Below, in pieces: positions 1 to 64,000 of a stretch of DNA of 64,000 nt; position 1 is the stretch's first letter, and each line of letters starts with the position of its first letter. A program made the translations under genes and the position numbers. Origin of the DNA: Thermoplasmatota archaeon (GTDB lineage Archaea > Thermoplasmatota > Penumbrarchaeia > Penumbrarchaeales > Penumbrarchaeaceae); contig CBDDUX010000027.1 of NCBI GenBank assembly GCA_965234725.1, forward strand, positions 1 to 64,000, given 5' to 3'. The notes under the pieces are model-generated. The model was not told where the DNA came from, did not search any database, and worked only from the letters and a program-made list of their open reading frames with translations.

Positions 1-125
1 GTACCGAAGGGCCAGCGTACCTGATTCCGATTTAAAAAGTTAGTGAAGTACTGAGATTGTAAAATACTCTTGGTGGGCTTTATAAGGTAAACATGTGAAT
101 CTGTTTTCAATCATCCGAGAGGACC

Positions 126-1373
126 TTACGCAGGTTTCTTCAATAGAACGATCCTGTTTGTATTGGTGCCCTTCGAGTTGTTGCTCACACCCCATATATT
201 GGATGTCTTTGTGAACTTGTGAGAGTTGATAAGGACCCCTGCACAATCGAATCCGGCCTCTATCCCTATCGGGACAATGCTTTCCTCCAATCTCACCTTT
301 CCATTCCTCACCTCTCCAACCTCGAATGCAACCCACCCCCCTTCTTTCGTTATCCTGAACAACTCCCTGAAAACGGATGCCATGTATCTCTCCCAATCCT
401 TCAGGGAGGATGACATGGTTATCTCCTTTTCTATCCTGTCCGCATCCAATCCGTTGAACCAGCACCTCAGCCAGTTGTCCGAAGAATACTGGACGATATT
501 AAGGAACGGAGGCGATGTCACCGTCAGATCCACGGAATCGTTTTCGATTGCGCAGGTTTTAGAGGCATCCTCCGTGAGGACGAACGAAGCATCCCTAACG
601 GTTGCTATATTTTCTCTGTCAATGTTGCCCAATCCCTTTAGCAGGCTCTTTGTCTTTCCGAGAATCAGCTTCTTCACATCCCTGTATTCCGGTTCCTGGC
701 CTCTCTTTTTATTGATCAATTTCTGCCTCTCTGGCCTAACAGCCTGGTTCGGAGGCAAGGTGTAAACCGAGAAGAATCCCTTCGAGTGGCCGGTGAGACG
801 GTTGGTTGCAACCATCCTGATCCACCTGTCGACCCTGTCCTCCGTTCCATCTTCCCTCCTCTGATTCAGGCAAGCCTGTAAAGATACCAGTTCACTCTCG
901 GTTTTTCCGTGATAGAACATGGAGAGATCTATATCCGCACTGTTTTCGTGATCCATCTCCAACATGCTCAGTCTATCGCCTACCTGGTGGATGGAAGGCG
1001 GATCGAATCTCGGCAGCGTAAGTATCGCCGAAAGCGGATTGATATCGTTGGAAACGGCTCTTCTCCCCCTTAGCACAGCTTCCACGGGAGTGGTACCCCT
1101 GCCGGCGAAGGGATCATACACCACGCCTCCCCCGGCCGTTAGCCTTTCTATGAAGAAGCGGGGGAGCTGGGGTTTGAAGCATGCCCTGTAGGAGACCTCA
1201 TGGAGAGAGTTTGCCTGTCTCTGCCGTGAGGTCCAGAACTGGTTGGTAAAATACCTGACCTCCTTGCTTGGAAATCGAACGATCTCAACGATCGTTTCCC
1301 TGCCCTCAACCGAATTCCTTTCCGGATAGGTGAAAGCGGAAAGCTCCTCCCAAAGGTCCTCCAAGCAGGTCAT
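126..1373 (-). CDS. Solitary DNA amino-methyltransferase (N4-C/N6-A family, alpha-like motif order)
   Basis: SAM-binding motif I YDPFAGRGTT lies near the N-terminus and catalytic motif IV TSPPF near the C-terminus. Start moved from 1463 to ATG 1373. Confidence 0.8.
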   Translation of the reverse strand: MTCLEDLWEELSAFTYPERNSVEGRETIVEIVRFPSKEVRYFTNQFWTSRQRQANSLHEVSYRACFKPQLPRFFIERLTAGGGVVYDPFAGRGTTPVEAVLRGRRAVSNDINPLSAILTLPRFDPPSIHQVGDRLSMLEMDHENSADIDLSMFYHGKTESELVSLQACLNQRREDGTEDRVDRWIRMVATNRLTGHSKGFFSVYTLPPNQAVRPERQKLINKKRGQEPEYRDVKKLILGKTKSLLKGLGNIDRENIATVRDASFVLTEDASKTCAIENDSVDLTVTSPPFLNIVQYSSDNWLRCWFNGLDADRIEKEITMSSSLKDWERYMASVFRELFRITKEGGWVAFEVGEVRNGKVRLEESIVPIGIEAGFDCAGVLINSHKFTKTSNIWGVSNNSKGTNTNRIVLLKKPA

Positions 1374-1474
1374 TTCATCCGGGAAGTGCTCCGATAAGAT
1401 AAAGTCCTTGCAGTATCCCTGACCAAAATCGTGAAATAAAACGACCATGATAGGACGTTCCAAGGTGAAAGATC

Positions 1475-2218
1475 ATGAAAGATGCCCTGGAGAAGCTTTC
1501 AACCATGGACCCTTCCGACAGCATGGAAGATACTTTGAAGACCATCATGAAGGTACTGGAAGGACTCCCCTCGGAAAAAGAGGGAAAGAGGAAAGCCCTT
1601 GATATCATCTCGGAGAAGGAGAAAGCTGTCAGGGATTACTACCTGAGACCTCTTGATTCAGATGAAGTCTATGTTACCCTGGCAGGGATCCATGATGAAC
1701 TTGGAAACAAAGAAATGGCAGGTCTATACCGAAGATGCATAGATATGAGGGAAGCAAGGAAATGCACGATAATGGGAGATTCCTACTCCCTGATGGGGAT
1801 CAATTCCAGAGCTGTTGAATATCTTCAAAAGGCCCTCGAATTAGGCCCGGCCGAGGATCTGGTGGATGAGATCGAAAGGACCCTGCTAAAGGCTGAAAAA
1901 AGAGTATCGAAGGCAAGGGATGAGGTAGATATTCTACTGATGAAATTGAAGAAGGACCCAACACACAACAAGAATCTTCTTAAGGCTGTATGCCACCTGA
2001 TAGACCTCGATCGCTTCGACCAGGCATTGGAGATGGCTGATTCTGGATTGAAGGTCTACAATGACGATCCGGACCTTTTATTCAGAAAGGGATGCGCATA
2101 TTTCGGGAAGAATGACAGAGACAGTGCGATGGAGATATTTGGTCCCCTTTTAATCACCAATCCAAGTTCTAATAATTACAAAAGAGCTGTGAACCTCTGT
2201 AGGGACCTACCTCAGTGA
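1475..2218 (+). CDS. Tetratricopeptide repeat (TPR) protein
   Basis: TPR-like helices (AVEYLQKALELGP; DPDLLFRKGCAYF). SD AAGGTGA precedes the ATG. Confidence 0.7.
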   Translation: MKDALEKLSTMDPSDSMEDTLKTIMKVLEGLPSEKEGKRKALDIISEKEKAVRDYYLRPLDSDEVYVTLAGIHDELGNKEMAGLYRRCIDMREARKCTIMGDSYSLMGINSRAVEYLQKALELGPAEDLVDEIERTLLKAEKRVSKARDEVDILLMKLKKDPTHNKNLLKAVCHLIDLDRFDQALEMADSGLKVYNDDPDLLFRKGCAYFGKNDRDSAMEIFGPLLITNPSSNNYKRAVNLCRDLPQ

Positions 2219-5200
2219 TCAGGACTTCCTGGCCTGATAACCTGCTTTCTTTGCAAGTAGAATTGCCTTTTTGTATTCTCTTAGTGAGAATGCTTCCTTG
2301 GCATTATTGTAGACCCTGTATGCAGGGGTCACGTTGGCACCTTCCCTCTTTCTTGTGAGGATCTCCACATGGGCATTGTTCAGTTCGTCGAAGGCGCTGT
2401 CCCTCAATGATTGCTGATCGATCTCCGCAAGCATGATCCTGGCAAGGGTGATCATCTGTCTTCCCCTATCGAAATCATCTTTTTCGAAATGTTCCTGGGC
2501 TTTTTGGTAGAGCATGGTGACCTTGGAGGTGTCCATGCCCTTTTCTTTGAGCTCCCTTATACCGATCTGTACATTTCGTGATATCTCTGTTGCCTGGGAT
2601 GATCTGAATACGTAGAAGAACTGCTTGATGTTCTGTATGTCCAGTTTTTCAACCTGTGTCCGAGCCTCCTCAGCTTCGGTCCTGGCGGCTTTGAACTTCT
2701 TCTCCCTGAACATGTTGCGGGCCTTGTCAAGATGTATTTCGGCTGGACCCAACTTCTGGGAGACACCCGAGAAATTATCCAGGATATAGTGTATCATGGC
2801 GTCTACGAATTCAATGGTCTCCAGAGATGTCTCTCTCATATTCCTGCGGACAATCTCCTTTACCGATTCCCTGACATTTTCTATGAGCTTTTCCGCATTG
2901 TCCACTTTACCGTCCAGTAGTGCTGTTTCAGCTCTGGATAGAAGCTTCTCTGCATTGGATACATTCGAACCAAGTGTCTTCAACCTTGTGAGCATCTGTC
3001 TGACAGATGAAACCTCATTTTTCAGAATTCCTTCGGTTTCGTCCAGTTTCGTCTTTTCCACAGCATCAATAACCTTTATAGCTTCAATATCAGCAGCAAA
3101 TGGATCGCCGCTTCTCATCAGGTCAGCGGCTTTTCTGATCAAACCTCTAAGCTCCTCGGAAGTTCCCTCTTTCTTTTCCAGTTCCTTGAGTCCCAATCTG
3201 GCATCTGTCAGATGTTTCTTGACAAGTGCTTCCATGTGTGGTCCGGAATCTTTCATTATCAGGATCTCGATCCCTTCTATAATACCCGAGAGCTTTTCGA
3301 CCTCCATGGTATCATCAGATATCAACAACCTGGCCGAATCAAGTTCCTTTTCAATCCTGGGGATCTTCTTCATACCAACGGATCTAAGGTCATCATACAA
3401 TGTTCCTTGTTTATTCAATCTCTCACGGAGATAGTCGATCTCCCTGATGGTCCTTATCTCTTCACCTAATTCCAGTATTGAACTGAACTTCACTACCGCC
3501 TTTTCATCCTCTCCCGCTGCATGGAGTTCAAGTCCTTCTTCGTAGATATTAACCAGATCCGAGATGTCAATTCCATTTCCTCTCAGTTCTTCCAGATACC
3601 TCTCGATCTGTTGAATATATCCCTCAGCGGTTGTTGCCTGGAATGAGTTCATCTTCGCATTTGCACCTATAAGTGCGGTTTCTAGATAGGAGGTTCCTTC
3701 AGATCTTCTTCCCTCCTCGAATGCCGCTTGTGCTGTGTTCATGATGAATTCCTCATCCTCTGTGGGTATTCCCATCTTCTGAAGATGTATCAGCTGTTCC
3801 TTCAATTCATCCTGAACCTTTCGATAATCCTCTTCTTCATGAACCCTATACGCTTCATCCAGAGTGACATTTCCTTTGGAGATCTCTTCCTGGGCTCTCT
3901 CAACATCTCCCCTCTCGAAGAGATCTGTTGCCCTGGAAAGATGAACCTGGGCCCTTGTTGTATCTATCCTCTTCGAATTTGCTTCCACCATCCTACCTCG
4001 AAGCTCCGAAAGGTCTCTCTGCACCTTCTGGACGAGGTATGGTCCCTGGTTCCGATGTAGAGTGTTCTGGAGTCTCTGGTTAATCTCATCGCAGAGGTCC
4101 AGGTCCCCTCTCCTGAGGGCATCCTTCAATTGTTCTATAAGTTTCGTTTCGAATGAGGTATCGATACCCATGTTCTTCATGTTCTCCAAAAGGATCTCGG
4201 TGGTCTGAATTGAGGATTCCATGAGTCTCCTCTTCATCTGGACCCTTTTTTCCTGAAGTCCTACCTTGATCCCTTCAAGAATGTGCTCAGCTTGATCGAA
4301 ATCACCAGCAGTCAGAACATCCCCTGCAATGGAGAAGAGGCGTTTCTCCTCTTCGATATCTATGTTCTCAGCCTCAGCAACGGAGAGTAGGGTCTTTACC
4401 TCATCATAGTAAGTTTGGACAACTTCCCTTCTTTTTGAGAACTCCTTCTCATCCATGGAATGTTCCATGAACTTCATGATCTTATCCATGAGCTGGCTTG
4501 ATGATCTGTAATCTCCTCTTTCGAATGCATCCCTTGCCATGTTCATATTGTCTTTAGAGAGATCCAGCTCATTATCCATCCCCTTTGCCTCGGTCATCAG
4601 CTTTTCGACCATTTCCATGTTCTCTACGTACTTGTTCTTGTAGAATTCCTCTTTCTTCTCCTCGATATCTGTCTGGACCTTCTCGATGGTTTCCAGAGCC
4701 TGATCGTAGTTCTCATTATTGAAAAGCTCCTCTGCTTCAGAAAGGAGTATGGAGATATCATCCAATTCCAGTCCTTCCTCAAGGGCTTTGTTAAACTCTC
4801 CTCTTACATCAACAAGGGTTTCGGGAATGGTGAGCGTGATGTGAGACCTATAGATCTCACCTGCTATCTCCTCTGCTTTCTTAAGATTGTCAAGGGTTGT
4901 GATCAGGTCTCCATTGGATTGAGATTGTGTAGCTTCATTTAGATAAGAACTTGCCAGGTCCGTTTCAAGACCCATTCCTTCCAACTTACCGATCCTGTTG
5001 ACCTGTTCTTCGATCCTTTTTGGAATATCTTCATTCAGATATGACCCTTTTGAGAAATTGAGATGCTCTTTGATATCCAGGGCCATGGAATATGATTTCT
5101 CATATTCCTCCTCCATGAACAATCTCTCGGCTTCTATTAGAAGTGTTTCAGCTTCCACGGTATTGATCCCAAGATCGTTCAACTGTCCTATCTCTCTCTT

Positions 5201-7465
5201 AAGGTCTGAAATTGCATCCATGGTCCCGGTGGAATAATAATCGTTCCTTCTGTTGTCTATTATCTCCTTTGCTTCGAAGACCTTGGCGTTGACCTCATCG
5301 TATTTGCCCTTTTTGAACAGTGTTTCGGCCTCATCCAGGAATGAGCTGGCATCCTCGATATCAAGTCCCAGTCCTGTTGATTCATCAAAGAAGTCCTTCA
5401 ATCCGTTGAGGTCTTCCCTGAGATTCTCCCTTTTCTTCTCCATCCATTTTTCCTTTACCGAGGACTCCACGAGGGAGGCCAATTCCTTGGAACCGGAAAC
5501 ATCACCTGTCTCCAGGAGGGTCTTTGCCTCGGTAAGCATCCTTGATTGTTCAGAAACATCGACCCCTGATCTATTTGCTTCCTCGAATAGGAATTCAGCA
5601 GAGTTGATAAGTGCTTCTGCCTCCTCGATCTCTCTGGATGACTCTATTTCCTCGATCTGAGTGGTTAGGTCCCTTAGGATCTGGCCAGAATCAAGGTAAT
5701 TCCTTTCTCTGTAATATCGTCCAGCTTCCTGGATCTTCTGTTTAAAAGTGGAATCGATCTCCTCATCTAGGTCCAATTCCTCAATTGAACCCTGGATCCT
5801 TTTTACCCATTCCCCATAGTTCTCCTTGAAATATCCCGACATCTCTTTGTCAAGGTTCTCATGGATCGTTGTGATCTTTGCCTTGTAATCCGTTTCTTCA
5901 AGATCTCCTAATGTATCTTCCAATTCCTGGATCTCCTTCATGAAACCTTCTTTGCGGTCATCCCCAAGGTCCATTTGTTCGATCACCGAGATGAACTCAT
6001 CTCTGGCCTCATTGAAATCGTGTTTTCTCAGGGCGACGATCCTATCCTTGATCATCCCCTCAGCCTTGTCCATCTCTTCCAGGATGGGGTCGATCTTCAG
6101 ATCTTCACCCAGGAAAAGTTTCTCGATCGAGATCAGCTCCTCCTTCACATCCTCCATTTCCGTATTCTCAACAATGAGTTCCTCAACATTACTCAATAGG
6201 TCCATATGCCTGGCTTTTGCTCTTTCAAGGACCATCTCTCCATCAGCTTGACCGAAGAGGGATTCGGCAAGTGAAAGATATTCCATTGCCTCGGTAATAT
6301 TTCTATCATCCAAGGCCTTGTTAACATGACCCCTAAGATCGAGTATTTTTTCTTTATCATCATTGCTCAGGTAGGTGGTCTTTTCGAGATCGTTGTCCAT
6401 AGCTTCTAATCTCTGCCTTACCTGGCCTTCGAAGTTATCATAGAGGACCCCTTTTACATTCTCGAGGACAGAACCGCTCTCTTCCATGAACTTCTTAGGA
6501 GAGATCGTTGTCAATTCATCCTTGAGATCGTCCAATCTCTTTTCCTGCTCCTTGAGGTCTATGATCGAACCATATTCTTCAATAAGGTCCCTTGCGTTCA
6601 GAATTGAGACATTTGCTTTTCTTCGGAAGAATTCCTTCTCGGTCCGGGCCATGTTCTTGGTGATCCTATTAAGTGTGGATTGGGCTTCTGTTGTCTTTGA
6701 AGGGTCCAGACCTTTCTCCAAACGTTTAAGGTCGTTTTCAAGGGACTTCTGTCCTATTCCGTATTTGGAGAATTCCTCCATTGTGGCCATTAGGTCGGAG
6801 ATCTCCTTCTTGATCGCTTTGAAGCGGTCTTTCCCAAGATCATCACCTAGCTCCGTCTGGACCGCAGTGTAGAGTATATTGCAGAATACAAGTATGTTTT
6901 TCAGGTCACCTTTCTTGATGAAATTGATTATCTTTTTGTAATATTTTTTAGTCTGGGTAAGGTCCTTTCCAGTGGTTACTGCTTTCTCGAAGGAATCCAG
7001 AGCCTTATCAAATGACGAAAATACCTCTGGTGAAAGTGAGTCTGGATGTTTTTCGAACAATACTTCCATATCGTTTTTTATCGCTTCGATAGCTTTCAGA
7101 TCCTTCTTGTCAAGATGTTTACCGGTTCCGATCTTTTCCAATTTTGATCTGATCTTTTTGGCATCTGTTCCATATTCCTCTATTTCACCAATTGAAAGTC
7201 TTAAAATTTCGATCATAAGGGAGATCTTCTTGTCATTCCAGTCGTTGCGACCCTTATTTTTTAAAATTTCAAGTTCTCTCAGGGTTGCAAGGGCTTTCTC
7301 CTCATCCGTTTTTATCAATTTCTTGTAAGTTTCGAGGAGTTTTTTCAAGTCCTTGACTGGCTGGTCAAGATTTTTCACTTCCTGGATCCATCCTTCGATC
7401 TCCATAGGGTCGGTCAGCCCCTTCTCGACGGCATCCTTCTTTACTTTTTTCTTACCCTTAGCCAC
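2219..7465 (-). CDS. Giant (~1750 aa) acidic alpha-helical repeat / coiled-coil protein
   Basis: Long ORF rich in E/K/L/D with a recurring motif like L..L...G.D...A...L..A...F..GDY..A and no TM segment. GTG 7465 follows SD AGGTGAGGG. Confidence 0.75.
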   Translation of the reverse strand: MAKGKKKVKKDAVEKGLTDPMEIEGWIQEVKNLDQPVKDLKKLLETYKKLIKTDEEKALATLRELEILKNKGRNDWNDKKISLMIEILRLSIGEIEEYGTDAKKIRSKLEKIGTGKHLDKKDLKAIEAIKNDMEVLFEKHPDSLSPEVFSSFDKALDSFEKAVTTGKDLTQTKKYYKKIINFIKKGDLKNILVFCNILYTAVQTELGDDLGKDRFKAIKKEISDLMATMEEFSKYGIGQKSLENDLKRLEKGLDPSKTTEAQSTLNRITKNMARTEKEFFRRKANVSILNARDLIEEYGSIIDLKEQEKRLDDLKDELTTISPKKFMEESGSVLENVKGVLYDNFEGQVRQRLEAMDNDLEKTTYLSNDDKEKILDLRGHVNKALDDRNITEAMEYLSLAESLFGQADGEMVLERAKARHMDLLSNVEELIVENTEMEDVKEELISIEKLFLGEDLKIDPILEEMDKAEGMIKDRIVALRKHDFNEARDEFISVIEQMDLGDDRKEGFMKEIQELEDTLGDLEETDYKAKITTIHENLDKEMSGYFKENYGEWVKRIQGSIEELDLDEEIDSTFKQKIQEAGRYYRERNYLDSGQILRDLTTQIEEIESSREIEEAEALINSAEFLFEEANRSGVDVSEQSRMLTEAKTLLETGDVSGSKELASLVESSVKEKWMEKKRENLREDLNGLKDFFDESTGLGLDIEDASSFLDEAETLFKKGKYDEVNAKVFEAKEIIDNRRNDYYSTGTMDAISDLKREIGQLNDLGINTVEAETLLIEAERLFMEEEYEKSYSMALDIKEHLNFSKGSYLNEDIPKRIEEQVNRIGKLEGMGLETDLASSYLNEATQSQSNGDLITTLDNLKKAEEIAGEIYRSHITLTIPETLVDVRGEFNKALEEGLELDDISILLSEAEELFNNENYDQALETIEKVQTDIEEKKEEFYKNKYVENMEMVEKLMTEAKGMDNELDLSKDNMNMARDAFERGDYRSSSQLMDKIMKFMEHSMDEKEFSKRREVVQTYYDEVKTLLSVAEAENIDIEEEKRLFSIAGDVLTAGDFDQAEHILEGIKVGLQEKRVQMKRRLMESSIQTTEILLENMKNMGIDTSFETKLIEQLKDALRRGDLDLCDEINQRLQNTLHRNQGPYLVQKVQRDLSELRGRMVEANSKRIDTTRAQVHLSRATDLFERGDVERAQEEISKGNVTLDEAYRVHEEEDYRKVQDELKEQLIHLQKMGIPTEDEEFIMNTAQAAFEEGRRSEGTSYLETALIGANAKMNSFQATTAEGYIQQIERYLEELRGNGIDISDLVNIYEEGLELHAAGEDEKAVVKFSSILELGEEIRTIREIDYLRERLNKQGTLYDDLRSVGMKKIPRIEKELDSARLLISDDTMEVEKLSGIIEGIEILIMKDSGPHMEALVKKHLTDARLGLKELEKKEGTSEELRGLIRKAADLMRSGDPFAADIEAIKVIDAVEKTKLDETEGILKNEVSSVRQMLTRLKTLGSNVSNAEKLLSRAETALLDGKVDNAEKLIENVRESVKEIVRRNMRETSLETIEFVDAMIHYILDNFSGVSQKLGPAEIHLDKARNMFREKKFKAARTEAEEARTQVEKLDIQNIKQFFYVFRSSQATEISRNVQIGIRELKEKGMDTSKVTMLYQKAQEHFEKDDFDRGRQMITLARIMLAEIDQQSLRDSAFDELNNAHVEILTRKREGANVTPAYRVYNNAKEAFSLREYKKAILLAKKAGYQARKS

Positions 7466-7597
7466 TATATATCCCTCACCTGCATCAGATATTAAATGCC
7501 CACACCTCTTTTCCGGCGCCAAATGACCGATTCTTGAAGGAATAAAGACCCACATATTAATTAATATGTCTTCTAGATTTTCAACAGAGGGAAATCA

Positions 7598-8545
7598 TCA
7601 TTTTTCTTCATTCCCCCGTCTGAAAAATTTTGTAAGACCCTTGAAGGGACCACCAGATCTTACCCGGCTTTCGGTTGTAGAGGGAGAGGAGATGTCAATG
7701 TTTTGTACAATTTGATCCTGAGCTAATACATTTGGATCTTTTTTATCCAGTCCTCCATCATTATTGTCCTTCACAGTACCCTTCCTTCTGATGATCATCC
7801 TTCTCCTGACAAAGAGCTGAGGATGTACATTTGATTGTATATTCTCCGGTTGATGGTGAGCATTTGAGCCTGGGATGGAATTGTTGGGAGGAGGCAATTC
7901 TTCAACCTCGATCTCCTGGTTCGTGATCTTCTGGTCATCCGGATAGTTTTGCCTGAGTGGTGTTTCAATAGGCGATACAGGAGGTGATGGAATGACAAGG
8001 GAAGCCATATCTCTGGGAGCAGCATCTTCTATACTGTTTTGTTCCAAAGAGGGTTCTTTTATTTCCGATATATCGTTCTGTTTCTCCTCAGCTTCCTTTG
8101 ATAGCTTTTCCTTCTTCTCCAGCTCGTATTTTCTTCTTTTAAGTTTATTCTCGAGCTGGATGACATTTGCTATCTTCATTGTAAGGTCGGGAGATGTCGG
8201 GATCTTCCCTGCTGGGAGCTTCGGTGCTTCTTTTCTCTCCTCACTCTCATCCTCCATTCCGAATGGGGAGCCATTTGGAATTTTCCTGGTCTCTTTTTCT
8301 CTGGGTTTAATTTCATTTGAATTAATAAATTCATTATCTGGTCTCTTTTTTGGGACACCATCTGCCGTGTCCTTGAACGATCGTTCATTGGTCCGATGAT
8401 TTTGTTGATTATCAGAATTTTGATTTGGTTTTGAGACTGGAGATTCCCTGACAATATCCTCCTTCATTTTGAGAAGATCGAGCTGGATCGAATCATGCTG
8501 ATCGAGCCAGTCCATTTTTACCCTCTTGTCCTTCTCTTCGGTCAT
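7598..8545 (-). CDS. Hypothetical, largely disordered protein
   Basis: 315-aa ORF rich in P/N/E/K/S. SD AGGTGA upstream; co-oriented between the ATPase and the giant helical protein. Confidence 0.6.
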   Translation of the reverse strand: MTEEKDKRVKMDWLDQHDSIQLDLLKMKEDIVRESPVSKPNQNSDNQQNHRTNERSFKDTADGVPKKRPDNEFINSNEIKPREKETRKIPNGSPFGMEDESEERKEAPKLPAGKIPTSPDLTMKIANVIQLENKLKRRKYELEKKEKLSKEAEEKQNDISEIKEPSLEQNSIEDAAPRDMASLVIPSPPVSPIETPLRQNYPDDQKITNQEIEVEELPPPNNSIPGSNAHHQPENIQSNVHPQLFVRRRMIIRRKGTVKDNNDGGLDKKDPNVLAQDQIVQNIDISSPSTTESRVRSGGPFKGLTKFFRRGNEEK

Positions 8546-8566
8546 ATCCCTTTTTCACCTTTGTGA

Positions 8567-9250
8567 TCATTCGAAAATTGGTCCAAGTACGCAGATCTTG
8601 CCCATCCTTAGATCCAAGGCATGAAGCTCCATAGAGTGTTCACATGATCTCATCTTCTCCACCTGGAGGTACCTACTAAGCCGTCCCTGGCGTCTCACCA
8701 GGCCCAGATAAATGATACCATCTGCTAAGAAACCCTCATTGCCAAGAAGATGGGGATCACCCTCCGGGGACCTTTCCATGATGATGTAACTGTAGAGGTT
8801 CAGATCTCTGAGGAGCTGGAAGAAATGATACATCTTCTTTCTCATATTTTCTTCACCGTCCATAAGAGAATATAATGCTCCAAGAGAATCCAGTGCAAAG
8901 CAAGTGAACTTCTCTCCCTTCACTTTCTTGAAATGTCTGAGCATCTTCTCCATGAACTTGAGATAGTCCACTTCTTCTCCATCCTGTCGGATGTCAGTGA
9001 AGTCGGTTATCTGCAGATTCAAACAGAGGTTGATCCCCAGATTCTCCATGTTGGAAAGATGTGATGAGACCGATTCCTCGAGTGTTGTATAGACACCGAA
9101 CTCATTGGTATCCGATAGATAGCTGGTTAGAAGAGTATAGATGAAGCTTGATTTCATCGATCCCGGTGGTCCGGTCACTAGGGTCACTTTCGGCCTTCGG
9201 ATATCATCTTTGAAGACTTTGTCAAGCCCTGTTACAGTATTTTTAAACAA
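8567..9250 (-). CDS. RAD55/KaiC-like RecA-superfamily ATPase (single domain)
   Basis: TGLD N-terminal motif, degenerate Walker A GPPGSMKSS, TLEES, Walker B FALDS, ADGII, VEKMR. TTG 9250 follows an AGGGGG SD. Confidence 0.85.
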   Translation of the reverse strand: MFKNTVTGLDKVFKDDIRRPKVTLVTGPPGSMKSSFIYTLLTSYLSDTNEFGVYTTLEESVSSHLSNMENLGINLCLNLQITDFTDIRQDGEEVDYLKFMEKMLRHFKKVKGEKFTCFALDSLGALYSLMDGEENMRKKMYHFFQLLRDLNLYSYIIMERSPEGDPHLLGNEGFLADGIIYLGLVRRQGRLSRYLQVEKMRSCEHSMELHALDLRMGKICVLGPIFE

Positions 9251-9458
9251 TACCGTTCCCCCTTTTACTAACAACTGGCATATGCGCTCCCGTTTGTATC
9301 ACCTATTCTTGATATAACCATTGCGTTGTCATTATTATCTATAGATAAAGTTGGTTCATTAGAGAAAAAATAAAAATATCCGATCATTCCAGACACTTGG
9401 TTGAAGGGACGGTCCGATTATTATCCAACCATTTCATCCCTTCGACATGTAGAAATAA

Positions 9459-11472
<2,014 letters not shown>

Positions 11473-11485
<13 letters not shown>

Positions 11486-12066
11486 GTTCTGAGTTTGAAT
11501 GACCTGCCATGACCTGGGATGTAAAGGGCCGAACCAGAATTGAGGGCTTCTGTCCTACTTTTTAAAAGCATTATCGGGTCAGAGGCAAACTCATCTGGTA
11601 GATTGAGGAGATTATATCTGTTCATTTCGATCTCTCTGTCCTCCTCCCACCAGAAGAGGTCGCCGCAGATCATTACACGACCCTCCTTGGTTTCGGTAAT
11701 AAGTGAAGAATGGTCGTAAGTATGCCCTGGGGTGGGAATTATCCGAATATCTGTTCCTGGTATCCTTCCATTATGAGGTATTATAGAAGTTTCCTGGTGG
11801 ACATAGTTGATATCCACGATTTCAGCAAAGGGGAAGAGTGCAAGGTTCTTTATGTGGTCCAGATGCGTATGGGTAATGAAGATCGTATCAATTTCCTCAG
11901 GCCATATCGACTTTCTCTCCAGGATCTCTAGAAGTTTCGGATGGTTCCCCGGATCAACAAGGACCTTCTTCTTTCCTGTGTCAAGTACAACGGTGTTCGG
12001 GACCGCATCCCAGATAGATCCATCCTTTTTTGCCCAACCCTCGATAATATTCCTAACGGTGGACAT
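11473..12066 (-). CDS. Metallo-beta-lactamase fold hydrolase
   Basis: Motifs LVDPG, THTHLDH, TPGHT, GDLF and IPGHG. Confidence 0.9.
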
Positions 12067-12125
12067 TGCCTTTCAAGTTGAGGTTCAATAGATAATGGTT
12101 CCCCTATTATTCGACCAATTTGAAC

Positions 12126-12728
12126 CTAACATTTAACCACGGTTGCTCTTTTCGATACTATACATTCCTGGTTTTTGACCTCCACATCAAGAACCGAGAA
12201 AATGGGGAATCCGAATTCCTCCGATAGGAGATCCATCCCATCTCCCATTTTATTAAAAAGAATGACCGCGCCAGCTATATTGATCCCAGTGGACCTCACA
12301 CCTTTTACTAGGGACCTCAGGGTCCCTCCGGTTGAGAGTACATCATCAATTATGACCAAATTCCCTGCTGTTGTTGGCAGGTTTAAGAAAAGGTCTGAGG
12401 AGGAATAACCGGTCCTTTGGAGGACCTCTACCTCTCCCTGCATCCCATACCTTCTTTTCCTTGCGATACTGAATGGTATTTTTAGCCCCAGGGAGACCGC
12501 GGAGGTTATTGGTATGCCCATGGATTCCGCAGTGAGGAGAAGGTCGACCTTATCAATGGTTCCGATCAAATCGCATACCAGTCCAGATAAATTCTCTAAC
12601 ATTCCTGGATCTATGCTCGGAATGCCATCGGACAGTGGATGGACGAAGTAACTGTATCCGTTCTTGTCGATTATCGTTATATCATCGAATGAACGATAAA
12701 GTTCCAATAGACGACTATCCTCATTCAT
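12126..12728 (-). CDS. hpt: Archaeal hypoxanthine/guanine (APRT-like) phosphoribosyltransferase
   Basis: YSYFVHPLSDGIP N-terminus, ARKR and PRPP-binding IIDDVLSTGGT. ATG 12728 follows GGAGGTGA. Confidence 0.8.
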   Translation of the reverse strand: MNEDSRLLELYRSFDDITIIDKNGYSYFVHPLSDGIPSIDPGMLENLSGLVCDLIGTIDKVDLLLTAESMGIPITSAVSLGLKIPFSIARKRRYGMQGEVEVLQRTGYSSSDLFLNLPTTAGNLVIIDDVLSTGGTLRSLVKGVRSTGINIAGAVILFNKMGDGMDLLSEEFGFPIFSVLDVEVKNQECIVSKRATVVKC

Positions 12729-13998
12729 TATGGTCACCTCCAAGATCAGAGGCAAGTCTGATCGCTTCCGTGATTATTCTCTCCTGTCTATCGATCTTTC
12801 TGTTATCCATTAGAATATGACCATTCACAATTGAATAACATACAGCGCTGCTCTGGACTGAATAGACGACATTGGATTCCGGGGAATGACAGGGTACCAT
12901 CGTTGGATCTTTCATATCAATCAGTATCAGATCGGCCAATTTGCCTTCTGAAAGTGTTCCGCCATTGATACCCAGAGCTTCGTATCCGACCCTCGTTGCA
13001 GCATTGATTATTTCATGGGCGGAAATGGATGATGCACCAAATCGTTGTTTGCATAAAAGACCCATCATCTTCATAGTGGAAAACATGTCCAAGGAATTGT
13101 TGGAAGCAGAACCATCCGTTCCAAGTGCAACCCTTATGCCCCGTCTCACTATATCGGGATATTTCAACTGGCCCCCAACTGAGAGCTTCATATTGGATAT
13201 TGGAGCATGAGCGATACCCACCCCATTTTCCGCGGCAAGGTCCATATCCACCTCTGTGAGGTGGACACAATGAGCTCCGATCAGCTTGTTTTCAAGGAGA
13301 CCACATTTTTTAAGGATCCCCATTGGGGTCCCACCGAACCTTTCACTACATTCCTTGACCTCATTTTCTGTTTCAGAAATGTGGGTATGTACTATCAGCT
13401 CCCTCTTTTCAGCCTCTTCTTTGCACCATCTCAATCCTTCCTCAGAGACAGTATATACAGCATGAGGGGACATGGAGTTTTTTACTCTTCCACAATTCAA
13501 GTTATCGATCGCTTCCAAAGATCTTCTGACGCCCTTGATTCCTTGCTCTCTTCTTTCTTCATCAAAGAGGTCAATAAATCCTTCACCAAGTACCGCTCTC
13601 AATCCCATGTCGCGAACAATATCAGCCACCTCTCCCTGTCTGAAATACATATCATTGAAGAGTGTGGTACCGGTCCTGATCATTTCCAGACAGGCAAGGG
13701 AAAGGCCGCTCCGGAGGTGATCCAGGGTCATCCTTGATTCCATGGGCCAGATCCTATTCTGAAGCCACTCCTTCAATTCCAAATCCTCTCCGATACCTTT
13801 CAAGAGGGTCATGGGTGCATGAGTGTGAGAATTGCATAGACCAGGCATTATCAACAGGTCTGAAGCATCTATTGTTCTATCTGAATCCTCTCCTGAAACC
13901 CTTCCCTCATGGATCTCCTCAATTGAACCATCATCAAGGATGAATGTCCTTCTTCTTCCGTCCAGACAGTGGGCTCCTTCGATGACCATCCTTCCCAT
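12721..13998 (-). CDS. Amidohydrolase of the 5'-methylthioadenosine/SAH/5'-deoxyadenosine deaminase family (MtaD/DadD-like)
   Basis: Motifs PGLCNSHTH, EMIRTGTT, PHAVYT, HTHISETENE, AHCVHL and LGTDGSASNNSLDMF. Confidence 0.88.
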   Translation of the reverse strand: MGRMVIEGAHCLDGRRRTFILDDGSIEEIHEGRVSGEDSDRTIDASDLLIMPGLCNSHTHAPMTLLKGIGEDLELKEWLQNRIWPMESRMTLDHLRSGLSLACLEMIRTGTTLFNDMYFRQGEVADIVRDMGLRAVLGEGFIDLFDEERREQGIKGVRRSLEAIDNLNCGRVKNSMSPHAVYTVSEEGLRWCKEEAEKRELIVHTHISETENEVKECSERFGGTPMGILKKCGLLENKLIGAHCVHLTEVDMDLAAENGVGIAHAPISNMKLSVGGQLKYPDIVRRGIRVALGTDGSASNNSLDMFSTMKMMGLLCKQRFGASSISAHEIINAATRVGYEALGINGGTLSEGKLADLILIDMKDPTMVPCHSPESNVVYSVQSSAVCYSIVNGHILMDNRKIDRQERIITEAIRLASDLGGDHNE

Positions 13999-14051
13999 GG
14001 GAGGTGAAGGGTGGGATCTATTGAAAAAACCTTCCTAAGTATTCTTTTTCC

Positions 14052-14756
14052 TCATATTTTATCTGGAAGGTTGGACAAGATCTCCAAGACCGATCCCCAT
14101 CTTGACCTGGCATTCCCGAGTATGTCTTTGAAATCCAAGGGGGTTCGTTCTATCCCATTTGCATAATTATCAATTGTTAGAAGTGCTCCAACTCTGATCC
14201 CAAGTTCGGAACAAAGGGTAGCCTCAGGTCCCAGGTTCATTCCCACGATATCTCCCCAACCAGAAAGGAGCTTTACCTCTGCTTCGGTCTCCAGTCTTGG
14301 ACCTCTGGTCTGGACATAGATGCAATCCTGCAAGAGGTCGTAATTGGATGATCTGCAGGCTTCCACCAGGGAGGATTGGATATCCTGGTCCAGACCAGGA
14401 GTTGTATGGAAGATGTCGCTATCATGGAAGGTAGTACCAGAGGAAAGGTCAATGTAATCAGAGGGGATCGCAAATCCAGGGACCCTGATATTCGATCTCA
14501 ATGCACCTGTAGAGCAAATGGAAATGACCGAATCTATTCCGTTATCGAAAAGAGCCTGAACGTTCGCTTTGTGATCGATCTTGTGAGGAGGTATGGATGG
14601 GGGGATCCCATGCCGGGCGATCATTTTGATCTTTTTGTCTCCAACCTCAAGATCGATAATTGGGCTTGAAGTCCTTCCCCAAATGGTTTCAATGGACCCT
14701 TCGGGACGCAACGATCCAATATCTATGACTGATCCAGCAAGTATCCCCATGGTCAT
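14052..14756 (-). CDS. Methylthioadenosine/methylthioinosine phosphorylase (MTAP/PNP family)
   Basis: Motifs ARHG, PPHKID.KAN, GPRLETEAE, DIVGM and DNYANG. Confidence 0.85.
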   Translation of the reverse strand: MTMGILAGSVIDIGSLRPEGSIETIWGRTSSPIIDLEVGDKKIKMIARHGIPPSIPPHKIDHKANVQALFDNGIDSVISICSTGALRSNIRVPGFAIPSDYIDLSSGTTFHDSDIFHTTPGLDQDIQSSLVEACRSSNYDLLQDCIYVQTRGPRLETEAEVKLLSGWGDIVGMNLGPEATLCSELGIRVGALLTIDNYANGIERTPLDFKDILGNARSRWGSVLEILSNLPDKI

Positions 14757-14793
14757 GAAGGTCCATTGGTGGTATCGGGAATAACGATTTCGG

Positions 14794-17700
14794 TCAGGTC
14801 TGAACCATTCCCAGATTCTCCTCTAGCGGATAGAACCTTGCTGATTTATCATCCCTTTTGTAGTCGACAATACCGGCCCTGATCAGGTTCTTGACATGAT
14901 AGTTAACTACCTGCCTGGATACCCCGATCAGCCTTCCTATCTGGTCCATGGTCACTCCAGGGTGTTCCAGTATGATATTGAAGATCTCTTCCTGTTTGGA
15001 AACATTCTTCTTCAATTTGCTGATATTGATATTGGCTGGATAGTATCTCTTGTATATTCCATCGAACATGGATTTTACGAATCCGTTTTGCTCGAGCACC
15101 CTAAGGTGGTATGCAAGGGTTCCATTGTTGAGGTCAAGGTTTCTTTTAATTGAGGAATAATGGTCCCCGGGGTTCGCAATGATGTAACCCCTGATCAGAC
15201 CTCTTATCTCATGGTTCAGAATGTCCTTCTTGCTTAATTTCGAATAGAATGATATCCCGGCTGTGACCATGGTCACAAAACCGACCTCGGACCAAAGGAG
15301 TATGAAAATGGCTCCTATCGCAAGGCCTCCCAATCCACCGATCAGTAGCCATGGTGGGTTTGCCTCTCCTGGTTCATTGGGGGTCAGATAATTATCTGGG
15401 ATGGGGTCATCATCATCATCTTTTTGATCATCATCTGCCGGTTCATCTCCATCGTCGATCACCGGAGGTTTGTAAGGCCAGACCAATTTCGTGAACTCGA
15501 CCTGAGAATACTCGGATCCGTCATGTGCTCTTATAAAGATATACTGTCCTGACAATGGAACTGATAGTTCATCTACCAGTATGGACCAGGACTTGAATCC
15601 CCAGGCATCCCTCCAATCTCCATCCCCTATCCTGTACTCTATCTTTCCTCCTGAATCATCAGGGTCCCTTACCCTTCCTGAGATCATCCATCCCTGGTCT
15701 TCCTGATATTCCACATCATCCATGATTATCTTGGGGATATCGTTCACAGGTTCGATCCTGACCCTCAATCTGTCCGTTAGAATGGAGTCACCTGATACTA
15801 TCTCCAGCCAAACGGTCACTTCACCGGAAATATCCTCGGTTGGAAGGAGGAAGAGATATCTGTTGGCTCCATAATATGATATATAAGTTATCAAACGTGC
15901 GTCACTCGGGATCACCGATATCTCCACATTCGATAGATCCGAATCCGGATCGATTATCCATCCCTCAATAGGTATACGTGTTGGGAATTCCTGGTCCTCA
16001 ACAAGGTTCACAAGACCAGGATTGGCTCCAATCCATGGGTCTGCATCCATGTTGATGACCTCAATTTCTCCAATTGTCCGTGTCCCATCACCTTGACCTG
16101 TTTGAGGATCAAATGCGATCACTTCGATCCTGGCGAAACCTCCGGAACCCATGATGGATGGATACAGTATCAGCTCATCCTCATCGATCCAGATATCCAA
16201 ATCATCCCTCAACTCTGGCGGATCCGTACTAATGATCCCGACCTCGAAGGTCATGGGATCCCCGTCCGGATCCTTGAAAATACCGTTCTCACCCGTCAGT
16301 TCGACCCTTCTTTCCTCTCCTTCGGATATTGTTATGGATCCTATTCCTCTCAAAAGTTGGGGATTGTCCTGAACCGGTAAGATAACAAGGTTGATCGGTT
16401 TGGAAAGTACCCGTGAATTCAGGTCGGATACACCGATCCTGAATGAAAAATTCCCGTTCAGGTCCGGGTATTGTGATGCATGAGAAACTAGCAGATGGTT
16501 ATTATCGATGAACAGCAGACCTCCCGGGATCTGAGAGATGGGGATTATCTCCAGCGAGAGCTTATCAGTTCCCAGAAGATCATCATCAACATGATCCAAT
16601 ATGTCGATCAATGTCTGTCCGAGAGATCCCTCCATTATAGTTATCTTCTCTGGAAGGCTGTCAAGTATCACGGGAGGTGAATCATAGGTTACTGTAACCG
16701 GTCCAATTTCCAGGGCTCCGGATGAACCAGCCCTGACCATGAATGGAACAAAAGATTGATCGAAGTCATTTTGAGCTTTTTCCATGGCTTTCATGAAGTA
16801 TGGTGAATCTGATATGTCAATAGAGATCCTGTAATCAATGGAAAGGTCCTTGAACGTGATGAAGCCAGGGCTGGAAACCATATAGAGGTCCAGGGCCTTG
16901 AAGGTATTTCCATAGATGTCGCTTTTCAATGTTCCTTGAATGTCATTCGGGAGCAATGTTTTCAGGTCCAAGGAAAAATGAGATGAGTTAGGAGCAATGT
17001 CAATACTACCACTGGATGATCCCATCGAGATATCGTTTATCGAATTCCAATCTGTCCCTGATGAGATCAATCCATCATTGGATGTGAAACTGAATACATT
17101 TCCTGAACCCGTAGCGTCAAACTCTCCCAACAATGCTGGTCCATCAATGTCTTCCAGGAGTTCTATCAAATATCCTCTGTTATTTCCGGGAAGGATCTGG
17201 TAGAATCCACCCTTTGAACTTGTATAGAGGAATCCCTCGGGTCCGGTATATGCTCCACCATCCCCGTAGAATTCTCTTGGGATCGATCTGGGGGAGGAAA
17301 AGGTATTGTTCAATCCGACCCAGGATAATGCGGGAGAGGTTCCGTTCCAGGAAATGACCGCCAGGTCCTTATAGGGTCCTGAAGGGAAATAGAATTCCTC
17401 CCTGCCATCACCATCAAGGTCTATTGAGGTACCCTGTCCACTGATCGGAGCAAAGGAATCCAGGTCCAAGAAACCAGTTGAAGGTGATCCATTATTATCA
17501 ACGGTAGTTGTAAGGATGGTGATATTGGAATCCTCATTTTCGGGGAAGAGGATGATGTCCGGAACTCCTCCGTTCAGGATCTTGGTTGTTCCGATCCCGA
17601 TGATTCCGGGTGTGGAATCCAGTACGACCTGTTCGATCAGGGAGCCGCTTTCTCCAAGAGAGAATTCGCTCAATCCTCCACCGTTTGGTTTGAGGACATA

Positions 17701-18636
17701 GACTATATCCCTCAAAGTCTCCTCATCCTTGAGAACCTGGAAACCATTTCCCATTCTGGAAAGGTTATTGGCAAGCTCGATCTCTTTCAGGTCTTCCCAA
17801 CCACTACCAGTTAGGAGGGATACTTTATCACCTGAGCTGGTTCCCTCGAAGTACTGTAAGACAATGCCTCCGGCAACCTTGCTATCTCCATCAAGTATCC
17901 TAACTGAAGGGTCTCCGGATACACCATCAAGTACCCGGGTTCTTGAGTAGTTCCCCTTACCATCGAAATGGATGACATATATGGCAGAGTCCGGGAGATA
18001 ATGGTATGTTATCTCTTCAATACCATCTCCATCGATATCTCCTATATCCATGGAATCAGCTCTCACATCATCCGGAAGTATGTCCCATATCCTTCTGGCA
18101 CCCTCAGGTCGTAATGTCGGAGGAAGATAGATATCCATGCTTGCATCACTGACCTCAGAATTCTCGGGAAGCAGAATAGTGATCGTCCTGGTTGAACCGG
18201 ACATCAGCTCTCTTTCCACGTCAGATCCTGTAATAAAGGCTATCTGGCGGCCGAAATCCCCCTGAGCACCCCCGCCAAATGACCACTCCTTCCTGCCATC
18301 CATCCCAATATCTATTGAAACAGAGGACGGACCTTCCATTCCATCCACCGTGGAGACCATCAAGGTTGCCCCTATGACGGGTCCACCATCCGGGATGGGA
18401 ATGGAGAGACTGGGATCGATACCTCCTCCCGATCCAAATTCAACGATAACTTTCTCGTGTTCGACGTTCCCCTTTCTGATCGATCCGGTCTCCTCCGCAA
18501 GTGTTAGAGGTGAGACTGATAATGAGATCGCAATGAAGATCAGGATCGCTTTACTGAGGACCCCAACATCCCGAAAATTTGAATTTCGGTGCGCTTCCCT
18601 TTTTTCTAAGTGTACAAAGGGCAAGCTCCCATTCAT
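14794..18636 (-). CDS. Large membrane-anchored protein: FG-GAP-like and Ig/cadherin-like ectodomain, TM helix, C-terminal tandem winged-helix DNA-binding domain
   Basis: Signal-like N-terminus, GDIDGDGIEE and DLDGDGREE motifs, acidic linker and TM (PPWLLIGGLGG...). Then wHTH1 (IRGYIIANPGDHYSSIK...GTLAYHLRVLE) and wHTH2 (HPGVT...VSRQVVNYHVKNL). Start uncertain. Confidence 0.8.
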   Translation of the reverse strand: MNGSLPFVHLEKREAHRNSNFRDVGVLSKAILIFIAISLSVSPLTLAEETGSIRKGNVEHEKVIVEFGSGGGIDPSLSIPIPDGGPVIGATLMVSTVDGMEGPSSVSIDIGMDGRKEWSFGGGAQGDFGRQIAFITGSDVERELMSGSTRTITILLPENSEVSDASMDIYLPPTLRPEGARRIWDILPDDVRADSMDIGDIDGDGIEEITYHYLPDSAIYVIHFDGKGNYSRTRVLDGVSGDPSVRILDGDSKVAGGIVLQYFEGTSSGDKVSLLTGSGWEDLKEIELANNLSRMGNGFQVLKDEETLRDIVYVLKPNGGGLSEFSLGESGSLIEQVVLDSTPGIIGIGTTKILNGGVPDIILFPENEDSNITILTTTVDNNGSPSTGFLDLDSFAPISGQGTSIDLDGDGREEFYFPSGPYKDLAVISWNGTSPALSWVGLNNTFSSPRSIPREFYGDGGAYTGPEGFLYTSSKGGFYQILPGNNRGYLIELLEDIDGPALLGEFDATGSGNVFSFTSNDGLISSGTDWNSINDISMGSSSGSIDIAPNSSHFSLDLKTLLPNDIQGTLKSDIYGNTFKALDLYMVSSPGFITFKDLSIDYRISIDISDSPYFMKAMEKAQNDFDQSFVPFMVRAGSSGALEIGPVTVTYDSPPVILDSLPEKITIMEGSLGQTLIDILDHVDDDLLGTDKLSLEIIPISQIPGGLLFIDNNHLLVSHASQYPDLNGNFSFRIGVSDLNSRVLSKPINLVILPVQDNPQLLRGIGSITISEGEERRVELTGENGIFKDPDGDPMTFEVGIISTDPPELRDDLDIWIDEDELILYPSIMGSGGFARIEVIAFDPQTGQGDGTRTIGEIEVINMDADPWIGANPGLVNLVEDQEFPTRIPIEGWIIDPDSDLSNVEISVIPSDARLITYISYYGANRYLFLLPTEDISGEVTVWLEIVSGDSILTDRLRVRIEPVNDIPKIIMDDVEYQEDQGWMISGRVRDPDDSGGKIEYRIGDGDWRDAWGFKSWSILVDELSVPLSGQYIFIRAHDGSEYSQVEFTKLVWPYKPPVIDDGDEPADDDQKDDDDDPIPDNYLTPNEPGEANPPWLLIGGLGGLAIGAIFILLWSEVGFVTMVTAGISFYSKLSKKDILNHEIRGLIRGYIIANPGDHYSSIKRNLDLNNGTLAYHLRVLEQNGFVKSMFDGIYKRYYPANINISKLKKNVSKQEEIFNIILEHPGVTMDQIGRLIGVSRQVVNYHVKNLIRAGIVDYKRDDKSARFYPLEENLGMVQT

Positions 18637-18831
18637 GGAAACTTATACTTTTTCCAAGATATTAATTATTATCTGTACATATTTTTCAGCCAGAAGAAGG
18701 TCAAAGTTCAGAAAATACCAATCGGGAAAGAAATTAATCCTATCGAAATCAAGTTACCCAGCTCTTCCCGTTATTGATTTTGATAAGAAAACCTATAAGT
18801 AGAAAACCCGGGACTGAACTGTCACAGGCTA

Positions 18832-19539
18832 ATGGTGGGATCGATGGAAGAAGATTTCCTTAGGATCGGGACAGGCATAGATGGTCTTGACGAAATGATA
18901 GAGGGAGGGTTCCCCTTTCCTTCTACTATCTTGCTGGCGGGAAACAGCGGATGCGGTAAAACCACTTTCTGCCTCCAATTCCTTTTTGAGGGTGCAAAAA
19001 GGGGTGAGAGAGGTCTTTATTTTACAACCCTTTCCGAACCGACGAACTGGATGCTCAGGTTCACCTCCCGTTTCAATTTCGTAGACAGAGAGGCTATTGG
19101 AAAGGACATCGTCTATTTCGACCTGGGACCATATTTCAAATCAAAATCTCCTGGAGATGATAAATATGAGACCCTCATGAGGGTCATCGAGGAGAAGATC
19201 GTCGAGCTAATGCCTCAGAGGATAGTCATAGATCCTATCATCGCTGTCGGAGGGATCCTCAAGGAGCATTATAGAGAGTTCGTTTTCGACCTATCCCAAT
19301 CTCTGAAGAACTGGCAGGCGGTCACACTACTGACCGGTGAGGCCACTTTCGATCAACCTTATCCCATGGAGCCCGCGTATACTTCTGATGCAATCATTGT
19401 CCTATACAATGTAGAACATGAGGATGGAAGGAGAAGATACCTGGAGATATTGAAAATGAGGGGGACGGACCATCTCACAGGGAAGCATATGGTTGATATG
19501 TCCTCAGATGGACTATCTGTTCAGATGGGGTTCAAATAG
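18832..19539 (+). CDS. RAD55/KaiC-like ATPase
   Basis: Motifs TGIDGLDEMIEGGFP, Walker A GNSGCGKTT, Walker B IVIDP, SDAII and LEILKMRGT. Confidence 0.9.
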   Translation: MVGSMEEDFLRIGTGIDGLDEMIEGGFPFPSTILLAGNSGCGKTTFCLQFLFEGAKRGERGLYFTTLSEPTNWMLRFTSRFNFVDREAIGKDIVYFDLGPYFKSKSPGDDKYETLMRVIEEKIVELMPQRIVIDPIIAVGGILKEHYREFVFDLSQSLKNWQAVTLLTGEATFDQPYPMEPAYTSDAIIVLYNVEHEDGRRRYLEILKMRGTDHLTGKHMVDMSSDGLSVQMGFK

Positions 19540-19550
19540 GGGTGATCATG

Positions 19551-20153
19551 ATGGAACAAGCAAGTTCAAGGATCATGGAATACATCGATCTCCTTAACAT
19601 GTCATCAGAGTACTTGCTATCATTCTCACCCTTTTTCATCAATCATGTATCAGTTGACCTCATGACAGAAGTTCTATTAAATCGAAAGAGATCGGTGCTC
19701 TACATCTGTGTTGGAAGACCTCACCTTTTCGTCCAGAAGATATTGATGAACAGGGGAGTATCCACCAGGTCCATCCATTTCATGGATATGGTCCTTTATG
19801 TATGCAGGGAAATGAACAGGCAGAATCCATCAAAGATCTTCTTGGACGGGGAGGGTCAACCCCTGGAGATACCCACCATCTTCAAACTATTCAGGGTCGA
19901 TCAGGAGGTTGAACAACTCTCCATTGATGATGTCGACCTGTTGATCCTGGATAACCTTTCGGAACTCAGGACCTACAACAACGATGAACAGATCAAGACC
20001 TTCCTTAAGCTGCTCCACAATATTTCAAGTTCCAAGGGAAAGGGACTGATCCTACTCCATCTGAATAACAGGCCAGGTGATGGTATCCCGGAACTTGTCA
20101 GGTCCATGGGGATAGAGGTCCTGGATATCCCAAACGATGCTTTCAGATCGTGA
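19551..20153 (+). CDS. Probable inactive RecA/KaiC-fold partner protein
   Basis: Follows the KaiC-like gene with SD GGGGTGA. Has a Walker-B-like LLILDNLSEL but no Walker A. Confidence 0.55.
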   Translation: MEQASSRIMEYIDLLNMSSEYLLSFSPFFINHVSVDLMTEVLLNRKRSVLYICVGRPHLFVQKILMNRGVSTRSIHFMDMVLYVCREMNRQNPSKIFLDGEGQPLEIPTIFKLFRVDQEVEQLSIDDVDLLILDNLSELRTYNNDEQIKTFLKLLHNISSSKGKGLILLHLNNRPGDGIPELVRSMGIEVLDIPNDAFRS

Positions 20154-20242
20154 TATGGACCGCCGCTGTTCTATCTTAGACATACAAACCTTAAATATTC
20201 ACTCTCACTCTTCCATGGAAAGACAGTATCTGGAGGGGGAAT

Positions 20243-21595
20243 ATGTTAAAACGGAACTCCGGCCACAGATCCTTCAGTCTATCCATCATGATCCTGCTGA
20301 TGGTCCTTGTCCTGTTGATCAATGTCCCGGACACCGGATCACAGGGAACTGTAGAGATAGCTCTTGGAGATCTCAAAGGCGAGACCAAAATTGACCTGGA
20401 TAAGGACGGGATCTACGAATCCCTTATTATTGGTATCGAACTGATAGTTTACAAGGGTGGCAAGTACGGACTCCATGGATCCATTGGGCAGGGTATAAGT
20501 GCCAATGTCGGCCCCGTAGACCTAGGGGTCGGTCCGCATACATTGGAACTATCGTTTTCCGGGGGTCCATTATCAGTATCATCTTTATCCGGGCACCTTC
20601 TGGTGGATGTCGAGGCTTATTCGACAGATCCGGGTTCTGATACTGTGAAAAGGTCCTACAATACAGATGGTGACTATTCACCTGAGATGTTCGAGAGCCC
20701 CGACGAGGTCTCTTCCACAACAGTATCGATCTCTGGGAAGGAGGTCCTGATGAAGGGAAAGAAGATGGAGGTCAGGGTTAACATGACCTCACCCATGATA
20801 TCCTTCTCCTATCCCGAGAGCCTCAGGGATGATACCCTTTCTTCGATCACATATCTGGAGGTCATTGCTTTCAACGACGTTGATAGTGACGGGAAATGGG
20901 ACCCGAACAAGGATGATCTCAGATATTCTACGGATCTGTCCGATGTCGATTGGGAGATAAGTACGGATTTCAGCAGAGGATTCGATATCAAACTTTATGG
21001 CCTGCTCCAGCTCAGACTTGCCGGAACACCAACGACAGCAGCTTTTGCAAAGATGACATTCTCACTATCATCTGACCATCTTGAAATCGACCCTCCATCA
21101 CAGAAGTTCGATATCGACCTGGATCTATACCAACCACTGGACGCTGACAGGATCGCTGTTAGGCAGGAACTGGTCGATGAGACAGGAAAACTGAGTATCA
21201 TCGAGGGGACCAGCATCGATGAAGATGATCATTCATTGATAGTGATGAAGGGGGATGACAGGCCATACGGGACCTATTCCTGGACGGATGACATCGAGGT
21301 TGGAGGAGTGGAACTTTCCAATTCCTCTGTTGCCTCCTCATGGTATGAGATCGATGGTGGAAAGGCATCTGTTTGGTTCTCCTACCCCCTCAAAGGCAAC
21401 ATACAATTGATACATCATGATCCGACACTAAGCATGGACCCGGACCTTCCTCCCATATCCAGTGAGGATGATTTCCTGTCAGACAGACCGGTTTTGATGC
21501 TCGGGGGAATTGCCCTTGGGATCCTTGTAGTAGGTGGGACCATTTTTTGGAGAAGGATGGGACGTTCCAGGGATCCTGGAAGAGGGGGTGATTGA
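20243..21595 (+). CDS. Exported acidic protein with C-terminal TM anchor
   Basis: N-terminal hydrophobic signal, DxDxDG Ca-binding-like motifs, HDPT before a C-terminal TM and a basic tail. Confidence 0.7.
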   Translation: MLKRNSGHRSFSLSIMILLMVLVLLINVPDTGSQGTVEIALGDLKGETKIDLDKDGIYESLIIGIELIVYKGGKYGLHGSIGQGISANVGPVDLGVGPHTLELSFSGGPLSVSSLSGHLLVDVEAYSTDPGSDTVKRSYNTDGDYSPEMFESPDEVSSTTVSISGKEVLMKGKKMEVRVNMTSPMISFSYPESLRDDTLSSITYLEVIAFNDVDSDGKWDPNKDDLRYSTDLSDVDWEISTDFSRGFDIKLYGLLQLRLAGTPTTAAFAKMTFSLSSDHLEIDPPSQKFDIDLDLYQPLDADRIAVRQELVDETGKLSIIEGTSIDEDDHSLIVMKGDDRPYGTYSWTDDIEVGGVELSNSSVASSWYEIDGGKASVWFSYPLKGNIQLIHHDPTLSMDPDLPPISSEDDFLSDRPVLMLGGIALGILVVGGTIFWRRMGRSRDPGRGGD

Positions 21596-21622
21596 ATAGA
21601 TCCTCTCGATATTGCAGCGGCC

Positions 21623-21910
21623 ATGAAGGACCTTTTTGTGGGAATACTGATAGTTCTTTCCGTTGTACTAGCATTGGTGGGTTATTTTTCATGGTCAAGG
21701 ACCAGAAGTCCCAGGTTGGCCATGGTCACGGCCGCATTTTGTGTTTTCCTTTTAAAAGGACTCTTCCTTGCATTCGGTCTGTATCTCACAGACTGGGTCA
21801 GTGTTCCCAAGGATTTCGCGGCTGCTTTCGATCTGATGCTTGTTTCAGACGTCCTCGTTCTCCTGCTGCTCTATGCCGCATTGTTCAGGAGAAAGAGCAG
21901 GATGGCTTGA
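21623..21910 (+). CDS. Small three-TM membrane protein
   Basis: Three hydrophobic segments. The frame is open back to 21596 (see findings). Confidence 0.7.
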   Translation: MKDLFVGILIVLSVVLALVGYFSWSRTRSPRLAMVTAAFCVFLLKGLFLAFGLYLTDWVSVPKDFAAAFDLMLVSDVLVLLLLYAALFRRKSRMA

Positions 21911-21926
21911 CCGGGGTGCTGTCCGG

Positions 21927-22454
21927 ATGAAGGAGGACCCACTGGAACTTGACACCCGCAAGAGAATATACTCTCTCGTCGAGTCAACTCCAGGGATACA
22001 CTTCCGTGAGATATCAAGAAGATTGGACATACCCATGGGAGTCGTGGAATACCACCTTCACTACCTTTTGAAGAAGGATATGATCATTGCCAAGATGGAA
22101 GGGAGGTACAAGCGTTATTACACCGAGGGGAAGGTCGGTTCCAGAGATAAGAAGGTCCTGGCTTTTCTCAGGAAAGAGGTTCCTAGAAATATAATCATGC
22201 ATCTCATGCTTGAACCTGGAACAAGACATAAGGACCTCAAGGTCAAGCTTGGGATCTCGGGTTCCACATTGACATTTCACCTCAAGAAGATGATCAAGAA
22301 GGAGGTGGTAAAGGAAGAAGAGGTCGAAGGTGGGAAAGGCTACTTCGTAGTAGACCCTGAGGCTGTATCAAGGACCTTGATAGTGTTCAAGAGGTCCTTC
22401 ATGGACGACCTGGTGGATTCTTTCACAGAGACCTGGTTGGAGATGGATTTGTAA
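21927..22454 (+). CDS. Tandem winged-helix (ArsR-like) transcriptional regulator
   Basis: TRKRIY..VESTPGIHFREISRRLDIPMGVVEYHL and a second wHTH GISGSTLTFHLKKM. Start moved to ATG 21927. Confidence 0.85.
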   Translation: MKEDPLELDTRKRIYSLVESTPGIHFREISRRLDIPMGVVEYHLHYLLKKDMIIAKMEGRYKRYYTEGKVGSRDKKVLAFLRKEVPRNIIMHLMLEPGTRHKDLKVKLGISGSTLTFHLKKMIKKEVVKEEEVEGGKGYFVVDPEAVSRTLIVFKRSFMDDLVDSFTETWLEMDL

Positions 22455-22637
22455 GATCCACCCCAATATTCCCACCTTCAAAAATCAATAACTGAATAAT
22501 CCTTATACGAAATGTTTATAAACTGACCGATAAAAATTAATTATTTCAAGTGAAATTTATATACTGTTATCAATAATATTGTCAATGTTTTCGTCGAAAC
22601 GGAAGATGAGGACACAAATGAATGGGGGTTGGATACT

Positions 22638-24173
22638 ATGAAAAAGAACGAAAGAGATAGAAAGCGTCTAGCTTGGAAGGTAATATTTGGTTGTTCTGCA
22701 ATAGGGATATTGTTGCTATTATCATTAATTCCATTTGAGATAATTGCAGTTCCACCGGGAAATGTGGATTCCGGCAATTATGTGGCAGACAATCATGACA
22801 CACATGTTGCATACTACAATTTCAATGATATTTATACTGATGAAGAAGAAGAATATGTTTGGGACGATTCTGGAAGAGATAAAAAAGGTTTCCTAAAAAA
22901 TGGAGTTAGTGCAACACCGGAGAAAGATGATAATATCGACGGTATTGATGCTGCTTTATCCTTTGATGGAATAGATCAATATGTTCATGTGGATAGCAGT
23001 GGAGATTTCAACATTAGCGGTCGGTATTTTGTGATTTCAGCTTTGATTAAAGCAGATACATGTAATAATCCTGAGTTGACTATATGTAGTAGGGGGGATT
23101 ATGGTAATACCGGTTTCATTTTTGGTCTTGAGTCTGGACTACTAACATTTAACGCATGGAATGTTGGACATTACTACATTAAGAATACCGGGGGAAATGA
23201 TCTTCGAGATGATGAGTGGCATTATGTTGCAGTAGAGTTTTTTCAGGGTACGGCACGATTGTATATTGATCCGTCTGCAGGTAGTTATGGTGAAGTTACA
23301 TCAGACAATTACAATTTATATCCCGGAAATAGCACAAATCCTTTTTATATTGGGAAAGGTCAAAGTAATAGTGGTTATTTTAAGGGAGATATAGATTTCG
23401 TTTATTTCTATGCTCTCGAGAGTCCTTCTTTCCCTCTTACCCCCTCTCGAGATAGGATGTGGGGCATGGAGAATGTTGGTTATTGGCCAATGGATGAAGG
23501 ATTGATAGAGAGTGTTCCTGAAGATCGGAATTTTATAAATGATATGGTAAGATCTGATTTCCATAGTTATGGTATCGCAGGTGACAACACAGGATTTGCC
23601 GGTTCAACTGGTTTCGGAAATAGTGCCCCTGGAACCCATTGTTTGCAGTTTGGTGGTTTGGGTAGCGGTGTAATGGTTGATGATGAAAATGATTATCTTG
23701 ATTTCGCCTGTGATCCAGAGGAGGATGATATCTATATTGAATTCTGGGTAATGATCGAAGATTCAGAAGGAGATATGATGTTAATAGAGAAGTGGGATTG
23801 GCTTGAAGAGGACTCTGCAAACGGGTATAGAATATACGTTGATTACGATGGATTAACAGAGACATATGATTTCAAGTTTGAACTTGCCTGTGATGCTATA
23901 ACAACACTTACATTATCAGGTTGTGATCCGAATTACTGGTACCATCTTTGGGCTTGGTCTGATGGAGGAACTGGAATTATGAATATGTATTATGATGCCC
24001 ATTTACATCTTTCAGACTCCAGTTCTACTACGAGTACTGATGGAATCGGAGAAACTGATAATAATCTATTTTTCGCAACAGGTCACCCTCATGATTATGA
24101 TGAGGATGAGGTTGACTGGGAGCTTGTTGGAAAAATGGATGATGTGGTCATCGGAAGATGTTATCCCGTTTGA
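22638..24173 (+). CDS. Secreted protein with two LamG/concanavalin-A-like domains
   Basis: Signal peptide; motifs VAYYNF, ALSFDGIDQYV, WHYVA, FYIGK...FKGDID; second copy GYWPMDEG...GKMDDV. Visibly lower GC than its neighbours. Confidence 0.8.
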   Translation: MKKNERDRKRLAWKVIFGCSAIGILLLLSLIPFEIIAVPPGNVDSGNYVADNHDTHVAYYNFNDIYTDEEEEYVWDDSGRDKKGFLKNGVSATPEKDDNIDGIDAALSFDGIDQYVHVDSSGDFNISGRYFVISALIKADTCNNPELTICSRGDYGNTGFIFGLESGLLTFNAWNVGHYYIKNTGGNDLRDDEWHYVAVEFFQGTARLYIDPSAGSYGEVTSDNYNLYPGNSTNPFYIGKGQSNSGYFKGDIDFVYFYALESPSFPLTPSRDRMWGMENVGYWPMDEGLIESVPEDRNFINDMVRSDFHSYGIAGDNTGFAGSTGFGNSAPGTHCLQFGGLGSGVMVDDENDYLDFACDPEEDDIYIEFWVMIEDSEGDMMLIEKWDWLEEDSANGYRIYVDYDGLTETYDFKFELACDAITTLTLSGCDPNYWYHLWAWSDGGTGIMNMYYDAHLHLSDSSSTTSTDGIGETDNNLFFATGHPHDYDEDEVDWELVGKMDDVVIGRCYPV

Positions 24174-24198
24174 ACTTTGTCTCAGAAATAGAACAAAA

Positions 24199-24236
24199 TG
24201 AATCCTCATTTTATAGAGGATTCAATTCTCTTTTTT
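24199..24236 (+). terminator. Hairpin plus T-tract after the LamG gene
   Basis: Perfect 9-bp inverted repeat TGAATCCTC/GAGGATTCA followed by a T run. Confidence 0.5.
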
Positions 24237-24355
24237 CATATAATGTATGTTATATGTTAATAATATGCCATATTATCTCATGCAATGAATAATATTATAT
24301 ATGTAATCTCATCATTATCTAAGTCAATATATAGGATAGGAAAGGAGAAGTCCAC

Positions 24356-27300
24356 ATGAAAAAGGTCACTATACCATTACTTGTTTTGCTCTGGATATTA
24401 TCCTTTAATAACTGTATTAATGGAAATGAGAATAGTAATATAGATAACTTAAAGGAGATTAATCTGGATTTTATAATAAATGGAGATACGATAATCGTTG
24501 ACCAAGGAGGTTCCGGTGATTATACACGGATCCAAGATGCGATAAATCATAGCAAAGATGGAGACACAATTCATGTCTTTTCCGGAAATTATACAGAGTT
24601 ATTGAATATAAATAGATCTATTACATTAATAGGAATCGGAGATCCTCTTCTCTATCATGTTGAGGAGGGTACAACTAATATAATAATCACATCAAATGAT
24701 GTAAATATAAAAAATATATCGATAGAAAATAAGAATGATGGGGAAAGTCCAAGATCGAATAATATTGTTATCGAAAGTTCAAATGTTCTTATTGAAAATA
24801 TTAATATACTTGGGGATAATGGGATAAAGTCTTTTAATCAAAAAGATACGACTATAACAAAATGCAATTTCAATTGTAGTGCCTATTCGATTCTATTTTC
24901 TAATTCAGAAGATATTTCAATCACACATAATACATTTTCTAATTATTTAGTTCTTAAAAGTGTCATTTACTTTATTACTTATGATTCAGGAGGTATATCA
25001 AGAGATATTTTTATTTCGAACAATACATTTTCTGGGAATTATCAACATTCATCATATTATCTTATAAGTAGAAATACTTTTGAAGATATATATAATTTAA
25101 CAATCGCAAATCATTTATTTTCTAATTGTAATAAACCTCTGAGTATTGGAGGTAATAATCTAAGTATCATAAATAATATTTTTTATCAATGTAATGAAGC
25201 ACTCGTTATTGGATCTGAAATATGTAATAATATCTTTAGAGATAATGTTGATTGTCGCATATCAGGTAGGAGTGAAACAAGATTCCATGATAATCTGTTT
25301 GAAAACAATACTGGTCAAATCGAAATTTCAGGGACAAGTCCTCGTTTATTCAACAATACGTTCAAGAATAACAAGGTAGGACTATATATCGAAGGTGAGG
25401 AGAGGGAATGTGTTGTTAATAATAATTTTTTCTACAGGAACACGGTGGGTGTATCCATGGTTGGTGCACCCAATGCCGTTGTTTGGGGGAACAGATTCAT
25501 TGATAATGATGTCCAGGCTCAATCTTCAAGCATATCCCACAGATGGTATGGAAGTTATCCAACAGGGGGCAATTACTGGTCGGATTATAATGGAGACAAG
25601 GATGTGAAGATGGGTCCTCAACAAATGGATTCGGGATCTGATGGTTTCGGAGATACACCATATGTATTGGGAAATGTCAGAGATATCTATCCGATTTTCA
25701 TTGATACCATAACTCCAGAAGCAGTAGCAGGACCTGATATGTCGATCGATCTCGGAGAAGCGTTTCACTTTGATGCGACCGATTCCACGGACGATCAGAT
25801 GGTAATAGATTTCAAGTGGTCCTTCGAATACGACGGAGAAGAAGTGGTGAGGGACCTTGCCGAGTTCGATTTCCAGTTTGATATCGCGGGAGTCTATGAT
25901 TCTGAACTGACAGTATCTGATTTCGCCGGAAATGAGGATACTGATTCATTCACTCTGACAGTGGAGGATAGGTCTCCTCCGGTGGTTGTAACACAGGGGA
26001 ACCTCACAGTTAACCAGGGAGAGCTTGCTTATTTCTCAGCCTTGGGTACAACCGACCTCTCTCCGATTTCCGAATACAAATGGACCTTCCAGCATGAAGG
26101 GAAAGAAGAAGTTTTGAAAGGACCGGATGTATCCTTCAGGTTCACTGAGGTTGGAGTACATGAGATACAGTTGAAGGTGACCGATTCGGAGGGGAATATT
26201 GGTTATTCCTATTTCTACGTCACTGTGATCGACACCGAGGATCCTGTTGCGGTTCCAGGACCTGACATCGAATTGGAAAACGGTGAGGTTGCCGATTTCT
26301 ACGGGTCAGGAAGCACAGACAACGATGTGATCGATGTATATTTCTGGACCTTCAAGTATGGAGGAAGGACCGAGACATTGACGGGAGAAACCACTTCGTT
26401 CCTCTTCAACATACCCGGATACTACACCGTTTCTTTGACTGTCACAGATGCGAATGAGAACTCTCATTCGTCAACTTTGCAGGTAACAGTTCTGGATACA
26501 ATCGATCCTGAAGCTGTAATTACGGGCAGGACCAAGCTTATGGAAGGAGATTCCCTTTCTCTTGACGGTCTCTCCTCAACTGACAACGGAAGGATTGTGA
26601 AGTATGTCTGGAACTTCACTGATGGAGAAGACAAGATAATCGAAGGTCCTTATCTCAACCACACTTTCGAGAGGCAGGGTTACATAGATGTCACATTGAC
26701 AGTATTTGACCAGTGGGATAATTCCAATTCCAAAGTTGTAACTGTTGAGGTCCCGGATACAGAGAGACCGAAGGCCTCTGCCGGAGATGATATGACCGTG
26801 AAGAAAGGCACTACCATCACTCTTGACGGATCCTCATCCACGGATAATGGAGGGATCTCATCTTTCAAATGGAAATTCGATTACAATGGAGAGGACCAGG
26901 TATTGGATGGAAAGATAGTCACCTTCACATTTGATAAAGCGGGTGAATACGAGATAGAATTGACAGTAACAGATCATTTCCTGAACAGAGGAACAGACAA
27001 GATCACGATCAAGGTCTTGGACAACGGAACATTAAGTGGAATCGTCCAGGATGGAGATGGGAAGCCGATACAAGGAGCTAAGGTTACTGTAACCGATTCC
27101 GATGGGAATGAATACACGGTAATCACAGGGACAGATGGTTCCTTCTTGGTTTCAGTACCAGAAGGACAGGTTACCTGGAAGATAGAAAAGAGCGGTTACC
27201 GATCATTGGAAGGGGCCTCAAGTATCGAGATAATGGAGGATACCGAGCTTTCAAGCTCCGATACAATGATGAAGAGATCCGAAAGTGATGGAGGGTCTCC

Positions 27301-27466
27301 GATCATCCCTATAATCGTTGCATTACTTGCTGTTATTATTCTTGCGGGAGCTATAATTGGATTTATCGTAGTTAAAAAGGGGTCTGGGAAGGAAAAAACC
27401 GTTGATCCCGTTGAGGAACAATCCATGGTGGAACCGGAAAATGAATTCGATGTCAATGATATCTGA
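24356..27466 (+). CDS. Surface protein: NosD/pectin-lyase-like beta-helix, about five PKD domains, carboxypeptidase-regulatory-like domain, TM anchor
   Basis: GDYTRIQDAI, N-rich beta-helix repeats, GGNYWSDY, repeated P.A.AG.D...S.S.D....Y.W.F...G.Y...LTVTD, and a C-terminal TM. Confidence 0.88.
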   Translation: MKKVTIPLLVLLWILSFNNCINGNENSNIDNLKEINLDFIINGDTIIVDQGGSGDYTRIQDAINHSKDGDTIHVFSGNYTELLNINRSITLIGIGDPLLYHVEEGTTNIIITSNDVNIKNISIENKNDGESPRSNNIVIESSNVLIENINILGDNGIKSFNQKDTTITKCNFNCSAYSILFSNSEDISITHNTFSNYLVLKSVIYFITYDSGGISRDIFISNNTFSGNYQHSSYYLISRNTFEDIYNLTIANHLFSNCNKPLSIGGNNLSIINNIFYQCNEALVIGSEICNNIFRDNVDCRISGRSETRFHDNLFENNTGQIEISGTSPRLFNNTFKNNKVGLYIEGEERECVVNNNFFYRNTVGVSMVGAPNAVVWGNRFIDNDVQAQSSSISHRWYGSYPTGGNYWSDYNGDKDVKMGPQQMDSGSDGFGDTPYVLGNVRDIYPIFIDTITPEAVAGPDMSIDLGEAFHFDATDSTDDQMVIDFKWSFEYDGEEVVRDLAEFDFQFDIAGVYDSELTVSDFAGNEDTDSFTLTVEDRSPPVVVTQGNLTVNQGELAYFSALGTTDLSPISEYKWTFQHEGKEEVLKGPDVSFRFTEVGVHEIQLKVTDSEGNIGYSYFYVTVIDTEDPVAVPGPDIELENGEVADFYGSGSTDNDVIDVYFWTFKYGGRTETLTGETTSFLFNIPGYYTVSLTVTDANENSHSSTLQVTVLDTIDPEAVITGRTKLMEGDSLSLDGLSSTDNGRIVKYVWNFTDGEDKIIEGPYLNHTFERQGYIDVTLTVFDQWDNSNSKVVTVEVPDTERPKASAGDDMTVKKGTTITLDGSSSTDNGGISSFKWKFDYNGEDQVLDGKIVTFTFDKAGEYEIELTVTDHFLNRGTDKITIKVLDNGTLSGIVQDGDGKPIQGAKVTVTDSDGNEYTVITGTDGSFLVSVPEGQVTWKIEKSGYRSLEGASSIEIMEDTELSSSDTMMKRSESDGGSPIIPIIVALLAVIILAGAIIGFIVVKKGSGKEKTVDPVEEQSMVEPENEFDVNDI

Positions 27467-27474
27467 GTTCTGGA

Positions 27475-27852
27475 CTATCCAATAGTATCCAAAGTCGATC
27501 TGTTGATCTCGAGTATATCATCTCTTGAGATGCCAACCATCTTCATGAACCTTGACCAGGTTTCATCGGTCCAGTAATCGGATAACAATGGATCTCTCCC
27601 CAAGCGGGAGATAAAATGACTGGCCATGTCCTTCCCTTCGGTACCTTCAATGGACCTGACCTGGAAAATGGACCTGTATGTGGAAGGTCCGATGAAATGA
27701 CCTATTAATTGGAACACTTCCACACCATCTCTGGATATTGCTATTTCCCAGGGGAATGGTGGGTCTGCTCTTCGGACCTTCATGGAAAGTCCTGCTTCTT
27801 TGTAAATATCAAGGACTATTTGACCAACCTCTGTAAGATTGATCCTGTCCAA
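27475..27852 (-). CDS. Hypothetical protein
   Basis: 125-aa ORF filling the gap downstream of nadE; no recognisable motif. Confidence 0.5.
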   Translation of the reverse strand: MDRINLTEVGQIVLDIYKEAGLSMKVRRADPPFPWEIAISRDGVEVFQLIGHFIGPSTYRSIFQVRSIEGTEGKDMASHFISRLGRDPLLSDYWTDETWSRFMKMVGISRDDILEINRSTLDTIG

Positions 27853-27957
27853 CCCGTTCTTGGGATCGGATATCGTTCCTTTTCGGAGGGAAGCGTAAGA
27901 TACGACCGGTCTTACATGGAGAGGTATGACCCAAAGGTCCAGGGTCCCGGTCAGGGT

Positions 27958-28809
27958 TCACCACCTCTCTCTGAGGTCAACCCCCACCGTATTCGATTGC
28001 AATTTTGGAATGGCTAGACTTTGTCTCTTATGGATGGAACCTCTGAGCTGATCTCTGATACGTCTGACAATATCCCTATCCACGGGTGGTTTGAAGTTGG
28101 CCCTTGCCAAATCCTCTTCCTTTGCAAGGTCATTATCAATGCTTTCTAAGATCATATCATCAGAAAGTCCCATTAGCAGACCACTCAGGACCTGGTCGAG
28201 CAGTGGATACGGAATGCCCATCTCTCCTTCATCTGTCTGGTCCTTGATCAGACCGGCACTTGGAGGTCTTTCCAGGATCCTAGCTGGTACTCCCAGATCT
28301 TCAGAGAGAGCCCTTACCTGTGTCTTGAAAAGATCTCCTATGGGATAGATATCTGCTGCTCCATCCCCGTATTTGGTGAAATATCCCATCAGAAGCTCGC
28401 TTTTGTTCGAGGTCCCTACGACCAGACCGTTGTTGTTATTGGCATAGGTATAGAGGATCAACATCCTGGCCCTTGCCATGAGATTGCCCTTTGCCATCCC
28501 AACAGATTCCAGAGGGACAGAGGATACTATGTCGGTAATATCGATCTCTTCCATTTTAACACCGCAGGAATGTGAGGCCATCACCGCATAATCCCTGTCG
28601 GGGCCGGAAAGTGAGCCGTATGGTAGGAAGAATGCTTTGATCCTTTCCGGTCCAATGGACCTTTTCAAGAGTTCGAGGACAAGGGATGAATCAAGCCCTC
28701 CTGATAGGCCTATGACTGCATACTTGGCCCCGGCCTGTTCAAATTTGGACTCGATGAACTGGAGGATCATCTTTTCCGTGTAAGGGATCTCTTTCGGGAC
28801 GAGCTTCAA
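27958..28809 (-). CDS. nadE: NH3-dependent NAD+ synthetase
   Basis: Motifs IGLSGGLDSS, GNLMARARM, GTSNKSE..GYFTKYGDG, DLFKTQV and PPSAGL...QTDE. Start TTG 28809 or GTG 28818. Confidence 0.95.
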   Translation of the reverse strand: MKLVPKEIPYTEKMILQFIESKFEQAGAKYAVIGLSGGLDSSLVLELLKRSIGPERIKAFFLPYGSLSGPDRDYAVMASHSCGVKMEEIDITDIVSSVPLESVGMAKGNLMARARMLILYTYANNNNGLVVGTSNKSELLMGYFTKYGDGAADIYPIGDLFKTQVRALSEDLGVPARILERPPSAGLIKDQTDEGEMGIPYPLLDQVLSGLLMGLSDDMILESIDNDLAKEEDLARANFKPPVDRDIVRRIRDQLRGSIHKRQSLAIPKLQSNTVGVDLRERW

Positions 28810-28967
28810 AATACCCACCCGTTGCTGGAATGCCCTTTTAATATGAAAAATCATCTGATATCCTTCAATACTCCAATTCTCGGATTTATCGGAACATGGA
28901 AAAAGAATAATATTAACAAAAACCCTTAAGAGTGGATAATCATCAACATAGGATGAGAATTGCATGC

Positions 28968-29107
28968 GGGTTTTTTCGTAAGTCTCTCTCGTCAATTCGA
29001 TGAAGGGACGAGACTTCGAAACCCAGCAAAACAGAGCGTCGATTTAACATCTCTGCTTTGCGGGTGTATGAAAATCAGAGGTTCTATATTTGATCAATTT
29101 TCATACA
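28968..29107 (+). promoter_or_regulatory. Three tandem hairpins upstream of the half-TBP gene (structured leader or sRNA candidate)
   Basis: Stems AAGTCTC/GAGACTT, GCAAA..CAGAG/CTCTG..TTTGC and a perfect 11-bp TGTATGAAAAT/ATTTTCATACA. Confidence 0.45.
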
Positions 29108-29149
29108 AAAGTAGATTATAGTCGAATCACCATTCAAGCAGGGATAGGC

Positions 29150-29506
29150 GTGACCAGCTACACGATCGACAATATTATCGCATCCACAAATCTGAACACC
29201 AAGCTCAGACTGAAGGAGATCTCCGAGAAACTGGACAACACCGAATATAATCCCGATAACTATCCAGGTGTCATCTGGAGGCCAAAGAACAGTCTCGGAG
29301 TTGTTGTCATCATGGAAGATGGCAGAATAATGTGTACCAATGTCCGTTCGGTTGAAGATGTTGAGAAGATCTTCGAGACCCTGATCAAGAGGATGGAAGA
29401 ACTGGCACTTATCACACCAAGATTGGCCTGTCCCAAATGCGGAGCCGTAGTGGATTCCGAGGACGTTGTCTGTATCGAGTGTGGATATCTGCTCCAGGGC
29501 GGATGA
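29150..29506 (+). CDS. Single-repeat TATA-binding-protein (TBP) domain fused to a C-terminal zinc ribbon
   Basis: IDNIIAS.NL...L.L..I...L.NTEYNPDNYPGVIWR......VVIM.DGRIMCT matches one TBP repeat, followed by CPKCG...CIECG. GTG start at 29150. Confidence 0.8.
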   Translation: MTSYTIDNIIASTNLNTKLRLKEISEKLDNTEYNPDNYPGVIWRPKNSLGVVVIMEDGRIMCTNVRSVEDVEKIFETLIKRMEELALITPRLACPKCGAVVDSEDVVCIECGYLLQGG

Positions 29507-29736
29507 ATATGAGAGAACCAAATGTGATAATGGCAAGCATAGGGGATGATCCCCTGACAGAACTTATGGAATTGGATTCAATATATTGCTGGTCCAGAAG
29601 GATCCATTCCCTCACCTCATTGTTCCAGAAGAAAAAGAAGTCCATCGCACCTTATGTTCTCCTTTTTTTGATCATGATCGCAGGTGCGGTCTCCATCGGA
29701 GCAGCCATTGCTCTGGCCTATATTTCATTGTCCTGA
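29503..29736 (+). CDS. Small protein with a C-terminal TM helix
   Basis: ATG overlaps the half-TBP stop (ATGA). KKKK is followed by a hydrophobic segment. Confidence 0.5.
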   Translation: MNMREPNVIMASIGDDPLTELMELDSIYCWSRRIHSLTSLFQKKKKSIAPYVLLFLIMIAGAVSIGAAIALAYISLS

Positions 29737-31068
29737 TTACGGGATATCGATTATTGACCTTGCTGCCCTGGATACATCTTCTCGATGCCCTTCTGGGCAT
29801 GATATCATCATACACCAGGGGATCGGTGCTCTTCTCTGCAATGCCCTGGCAAGGGATGATATTGTTGACAGGACAGTTGGTCTGTCGCCCAGTACCTTGA
29901 TATCGGTCCGTTTCAACCTCGGTTCCGAAAGGGTCAGGCTGGGATCCGGGACGTCAACTATAACCTGTCCAGAGGGAACCTTTGCCTTCCTCTCTAACTC
30001 ATCTTCCAGTCTCTTTCTCTCTCTGTCCTTGGTTAAGGACCTGATTATCTCCCTGGTCCTTATGGAATCTTCATTATCCCATGAAATGGTCTCCGATTCC
30101 ACCCTGAAAGCCGATTTATATAATCTTCTCAATCTCAGACGAGATGCCAGGTCACCGGCTTTACCACCCTGGTCCTTCATGAATCGCAATATCTCTCCGT
30201 CGGACATCTTCCATACGGTTTTCAAGGCTTCATCTGACAGCGCATCCCCAGCTCTACATAACATGGACTCAGCGATCCTGGCGGTCTTGTGAAAGTAGAC
30301 TGAGCTGTACATCAATGATCTAGCCACAAGCATGCCTTCAAGGGCGGATATACCCCTCCTCTCTATCATGAACTCACCATGGTAGAGAGTGGATGTGTTG
30401 ACTATCCTGTCAAGGTCCACTATACCGTAGGCAACACCTGTGTAGTGCGAATCCCTTAGAAGAAAATCCAGCTGGTCCGAATCAAGAGCAGAGTGGATGA
30501 TCTGGTAGAGGTAGTCCGAACCCGAAAAGAATGCCTGCCCATCCTGGACCTCGAACTTTTCAAGGTCCCCATCATTATGATTGCCATCCTGGCAAATAAG
30601 GGAGGAAACCTCCTTTGGGTCCATGCAGTGGGATTCCAGTATCTCCGGGATGGAAGGTCCCCTTTCCACAGTGTCGGACCAATCCGAGGTCCAATCGTCC
30701 GAGGATCCCATTATAATGTCCCTGGTCAGGGCCATGTGCTCTTTACCCAATCTATCATGGAAGACCTTCTCCATGGTATGGGAGAATGGTCCGTGTCCCA
30801 GATCATGTAGAAGGCCAGCGGTCTGGACAAGCTTAACCTCTTCAGGGTCGATACCGATGGCCTCCCCCAGGAGTCCGGCGACATGCGAGACCCCAAGGGA
30901 ATGTTCGAATCGTGTATGGTGGGCTCCGGGAAATACCAGGTAGGCTAGACCCAGCTGCCTGATCTGGTTCAATCTGTTGAATTCAGGAGTTGTGGCCAGG
31001 TCCCTCAAAGGCCCCCAGAGCTTGATCGTTCCGTGGACAGGATCGTTGATGATCTTGAAATCTCCCAT
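29737..31068 (-). CDS. HD-superfamily phosphohydrolase (SAMHD1/dNTPase-like)
   Basis: Motifs INDPVHG, RL.QIRQLG, FPGAHHTRFEHSLG, LLHDLGHGPFSH, LDSDQLDFLLRD and VYFHKT. Confidence 0.92.
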   Translation of the reverse strand: MGDFKIINDPVHGTIKLWGPLRDLATTPEFNRLNQIRQLGLAYLVFPGAHHTRFEHSLGVSHVAGLLGEAIGIDPEEVKLVQTAGLLHDLGHGPFSHTMEKVFHDRLGKEHMALTRDIIMGSSDDWTSDWSDTVERGPSIPEILESHCMDPKEVSSLICQDGNHNDGDLEKFEVQDGQAFFSGSDYLYQIIHSALDSDQLDFLLRDSHYTGVAYGIVDLDRIVNTSTLYHGEFMIERRGISALEGMLVARSLMYSSVYFHKTARIAESMLCRAGDALSDEALKTVWKMSDGEILRFMKDQGGKAGDLASRLRLRRLYKSAFRVESETISWDNEDSIRTREIIRSLTKDRERKRLEDELERKAKVPSGQVIVDVPDPSLTLSEPRLKRTDIKVLGDRPTVLSTISSLARALQRRAPIPWCMMISCPEGHREDVSRAARSIIDIP

Positions 31069-31200
31069 CTGTCGGGTGTATGCTTCATGGAGTGAAAAAC
31101 CTTTCATCAAACCGATCTTTTGATCTGAGATCACATCAATGGATCTTGACCAAGTAAGACAATTTGTTTCCCTCGAAGCAAAACGATTATCAGAGACCGG

Positions 31201-32106
31201 ATGGATTACCTCACCATGATGGAACTCACAGGTGAGGAGATGGAGCTTCTCAGGTCCTATCTCTGGCAGGATTCAGGTGGTGGAGACCTGACCTCTCAAC
31301 TATTCTCTCAAGAATACGGTTCTGCTGTCATCATTACAGAAGATGATTGCATATTATCAGGCCTTGAAGCTGCCATTTTTCTATTCGAGGAGGAAGGGTG
31401 CACTATCGAGGAACTGGAAGATGTTTTCAACGAGGGGCTTAGCAAAGCCGGGTCAGAGATATTGAAGATATCAGGTCCTGTCCCTGGGTTGCTTAAAGCC
31501 GAAAGGGTTGCCCTCAACGTGATATCCAGAATGTCGGGTATAGCAACCCTGGCAAGAAGCGCTTCAATGAAAGCAGAAGAAACATCACCCGGGACCAGAG
31601 TGGCAGGGACCAGAAAGACAACACCAGGGTTCCAGATATTCGAAAAACGAGCTCTGATGGATGGTGGGGCCCTCCCACACAGGAGGGACCTATCATCTCT
31701 TGCCATGCTGAAGGACAATCACATTTCCGCACTCGGAGGAGGTCCGGAAGCTGTCAAAGAGGGAGTCAGTCAGATAAGAGACCTCTACGGGCCCTATATC
31801 TTGATCGAAGTGGAAGCTGAAGATATCGAAACCGCCCTTTCCGGTTTGGAGTCTGGAGCCGATATCATCATGTTTGACAACATGTCCCCGGATGAAATAA
31901 AGAAAGCATCCAAAACTGCCAGGGAAGCTGCAAAGAAGCTTGGAAAGGGGATAACCCTGGAAGCATCCGGAGGGATCAGGATCGATGACATCCCTGATTA
32001 TGCCCCCTGGGTAGATGTGATATCCATGGGGTCTTTGACATATGGGGCTCCCATGAAGAGCTTTAAAATGGAATACTTAGGTCCTTACGATCCCGATAAT
32101 AAATGA
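31201..32106 (+). CDS. nadC: Nicotinate-nucleotide pyrophosphorylase (quinolinate phosphoribosyltransferase)
   Basis: Motifs GDLTS, AERVALN, GTRKTTPG, HRRDLS..MLKDNH, IEVE, IMFDN and EASGGI. Confidence 0.93.
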   Translation: MDYLTMMELTGEEMELLRSYLWQDSGGGDLTSQLFSQEYGSAVIITEDDCILSGLEAAIFLFEEEGCTIEELEDVFNEGLSKAGSEILKISGPVPGLLKAERVALNVISRMSGIATLARSASMKAEETSPGTRVAGTRKTTPGFQIFEKRALMDGGALPHRRDLSSLAMLKDNHISALGGGPEAVKEGVSQIRDLYGPYILIEVEAEDIETALSGLESGADIIMFDNMSPDEIKKASKTAREAAKKLGKGITLEASGGIRIDDIPDYAPWVDVISMGSLTYGAPMKSFKMEYLGPYDPDNK

Positions 32107-32205
32107 TCCCCATATATATTGAGATAAATTGGAACAGAAAGACAGATCCAGGGAAATTGAATTTCAACCCTTCTCCTTAGGAATATTTAGGTAAAAATTC
32201 CCTGT

Positions 32206-32601
32206 TTGGATTGGAAACCCCAAATAGACTCTGTCAGATCCTTAACTGGTGATGTGATGTGCCAGGAAGGAGAAGGGAATATCAAGGTCCGGAGGGTCGG
32301 GGAGATGTTCATGTCCCTTGAACTCTTCAATATTTACATCGATGGAAGGTCATGCGGAAGGATCCTTTCAGGGGATGAGAAGGTCTACAAAGTTAAGACA
32401 GGTAGACATCGTATCAGGATACAGATGGAATCTCCATTCTTAGGGTCCTTTCCCAGTAATACAATAGTAATTGATGTGGAAGAGAAAAAGACAGTTGTGT
32501 TGGAGTGTGGCAGCACCTATAAGGGTGCCAGGGTCCTTGTCTCCAGATTCTATCTTTTCAACAGGAACAATACCTTTTATATCAGACAGGCCGAGATCTG
32601 A
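32206..32601 (+). CDS. Hypothetical small beta-sandwich protein
   Basis: FNIYIDG...G.H.I.I pattern. The true start is probably a little downstream. Confidence 0.5.
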   Translation: MDWKPQIDSVRSLTGDVMCQEGEGNIKVRRVGEMFMSLELFNIYIDGRSCGRILSGDEKVYKVKTGRHRIRIQMESPFLGSFPSNTIVIDVEEKKTVVLECGSTYKGARVLVSRFYLFNRNNTFYIRQAEI

Positions 32602-32701
32602 AAGACAATCCCATCAGACCGCCTTTACAATATTACCAATCACAAAACCCTTTTAATGATAGCGTATATCCGCATCATCCTTTCACCCGGGTGATGCGAA
32701 A

Positions 32702-35611
32702 ATGTCGGAATATGATCCCCATGCGATGGAGGCCAAATGGCAGAAGAGATGGGAACAGGAAGATATCTTTACACCGGAGGGTCCGACCAGCGGTGATGAT
32801 AAAAAATTCTTCCTGATCTTCGCCTATCCGGGTATTTCCGGATATCTGCATGTGGGACACATGAGGGGTTTCACCTATGCGGATGTGATAACCCGATACA
32901 AAAGGGTGACCGGCCACGATGTCCTGTTCCCAGTCGGGTTCCATGCCTCAGGTATCCCGGCAATTGCCCTTGCAAAGAAGATCGAGAGGAAGGACAAAAA
33001 GACAATGGACTATCTACTCAAGAACGGGTGTCCACCTGAAAGACTGAAGGAACTCCATGATGTTGACAAACTGATAGATTTCTTCTCACATGTTTACATC
33101 GAAGAGTACTGGAAGAGGTTCGGTTTCGGTATGGACTTTTCCAGGTGTATGTCAACCGTATCTCCCGGATATATGCGTTTCATCACATGGCAGTTCCATA
33201 CGTTGAACGATCTGGGATATCTTATCACCAAACCGCATTATGCCCCTTACTGTCCAAATTGCGGACCTGTTGCAGTAGATTCGTCCATGACGGATATCTC
33301 ACAAGGTGGTAGTGCCGAATCCCAGGAGTTCACGGTCCTGAAGTTCAGACTGGGTGATGGAAGGGTCCTACCAGCTGCAACTCTGAGACCGGAGACGGTC
33401 TTCGGAGTTACCAACATGTGGCTGCATCCGGATGTGGAATACATCGAAGCAGGAGTTCTTGATGAGAAATGGGTGGTATCTCCGGAGGCTTTCGAGAAGC
33501 TCAAATACCAGATGGAGGGAAGGGGGGAGGTATTCGAGGTTTCAAGGATCAAAGGGTCAGAACTCATTGGAAAGGTATGTGCCACACCTGTCGGTGTGGA
33601 AGTGCCCATCCTTCCAGGAACATTTGTTGACCCTTCGGTTGCAACAGGTGTCGTGATGTCTGTCCCTGCCCATGCACCTTTTGACTGGATCGCCCTGAAG
33701 GATGTTCAGAATGAGCTGAGGGAAGGAAAGAACGAAATGGGTCTTGATAGGGAAAAAGTGTTGGAACTGACCCCGATCACCCTGATCCAGGCAAGGAAGG
33801 AGTTTACCGAGGATCCGGCTGGACAGATCTGCATGGAGATGAAGATCGCAGACCAGAACGATTCGGCGAAACTGGAGGAAGCGACCAAGTCCATCTACAA
33901 GGAGGAGTTCCATTCCGGGACATTGATGGAGATATGCGGCGAATACTCCGGTCTTAAGGTCTCCCAGATAAAGGATACTCTCAGGGTTGACTTCATTGAA
34001 AAGGGTCTTGCCGATGTATTCCATGAGTTCTCGGAACCCGTGATCTGCAGATGCGGGGGGAATGTCCTGATCAAGAGGATCCCTGATCAGTGGTTCATCA
34101 ATTACTCGAAAAAGGAATGGACCGAACAGGCCAAGGAACATGCGTTAAGGATGAACATCTCTCCCGAAGAATATCAAAGGGATCTTCCCGCTGTCCTGGA
34201 TTGGTTCGGAGATAGGGCATGTATCAGGAGAGGCTCGTGGCTTGGAACCCAGTTCCCGTACAAGAAGGATTGGACGATAGAACCCATATCAGATTCCACA
34301 CTCTATCCGACCTATTACACCATTTCCGGATATGTGAATGACGGCTCATTAAAAGTGGAATGGATGGATGATGCATTTTTCAATTATATTTTCAGAGGGA
34401 AGGGTGAGATCTCGGATTTCCCGGAGGAAAGAAGAGAGATAGTATCCCGTTGCAGGAAGGATTTCCTTTACTGGTATCCTCTTGATATCAACCTGGGAGG
34501 CAAAGAGCACAAGACAGTCCATTTCCCGGTTTTCCTCATGAACCATGTTGCGATCCTGAACCAGGAGCACTGGCCCAGGGGTATTTATGTACACTGGTGG
34601 GTAACAATGTCAGGTGGGGACAAGATATCCAAGACAAAAGGCGGGGCGGAACCGATCCCGGAAGCCATCGAAAAGTATGGAGTGGACGCCATGAGGTTAT
34701 ATTACTGCCATGTGGGGTCCTCCGCAATGGATGTGGAATGGGTCGAAGAGACAGTATCCCATTACAAGACAAGGATGAAGAAGGTCTTCGAGCAGATGGA
34801 TGAACTCTTTGAAATGGAACAGGATATTGAGACGGATGTTGATCCATGGTTAGTGTCGATGATGGCAAGGAGACTCACATCACTGAACGATGCAATGGAG
34901 ATCGGAGGATTCAGGGAAGCCTCCAATATCATATATTTCACAGTCCCAGGGGACATGAAATGGTACCTGAAGAGGGGTGGAAAGAACAGGACCCTCCTCC
35001 GAGAGATGATAGGTGTGTGGGCAAGGATGTTGCAGCCTTTCACACCTCATCTGGCTGAGGAGATATGGGAGCGGATAGGTGGAAGTGGTTACATCTCCCT
35101 TGCTTCCTGGCCGACCATTGAAAATGAACGGGTGGACGAGGGATCCCTGAAGAGAGAGGAATATGTGATCAAGCTCCTGGAGGACCTCAAGAGTATTAAG
35201 AAGATGAACGGAATTGAACCGAAAAGGATCCTTCTCTATACTGCCGCTGACTGGAAATGGGGCATCCTTGACTCATTGATAGAACAGGTCGAAAAAGGAG
35301 ATGGAAGGATTGATCCCGGAGAGATCATCAAACCCCTGATGTCCAGACCGGATCTGAACCCTTACAAGAAGGCGATCCCCAAGATGGTGGGCCGTCTGTC
35401 GAAAGATGTAGTCAAGCTAGGTCCGGAAGAAAAGGAGAAATTCCTGATACTGAGGGACGAATATGAATTGCTCCACACACTTGCCGATTTCCTTTCATCT
35501 GAGATGGGTTGTGTTCTGAAGGTTTTCAGAGAGGACGATCCCGAGAAGGAGGACCCGATCGGTAAGGCACAGGTATCCACTCCTCTGAAACCAGGGATAT
35601 TCATGGAATGA
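32702..35611 (+). CDS. leuS: Leucyl-tRNA synthetase, archaeal/eukaryotic type
   Basis: HIGH-like GYLHVGH, editing-domain ATLRPETVFGVTN and TGVVMSVPAHAPFD, IEPISDSTLY, KMSKS-like KISKT, terminal PLKPGIFME. Confidence 0.96.
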   Translation: MSEYDPHAMEAKWQKRWEQEDIFTPEGPTSGDDKKFFLIFAYPGISGYLHVGHMRGFTYADVITRYKRVTGHDVLFPVGFHASGIPAIALAKKIERKDKKTMDYLLKNGCPPERLKELHDVDKLIDFFSHVYIEEYWKRFGFGMDFSRCMSTVSPGYMRFITWQFHTLNDLGYLITKPHYAPYCPNCGPVAVDSSMTDISQGGSAESQEFTVLKFRLGDGRVLPAATLRPETVFGVTNMWLHPDVEYIEAGVLDEKWVVSPEAFEKLKYQMEGRGEVFEVSRIKGSELIGKVCATPVGVEVPILPGTFVDPSVATGVVMSVPAHAPFDWIALKDVQNELREGKNEMGLDREKVLELTPITLIQARKEFTEDPAGQICMEMKIADQNDSAKLEEATKSIYKEEFHSGTLMEICGEYSGLKVSQIKDTLRVDFIEKGLADVFHEFSEPVICRCGGNVLIKRIPDQWFINYSKKEWTEQAKEHALRMNISPEEYQRDLPAVLDWFGDRACIRRGSWLGTQFPYKKDWTIEPISDSTLYPTYYTISGYVNDGSLKVEWMDDAFFNYIFRGKGEISDFPEERREIVSRCRKDFLYWYPLDINLGGKEHKTVHFPVFLMNHVAILNQEHWPRGIYVHWWVTMSGGDKISKTKGGAEPIPEAIEKYGVDAMRLYYCHVGSSAMDVEWVEETVSHYKTRMKKVFEQMDELFEMEQDIETDVDPWLVSMMARRLTSLNDAMEIGGFREASNIIYFTVPGDMKWYLKRGGKNRTLLREMIGVWARMLQPFTPHLAEEIWERIGGSGYISLASWPTIENERVDEGSLKREEYVIKLLEDLKSIKKMNGIEPKRILLYTAADWKWGILDSLIEQVEKGDGRIDPGEIIKPLMSRPDLNPYKKAIPKMVGRLSKDVVKLGPEEKEKFLILRDEYELLHTLADFLSSEMGCVLKVFREDDPEKEDPIGKAQVSTPLKPGIFME

Positions 35612-35868
35612 TATCCTTTGGTCTTTGGGATGGATATCTCGCAAAATTGGAGTAGGATGTCAGAACAAAAGTATGTTTTGTAGGGGATGGGGTCGAAAAA
35701 ATATTCAAAACTGTTACAATATCAATAATGAGAATCTCTTTAGATTCTTTCAAGAGAGATTAAACTGAGTGAAAAAGTAAGGACTATGGCTCTGGGTCCA
35801 CTTTTATTTTCGACAGATTTAAAATCTTTTAGATCAATATATTCCATGGAATCTTGGGAGGCTCCGAA

Positions 35869-38800
35869 ATGCAAAAGAAAGTGGTATTTCTATTATCTTT
35901 ATTATTGCTAATGGGAACTTATTCATTCTTTCCATTAGATTTTCAAATTAATGCAGGATCTGAAAGGAAAACAAGGGGGTTTGTTGATTTCGAGATGGAC
36001 CTGAACATCTCCGATGCTTCGTTGGCAACGTACATCGGCGAGGCTGCAGGTGATGGTTCAGGGTGGTCTGTCTCTGGAGCGGGAGATGTGAACGGGGACG
36101 GATACGATGACATCCTCATCGGAGCATATAATAATGATGAGGGTGGGTCAAATGCGGGCCAGATATATCTTGTCCTGGGCCGGTCAACTGGTTGGAGCAT
36201 GGACATGAACCTATCCTCAGCGGATGCATCGTTCATCGGCGAGGCTGCAGATGATTGGGCAGGGAGATCGATCTCAGGAGCGGGGGATGTGAACGGTGAC
36301 GGATACGACGACATCCTCATCGGAGCATATAAGAACGATGAGGGGGGGTCAAATGCGGGCCAGACATATTTTGTCTTGGGCCGGTCAACTGGTTGGAGCA
36401 TGGATATGGACCTGGCCTCATCGGATGCATCGTTCATCGGCGAGGCTGCAGGTGATTTTTCAGGGGGTTCGGTCTCAGGAGCGGGAGATGTGAACGATGA
36501 CGGATACGATGATATCCTGATCGGAGCTTTTGGCAATGATGAGGGTGGGTCAAATGCGGGCCAGACATATCTTGTCCTGGGCCGATCAACCGGTTGGAGC
36601 ATGGATATGGACCTGGCCTCATCGGACGCGTCGTTCATCAGCGAGGCTGCAGGTGATAGTTCAGGGGGTTCGGTCTCAGGAGCGGGAGATGTGAACGGGG
36701 ACGGATACGACGACATCCTCGTAGGAGCTATTAATAACGATGAGGGTGGGTCAAATGCGGGCCAGACATATCTTGTCCTGGGTCGGTCGACGGGGTGGAG
36801 CATGGATATGGACCTATCCTCAGCGGATGCGTCGTTCATCGGCGAGGCTGCAAGTGATAATTCAGGGCTATCTGTCTCCGGCGCGGGAGATGTGAACGGG
36901 GACGGATACGATGATACCCTGATCGGAGCTTTTGGCAATGATGAGGGTGGGTCAAGTGCTGGCCAGACATATCTTGTCCTGGGCCGGTCAACCGGTTGGA
37001 GCATGGATATGGACCTGGCCTCATCGGACGCGTCGTTCATCGGCGAGGCTGCAGGTGATGGTTCAGGGTGGTCTGTCTCTGGAGCTGGTGACGTGAACGG
37101 TGACGGATACGACGACATCCTCGTAGGAGCTAATAATAACGATGAGGGTGGGTCAAATGCGGGCCAGACATATCTTGTCCTGGGTCGGTCGACGGGGTGG
37201 AGCATGGATATGGACCTATCCTCAGCGGATGCATCGTTCATCGGCGAGGCTGCAGGTGATGGTTCAGGGGGTTCGGTCTCAGGAGCGGGAGATGTGAACG
37301 GGGACGGATACGACGACATCCTCGTAGGAGCTAATAATAACGATGAGGGCGGGTATGATGCGGGCCAGACATACCTGATATCAGGCCTTGGTTATTCCGA
37401 ACCATTAGAGGTCTATTCGGTCGATCTCTACTCCGACTCAGGATTCTCAACACCCGCGACAGTTGCTGATATCGGGAGCACCATATACATCGAGGTTAAA
37501 GGTCTCGACAGCAATGCCTCCCATCAAGATACTGCCATTGTAAATATCACATTCAGGCCAGGGTCAGTTGGTTTGATAAGAGTTGCTTATATCGAAACGG
37601 GAAACAACACTGGAATATACAGGGGATTTTTCATCATTCCTCCAGGAACGATTTACCTCGATACCTTGAACTTCTCATCAAGAAAGGATCCCACAAAGTT
37701 TGCACACCTTTTCATTGATAACCCATTCAGGCCCACATCAATAAGCTCATTGAAGACCTACTATGATTCAGCATGTACAATTGAAGCGGACAAAGCAGAC
37801 CTTGAAGATACCTTCTACATTGAGGTTATCGGAACCGATGCAAATCCGGTTTCTCGGAACTTTGCTCTGGTGAACATCTCCTCCACATACAGCATGCCAC
37901 TCCGGATCCCAATTTTGCTCAATGAGACAGGGATCAATACGGGAGCATACCGCGGAGAATTTCAGGTACCTGAAACATTCGTGTGGTTCGAAAATATTGA
38001 GGTCGTTTCCTGCAGGGACCCAAGTTTTTACAGGAATATCAATGTCGACAAACCCTTCAGCCCCACAAGAATAGACTCCGTAAAAACATACTGGGATTCC
38101 ACCCATAGTAAAGAGATCAACAAGATACAACGGGAGGAAACATTGCATATCGAGGTGATAGGACAGGATGAGAATCCTCTGACAAGGGACTATGCTTTTG
38201 TCAATCTTACTTTTGAGAAAACAATACAACCCCCAATTTTAATGCTGCTCAAAGAAACTGGTTTACACACAGGCAACTATCGGAATGAATTTTTTATTCC
38301 AAACTCAACCGAGATGTTCGATAATATCTCTGTGATCTCAGCAAAGGACCCAACAAAGAATGCGAAGGTTATGGTATGTGAACTGGTGGAGATAGGACCA
38401 ACAGAACCAATAAGAATTGCAAATGAGGACGAAGAATATTCTGTTCAATATTCGAATATAGGTTTGGCAGATTTTTCAAGCTGGACATTTGAGATCATCG
38501 GAGATTGGTTATCATTCGATACAGGTACTCTAATATTATCTGGTACTCCAGAAAACGAAGATGTGGGAATCACGTCTGTAGCATTGAACCTAAGTGACGA
38601 TATCGGTCATTTCTCTTCGCAAAAGTTCTTGATATCTGTTGAGAATGCCAATCCGATCTTGACTGGGGAGAATCTTCTTGAGATTAACCAGGGAAAATAC
38701 TATGAAGTGGACTACGACTGTAATGATGATGGACAAGGCAATGTAACCTACCATCTTTCATCGAATGCTGAATGGCTCACAATGGATTATCTATCGGGTA

Positions 38801-40356
38801 TTATGAACGGAACACCTACAAATGATGATGTGGGAATTGTAACAGTCACTGTATCTGTGCATGACGGAAATGAAGGCTGGGATTCAAGACAGTTCGATAT
38901 CAAGGTAATCAATGTTAACGACCCTCCAATAATAATCACAAATGACACCCTGTCAGTCTATCAAAACGATCCATTCCTCAAGAATTATCAAGCTCTTGAA
39001 ATCGATTCCGGAGATGAGATCAAATGGAAACTCCATACCGATGCTGGCTTCCTTTCAATCGATTATGAAATGGGAACACTGTCCGGAAATCCAGGACCAA
39101 TGGATGTTGGGTCCTACTTCGTAAACGTTTCAGTCTGGGACCTTTCGGATGAGTTCGATTTCCATAACTTCACATTGGAGGTTCTGAACGTCAATGATGG
39201 ACCAGCATGGGTAGAATTTCCTGAAAATATTGATATCGTGCATGGAAAAACATATCTTTTCGACGTGAACGCAACAGATTATGATGGAGATACAACATAT
39301 TATTCCGTTTCATCAACACCGGATTCTGATATTACAATTGATGAAGATACTGGACAAATAAACTGGACAGCTGACATCCATATTTTCGAAAAAGCTCCTT
39401 TCAAACTTGAAGTAATTGTATCAGCCTGGGACGGAATTGTATTTGCCAACAGGACCTTTACTATCACGGTATTAGCTTCTCTACCCCCGGAGGTGGAGTT
39501 AATTGGTCCAGGGGATGGTGAAAAAGGGGCTTCTACCGGTGCAATTCTCAGCTGGGAAGGTACAGATCCCGAAGGAGAATCAATTACTTACGACATATAT
39601 CTTCACCAAACAGAGGTATTTGTCCAGGGATATCGAGAAGAAGCCATCTATGAAGAAGAATACGAGGGTACAAACATCACGCTCTCAGATCTGGATCCAG
39701 GAAAAACATACTTCTGGACAGTTATCCCAAATGACGGTTGTTCTAACGGTTTGTGCACTTCAGGAGTTATATCTTTCAGGGTTAACTACAAACCCACATT
39801 CAAGACCATCGAGGACCAGAAGATCTCAGCTGGAACTAATTTTAAATTCAAGATCTCCTGCACTGACCAGGATTCGGAGGACCTTCCCAATTTGAGATAT
39901 TCATTGATTGATGCTCCAGAAGGAATGACCCTTAACGCAGAAACTGGCATGATAAGATGGACCCCTAAGGGTGATCAGGCAATAATTCACACGGTTTCTG
40001 TTCAGATCTCGGATGGGATCGAAACGAATCAGGCAACATTCAGAGTGGAAGTAACCCAGGCAGAGAGTTCCTCATCTTCATTGTTCCTGATAATTATCAT
40101 TGCGGTAATAGTCGTCATCTTGCTTGCTCTTGGAATCTTCTTCTTTATAAAGAAGAAAAAGCAAATGGATGAAGCTGCTATCAAACGCGGTGAAGAAGAA
40201 AGAGCTGCTCTTGAGAAAGAGAAAGAAGACAATACTCCATCATACGAGGACCTCTACGGCGTTCCTGCTCCTGAAAAGAATGAAGATGGTATGACAACTT
40301 CAGAATTGAAAGACTATATTCACGAACAGATCGAAGATCTAAAAGGACAAGAATGA
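35869..40356 (+). CDS. Surface protein: 7-bladed FG-GAP (integrin-alpha-like) propeller, Ig/cadherin-like (He_PIG) domains, Fn3-like domain, TM anchor
   Basis: Seven copies of G.SVSGAGDVNGDGYDDIL.GA..NDEGG.NAGQ.Y; WLSFD..T..LSGTP repeats; C-terminal TM plus KKKK. Confidence 0.9.
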   Translation: MQKKVVFLLSLLLLMGTYSFFPLDFQINAGSERKTRGFVDFEMDLNISDASLATYIGEAAGDGSGWSVSGAGDVNGDGYDDILIGAYNNDEGGSNAGQIYLVLGRSTGWSMDMNLSSADASFIGEAADDWAGRSISGAGDVNGDGYDDILIGAYKNDEGGSNAGQTYFVLGRSTGWSMDMDLASSDASFIGEAAGDFSGGSVSGAGDVNDDGYDDILIGAFGNDEGGSNAGQTYLVLGRSTGWSMDMDLASSDASFISEAAGDSSGGSVSGAGDVNGDGYDDILVGAINNDEGGSNAGQTYLVLGRSTGWSMDMDLSSADASFIGEAASDNSGLSVSGAGDVNGDGYDDTLIGAFGNDEGGSSAGQTYLVLGRSTGWSMDMDLASSDASFIGEAAGDGSGWSVSGAGDVNGDGYDDILVGANNNDEGGSNAGQTYLVLGRSTGWSMDMDLSSADASFIGEAAGDGSGGSVSGAGDVNGDGYDDILVGANNNDEGGYDAGQTYLISGLGYSEPLEVYSVDLYSDSGFSTPATVADIGSTIYIEVKGLDSNASHQDTAIVNITFRPGSVGLIRVAYIETGNNTGIYRGFFIIPPGTIYLDTLNFSSRKDPTKFAHLFIDNPFRPTSISSLKTYYDSACTIEADKADLEDTFYIEVIGTDANPVSRNFALVNISSTYSMPLRIPILLNETGINTGAYRGEFQVPETFVWFENIEVVSCRDPSFYRNINVDKPFSPTRIDSVKTYWDSTHSKEINKIQREETLHIEVIGQDENPLTRDYAFVNLTFEKTIQPPILMLLKETGLHTGNYRNEFFIPNSTEMFDNISVISAKDPTKNAKVMVCELVEIGPTEPIRIANEDEEYSVQYSNIGLADFSSWTFEIIGDWLSFDTGTLILSGTPENEDVGITSVALNLSDDIGHFSSQKFLISVENANPILTGENLLEINQGKYYEVDYDCNDDGQGNVTYHLSSNAEWLTMDYLSGIMNGTPTNDDVGIVTVTVSVHDGNEGWDSRQFDIKVINVNDPPIIITNDTLSVYQNDPFLKNYQALEIDSGDEIKWKLHTDAGFLSIDYEMGTLSGNPGPMDVGSYFVNVSVWDLSDEFDFHNFTLEVLNVNDGPAWVEFPENIDIVHGKTYLFDVNATDYDGDTTYYSVSSTPDSDITIDEDTGQINWTADIHIFEKAPFKLEVIVSAWDGIVFANRTFTITVLASLPPEVELIGPGDGEKGASTGAILSWEGTDPEGESITYDIYLHQTEVFVQGYREEAIYEEEYEGTNITLSDLDPGKTYFWTVIPNDGCSNGLCTSGVISFRVNYKPTFKTIEDQKISAGTNFKFKISCTDQDSEDLPNLRYSLIDAPEGMTLNAETGMIRWTPKGDQAIIHTVSVQISDGIETNQATFRVEVTQAESSSSSLFLIIIIAVIVVILLALGIFFFIKKKKQMDEAAIKRGEEERAALEKEKEDNTPSYEDLYGVPAPEKNEDGMTTSELKDYIHEQIEDLKGQE
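35990..37380 (+). repeat. Seven near-identical 201-bp tandem repeats encoding FG-GAP blades
   Basis: ATC(G/A)GCGAGGCTGCA recurs at 36034, 36235, 36436, 36637, 36838, 37039 and 37240. Confidence 0.95.
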
Positions 40357-40542
40357 GGTGTTGAATTCCTGCTCGATTTTGCCTCTTCGTGCTAGAATTG
40401 CTCCTCTCATTTGCCAATATCGTTCCGATGGAAAGGACTTGAAGTGATTTCCTTCTTCCTCTCTCGAAAAGAACTGGCAACATTAGTAAATCTCAATAAA
40501 TATATTAATTACTGAAGCCATGTTATGTATGGTGGAAAATCA

Positions 40543-40752
40543 ATGATATTCAAGATTGTTCTTGAACCTTCCGAAGACGGTGGTTTTACTGTGTTTGTAC
40601 CTTCCCTTCCGGGATGTATTTCCGAAGGAGAAAACAGGGAGGAAGCTTTGGAAAATATCAAAGAAGCAATCGAATTATATCTTGAGCCTATAGAAGATGA
40701 TATGATACAGTTCGAATCAAGTGGTGGAGAATTGGCTGAATTGACGATTTGA
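40543..40752 (+). CDS. hicB: HicB-family antitoxin (short, no DNA-binding domain)
   Basis: EDGGFTVFVPSLPGCISEGENREEALENIKEAIELYLE. Confidence 0.9.
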   Translation: MIFKIVLEPSEDGGFTVFVPSLPGCISEGENREEALENIKEAIELYLEPIEDDMIQFESSGGELAELTI

Positions 40753-40762
40753 GGTTATTCTC

Positions 40763-40993
40763 ATGTCAAAAGTTCCCTCCATCAATTATGAGAAGGTGGT
40801 AAAAGCACTTCAAAGATCAGGTTTCATTGTTGTTAGACAGAAAGGAAGTCATATTAGGATGCAAAAGAGGATCGCTGAAGAGACTATCAAAATTACGATC
40901 CCAGCTCATAAACCAATAAAGAGGAGCACACTTTCATATATCATTAAAAGTGCTGGCCTATCTGTTGAGGATTTTCTAACATTATTACAATAG
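40763..40993 (+). CDS. hicA: HicA-family mRNA interferase toxin
   Basis: KALQRSGF.VVRQKGSH and IPAHK.IKRSTL..II..AGL. Confidence 0.9.
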   Translation: MSKVPSINYEKVVKALQRSGFIVVRQKGSHIRMQKRIAEETIKITIPAHKPIKRSTLSYIIKSAGLSVEDFLTLLQ

Positions 40994-41194
40994 AACCATG
41001 TTGTTGAAAAATCTTCCATTTGATCTTTTGGATGACCTTTCTTTTCCTGAGTTGGATACTTTTTAATTTCGATCATTGAACTGAAGGAGGATATTTTAAC
41101 TTCAGTCATCCATTTTTCAACTCTTTGAATTGTATTCTATTCTAATTTTAAGGTCCTAGGGAAATAATTTGAACTTTCATATCAATGCCTATTC

Positions 41195-41980
41195 ATGGAG
41201 CTTGTCAGAAAGGAAAGCAGAGAGGAGATCCAGTTCCTCAGAGAGGCCTATCTTGATTCCCTTCCTGAACCCACTGAGCTCTACCTGGAAATGCTGATGA
41301 AGAATGCAATTTCCTATCTGATCAAAATGGATGGAAAGGAAGCAGGGTATGCAATTGCAGGAGAGGATAGAGTCCTTTATGAATTCTATGTGGTACCTGA
41401 TCATATTCCAAAGACAGGTGAGATCTTTTCCAAGGTGTTGAAGGACCTTTCCATAAAGAAAGCCTTCTGCCAGTCTTTTGATAAACTGTATTACTCGATG
41501 TGTAAGAACCATTCTCAGAGAAAGAGTATCGTTGGACACCAGTTCAGAGAGATTCGGAAACCTGAAGGTAAGAGGTCTGAACTAAAACTAAATGAGAGAA
41601 CTGCGGGTCTGAAAGATCTTGATACGATCAGAAGATACAGAGAGGAGATATTCGATGACAGCGAGGTAGAAGATATCCCCTTCTATATCAACAAAGGATC
41701 AATCATAATCTTTGAAGAGAAAGATTGTGGATTTGCAGGTTACGGCCTGCTGAACAGGACCCTGCCTTCAAGGAACTGGTTCGATGTGGGAATGTATGTC
41801 CACCCGGATAAAAGGAAGAGTGGTTATGGGACATATATAATTCAGAGGATGATCGAAACGGCCAGATCCAACGGATGGAGACCTATTGCAGGATGTGGCT
41901 CATATAACAAGGCTTCAAAAAGGACCCTGGAAAAGGCAGGTTTCATCTCAAGATATGTTCTAATGGAGTTCGAATTCTGA
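41195..41980 (+). CDS. GNAT-family N-acetyltransferase (probably tandem GNAT)
   Basis: Acetyl-CoA motif VGMYVHPDKRKSGYGT and N.ASKRTLEKAGF. Confidence 0.8.
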   Translation: MELVRKESREEIQFLREAYLDSLPEPTELYLEMLMKNAISYLIKMDGKEAGYAIAGEDRVLYEFYVVPDHIPKTGEIFSKVLKDLSIKKAFCQSFDKLYYSMCKNHSQRKSIVGHQFREIRKPEGKRSELKLNERTAGLKDLDTIRRYREEIFDDSEVEDIPFYINKGSIIIFEEKDCGFAGYGLLNRTLPSRNWFDVGMYVHPDKRKSGYGTYIIQRMIETARSNGWRPIAGCGSYNKASKRTLEKAGFISRYVLMEFEF

Positions 41981-41983
41981 ATT

Positions 41984-44900
41984 TCATTCCTTTTTCCTGA
42001 TAGTATCAAAAATTCTCTTCCGTAGTTCGGGAACGAATATCACCATCCCGAGCAATATCAGCAACGGTATTGAAAATACAAAGATGATGAATATAAGACC
42101 AGAGGACCCTTCTTCAACCACAACTCTGAATTCCACAGGTTCGGTCTGGATCGAATTGTCGGACCCATCAAATACTAGGAACCTTACCTTGATCCGACCC
42201 TCGACCACTCCCTCATCCAAAAGGATCGAATATGAACCGTTCTCATTGAGGTCCAGGGTCCTGTTCAAAACTTCTCCATCACTCTTCTCGATCGATACTA
42301 TGACCTGGACGATATCCCTGTTGTCCTCTCCCAGAAGGAAGAATTTGACTTTTCCTCCTTCCCTTTCAATACTTGATGATAATATCGAGGGAGGGGTCCC
42401 GTCCAGGATATCCATGGTTCTTTCCATTACAGCATGATTTCCCGATAGGTCCTCTGCGGTTGCGTACAGTGAGATCCTCAGGGCTTCAGGGGGGATTAAG
42501 ATGTTATAAAGAGATCCATTTGGAACAGCTCTTATCCTTTGACCTTCATCAAAAGAATATTCCAATCCTGTATCTAAGACATCACGATTGTCACTGGCAA
42601 GGACCTCCACTGTCAGATATGTTGAGGTCCTGGGTTCTTCAAATGAAAGGTCGATAACAGGTTCTGTTCCATCTTGAATATCAAGAGACCGTTCAAGATG
42701 TCCCATGTTACCAGAGGAGTCGAACAGTATCGCTCTGAAATGGAGTTCAAATGCATCAAGGGGGACCAATGGAATTGTCAATTCCTCGGGAGGACCACTG
42801 ATATTTGTCCTAGGACCATTGTCGAACCACCATTCAAGGAAACCCCCTTGGATATTCCTGTTATCTGAATATGCAAAGATCAATGAAAATGGGTTCCCGG
42901 TGATGGGATCATCCTCTGTCAGGTACAGTATGACAGGAGAGGTCCTGTCTATCACCTCATATTCTCCTTCCAGCTCTCCATCGTTCCCTTCTTGATCCGT
43001 TATAAGAAGCAGGAAGGAGACGGTCAAAGAACTTTCCTTTACCTCTACAGGGAAAATCAGTAGATCGTCGAATGGTCCTAGTATATGCTTCACCTGATCT
43101 AGATCATCATTCAAGTAAACGTTGAGAATGGCTTCCTTCACTCCAATGTTATCACTGATCTTGAGGATGAGGGAGAATTCCTCACCAGTCACTGGGATTT
43201 GTACACTCTGGTCTTTTCCCGAGGGTGGGATCGTATCCTCCACAACCATGTGGATCCAATCTCCGATAAGAATGTTTGAAGAGATATCCGATACCCTCAC
43301 CCTAAAACTGAATGAGTAGGCATCCTCCGCAATGAGTATCAATACAGAACTGTCGAGATCTAATGTCTCCAGTTGATCTGAAATGATAGAAATTACATTC
43401 TCATCCCTTCCATTGGTGTAGTGGTCAATGAAGAAGTGTTCCAGGCCGGTATTGTCATGCAGACCAATTCGGACGAACATCTCCTTTCCGGTTACAGCTT
43501 TTGAGGGGGATACTTCGATAATTTCAGGGTACTTGAAGTCCAATACATCATAGGATCGATCCACGGTCAAGAGGTTGTTCGAGAAATCGATTATGGAAAA
43601 AGAGGTCCTCAGGGAAGTGCTCCTTCCATTTACCAGAACCTCCAGCTTGAATATCCCATCAATATCCGGTGATGCTTCCTTCTCATCCGTTATACTGACC
43701 AGTTCTCCATTTCTGTCGAACTGGGAGATCTGATAAGAAACGGATATTCCGAAAATACTCCGGTTGTCGATGACCCGGAACGTCGATATGAACTTCTCGA
43801 AGGTTATCGGTAAGGCATCGGTGAGATCGATAAGGACCGGTGGTTCCGTATCAGGGGGTGGAGGGTCCTTAACCAGCGGCCCCGGATCACCGGGTCCGAA
43901 GGGGAGATCGGTGTCTCCTATGCCGTCCCCGTCGACATCCTCTCCATTATAGTGATCCCAAAGGTTTCCGTAAGAATAATTGCCTACCACAATATTCTTT
44001 CTCATTGACCTTGAGGAGAAGGACCATTTGATCTCAACCGGGTCCTGATCCTTTTGAACGATATTGGTGGAATAGAAGTGATTATCAGCAAGGAGGATCT
44101 CATTGGAATTCTCGATGGATACCGGAGGACCGGTACCTTGGAGAACATTAGATGTGATCCGGAGATATCCAACTTCAATAAGTGAGATCTGGCCGTTTTC
44201 GTTCTCTGAGATAAGATTACCGTGGATCGATGTACCGCTTGTTGGACCCGACATCTCTATCCCGTATTCCCCATTTGACCGAATAATGTTTCCTGAGACC
44301 TCATTTCGTCCAAGGTTGCAGAAGATGATCACTCCGTCGAGATGATTGCCAACAATGGTATTATTGTCTATCAAGTTCAATGATCCACCGCTGATAACTA
44401 CCCCATAACCTGATGAATTCCTGATCGAATTGAACAAAATCGTGTTTCCTGACGATCTGTAACAGAAGATCCCAGTATCCAGCGTACGTTCGAGATGATT
44501 GTCCTTGATAACATTTCCATTCCCGGTGGTCCCAACATATATGCCCGGCCCTCCAACATGGACGAATGAGTTGTTCTCAAGGAGGATACCGCCTGTACCT
44601 GATCCAAGATAGATACCCCGGTCACCTCCAATCAGGATGTTGTCCCGGACCTGTATGGATGAAACGATCTGCAGCTCCATCTGGTAGATGAGATTATCTG
44701 TCAATGTGTTGGCCCTGATGATCACTTCATCCCCTGAGAGCTCCTCACCCAGGATCCCTCCCCACGGTGATCCGGAGATCAGGTTTCCCGTGACCTTAAC
44801 ACCTGTTGCACTGGAGAGCCATATATTGAATCCCCTGTTCCCCTCTATCTGATTATCCGAGAGGTTAATCTCAGGATCATTCAGGTCTTTGGCCTTGATC

Positions 44901-45736
44901 CCCTCATTTGTATTGTGAGCTATCGTGTTCCCGGTAATGTTCAGATCCCTGTCAATATCGGACAGAATGAGGCCCTGTTTATGGTTTTCAAAGAGACTGT
45001 TCCCTTTCAGAGTGACATTCCCATCAGTCCTTGAAATGGATGCTCCCACTCCACCATTTCCAGATATACTGCAGGTGTCAAAAAGCAGGTCCGTGGAGTC
45101 GGAAATGAAAACCCCGACATCTGTGTGGGTGGAGAACTCGCTCCTGAATATGCTCGAATCGGATGAATGTTCCATTTTCAATCCATTTGTACCATTGTTG
45201 AAATGACAGTACGATATTGCAAGTCCATTGGTGTTCTCAACTGATATCGACGTTGCAAGAACCTCGACAACACACCTGGAAAGCGATACATCAGAACATC
45301 GGGATATTTGGATCCCGTCCGAGGTACCCTGACAGGTCATATCGATCAGTTCAGCATTGGTGACATTGTACAAGAGGACAGTAGGATCTGAATGATCCCC
45401 ATCAGAGGTGAAGGTGCAATTCTCGATCCGGAAATGTGATGTTGTGTTCGATATCATTATACAGGTCCCGTTTGACACGGTCATATCATGACCTGAGATG
45501 ATGTAAGGGTCGTTTGAAGAACCATTGCCTGAAATTACTCCGTTCGAAAAGTTGAATCCGGATCCGTTCGATATCATTATAGTAGAATTGAAGAAGGCCC
45601 CATTACCTGTTACATCCGAGGGATAATAATTGCAGGGTCCTTTTGCCGCTGTTGTTCCTTCCATGGAGTTCAAAGCTGGTATGATAAGGATCAGGCAAAC
45701 CAATGGTGCAAACCTAAACCAGGCCGATGCCAGCAT
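41984..45736 (-). CDS. Surface protein: right-handed beta-helix (NosD-like), Ig-like repeats, TM anchor
   Basis: GNGSSNDPYII, many I..N....N...G repeats, GNLWDHY..D.DGDGIGD, repeated D...P...DN, and a C-terminal TM. Confidence 0.85.
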   Translation of the reverse strand: MLASAWFRFAPLVCLILIIPALNSMEGTTAAKGPCNYYPSDVTGNGAFFNSTIMISNGSGFNFSNGVISGNGSSNDPYIISGHDMTVSNGTCIMISNTTSHFRIENCTFTSDGDHSDPTVLLYNVTNAELIDMTCQGTSDGIQISRCSDVSLSRCVVEVLATSISVENTNGLAISYCHFNNGTNGLKMEHSSDSSIFRSEFSTHTDVGVFISDSTDLLFDTCSISGNGGVGASISRTDGNVTLKGNSLFENHKQGLILSDIDRDLNITGNTIAHNTNEGIKAKDLNDPEINLSDNQIEGNRGFNIWLSSATGVKVTGNLISGSPWGGILGEELSGDEVIIRANTLTDNLIYQMELQIVSSIQVRDNILIGGDRGIYLGSGTGGILLENNSFVHVGGPGIYVGTTGNGNVIKDNHLERTLDTGIFCYRSSGNTILFNSIRNSSGYGVVISGGSLNLIDNNTIVGNHLDGVIIFCNLGRNEVSGNIIRSNGEYGIEMSGPTSGTSIHGNLISENENGQISLIEVGYLRITSNVLQGTGPPVSIENSNEILLADNHFYSTNIVQKDQDPVEIKWSFSSRSMRKNIVVGNYSYGNLWDHYNGEDVDGDGIGDTDLPFGPGDPGPLVKDPPPPDTEPPVLIDLTDALPITFEKFISTFRVIDNRSIFGISVSYQISQFDRNGELVSITDEKEASPDIDGIFKLEVLVNGRSTSLRTSFSIIDFSNNLLTVDRSYDVLDFKYPEIIEVSPSKAVTGKEMFVRIGLHDNTGLEHFFIDHYTNGRDENVISIISDQLETLDLDSSVLILIAEDAYSFSFRVRVSDISSNILIGDWIHMVVEDTIPPSGKDQSVQIPVTGEEFSLILKISDNIGVKEAILNVYLNDDLDQVKHILGPFDDLLIFPVEVKESSLTVSFLLLITDQEGNDGELEGEYEVIDRTSPVILYLTEDDPITGNPFSLIFAYSDNRNIQGGFLEWWFDNGPRTNISGPPEELTIPLVPLDAFELHFRAILFDSSGNMGHLERSLDIQDGTEPVIDLSFEEPRTSTYLTVEVLASDNRDVLDTGLEYSFDEGQRIRAVPNGSLYNILIPPEALRISLYATAEDLSGNHAVMERTMDILDGTPPSILSSSIEREGGKVKFFLLGEDNRDIVQVIVSIEKSDGEVLNRTLDLNENGSYSILLDEGVVEGRIKVRFLVFDGSDNSIQTEPVEFRVVVEEGSSGLIFIIFVFSIPLLILLGMVIFVPELRKRIFDTIRKKE

Positions 45737-45932
45737 ATGGTCATGATATGTCCGGTCTATTCTAATTAAAGTTTCCAGGCCAGGAGTTACTCATTTTGTG
45801 ATTTTAACCCAAGGATTATATTACATCCACTCCTGTGATGTGAATTGTTTATCTATCGGATGGATCTCACGATATACCCTTCCATTGAATAAAATTATAT
45901 AAGGGGTATATAGTTTTATCTCAGGGAGAGAA

Positions 45933-46868
45933 ATGTCAGCTATCAGACCTGTGTCTATCCTTCTGATCTTAATGACGATCTTATTTTCTTCCACGGCCTT
46001 TCAGGCAGATTGCAGTAACCAATCCGATCTTCAAGTGAATTCAGTTCAGGATACCGGAGAGCCTGAAGTGACCTTGAGCCTTCAAAATGATGAATTGGTA
46101 GCAAATGTGGATCCAGAGAGTGATGGTATGGTCGCACTCTTGGGAACGGTCAACTGCAAATTTCCGGATTACACTCCAAACAACATTCAATGTACGGTAT
46201 TCATCCGTGCTGAGACCGGAGATTGGATGTCTTCAGTTCCACCCGAGCTGTATTTTTCAAAAGGTATTACCTCACAACAATTCGTTATTCACATCTTAGT
46301 GCCCCTCGGATCATTGGTCACAGATAGTAGATCATTCATGATCTCTGGGTATTGGGCATATACCCCCGGATATCAGGAAGGATCGGTTGAAACCAGCTAC
46401 TTCAGGGTGAACATCCAGCCATATTCATATCTCCAGTTCGAAGAGCCGAATTGGAACATTTCAATTCCTTCAGGTGATTCCAAGACCATTACTACATCAA
46501 TAACCAATCTCGGCAATACCAGGGCTGAAGTTACAATGGGTGCTGATTCCGGAGAAGAAGGAATAATGGTTGAACTTCCTGAGACCAAGATATCAGTACC
46601 CTCGAACCAGGCGGTAGAAATCGTATTCGTAGTGAAGGAAACCAAGGGTTTGAAGGGTATTCATTCGATCACTTTATGGGCTGAGGATAGGGAAACATCC
46701 AGACAGGGGCGGATTACACAGGAATACTCGGTCCAATCGACCAAGGAACCTACCACTTTGAGTAACATACCTCTCCTTGTCCCGGGTCTGGTCACAGTAT
46801 TCATTATTGTGATATTTACGATCATTATCTTCCTTGCGAAAGGTTGGATCGATCGGAGAAGAGGATGA
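45933..46868 (+). CDS. Exported Ig-like protein with TM anchor
   Basis: Signal peptide, ITNLGN Ig-like motif and a C-terminal TM followed by basic residues. Confidence 0.7.
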   Translation: MSAIRPVSILLILMTILFSSTAFQADCSNQSDLQVNSVQDTGEPEVTLSLQNDELVANVDPESDGMVALLGTVNCKFPDYTPNNIQCTVFIRAETGDWMSSVPPELYFSKGITSQQFVIHILVPLGSLVTDSRSFMISGYWAYTPGYQEGSVETSYFRVNIQPYSYLQFEEPNWNISIPSGDSKTITTSITNLGNTRAEVTMGADSGEEGIMVELPETKISVPSNQAVEIVFVVKETKGLKGIHSITLWAEDRETSRQGRITQEYSVQSTKEPTTLSNIPLLVPGLVTVFIIVIFTIIIFLAKGWIDRRRG

Positions 46869-46953
46869 TCTCCAGCGATCCTTCCTAATAATATGGTTCA
46901 AGATCGCTGATAATTTTATGAATATACATATTGAAAACTATTGGAATTTCAGG

Positions 46954-47442
46954 TCAGGACCTCTGTTCCTCCAGTTTCTTTCTCGTATATTCGAGGAGGC
47001 CCCCAGCGTCCCTTATGGCCAGTATCTGGTCGGGAAGTTTCGGGAAGTAGAACTCCTCCTCATCTATCCTTATCCAACCCTCCTCGATATTAAGGTCCAG
47101 ATCCGCTCCTTCTCTATATGCCTCCACAGCCTCCGGGCATTCCAGGAGGATCAGACCCTGATTGATCGCAGCCCTGTAGAATATCCTTGCGAAGGACCTT
47201 CCAATGATGGCTTTGATACCGATGGACCTTAGACCAACAACCGGCTGCTCTCTTGAGGAACCACAGCCGAAATTCTCACCAACAAGCAGTATGTCCCCTT
47301 CTTTCGCTTTTCCGGCGAAATCGGGGTCCAGGTCCTCCAGCAGATGGGGAATGATCTCAGAAGCGGTTGAACACGTATAGGTGTACTTTCCCGGAAAGAG
47401 CATGTCGGTGTTGACGGAATCCCCGTATCTCCATGTCGTCAT
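46954..47442 (-). CDS. Isopropylmalate/homoaconitase dehydratase small subunit (LeuD/HacB family)
   Basis: Motifs GDSVNTD, GENFGCGSSREQ, SFARIFYR.AIN.G and AGGLL. Confidence 0.9.
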   Translation of the reverse strand: MTTWRYGDSVNTDMLFPGKYTYTCSTASEIIPHLLEDLDPDFAGKAKEGDILLVGENFGCGSSREQPVVGLRSIGIKAIIGRSFARIFYRAAINQGLILLECPEAVEAYREGADLDLNIEEGWIRIDEEEFYFPKLPDQILAIRDAGGLLEYTRKKLEEQRS

Positions 47443-48705
47443 TCAGATCACCTCTCTGGGATCAGTTAGCTTTCCATGAAGGGCGGTTGCTGCTACTGTT
47501 GCTGGACTGGCAAGATATATCTCGGATTCCTTGCATCCCATCCTTCCCTTGAAATTCCGATTTGCCGTGGACAGGGTCCTCTCTCCCGGTGCCATCACTC
47601 CCTGGTGGGCCCCTAGGCAGGGTCCGCATCCGGGAGGAAGCACCATGCCTCCAGCTTCGATCAAGGTGTCAAGTGTTCCATCTCCCAGAGCCTTTCTCAG
47701 CTCTGTCCTGGAGGCAGGGGCGATTATAAGCCGTGTCGTCTTGGATACCTGATTACCATCAAGGATCGATGCGGCCACTTTCAGGTCCTCGTACCTTCCG
47801 TTGGTGCAGGTCCCGATGAAGCATTGATCGAACTCCAGACCTTCAAGCTCAGTTACTTCATGGTAATTATCCACCTGATGAGGGGAAGCTATCCCTGGAA
47901 CTATTTCTTCCAGATCGTATTCATGTTCCGAGTGGTATTGCGCATCCTCGTCGGCCCATAACTGATTGTAATCATCATCCTTGACCCCGGTCTTTCGGAG
48001 ATACTGGCTGGTCCTGTCATCTACCGGAAATGCTGCGGATTTACCGTCCATCTCCACACCCATGTTACAGATGGTGAACCTGTCACCTATCGTCAGATCG
48101 GCAACATCGCCGTGGAACTCCACTGACCGATAGGACGCTCCAGAAGCGGAAATATCTCCAATGATCTTCAAGATAAGGTCCTTGGCGAACACTCCTTTAT
48201 TCAAACTTCCAGAAAGTGTCATCTTGATGGATTGGGGCACCTTCAACCACATCTCTCCCCTTAATAGTAGAGCGGCTGCTTCGGTCCTGTCAATTCCCGT
48301 TGAAAATGTACCTACCGCTCCATAGGAGCATGTGTGGGAATCCGATCCCACAATGACCTCTCCTGGAAGTGCCAGACCCTTCTCCACCACTACCTGGTGG
48401 CATACACCCTCCCCTGCATCGAAGAAATTGGTGATCTTGAACCTCTTCACAAATTCCCTTATCTTCTTGTGGTTGGAGGCGGTCTTCTCATTGGCTGCCG
48501 GGATGACATGGTCCAGAACTATAATTGGCATTTCAGGATCGAACACTCCGTATCTGTCCAGGTCCGGTCCTATCTTTCCGATTATGGCTGCTGTGTTATC
48601 ATGTGTCAGCAATCGGTCAGGCGAAAGTGTCACGATCTGTCCAGGAACCACATGGTCCAGCCCTGCCTTTCTTGCAAGTACCTTCTGAGCGAATGTTTCT
48701 CCCAT
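47443..48705 (-). CDS. Isopropylmalate/homoaconitase dehydratase large subunit (LeuC/HacA family)
   Basis: Motifs HDNT, LDH, GVCHQ, GSDSHTC, IGTCTNGR, CGPCLG, STANRNFKGRMG and YLASP. Confidence 0.92.
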   Translation of the reverse strand: MGETFAQKVLARKAGLDHVVPGQIVTLSPDRLLTHDNTAAIIGKIGPDLDRYGVFDPEMPIIVLDHVIPAANEKTASNHKKIREFVKRFKITNFFDAGEGVCHQVVVEKGLALPGEVIVGSDSHTCSYGAVGTFSTGIDRTEAAALLLRGEMWLKVPQSIKMTLSGSLNKGVFAKDLILKIIGDISASGASYRSVEFHGDVADLTIGDRFTICNMGVEMDGKSAAFPVDDRTSQYLRKTGVKDDDYNQLWADEDAQYHSEHEYDLEEIVPGIASPHQVDNYHEVTELEGLEFDQCFIGTCTNGRYEDLKVAASILDGNQVSKTTRLIIAPASRTELRKALGDGTLDTLIEAGGMVLPPGCGPCLGAHQGVMAPGERTLSTANRNFKGRMGCKESEIYLASPATVAATALHGKLTDPREVI

Positions 48706-48711
48706 TATTGA

Positions 48712-50535
48712 TCACTCCTCACAGGTTCTGACCAGTAGCCCGCCTTTGCGATATATCTTCAGCTGGACACTGGAAAAGGGCGTCACCCTGAAATCGATAT
48801 TCCGGGTGATATTCTTTGCACTACCGCTGATGAGGTCTACCTCGATCTCATCGCGGTCCATAATCATATCATCTGTTGGTTCGTAGGTCATTATCGGCAT
48901 TCCTGTATTGATCGCGTTTCTCTCATAGATCGCTCCGAATGACTCGGCTAGTATCAGGCTGATACCAAGGGACCGGAAGCAGTCCACCGCCTGCTGCCTG
49001 GAACTTCCGGCTCCGAAGTTCTTGCCTGTGACAATTATATCATTTTCCTCTACCTTGGAAGAAAAATCCTCATATCCTTCGAGGTTGCCAAATGCATACT
49101 GTCCCATTTCATCCATATCCGTAACCGTCAGATGCCTGTTATGATATATCATATCCGTGTCTATGTTGTCCTTCCGGATCAACCAGACCCTTCCTCTGAC
49201 AATGGTCTTCATCGGGCCATCATTCCCAATACATTCCACTTCAGTGGGAATATCAATTTTTGATGGTTGGAAAATGGCCGGTTCATTCGGGATATCGTTT
49301 TTGGCTGTTATGGAACCTGCCAGTGCGGAAGCGGCAACGGTCTCTGAGGAAGCAAGGTAGACCTCACCCTTTCCCTGTTTCCCTCTGAAATTCCTGTTTC
49401 CTGTGGATATCGTTACCTCTCCAGGACCATTCTGGCCGATCTGCCCCGCAGCACATCCCGCACACCCAGCGTTCCCAACGAGTGCTCCGGCATCCATCAG
49501 GTCCTTGATTATACCCCTGTCAAGACACTTTTCCCAGATCGCTCTGGTAGCCGGTACCACCTTCAGTACAACTCCAGGAGCCACTTTTCTCCCCTTCAGC
49601 ACCTCTGCAGCTGCCCGGATATCCTCGTATCTTCCATTTGTGCATGAACCGATGAATGCCGAATCGATCCTGGTACCTTTGACCTCTTCTATCTCCACAA
49701 CATCTTCCGGATGTCCCGGTCTTGATATCATCTGTCCCAGGCCGCTGAGGTCGATCTCTATCTCCTTTTCATATTGAGCATCTTCATCGGGGGTAAGACC
49801 GATCAGATCGATGTGGTCCATATTCAATTCATCGAGGATGGTCTCGTTGGGAGGGAAGAGTATGATGATCCCACCCATTTCCGTACACATGGATGCAATG
49901 GTGATCCTTCCGAATAAACGAAGGTTTTCAACATATTTCCCTCTGATCTCCGCGGCGTATCCCAGAAGACCGTTCGCTCCGAGTTCCTTGAGCATCTTGA
50001 GGGCCACGTCCTTGGGTGTAGCATCCGGTGAGGGCATGCCATTTAGAGTGATCCTCAGACTTCTTGGGACCTTGAACCAGACCTTACCTTCGGAAAAAGC
50101 GGCAGCTATGTCGACATCACCCATCCCCTGGCCGAAAGCTCCTATTGCACCCATAATATTTGCATGAGAATCCGTGGAAACGAAGACCTCTCCTGGTCTA
50201 ATAAGGCCCTCGTCCATGGCAATATGGGTGCCAATGCCCATGTCGATGTCATAAACCTTCACTCCTCTCTGTCTAGCAAAGGTCCTGCATATCTGCTGAT
50301 TGGCAGCGTATTTCTGGTCAGATCCTCCGGGATTGCAATCGAAAGTGAAGAATGTCCTGTCAGGATCATCAAGGACCAGACCATTGGACTCCAGGTTCTT
50401 GACGACGTTCGCTCCTCCAAAATCCCTGGCTACCCTTGAATCCACAAATACATCAACTATGTCGCCAGACTTCACTTCCTTTCCTGCCTTTACCCTGAGT
50501 ATCTTCTGAAGGATTGTGGAACCCATTTCAAACAC
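48712..50535 (-). CDS. Fused large and small subunit aconitase-family hydratase
   Basis: STDSHAN, IGSCTNGR, CAGC and STGNRNFRGKQG, then a swivel domain with DNIDTD and NFGAGSSRQQA. Confidence 0.88.
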   Translation of the reverse strand: MFEMGSTILQKILRVKAGKEVKSGDIVDVFVDSRVARDFGGANVVKNLESNGLVLDDPDRTFFTFDCNPGGSDQKYAANQQICRTFARQRGVKVYDIDMGIGTHIAMDEGLIRPGEVFVSTDSHANIMGAIGAFGQGMGDVDIAAAFSEGKVWFKVPRSLRITLNGMPSPDATPKDVALKMLKELGANGLLGYAAEIRGKYVENLRLFGRITIASMCTEMGGIIILFPPNETILDELNMDHIDLIGLTPDEDAQYEKEIEIDLSGLGQMISRPGHPEDVVEIEEVKGTRIDSAFIGSCTNGRYEDIRAAAEVLKGRKVAPGVVLKVVPATRAIWEKCLDRGIIKDLMDAGALVGNAGCAGCAAGQIGQNGPGEVTISTGNRNFRGKQGKGEVYLASSETVAASALAGSITAKNDIPNEPAIFQPSKIDIPTEVECIGNDGPMKTIVRGRVWLIRKDNIDTDMIYHNRHLTVTDMDEMGQYAFGNLEGYEDFSSKVEENDIIVTGKNFGAGSSRQQAVDCFRSLGISLILAESFGAIYERNAINTGMPIMTYEPTDDMIMDRDEIEVDLISGSAKNITRNIDFRVTPFSSVQLKIYRKGGLLVRTCEE

Positions 50536-50536
50536 C

Positions 50537-51121
50537 TCACTCTATGAGACCATCCTTGTTCTTCATAACAATGGGATTGAACGTGGCGAAGTCGGCTTGA
50601 TGGATCAGGATGGTCTCTATCACCTGGGGTCTTCCCTCTCCTTCCTTTGCGTGGCAAGCTATCATGTTAATATATTCCTCGGGAAGTCCAACCTCTGAGG
50701 CCAGTATCGCACCGGAGATCGGATGTCTAGCACACATCCCGGACCTGGATCTCCTCCATCCACCTTCACCATTCCTCTCTATCTCAAGGAGTTTTCCCAC
50801 ATCATGTAGAAGGCCACCTGCAACAAGCCTGGCCATATCTATCTTGTATGGCATTGTAACATAGGTCTCCCTTTGTGCCAGAGCCAGGCCTATCGCCCCC
50901 TCTGTGACAGCTATCGTATGCTCAATGAAACTGATGCCATGGGTCTCGGTCAGAAGAGTGAAAGGCATCTCCATGAGGTCCGATACGCTTTTCCAACCTC
51001 CTCTTTCACATCCCAATGACCAGGCCCTTACAATTTTGTCCCTTATTGCTTCATCCTCTATCATGTCCAGCTGCGGACCAAATAGACCTTTGATCTCTTC
51101 TTCATGTATCAGGAAGATCAC
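50537..51121 (-). CDS. HD-domain (HDIG-like) metal-dependent phosphohydrolase
   Basis: Motifs PFTLL, EHT..V, LLHDVGKLLE, RHP.SG, ACH and HQAD. Start uncertain. Confidence 0.85.
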   Translation of the reverse strand: MIFLIHEEEIKGLFGPQLDMIEDEAIRDKIVRAWSLGCERGGWKSVSDLMEMPFTLLTETHGISFIEHTIAVTEGAIGLALAQRETYVTMPYKIDMARLVAGGLLHDVGKLLEIERNGEGGWRRSRSGMCARHPISGAILASEVGLPEEYINMIACHAKEGEGRPQVIETILIHQADFATFNPIVMKNKDGLIE

Positions 51122-51278
51122 CCCAAGCCGTTGCTTCAATGAGGTAATCCACCCATTGGATTTCAATACTACCATTGAGTCCAATGGATTTTCAAGTCAC
51201 CATAAATTATATATATACCCTATTTTTCGACCGGCATTTTCCCGTTCAGTTTAAAAAACATCTTTTTTTTCCATATTT

Positions 51279-51384
51279 ACGGGGTGTGACCGAAGTGTTA
51301 TCAACCCTGTTTGGGTGCGTTGTTAGCGGAGGGGTTTGCCCATTGTCCAAAACCCCTCCGCCCGGTCCCCCCTGGAGGGGGACC
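51279..51384 (+). ncRNA. Candidate small structured RNA between divergent genes
   Basis: GC-rich island with a perfect 12-bp stem (51326-51337/51350-51361), an 8-bp stem (51364-51371/51377-51384) and a 5' hairpin. TTTAAAAA lies about 25 nt upstream. Confidence 0.45.
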
Positions 51385-51477
51385 ATGATTTCATTTCTCG
51401 ATTGTATGTGATCGATTAATGATTTTCATTGGATGGTCCGACCTATCCCTTTTATACCCTCACAAGAATAAGGATGC

Positions 51478-54180
51478 ATGGAGTCGAGGAAGGGAACCTC
51501 TCTGTTTATTGTGGTATTACTATTGTCCTTTCCAATATTTCTTGATCAATTTCAGGGAAAGACCTCTGATAATCGTACCATCGAAACAGGGTATCATTCC
51601 AGTTATGAGATCGCATCCCTTTTGGAACAAGCTGCTCAGGGTCATCCGGATGTGGCAGAATATCAAACCGCTCAGGACCTTCTTGGAACAAGGGAGATCT
51701 TGGGAGATCGGGTAATACCTATATTATTCATCGGGGACAGATATGAGGAAAGACCATGGGTCATGCTTATAGGTGCTCATCATGGAGATGAACCGGATTC
51801 AGCTGAAGCGGTCCTTGCATTCTCCCTGCACCTTCTCGATTCATATGGATCACAGGACAGTAGAGCAATCGGAATGGTGGAAAATATCAACATTGCAATC
51901 CTTCCTGTTGTAAATCCATATGGCCTTGACATGCTTTCAAGGTTTGATGAGAACGGTGAAGACCCCAACAGGGACTATCCATTCGAGTATGCTGGAGTAA
52001 GCAGCAGCACTGATGGTATCCCTTTGACAACTGCCGGAGCATCTACCATTCATCATCTGGCCTCGATGTATCCCTTCTCAATAGCCATCTCCTTCCATTC
52101 AGGTTCCAAGGGGATATTCTACACCTGGGGCGCTCCAAATGTCGGAACGGAGACACCGGATGATGTTTCTTTTTCAATTATCGGTGAGGAGCTATCAAGG
52201 GCATCCGGTCAGAACCTGCAACATGGGTCTGCCAACGATTTCGGTTATGTGGCCAACCTGGAAGGCGCCTTTGACGACCATCTTTACGGTTCCATGTTCC
52301 TTGCGGACCATCTGTATTCCCCTTCTCTTCAGCTTCCTTGGTCCACCTTCGCCGCCACTGTTGAACTGGAATCCGTGAAAGGATATCATGAGGATAATCT
52401 GGGAGATACGGAAGGACTCTGGGATAGTCCGATTTCGGATGATGGTACTGTTCCCAGGGGGGTCAGGATGTGCTATTCAGCCTGTTTGATGGCATGTCCC
52501 AGACTTGAAGTGGAGAACTCCTATGATGAGGGAACACTCATGATCAATGCAACTATAGCAGGTGCGGTAGATCTTGAGGAGATAGAGCTTCTTGTAGATG
52601 GAGTAGAGGTCGTATCATCCTGGAGAAAGGATGATTACCTTCCCGTATGGGAAATGGAGGTCCGGATAGAGGGTGAACTCCTGCCGGGTTATCATACTGC
52701 ATCTCTTGCTGCGATTCCGGATGGGAGCTGGAATGATCTGAACGAGAATGGATATCCACTGATATCACCCCAATCACTGATCTCAAGGAGCAGGGATGAT
52801 GAGGTACTTGAATGGCATTCTGTCTTTGAGATAATGAACGGTTCAGTGAAAAAGTCTGATATCAATGGGTCGATCGTCTTCAGTGATGATGAACTTGTAT
52901 TCGAGGTTTCGGAGGATGGGTACCTTGAGATCAGCCTGGATTGGGGTGAAGATGTCCCAATAGAGCTGGTAATAATAATGGAGGTCCAGGAATGGATGAC
53001 GGTAAAGAGGTATTCTATCCAGAATATCGCAAAGGGAAACTTGTTCCTTCCATTCGATCTTGTTCCACTTGTAGGGATGGGAAATATCATCGTCAATCTG
53101 TCATTTCCCGGAGGAGATATCATTGAGGAAAGGAAAGCAACTATACTTCCAGGTGTCGAGATACTCTCCGTTGATCCGGTCCCCGGGATAATTGACAGGT
53201 GGAATGTAATGGTGGGTGTTTCCGGAGGATTAAGTCCCACGCCTATCATTTGGGGGGTGTCCAGGGAAATGGAGGAATCCTGGGATGCTCATGGATGGTC
53301 CATTCCTCCTCAGGTTGAGATATCCCCTGGTTACGGACCTATGATCATTGAGGTGGACCTTTCGGGGTTCCATGGCATACATTATTTCCGAGCGATTTCA
53401 GCTGATGCGTTGGAGCATTATCCATACCGTATGGATAAATACACTACCCTTTACCCTGAGGGCGGTCTCATCGTACCTGAGATACCATACAGTATCACCG
53501 GAGATCGGATTATACTGGGTCCCGGTCTGGTCGTTTCCAGGATGGATGGTCTCAGGTCCCTCGATCCCTATTCGAATGGTATAGTGTATGAGGTCAGTCT
53601 ATCCGGACCCGATGGGAACACTACATTGGTAAGACTCCAATGGAAGCAAGTATCATGGCTGGATGAAAAGGAACTGGAGCAGTTGGAGATCATTGCATCG
53701 TTGCAGGGATTCCGGATGAATGATATTTCCGGAGCTTTCTTCGGAGAAATGGAGGCTCCTGTCAAGGAAGGGGAGTACCGTTTGTTCATGAAAGTTTCAG
53801 GAACTGTAGAGATCGGGAGTGGTGAATATGAGGATTTCAATTTGGACGATCCAACAGGGTCGTTTATCATTGAGGAGGGAGTAGAAGATGAGGATGATGA
53901 TGGAAATGGCTTTCCCTGGGTCCTTTTCATATTCTTAGTGATGGTTGCGTGTGCAATACTGATAGTCACCTACTTCAGATACGATTCACATAGAGATGAA
54001 CCGGAACCGGAAGAAGAGGATGTTCCACTGACAAGAAGGGAATCATATTCTTCGGTCCAAAGGAGAAGAAGGGTAACAAGAGAAGTCCCTCCCACTTCAA
54101 ATAGGAACCTTCGGGCGGTCGAAGGGATTTCCGGAAGAAGTTCGGGAAGGCCACCCTGGAAGCAGGACCCTTTTAAGTAA
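51478..54180 (+). CDS. Membrane-anchored M14 zinc carboxypeptidase-domain protein
   Basis: Signal peptide; zinc motifs HHGDE, NPYG, NRD, SFH and catalytic TVEL; C-terminal TM with a basic tail. Confidence 0.85.
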   Translation: MESRKGTSLFIVVLLLSFPIFLDQFQGKTSDNRTIETGYHSSYEIASLLEQAAQGHPDVAEYQTAQDLLGTREILGDRVIPILFIGDRYEERPWVMLIGAHHGDEPDSAEAVLAFSLHLLDSYGSQDSRAIGMVENINIAILPVVNPYGLDMLSRFDENGEDPNRDYPFEYAGVSSSTDGIPLTTAGASTIHHLASMYPFSIAISFHSGSKGIFYTWGAPNVGTETPDDVSFSIIGEELSRASGQNLQHGSANDFGYVANLEGAFDDHLYGSMFLADHLYSPSLQLPWSTFAATVELESVKGYHEDNLGDTEGLWDSPISDDGTVPRGVRMCYSACLMACPRLEVENSYDEGTLMINATIAGAVDLEEIELLVDGVEVVSSWRKDDYLPVWEMEVRIEGELLPGYHTASLAAIPDGSWNDLNENGYPLISPQSLISRSRDDEVLEWHSVFEIMNGSVKKSDINGSIVFSDDELVFEVSEDGYLEISLDWGEDVPIELVIIMEVQEWMTVKRYSIQNIAKGNLFLPFDLVPLVGMGNIIVNLSFPGGDIIEERKATILPGVEILSVDPVPGIIDRWNVMVGVSGGLSPTPIIWGVSREMEESWDAHGWSIPPQVEISPGYGPMIIEVDLSGFHGIHYFRAISADALEHYPYRMDKYTTLYPEGGLIVPEIPYSITGDRIILGPGLVVSRMDGLRSLDPYSNGIVYEVSLSGPDGNTTLVRLQWKQVSWLDEKELEQLEIIASLQGFRMNDISGAFFGEMEAPVKEGEYRLFMKVSGTVEIGSGEYEDFNLDDPTGSFIIEEGVEDEDDDGNGFPWVLFIFLVMVACAILIVTYFRYDSHRDEPEPEEEDVPLTRRESYSSVQRRRRVTREVPPTSNRNLRAVEGISGRSSGRPPWKQDPFK

Positions 54181-54206
54181 ATCCTCGGACATTGGAGGTC
54201 GATAAC

Positions 54207-54872
54207 ATGGTAAGACTTTCACCATCAATTCTATCTGCAAATCAGTACAAACTTCAGATGGAGATCGAACAGGCTGTGAAGGCAGGCGTGGACATGCTAC
54301 ATGTTGATGTCATGGACGGTCACTTCGTCCCCAACATCACATTCGGACTGCCTCTTGTCAAGTGGCTCAGGAAAGAGACCGATCTGGAACTTGATGTCCA
54401 TTTGATGATCTCCGATCCGGATCTCTATGCCCCACAATTCGCTGAAGCGGGTGCGGATATTGTAACCGTACATGTGGAAGCCACTAATCATCTTGACAGG
54501 GTCCTCCAGTCGATAGAGGGATCCGGAGCCAAACCAGGGGTGACCCTTAATCCGGGAACCTCCCTCACTTCCCTCGAATGGGTCCTTGAAAAGGTCTATC
54601 TTGTTCTGATAATGAGCGTCAATCCCGGATTCGGTGGTCAGTCATTCATACCTTCTTCCATAAACAGGATCGAGAAGCTCAAGGAAATGATATCTGAAAA
54701 GGGGACCTCCACTTTGATAGAGGTCGATGGCGGGATATCCTCCAAGACCATAGGACCCGTTGTCAAGGCCGGTGCAAATATTACTGTTGCTGGATCCGAG
54801 ATCTTCTCCGCCAATAACAGGGATATCAGCGGCAACATCAAAAGGTTGATGGAAGCCTCGGAAGGTCTATGA
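54207..54872 (+). CDS. rpe: Ribulose-phosphate 3-epimerase
   Basis: Motifs SPSILSA, HVDVMDGHFVPNITFG, DVHLMI, MSVNPGFGGQ and IEVDGG. Confidence 0.97.
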   Translation: MVRLSPSILSANQYKLQMEIEQAVKAGVDMLHVDVMDGHFVPNITFGLPLVKWLRKETDLELDVHLMISDPDLYAPQFAEAGADIVTVHVEATNHLDRVLQSIEGSGAKPGVTLNPGTSLTSLEWVLEKVYLVLIMSVNPGFGGQSFIPSSINRIEKLKEMISEKGTSTLIEVDGGISSKTIGPVVKAGANITVAGSEIFSANNRDISGNIKRLMEASEGL

Positions 54873-54875
54873 CAT

Positions 54876-56489
54876 TCAGGCAAGATCGAACCCGTAGGCG
54901 TTGAATAGAGGGACGGTTGCACCTTCGATCACAGTTGTAGAGATCAGTGATCCGGAGGAACCATCCACCACTGCAAGGTACATCATTGAAGGGTCCTTTC
55001 TATCGACGCTGCTTGATATGAACAAATCCTGGACATGTGCTCTTTCAACACCCAGCATGTTCATGAAAAGGACCGAACCGATATCACAGCAAGCAGTCCC
55101 CCTCCTTATGATGTCAAGGCTGTAGGAGTTGGAATAACCATCACCTCTGAAGAATTGGTCGGAAAGGTCAGTATCCTCAATGACCTTCTCATTCTCCTCG
55201 AGTGTGATCATTTCCCTTGTCGGGTCCGGATGGATCGGACTGCTCCCTGTACTTTCTCCAATAAGATAGAACCGTCTTTGGTCCACCAGCAAACCACCTT
55301 CCACTCCGACCTCGAATTGCAATGTCTTTGAGATGCCATCGACTTGATCGGTGGAAAGTGTGATGTTCCATACCCATGAAGGTTCAACACCGTCCATCCT
55401 GTAATAGTCCGCCTCTATCAGGGAGAGGCCCTCCCATCCATTCCTGTTGACATATTCCTTGAGGTTTGATCCCTGTTCAAGACAGGTCTGAAGTGCTTCT
55501 TCAAGTACGGACCTGAACTTGGTTTCAGACCCTTCCCGGGGCAAAAGCAAGCTACCGGAAGATGAGGTGGGTGGGGATGGTCCGTAGGGGTAATAGATCA
55601 TAAATGGAAGGACCTCTCCTGTACCCATCGACCAGGATAGGAGTTCATCGATCATGATGACCTCCACCTGGGCCAGTCCATCATCGGTCCAGAACTGACC
55701 TGAAAGTTGCAATATAGTGGAAATGGGCCATGAGCTTCCCTCTTGGAATGAAAGCTCAAGGACAACGGAACCCGGCTCAGAGATCTCGGAACGCCCCTGG
55801 ATGTAAAGGATCCTTCCTTCCAATTCATCCTCGATCGAGGTGACCTCCCAGTTAAGTGTGATCTCTTCCCTGTTAATCCCCGCTTCCCGTAGATCAACAG
55901 GGATCGAGACATTCCCCTTAGAGGAAGTATTGAACCGACCATCCGTCGGGATCAGGGCCTTCCATATTAGGTCCATCCTGAGGCCCATGAACTGCTCCAC
56001 CCTGCTTTCTATGTCGGATGATGATCCGAACCCTTTGGGACGTGAAAAACTAACCTGGGAGGATACCTCCTCAACCGAGGGAAGTCCGATATCGTCCATA
56101 TTCGTTTTCCTTGTGTTGCTCATCTCTCCCTGAAAGGAGAGGTCCTGTGTATCGTTCCTAGAGTGGAGAAGTGAATAGGACCCGGAAAGCGACTTGGTGA
56201 GCGATCTCTGGGAGATTGTCCTGATAATAGTTCCCTCTTGGAGGAAGGACCCCTTCTCCGTTCCCATATCAACATCTACGGTCATATTATAGATAGAAGT
56301 AAAGGAGGACCCTTCCCTGAGGTTATCTACCTCGAACGATCCTTCCAAAAGATCATTTGAGTTGTTGGTATTATGGTCATCCAGTAGGGGGAGACGGACA
56401 CCATTGTTCACTAGCCCGTATCCAATATTCAGGACCATCGCCGAAGCGATCAGGGCGAACAACAGTTTCCTTCTGGGTTCCATGTTCAT
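54876..56489 (-). CDS. Exported/N-anchored hypothetical protein
   Basis: N-terminal basic plus hydrophobic segment; C-terminal AVVDGSSG motif shared with its neighbour. Confidence 0.65.
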   Translation of the reverse strand: MNMEPRRKLLFALIASAMVLNIGYGLVNNGVRLPLLDDHNTNNSNDLLEGSFEVDNLREGSSFTSIYNMTVDVDMGTEKGSFLQEGTIIRTISQRSLTKSLSGSYSLLHSRNDTQDLSFQGEMSNTRKTNMDDIGLPSVEEVSSQVSFSRPKGFGSSSDIESRVEQFMGLRMDLIWKALIPTDGRFNTSSKGNVSIPVDLREAGINREEITLNWEVTSIEDELEGRILYIQGRSEISEPGSVVLELSFQEGSSWPISTILQLSGQFWTDDGLAQVEVIMIDELLSWSMGTGEVLPFMIYYPYGPSPPTSSSGSLLLPREGSETKFRSVLEEALQTCLEQGSNLKEYVNRNGWEGLSLIEADYYRMDGVEPSWVWNITLSTDQVDGISKTLQFEVGVEGGLLVDQRRFYLIGESTGSSPIHPDPTREMITLEENEKVIEDTDLSDQFFRGDGYSNSYSLDIIRRGTACCDIGSVLFMNMLGVERAHVQDLFISSSVDRKDPSMMYLAVVDGSSGSLISTTVIEGATVPLFNAYGFDLA

Positions 56490-56502
56490 TCACAACCATT
56501 AA

Positions 56503-58305
56503 TCAGGCACCATTGAATATTTTAGAAAGCTGACTGCCCTCGACAGATGTAACATAAAGCATCTGTCCAGTATTTGCATCCACCGCAGCGGAGAATGTGC
56601 TTCCCGATTCCCAGACGTTGTCGTTCTGAATACCGAAAGCGGAATCAGCTGTGGGTGTGGATATGCCTGTTAACTGTTCAATGAGGATCAAACCAGGATT
56701 CTGATCCTGATTGACAGCAATTACACCGTATGAGTATCTGGCCCCTTCCTTGATCCTTCCGTTCTCAAAGGCATTGGCCTTCACATCCGGATCCAGTTTC
56801 ATGACCTTTTCGGAATGGGTGAGGGTCAATATCCTTGAATTGAGATGGAGGTTATCCTTCATCACACCGCTCCCCCATCTCGTTCTCAATCGGCCGAAAC
56901 GATCGTCGCCTTCATCCCTGGAAATGAACTTTGACACCGTAGTTCCCTGTCTGCTCTTGTCATCAGACCTGGCAACTTGGATCCTGTATCCCCAATCTGG
57001 CCAGTCATCATTAGTCTCATAATATTCTATCATCTCATCCAGGTCATAAGCATAGGAGAATGTTAGATTCCACCATTGTGTGGTATTCCTTCCCAGCAGG
57101 TCTTCTTTGGAAATATTGTAAACAGAATCTTGTATCATTACCTTACCCTTCGACTCGAACTCTGTCAGGTAAGAATTGAATTCTGGAGAGCTCTCTTTGG
57201 CAAATTCTATTGCATCTTCCTGTGTCCATCCGTTGAACGAGGACCTGTCAAGGTCAGATCCATCTGCTGGTCCGTATTCCCAGGATTCATATTCTCCGGC
57301 CGGGTGTGCGATGCTGTAATCCTCATGTCCGGAGCTTTCCCCCCAGGGAATCGGATTTTCCCCGGTTTGCAGGCCGAGGTCTCCATCTTTGATCTCTCTT
57401 CTGGTCTCCAATATCAGGTAGAATTCACCATCGTCCCAGTATGCACTGGTATTGGTCCTTGTTGTTCCCTTGAGGGGGAAGGGGGAATCTTCAGAGATAT
57501 AGAAATGCCTCTCGAAGAATAAGAAGTTCCAGATGTTGGATGTTACATTGATCTTGAAAGTATCATGGTCCTTAACCTTGTAAGCTCCATCCACCGTCCA
57601 GTTGTATATCCTGTCGTCCTCTTCATAGACCGGATCCCCTACATATGCGCCTTGGGAACTTAGTCTCAGGGTCCTGCCGTCTCCGTAAATTGACTCATCT
57701 ATTGTCTCGATCGGTTCATAGCTTGGAACCGGGTAGGTCTTGAGGTCGGCATTGTATTCAACATTGGCAGGAACGTCGCCAAAGGCGGTTCCAAGGTTCT
57801 CGATGGCTATCATGCCGGAATTCACCGCTTTCAAAGCGTGCTTGTCAAAAAGGTTATTGAACTCAGCCCTTTCGACATCAAGGTTGCCGGGTATGGTCAC
57901 CGGATCGGCGTCAGAACTCTCGATCTTCACCCTGAAGCTGGCTTTGGTCTCATATCCGAACCTGACAGCTTTCCTCTGTATACCGAATCCATCTTCTATG
58001 GTTGTGATCTCATCAACGTATTGAAGAAAACTGCCTTCTCCGGAGAAGGTATATCTCTCCCATTCACCGGAAGAATAATTCTCCGAATACATCTGTGCGA
58101 ACAGTTCGTAATCGTAAAGGACCTGGTCGTTGATCTTTATATCAGGAACGATCAAGGATTCAATATCCGAGACGATCTCCGTACCTCCATCTTGTGGGTC
58201 CCCGTTGGAACCATTTCCAAGATCATTCTGAGGCTCTGTTATAAAATAACCCCCCATACTCAACATAAGGGCCGTGATGGAAAGGGTCAGTAGAATTGGT
58301 CTCAT
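56503..58305 (-). CDS. Exported/N-anchored hypothetical protein, probable distant paralog of 54876-56489
   Basis: ATG 58305 after GGGTGA; signal anchor; WWNLTFS and AAVDANTG motifs. Confidence 0.65.
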   Translation of the reverse strand: MRPILLTLSITALMLSMGGYFITEPQNDLGNGSNGDPQDGGTEIVSDIESLIVPDIKINDQVLYDYELFAQMYSENYSSGEWERYTFSGEGSFLQYVDEITTIEDGFGIQRKAVRFGYETKASFRVKIESSDADPVTIPGNLDVERAEFNNLFDKHALKAVNSGMIAIENLGTAFGDVPANVEYNADLKTYPVPSYEPIETIDESIYGDGRTLRLSSQGAYVGDPVYEEDDRIYNWTVDGAYKVKDHDTFKINVTSNIWNFLFFERHFYISEDSPFPLKGTTRTNTSAYWDDGEFYLILETRREIKDGDLGLQTGENPIPWGESSGHEDYSIAHPAGEYESWEYGPADGSDLDRSSFNGWTQEDAIEFAKESSPEFNSYLTEFESKGKVMIQDSVYNISKEDLLGRNTTQWWNLTFSYAYDLDEMIEYYETNDDWPDWGYRIQVARSDDKSRQGTTVSKFISRDEGDDRFGRLRTRWGSGVMKDNLHLNSRILTLTHSEKVMKLDPDVKANAFENGRIKEGARYSYGVIAVNQDQNPGLILIEQLTGISTPTADSAFGIQNDNVWESGSTFSAAVDANTGQMLYVTSVEGSQLSKIFNGA

Positions 58306-58452
58306 ATTTTTCACCCGTACAAATACAAATGTGGCACTAGCATCTCCCTTTATGCCCTTCCTATTTAGGGATGGATATATTAAGGTTCTGGAAATAGAGA
58401 TAAAGGATAACAAATAATAACATACGAATCAAAGATGCGGAGTGGATCATAA

Positions 58453-59376
58453 ATGATTGAAAAAGAATTCGACCTGGTTATTATCGGAGGGGGCCCAGCT
58501 GGATTCACAGCAGGTATCTATGCGGGAAGGGCAGGACTGAAAACTGTGATCCTGGAGAAGCAGATGGCAGGCGGTCAGGTGATAATATCCCCCTTGATCG
58601 AGAACTGGCCCGGAGATAAGGAGATCTCCGGACCCGACCTTTCTATGAGGATGAGGGAGCATGCTGAAACCTACGTTGCAATAATGGAGTATTCTGAGGT
58701 CACGGCCATTAGAAAGGATGGTATGTTCTCTCTCGAAACACCTGAGGGCAATATCAAAGGAAAGGCAGTGGTCCTTGCCACTGGCGCAGAGCACAAGCAG
58801 CTTGGAGTAACCGGAGAGAAGGAACTGGGAGGAAAGGGAGTGAGCTATTGCGCCACCTGCGATGGGTTCTTTTTCAAGGGTAAGGATGTCGTGGTGGTAG
58901 GTGGAGGGTCAACGGCCCTCCTCTATGCTATCTATCTTCACAATATCGAATGCAGGGTCAAACTAGTTCATCGCAGGGGTGAGTTCAGAGGTGAGAAGGC
59001 ACTCCAGAACCAGGTAAAGGACCTGGGGATCGAAATGATAATGGATACGGTTGTGGAAGGGTTCAAAGGTACCGAGATGCTCGAGACTGTGGTTCTCAAG
59101 AACGTAAGGTCCGGTGAAGTCAAGGAGATACCTGTTTCCGGTGCTTTTATTGCAATCGGGGAGGTTCCTCAAACCCATCTTGGAGTCTCTTTAGGAGTGG
59201 AAATTAATGAGGAAGGTTTCATAGAAGTTGACAGGAACATGCGGACCAACGTTCCAGGATTCTATTCAGCTGGAGATATCACCGGTGGACTCAAACAGAT
59301 AGTGACTGCGACAAGTGAGGGTGCAATAGCGGCAACATCCGCATTCGAGGACCTTATGGAACCTATCTGGTTATAG
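58453..59376 (+). CDS. trxB: Thioredoxin-disulfide reductase
   Basis: Motifs IIGGGPAG, GKGVSYCATCDG, VVVGGG and TNVPG.YSAGD. Confidence 0.95.
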   Translation: MIEKEFDLVIIGGGPAGFTAGIYAGRAGLKTVILEKQMAGGQVIISPLIENWPGDKEISGPDLSMRMREHAETYVAIMEYSEVTAIRKDGMFSLETPEGNIKGKAVVLATGAEHKQLGVTGEKELGGKGVSYCATCDGFFFKGKDVVVVGGGSTALLYAIYLHNIECRVKLVHRRGEFRGEKALQNQVKDLGIEMIMDTVVEGFKGTEMLETVVLKNVRSGEVKEIPVSGAFIAIGEVPQTHLGVSLGVEINEEGFIEVDRNMRTNVPGFYSAGDITGGLKQIVTATSEGAIAATSAFEDLMEPIWL

Positions 59377-59386
59377 GAAAATGCTC

Positions 59387-59743
59387 TCAATCATCTCCCT
59401 CATCATCGTCCTTGTCATCCGTTACTTTCTCACCCTCTACCATCAGGCCTCCGAATGCCATCCGTTCAATGGTCTGGGCTACCCATAATCTCTGGGTATG
59501 ATAATCCACATCATCTCTCAGATGGAGTTCCGAATCTATTTGAACCCTAGCAAGATGGATCCTGGACTCCTTTAGGAGGGGATCCTCAATAATCCCTCCG
59601 ATCAATTTGTACATTTCCTTTGGTCTCTCCAGACACTGGGCAATGTCTTCCATGAATTTTGGAACCTTTTTTGGGGTCTGTCCCCCATAGAGGACATCAA
59701 GGGTTCTTGATTTCTTTTCATCTATTCTCGATGATGGGACCAT
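59387..59743 (-). CDS. Hypothetical protein
   Basis: 118-aa ORF with an SD-like GAGG and an acidic tail. Confidence 0.55.
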   Translation of the reverse strand: MVPSSRIDEKKSRTLDVLYGGQTPKKVPKFMEDIAQCLERPKEMYKLIGGIIEDPLLKESRIHLARVQIDSELHLRDDVDYHTQRLWVAQTIERMAFGGLMVEGEKVTDDKDDDEGDD

Positions 59744-59838
59744 CCTGTAACCTCTCGGCTTTATACGGTGGTCGATATTTTACCCTTGTCCTGCGTTGCT
59801 CCAGCAAACTGTAAATCAATAGATGACATTTCGGCAGT

Positions 59839-60483
59839 ATGCCCCATTTCATCATGGACCGTTACAAGGTGGATGTTGGAAAGATCGTTTGCGTGGTAAG
59901 TGATAACGGAGATGGTGTGTGTGATTTCTATCTCAAACCTCAGGGTTCTATCTCATCCGATGGATCGGATACCGTGATCCCCGATGGAGAAGATCGTCTG
60001 GCCTTCTCAATGATGCTTGGTATCGCCATCGGAGAGAGAACGATAGGAGATCCCCGAACCTTGATGAGGTCCATACTTGGAATGGGAGTGATGATAGACC
60101 ATCATCTGACAAAGGATAACAGGACCGAAATGTTAAAGCACCTCAGGGATCCAGTAATATCAGGAAGGGACGGTTTTTGTACCATTTCTGAATTCTTACC
60201 AATGAAGAAGATCGGTGACCCTTATGGATTGGAGGCATATCTCCAGGTCAACGAGGAGGAGAAACTGGAGATGTCAACCCGGGATATGATAACAACGATA
60301 GAGGACGCATTGGGTTCGATCGGCAGGCATATCACCCTGTTCCCCGGAGATCTGGTCGGTATATGGCTAGATGGTATCGATCGCCCTTCATTCCCCGGTG
60401 ACCTGATCGAAGGAGGGATATCCGGCCTATCCACTATCACTGCGAGGATCGTTGAAAAGGAGGCCGGTCCACCAAACCCTTGA
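59839..60483 (+). CDS. Fumarylacetoacetate-hydrolase-family protein, divergent
   Basis: GKIVCV, FYLKP, TLFPGDLV and PGDLIEGGISGL follow the FAH layout, but the metal ligands are not evident. Confidence 0.65.
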   Translation: MPHFIMDRYKVDVGKIVCVVSDNGDGVCDFYLKPQGSISSDGSDTVIPDGEDRLAFSMMLGIAIGERTIGDPRTLMRSILGMGVMIDHHLTKDNRTEMLKHLRDPVISGRDGFCTISEFLPMKKIGDPYGLEAYLQVNEEEKLEMSTRDMITTIEDALGSIGRHITLFPGDLVGIWLDGIDRPSFPGDLIEGGISGLSTITARIVEKEAGPPNP

Positions 60484-60718
60484 AATCTCTCAAGGGTCAA
60501 GGGATCATGAGAAAATTGTGGATGAGAAAAGCGAAATCCATTTATATCAAATTACCAGATTTTCCAATGGAGGATCCATATATTCCTGAAAGAGGATGGA
60601 ATTTGTATAGTTTAGTAGCATTTTTAAGGAAGATCCGATCATTACTCTATAATTCGTTGGGAATACTTTCTTTAATTATAAAGAGTAAAAATGTTATTTT
60701 TTCCACTGGAAAAGTATC

Positions 60719-60732
60719 ATAAATATTAAATA
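60719..60732 (+). promoter_or_regulatory. Archaeal TATA-like promoter for the large RNA candidate
   Basis: ATAAATATTAAATA lies about 25 nt before the first paired segment at 60756. Confidence 0.5.
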
Positions 60733-60755
60733 TTCCCTGTGTATATGGTGAATTT

Positions 60756-61612
60756 GCCCAGTAAAGGTCGCCTACCAACGGTCCACTTTGTCCGGATCGG
60801 TAGCGATCCCTGGCGCCACAAAGGGGATCTGAATGAACTTTCTCACGAAAGTCCGTTCAGTTTGGAAGTATAGTTCGGTTAGGGATTTGGGATTTCGGTC
60901 CTTTATCTTCTTCCTAAACTATCATTGGACCTGCCCCTTGTCCTGATCCGCACCTCCCAACAAGAAACCACCTTCGGGTCGTTGAAAGAAAGGTTATGCG
61001 GAAATGGTCCCTTCGGGGACCTTAAAAGGAGAAGGGACCTATCATACTTCGGTATGGCAGAAGGACAGGCAAGTCCAACCCTCCAAGACAGAACCCCTTT
61101 CCAAAGGAACCTTCCCCGGAAGGAACCCAAGGAGAGGAAAGATGTCATGGGAACCAGAAACCCCCTCTCCCTCTTTCGGGAGGAAGAGATGGGAAGAAAG
61201 GAACCCATTGGAGGTTTCCGATCCCAAGGGCCTTCGTCCTCGGATGAAGGAACAAAGGAGAAGAATGCCCGGGAAACAACCCAAATTTCCCAAAACCTTC
61301 TTCGGAAGGTCAAAGAAATAAAGGATGGATCCCACCCTATCGGAAAAGGCCGGCAACCATCTCCGGATGGAGGCCGATCTGGAACGAATAGGACTGGCAC
61401 ATTGGACGCGCTAGGACCTCATCCCTCGGGATAAAGGTCCGATACCCTTCGTAAAGGTTCCGGGTCCCCCTGGAGCCTTGAAAGAGGGTGATGGCCTCAA
61501 GGCTCAGTGGACTTCCTGGTCGTCGGTTCCCGACGATTTCCCGGGTTCCTCACGGAACCATGTCAGCGCCAAGGGACTGGGTTGGCAGGAGAAGGTAAAA
61601 CTTCTCCTGCCA
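60756..61612 (+). ncRNA. Putative large (~860 nt) highly structured non-coding RNA of unknown class
   Basis: End-to-end helices GCCCAGT/ACTGGGT and CCCTGGCGC/GCGCCAAGGG, many nested stems, multiple C(UUCG)G loops, A-rich linkers and a terminal 12-bp hairpin. Confidence 0.75.
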
Positions 61613-61620
61613 TTACTTTT
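61583..61620 (+). terminator. Terminal hairpin with T-tract
   Basis: TGGCAGGAGAAG-gtaaaa-CTTCTCCTGCCA is a perfect 12-bp stem followed by TTACTTTT. Confidence 0.6.
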
Positions 61621-61811
61621 CCATGAAAACTATTATTCAATCAGTAATTCATGGGAAAGTCCGCTAAATGAAATATTTCATCGACGGTTTAATTTAGCTG
61701 GACCTTGAAATTACGCTGTATTTTGATATTGACGTGAGTAATTTACAAGTGGAATCATTGTTCCATGAAAACTATTATTCAATCAGTAATTCATGGGAAA
61801 GTCCGCTAAAT
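61619..61811. repeat. Two identical 51-bp direct repeats separated by 91 bp
   Basis: TTCCATGAAAACTATTATTCAATCAGTAATTCATGGGAAAGTCCGCTAAAT at 61619-61669 and 61761-61811. Confidence 0.95.
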
Positions 61812-61916
61812 CCAATCTCACCATGACCATGGATCCCATTATTGCCCTATTGCAGGTTCTGTATACTGTGGAGAGTCTTTTTATATGTCCACTTGGTTGA
61901 CCGGCCAGGTGCCAAG

Positions 61917-63080
61917 ATGTTCTCCAAGCGGATCCGCAACGTCCAGCCCTCAGGTACCGTGATGCTCTCGAACAAGGTCAAGCGATTGAAGGATCAGGGC
62001 CTCGATATTCTTTCTTTCACCCTCGGAGAACCTGATTTTACAACGCCTCCCAACATCATTGAAGCGGCAAAGAAAGCGCTGGACGATGGATTGACCCATT
62101 ACACATCCTCCTTCGGGATATCGGAACTCAGGGAGGAGGTAGCAAGATCGGTCAAGGAAAAGAATGGTATTGATTGTGATTCGGATAATGTTATAATCCT
62201 TCCAACCAAGCTAGCCCTGTATATCGCCATCCAGACATTTGTCAATCCTGGAGAACAGGTGATCTACCCCAATCCGGGATGGGTATCATACGGCCCGATG
62301 ATAACGCTTGCAAAAGGAACCCCTGTACCTGTCAGGATGCAGTATGACAATGGGTGGTACTGGGACCCAAACGATATCAAAAGCCACATCACAGAGAAGA
62401 CAAAGGCCATAATAATGAACACCCCCTCCAATCCCACAGGCTCCCTCGTATCCAGAGATATACAGAAGGAGCTCCTGGAGATCGCAGAGGAAAAGGATAT
62501 TCTGATAATCTCGGATGAGGTATACGAGAATCTTGTCTATGAAGATGAACACCACTCGATTGCATCCCTCCCAAACGCAATGGATAGGATCGTTACAGTC
62601 TCCGGATTCTCCAAGAGCTATGCAATGACAGGATGGAGAATAGGCTGGTTAGTAGCTACGAAAGAGACGGTAAAGATGGTCAACAAATTCCAACAGCATT
62701 CATTGACCTGCCTCCCTCAATTCATTCAGATGGGAGCCCTGGCCGCTCTCAAGAACGGTGGTCAATGTGTGGAGGAGATGCGGCAGGAATTCAAATGCAG
62801 AAGGGACCTGTTGATACCGTTGTTGAACGAAATAGACGGAATTTCGTGCGAGGTACCAAAAGGAGCCTTTTATGCATTCTTCAAGATGGACGTTGGATTC
62901 AAATCTATGGACCTTGCTGAAATGCTATTATACAAAGCCCATGTGGCCCTTACCCCTGGTTCAGCTTTCGGATCTGCTGGTGACGGCTTCCTCAGGATGT
63001 CCTATGCGGCATCCAGAGAAGACCTGATAGAAGGGGCAAAGAGGATCGGTGAGTTCACAAGGTCCCTCAGTAAAAAATAG
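61917..63080 (+). CDS. PLP-dependent aminotransferase class I/II (aspartate aminotransferase-like)
   Basis: Motifs GEPDFTTP, NTPSNPTG, ISDEVYE, SGFSKSYAMTGWRIG and PGSAFG...FLRMSYA. Start at ATG 61917. Confidence 0.93.
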   Translation: MFSKRIRNVQPSGTVMLSNKVKRLKDQGLDILSFTLGEPDFTTPPNIIEAAKKALDDGLTHYTSSFGISELREEVARSVKEKNGIDCDSDNVIILPTKLALYIAIQTFVNPGEQVIYPNPGWVSYGPMITLAKGTPVPVRMQYDNGWYWDPNDIKSHITEKTKAIIMNTPSNPTGSLVSRDIQKELLEIAEEKDILIISDEVYENLVYEDEHHSIASLPNAMDRIVTVSGFSKSYAMTGWRIGWLVATKETVKMVNKFQQHSLTCLPQFIQMGALAALKNGGQCVEEMRQEFKCRRDLLIPLLNEIDGISCEVPKGAFYAFFKMDVGFKSMDLAEMLLYKAHVALTPGSAFGSAGDGFLRMSYAASREDLIEGAKRIGEFTRSLSKK

Positions 63081-63084
63081 ATGT

Positions 63085-63999
63085 TCATTTCTCAATTTCT
63101 TCAGCTGTCAGGACTATCCTTCGATCTGACATGTTTTGACCATCATCCATGTTCCATTGGAGCCCTCTCAAATCGTTATTTGCATCATTGATACGGGGTC
63201 CTCTTCTTCTAATAAGTAGAATAATGATCGCAATGGCCACTATGATCCCTGTTATGGTGACGGTGATCATCCAGATATATGGCGGACCGTTTACCCTAAC
63301 CACTGAAGACCTGCTGGCTAGGTTTCCCGCACCGTCCATGACCTCAACGGTTATCGTATGGATTCCAGGTTGGAGATCTGCTGTGAAAAGAGGATCCTCC
63401 GACCAGTCCCTTAAAACCTCACCATCAACAAGAAATCTGTAATAGAGGGCCGAACCATCCTTTGATGATGATGAATCCATGGTAATGGTCCCACTGTCCG
63501 TCAGGGACCAGGAAAGCCCTGGCTTCGGGTCAACACGGTCGATCATGATAATTGCAGTTCTCTCATCCTCCTCATTTCCTGCTTCGTCAATACTTTGATA
63601 AAAAAGCTCCAAGATCCCCTCTTCGATCGAGGGATAGAAAAGACCGGTGTATTCTATGCGATCTTTATCATCGTCAGACCATCTGAAGTATGTTCTTGCA
63701 CGTTCTCCACCTTCAAGTGAGATCGAGGGCATGGAGGTGTACCAATCCCCTTCCCTGGCCCCTGCTATCGTGAGGATGGTTTCAGGAACGGTCGTATCCA
63801 CTTTCAAATTGAGGACTATTGTGTCACTTTCAAGACCGGCCAGGTCCGTTGCCTTTGCCTCGATCTGATGCTCTCCTTCGGCTACTTCCATTGACCCTTT
63901 CCATTCATCCCATCCTTCTCCATCGATGTTTGCAAGGATAGTGGCACTGCTTTGGTCGGTCCATTGGAAGGAGAGTTCCGGAACGGTCACATACCATTC
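63085..63999 (-). CDS. C-terminal part of a surface protein with Ig-like/PKD domains and TM anchor (truncated by the window edge)
   Basis: Frame open to the window end; repeated G.H.I...A.D.AG motifs; C-terminal TM plus RRR. Confidence 0.8.
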   Translation of the reverse strand, partial: EWYVTVPELSFQWTDQSSATILANIDGEGWDEWKGSMEVAEGEHQIEAKATDLAGLESDTIVLNLKVDTTVPETILTIAGAREGDWYTSMPSISLEGGERARTYFRWSDDDKDRIEYTGLFYPSIEEGILELFYQSIDEAGNEEDERTAIIMIDRVDPKPGLSWSLTDSGTITMDSSSSKDGSALYYRFLVDGEVLRDWSEDPLFTADLQPGIHTITVEVMDGAGNLASRSSVVRVNGPPYIWMITVTITGIIVAIAIIILLIRRRGPRINDANNDLRGLQWNMDDGQNMSDRRIVLTAEEIEK

Positions 64000-64000
64000 A

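Follow-up and report, generated by a model that had tools for sequence, protein, structure and literature searches.

To our knowledge, large intricate RNAs other than rRNA, RNase P RNA, SRP RNA and introns are very rare. The OLE, GOLLD and ROOL RNAs are bacterial or phage-borne, and they have lately been shown to form unexpected megastructures. According to published descriptions, ROOL averages 581 nt, many GOLLD RNAs exceed 800 nt, and OLE, ROOL and GOLLD are all homo-oligomers. By the same descriptions ROOL and GOLLD lie near tRNAs and/or in prophages, while OLE, of ~600 nt, belongs to Gram-positive extremophilic or anaerobic bacteria and has the Oap proteins as partners.

The window analyzed in this work, a 64-kb stretch of DNA from a Thermoplasmatota archaeon, contains near its end (60756–61612, plus strand) what is almost certainly the gene for a real structured RNA of ~830–865 nt, present as one chromosomal copy in the genome. 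An initial annotation, made from the sequence, had likened it in size and ornateness to OLE, GOLLD and ROOL. The size range does agree; an Rfam match and the tRNA/prophage or host context of those RNAs do not. Like ROOL and GOLLD as published, it is non-coding, several hundred to more than 800 nt long, rich in multi-stem junctions and supported by covariation. It differs from both in that their Rfam models do not match it, it comes from an archaeon, its one copy sits in a stable housekeeping neighborhood with no tRNA in 64 kb, and its size varies more than two-fold between genera. OLE is likewise large and ornate and, as published, the RNA part of a ribonucleoprotein, the model also favored here; again there is no Rfam match, and the hosts belong to different domains of life (this genome matches the archaeal models of RNase P and SRP RNA with 189 and 144 bits). 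With archaeal RNase P and SRP RNAs it shares a structured body with paired 5′ and 3′ ends. These RNAs are encoded elsewhere in the genome, RNase P (RF00373) at C60:12332-12652 with 189.1 bits and SRP (RF01857) at C10:39297-39616 with 144.1 bits, and neither model matches within the window, as the initial annotation had anticipated. We use large ornate ncRNA as an operational class and not as a homology family: this RNA is longer than 500 nt and non-coding, with many junctions and compensatory pairs.

Identity and distribution of the RNA

The plus strand folds with a minimum free energy of -364.1 kcal/mol, compared to -302.65 ± 7.6 for 20 shuffled sequences (z = -8.09, none of the 20 as good), the kind of comparison suggested with the original proposal; the minus strand gives z = -5.42. 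The genus consensus pairs 542 of its 865 nt, in 36 helices with 19 hairpin loops. G-U cells (122) outnumber A-C cells (34) among the 1351 of this consensus, so that the plus strand is favored. The idea of an ~860-nt ornate RNA read from the plus strand agrees with the fold z score, the covariation and the G-U excess.

Within the genus, 272 pairs have 92.5% of their cells paired. Compensatory changes occur in 76 of these pairs, where shuffles give 32.5 ± 4.0 (none of 500 reaching 76) and slid controls 12–20. Family-wide, in an alignment fitted to the model, the 5′ hairpins show 26 compensatory pairs out of 33 (shuffles 17.5 ± 1.9, 0 of 500 as high; slid controls 7–14). Sequences from related genomes are not independent, and the shuffle counts therefore overstate significance. 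The alignments combine E-INS-i with covariance models of parts of the RNA and are not full-length structural ones. Compensatory changes, proposed beforehand as a check, are many in the homologs, both within the genus and across the family.

It is extremely improbable that the locus is instead a protein-coding gene (the 169-codon frame in Table 1 or an antisense partner) or a chance GC-rich spacer. Open frames of 165–183 codons do exist on both strands, but the 169-codon frame has no Pfam match, the longest frames share no place, strand or frame among 18 homologs, and these homologs differ by many indels, while compensatory changes far above controls speak against both coding sequence and spacer. 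The first reading of this gap as devoid of any credible protein was sound.

None of the 4227 models of Rfam 15 matched at gathering score anywhere in the window or in eight homologous loci, and in E-value mode 60600–61900 returned only E-values of 0.6–8.9, the top match scoring 18 bits where the cut-off is 70 bits, in keeping with the suggested novelty. No description of such an archaeal RNA appeared in the literature searched, including two 2026 genome-language-model preprints; the supplements of these preprints and of PMC5737381 may list it as an unnamed cluster or motif. Neither Rfam 15 nor the literature searched shows an archaeal counterpart. Three other candidates were discarded by eye: a tRNA-like 5′ end (genera g5 and g3 do not keep the local pairing 60756-61/60811-16), an H/ACA guide of several hairpins (no K-turn, K-loop or ACA boxes seen) and Shine-Dalgarno or anti-Shine-Dalgarno mimicry (motifs unconserved or in stems).

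Model R1, which covers the 5′ 77 nt, found the RNA in 22 of 23 other genomes of the family, with at least one match in each of the seven genera (six of seven in g6). It gave no match in 13 genomes that belong to the class but not to the family, nor in a phylum-wide sample of 134 non-family genomes. A repeated family-level BLASTN search of 24 genomes added nothing. Among the genomes sampled, the RNA is restricted to one family of uncultured sediment Thermoplasmatota. Scanning metagenome contigs with a 24-letter motif retrieved only two contigs, whose RNAs are g6-like, measure 985 and 995 nt and have the shared promoter. A 17-letter degenerate motif, too short for that collection, gave at least 120 matches in genome contigs, all in unrelated bacteria; we took these for chance and draw nothing about distribution from them.

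Conserved spine and variable interior

Nested long-range helices P1, P2, P4 and P5, with a tentative P3 among them, join the opening ~180 nt of the RNA to its final ~90 nt, and side hairpins branch from both strands of this spine (Table 1). Nearly all the sequence-invariant nucleotides sit here, in the loop A-Y-N-UUGUCC of the 5′ hairpin (60785-93, almost invariant), in CAAAGGGG and in GUUCGGUUAGGG. The RNA starts at about 60756 and P1 closes it at 61582, followed by a hairpin and T tract at 61583-61622.

Table 1. Coordinates of the RNA gene, its structural elements and its flanking signals in the window.
Feature	Position	Strand	Partner or remarks
Upstream element AAAATGTTATTTTTTCCACTGGAAA ending in palindrome TTTCCAnTGGAAA	60688-60712	+	~45-70 nt upstream of RNA start
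TATA box TTAAATA	60726-60732	+	Centered ~27 nt before 60756; TTATATA in most homologs
Conserved ATATGG	60743-60748	+	Downstream of TATA box
RNA body, first to last base of P1	60756-61582	+	827 nt; fold, homologs, covariation, RNA contigs
P1 5′ strand GCCCAGU	60756-60762	+	Pairs with ACUGGGU 61576-61582
5′ hairpin, 3-nt bulge AAC, 9-nt loop	60767-60807	+	Most conserved part of the RNA
P2 5′ strand CCCUGGCGC	60808-60816	+	Pairs with GCGCCAAGGG 61566-61575; genus consensus
Conserved CAAAGGGGA	60819-60827	+	Nearly invariant in alignment A2; tentative P3 with 61538-61542
Hairpin with C(UCAC)G loop	60829-60860	+	Family-wide alignment A5
P4 5′ strand GGAAGU	60864-60869	+	Pairs with ACUUCC 61511-61516
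Long hairpin with conserved GUUCGGUUAGGG	60870-60922	+	UUCG loop 60894-97; alignment A5
P5 5′ strand CAUUGGACCU	60923-60932	+	Pairs with AGGCUCAGUG 61500-61509; closes interior; genus consensus
169-codon open frame within RNA gene	60925-61434	+	Judged no gene
Domain closed by CCCUUGUCCU 60935-44 / AGGAGAAGGG 61027-36	60935-61036	+	Holds hairpins 60947-61002 and 61004-61023
Variable array: extended hairpins, C(YYCG)G caps, A/G-rich linkers	61039-61392	+	
3′ domain	61395-61497	+	Helices 61412-42, 61443-49/61484-90, 61454-79; genus consensus, pair counts
Two 3′-strand spine hairpins	61519-61559	+	61519-37, and 61544-59 with C(UCAC)G loop
12-bp 3′ hairpin	61583-61612	+	T-rich tail 61613-61622; terminator scan

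P1 and P2 recur in independent folds with compensatory pair types. P1 was predicted in 13–17 of 19 single-sequence folds (types CG 15/UA 2; AU 7/GC 9/GU 1; UA 11/AU 2). P2 appears also in those of other genera, with CG/UA and GC/AU/GU types, although any one of its column pairs is found in up to 9 of 19 sequences, since two alignment registers split the counts. P4, P5 and the helix 60935-44/61027-36 covary between genera. For P4, a duplex search placed covarying partners at the homologous 3′ position (UGAGAC/GUCUC, UGUGAAAC/GUUUCAC, AUAUGGAGCU/AAGUUCCAU, AAGCGAUA/UAUCGCU). The P5 partner in other genera lies just 5′ of that of P4 (CAGAUGAUCU/GGAUCAUUUG, CAGAGGAUCU/AGGUCCUUU, UAUCGGACCAUU/GAUGGUCC.AGAUG); within genus g1 the unconstrained duplex search prefers other sites for it. 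RNAalifold pairs GGGGA with UUCCC in the genus as P3, but the unconstrained search offers several CCCC partners for GGGGA and P3 is accordingly left tentative.

The 5′ hairpin has 15 pairs, seven of them compensatory, with 93–100% of cells paired (alignment A2, 18 sequences). Compensatory pairs make up 10 of 12 in the hairpin 60829-60860 and 16 of 21 in 60870-60922 (A5, 17 sequences). Both 3′-strand hairpins show compensatory changes in the genus consensus, and the number of hairpins at this place differs between genera.

In 14 of 16 sequences the helix 60935-44/61027-36 occupies one and the same site (position 264-274), and its compensatory variants include GCCUUUGCUCU/GGAGUGAAGGU and UCUGCUGGCCC/GGGACAGCGGA. 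Beyond it, the array seen in Table 1, its hairpins capped by tetraloops of high stability, grows and shrinks between genera, taking the total RNA from 641 nt (g3) through 865 nt (g1) to ~1548 nt (g2), with large indels between homologs and swaps of UUCG, CUCG, UCCG and CCCG loops at homologous places. The 3′ domain is highly conserved in the genus. The interior structure is provisional in its details.

Much of the fold drawn in the initial annotation survives these comparisons, and some of its individual helices need replacing. Its closing stems GCCCAGT/ACTGGGT (60756-62/61576-82) and CCCTGGCGC/GCGCCAAGGG (60808-16/61566-75) and its hairpin 60767-60807 are present both in the single-sequence fold and in the genus consensus, and its 3′ hairpin was recovered. 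So were its tetraloops: C(UUCG)G at 61012-15, 61048-51 and 61301-04, C(UCCG)G at 61362-65, C(CUCG)G at 61239-42 and 61425-28, and C(UCAC)G at 60843-46 and 61550-53. Its helix 61080-86/61208-14, inside the variable array, is kept in all five genus sequences, with a compensatory variant UCUCCC/GGGAGA, its support lying within the genus. Three elements are not supported by the homologs. For the pseudoknot 60786-91/60818-23, pairing holds in 69% of cells, one pair is disrupted in 15 of the 17 sequences, and informative covariation is lacking. The stem 61215-22/61339-46 holds in two of five genus sequences. The stem 60925-44/61062-78 belongs to the minimum free energy folds of the window RNA and its 96% twin only (2 of 17 sequences); homologs keep instead 60935-44/61027-36 and 60923-32/61500-09. 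Family-wide it is 49–69% canonical on a sequence-only alignment, where register shifts blur column-wise helix tests and per-sequence folds and duplex searches are more telling.

Promoter, transcripts and neighboring genes

Archaeal promoters are recognized by an established TATA spacing, from which we predict that the RNA gene has a promoter of its own. A TATA box ~25 nt upstream had been proposed, and the TATA-like TTAAATA at 60726-32 is a conserved column block in an 18-sequence alignment; the promoter blocks are conserved in all genera. The element farther upstream aligns before the RNA in loci of all seven genera and is presumably a regulator site. Its exact palindrome TTTCCAnTGGAAA occurs at six places in the genome; on the contigs of the other five sites there are two tRNA genes, both more than 1 kb away.

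At the other end, the terminator scan recovered the proposed 12-bp hairpin (61583-61612) followed by TTACTTTTCC, and we presume that hairpin and T-rich tail are a termination or processing signal. Six of the 12 hairpin pairs are compensatory in the genus, and other genera conserve its stem sequence GAUGGGGGAAG..CUUCCCCCAUYGUCAUUU, which one homolog (L017) lacks.

Fourteen RNA-labeled runs from 10 study codes contain about half or more of the sampled words of the RNA. The transcript that had been looked for is represented by metatranscriptome contigs from four of the 14 runs (four studies), which lie on 60768-61581 in pieces of up to 544 nt and show neither strand, ends nor level of the RNA. 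In these four runs the flanks (60200-60735 and 61607-62200) and the 3′ hairpin 61583-61612 are uncovered, a lack of cover that proves nothing. Contigs of two studies end at 61581, one continuing into adapter-like letters and the other into unlike letters, at most a hint that the mature RNA ends with P1. A circular RNA was also considered and dropped, no back-joint being seen by eye among the metatranscriptome contigs listed.

The neighbors are genes for a thioredoxin reductase, an FAA-hydrolase family protein and an aspartate aminotransferase, in a gene order that is alike across the family, and ARAGORN found no tRNA gene in the 64-kb window. The only constant neighbor is the aspartate-aminotransferase-like gene; some loci lack the small acidic protein or the FAA-hydrolase gene upstream. 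Outside the family, matches to the FAA-hydrolase in four of five genomes are weak (26–29% identity) and have other neighbors, and its synteny there gives no clue to the origin of the RNA.

In nearly all loci with enough downstream sequence, the aminotransferase gene comes next on the same strand, as expected if the RNA were a cis-acting leader or processed 5′ part of its mRNA. We consider this very improbable. Gene order is conserved as a whole in the family, and adjacency to the aminotransferase therefore says little. Besides, a hairpin and T tract end the RNA, and the downstream gene has, by eye, a TATA-like TTTTTATAT of its own at 61878-86, ~30 nt before its ATG at 61917. The spacer varies, with a 142-nt duplication in this genome, and none of the contigs listed (28 of 83) bridges into the aminotransferase gene.

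Possible roles of the RNA

Our preferred reading, held tentatively, is that the RNA may be a stable ribonucleoprotein scaffold acting in trans. We arrive at it because a conserved core is combined with a hypervariable, indel-tolerant periphery whose inert loop caps are interchangeable. It would be a long-lived architectural RNA, neither a base-pairing regulator nor the leader of the adjoining gene. The conserved spine and 5′ hairpin would provide a specific docking or functional site, and the expandable hairpin array a tolerant scaffold or multivalent platform, comparable to telomerase RNA or the OLE particle. Inspection by eye recognized no K-turn or other known protein-binding motif.

Yeast telomerase RNA has a small conserved core, long fast-evolving arms that tolerate indels, and large size differences between related species. 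The likeness concerns this evolutionary pattern only, the archaeal RNA having no template, reverse transcriptase or known partner. The pattern of conserved core and variable periphery also fits a ribozyme or a self-assembling RNA.

A ribozyme would have its active site in the spine, the 5′ hairpin loop and junction nucleotides, with a stabilizing periphery as in RNase P and group I/II introns. The RNA is indeed large, with many junctions and a few invariant unpaired nucleotides near a multi-helix core, and large bacterial RNAs of such complexity are, according to the literature, often catalytic. Nevertheless, it resembles no catalytic Rfam family, neither a substrate nor a processing site is evident, and its size variation exceeds that usual for ribozymes. 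We regard catalysis as quite improbable.

An RNA-only particle, self-assembling as a homo-oligomer like OLE, ROOL and GOLLD, would use the invariant loop or other conserved single strands as inter-chain contacts and the hairpin array as a wall or struts. In size and ornateness it falls within the published range of those RNAs. The invariant 9-nt loop lacks a supported partner within the molecule, A-rich linkers are many, and one genus has 14 GNRA-type hairpins with 8 of 13 spacings at 71–79 nt. On the other hand, the majority of hairpins end in YYCG loops, a type that usually makes no contacts, and a size that varies two-fold is not easily reconciled with one closed geometry. The tRNA/prophage setting of ROOL and GOLLD is also missing here, the 64-kb window having no tRNA. 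Nor did casual inspection notice loops that vary yet stay palindromic, the signature used for inter-chain kissing loops in the literature. An assembly of RNA only seems unlikely.

The RNA could also be a multivalent sponge or decoy, its hairpin modules and A/G-rich linkers (AAAGG, AAGGA, GGAAC) sequestering many copies of one RNA-binding protein, or else ribosomal subunits. Genera differ in module number, the RNA is present in many RNA libraries, and among 11 representatives the words AAAGGA and AAGGAA number 29 and 20, with 2.2 expected for each. Still, no single motif stands out, as A/G-rich words are all enriched alike and many of them face CCUUC-type strands within stems; what is conserved in sequence lies mainly in the spine and not in the repeats. 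The CsrB/RsmZ RNAs are bacterial protein sponges with a variable number of repeated hairpin modules and GGA-containing words, both of which the archaeal RNA shares. It differs in being much larger, with long-range closing helices and a conserved core, and in having no defined repeated loop motif. CsrA is bacterial and not known in archaea, and no candidate protein is known. A sponge is improbable.

Beyond the scaffold reading, it is conceivable, though doubtful, that this is the first giant ornate RNA class of archaea, abundant and building a large RNA-only or RNA–protein particle with tandem hairpin modules as its wall and the invariant core as its anchor. Such a particle would be a cellular structure without counterpart among known archaeal ribonucleoproteins. 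Being strongly structured, the RNA is suited to in vitro transcription, chemical probing and cryo-EM, even though its hosts are uncultured. The two-fold range in size about a core that stays fixed is a natural experiment in the growth of large RNAs. Its presence in assemblies of sediment and salt-marsh RNA libraries (10 study codes) suggests that it may be an unannotated major component there.

Identity and distribution of the RNA gene

The candidate RNA gene (60756-61612, + strand) sits between a FAA-hydrolase-family gene (59839-60483) and an aspartate-aminotransferase-like gene with its ATG at 61917, and has a GC content of 0.45-0.59 compared to 0.30-0.33 in the flanking spacers. The locus is neither a known RNA nor a protein gene. 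At gathering score, Rfam 15 gave no match in the 64-kb window or in eight homologous loci, while in E-value mode the RNA region yielded noise only (E 0.6-8.9, the best at 18 bits against a 70-bit cut-off). RNase P and SRP RNA are excluded as identities, each having its copy on another contig of the genome (189.1 and 144.1 bits, respectively, to the archaeal models). The open frame 60925-61434 belongs to no Pfam family and no frame is kept among 18 homologs, whose longest open frames vary in position, strand, and phase, and which are separated by many insertions and deletions; a non-RNA explanation is scarcely credible. In the parts of the literature reached by full-text search, no large ornate archaeal RNA of such kind is described; the present one may be listed, unnamed, in large collections of intergenic clusters or motifs. 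Lacking a published description there, and an Rfam family, it is rated a new class, and the novelty proposed in the initial annotation is probably real.

The gene is single-copy in its genome. BLASTN detected it in 17/23 further genomes of the family and in none of 17 from other families, and a family-level repeat search agreed. With R1, a covariance model built on the initial 77 nt, this rose to 22/23 family genomes, with at least one match in each of the seven genera (g1-g7, g1 being that of the window; 6/7 in g6), and the sole genome missed was rated 62% complete. The same model matched 0/13 genomes from the other families in the class and 0/134 non-family genomes sampled across the phylum, results that describe the genomes searched and do not imply absence. 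Scanning metagenome contigs with a 24-letter motif added two loci that have the same promoter and RNAs of 985 and 995 nt. Gene order around the RNA, with housekeeping neighbours, is kept across the family and not outside it. There is no tRNA gene in the 64-kb window, no mobile-element context was seen around the RNA gene, and no adjoining candidate partner gene is constantly present. A small acidic protein (118 aa; 59387-59743, - strand), encoded between the genes for thioredoxin reductase and the FAA-hydrolase and with no Pfam or NCBIfam family, is found at this position in g1, g6, and g3; it is not a constant companion, as it is missing from this position in g4 and g5.

Fold, covariation, and architecture

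The minimum free energy of 60750-61625 (+ strand) is -364.1 kcal/mol, against -302.65 ± 7.6 in 20 dinucleotide shuffles, none of which equals it (z -8.09; opposite strand, z -5.42). Within g1, five aligned sequences (69-96% identity to the RNA of the window) gave an RNAalifold consensus of 272 pairs in 36 helices, with 92.5% of cells paired and 76 pairs showing compensatory double changes, versus 32.5 ± 4.0 in shuffles (0/500 reaching 76) and 12-20, with 36-56% paired, when partners were slid by 1-3 columns. G-U cells exceed A-C cells (122 vs 34), in line with the + strand being the RNA. A model of the two 5' hairpins 60829-60860 and 60870-60922 (R2, 117 positions), aligning 17 sequences from four genera, had 26/33 compensatory pairs versus 17.5 ± 1.9 in shuffles (0/500) and 7-14 in slid controls, counts that err on the generous side, given related sequences and an alignment fitted to that model. 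In the 5' hairpin 60767-60807, 7/15 pairs are compensatory in 18 sequences.

Nested long-range helices join the 5' ~180 nt with the 3' ~90 nt, and side hairpins leave both strands of these paired ends (see table). For P2, at most 9/19 sequences support any one column pair, as two alignment registers split the counts. The 3' strands of P4 and P5 adjoin in several genera; in g1, P5 rests on consensus fold and position, since a free duplex search there prefers other sites.

Features of the RNA gene and its transcription signals
Feature	Position	Strand	Remarks
Upstream element AAATGTTAyArTTTCCnnTGGAAA	60688-60712	+	Common to all genera, upstream of first paired base
TATA box	60726-32	+	~27 nt before 60756; all genera; TTATATA in most
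ATATGG block	60743-48	+	All genera
P1	60756-62 / 61576-82	+	Recovered independently in 13-17/19 single-sequence folds; CG/UA, AU/GC/GU, UA/AU exchanges
P2	60808-16 / 61566-75	+	Recurs in folds of other genera
P3	60823-27 / 61538-42	+	Possible, tentative
P4	60864-69 / 61511-16	+	Sequence differs between genera, complementarity kept
P5	60923-32 / 61500-09	+	Sequence differs between genera, complementarity kept
First interior domain	closed by 60935-44 / 61027-36	+	Helix in same place in 14/16 sequences, compensatory variants
Run of extended hairpins	between first interior domain and 3' domain	+	
3' domain	61395-61497	+	After extended hairpins
Hairpin, then T run	3' of P1	+	Terminator scan

Much of the structure drawn in the initial annotation is recovered: the closing helices and the hairpin 60767-60807 (by sequence, fold, and consensus), the tetraloop hairpins, the TATA-like box, and the 12-bp hairpin with its T tract, all at the coordinates given there, as well as the stem 61080-86 / 61208-14, which holds in 5/5 genus sequences. 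Other helices proposed there fared worse. The pairing 61215-22 / 61339-46 holds in just 2/5 genus sequences, and the stem 60925-44 / 61062-78 appears in 2/17 folds, those of the RNA in the window and of a homolog 96% identical to it; the 3' half of 60925-44 instead pairs with the equivalent of 61027-36 in 9/17 folds and forms a local hairpin in 5/17. In the suggested pseudoknot 60786-91 / 60818-23, 69% of cells are paired; one of its pairs is disrupted in 15/17 sequences, and the others are conserved and not covarying. By eye, the invariant loop UUGUCC (60785-60793) might conceivably pair with GGACA (g1, g5) or GACAA (g6, g7, g2), which comes after the hairpin 61039-61060 at the homologous place (window 61062-61067).

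Transcription unit and RNA evidence

The stem sequence of the 3' hairpin, GAUGGGGGAAG...CUUCCCCCAUYGUCAUUU, is retained in most genera, one homologous locus (L017) being without it. It is very improbable that the RNA is a leader of the aminotransferase gene, for which a separate TATA-like box was read by eye at 61878-86.

The palindrome TTTCCAnTGGAAA (60688-60712), upstream of the RNA promoter, is kept in 7/7 genera and is possibly a regulator site. It has five further exact sites in the window's own genome (G000; contigs C3:23414, C11:18936, C51:919, C51:1074, and C62:26986), with a TATA-like box again following at the C11 site; tRNA genes, the one kind of stable RNA gene checked, lie within 1 kb of none of the five. 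A 63-nt direct repeat with 92% identical copies (61612-61674 and 61754-61816, spacing 142 nt) starts at the final base of the RNA's 3' hairpin, and each copy contains an inverted repeat TTCCATGAA...TTCATGGGAA with half-sites resembling the palindrome.

Twenty public runs, all from marine sediment, sediment, or salt marsh, contain the RNA stretch or part of it. Of these, 14 are registered as RNA and fall under 10 study codes, some possibly representing a single campaign. Contigs of four RNA runs (four studies), compared with 60200-62200, cover 60768-61581 in pieces of up to 544 nt (60776-61319) and include several strain variants. Transcripts, sought as a check on the initial annotation, match the locus, in assembled contigs that tell no strand, ends, or level. 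The flanks and 3' hairpin have no contig cover, which carries no weight as evidence. In two studies the contigs break off at 61581, which hints, at most, at a mature RNA whose end is that of P1. In one metatranscriptome run (X3), two joints of one contig each (60833>60917 and 60955>61440) leave out 83 and 484 nt of the RNA; shorter relatives, chimeric assembly, or processing could account for them.

Conserved core, elastic interior, and possible function

Total length, by our own end-finding rules, goes from 641 nt in g3 through 791-804 (g5), 865-1009 (g1), 924-942 (g4), 962-999 (g6), and ~1107 (g7) to ~1548 nt in g2. Invariant sequence clusters in the 5' hairpin loop A-Y-N-UUGUCC, CAAAGGGG, GUUCGGUUAGGG, the P1 3' strand, and the next hairpin. 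C(YYCG)G loops cap the interior hairpins, where UUCG, CUCG, UCCG, and CCCG exchange at homologous places, and CUUCGG occurs 51 times versus 2.9 expected in 11 representatives. The g2 RNA (locus L040) has, at positions ~419-1383, 14 GGGGYRACCC hairpins with GNRA-type loops, versus the YYCG loops of g1, spaced in order by 77, 71, 77, 22, 50, 75, 79, 77, 77, 149, 78, 61, and 61 nt (8/13 within 71-79). In this array, modules have expanded in tandem and the loop type has switched. The loop exchange and the spaced modules suggest that the hairpin tips are interchangeable caps and that the array is a series of modules subject to duplication and loss.

A self-assembling particle made of RNA alone, in the manner of ROOL, GOLLD, or OLE, is rather unlikely; some function outside those listed here is less likely again, a multivalent sponge marginally more so, and a ribozyme further down still. 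The core is invariant where the two ends pair, and the surrounding inert hairpins tolerate change and can expand; on this pattern we tentatively favour a stable ribonucleoprotein scaffold.
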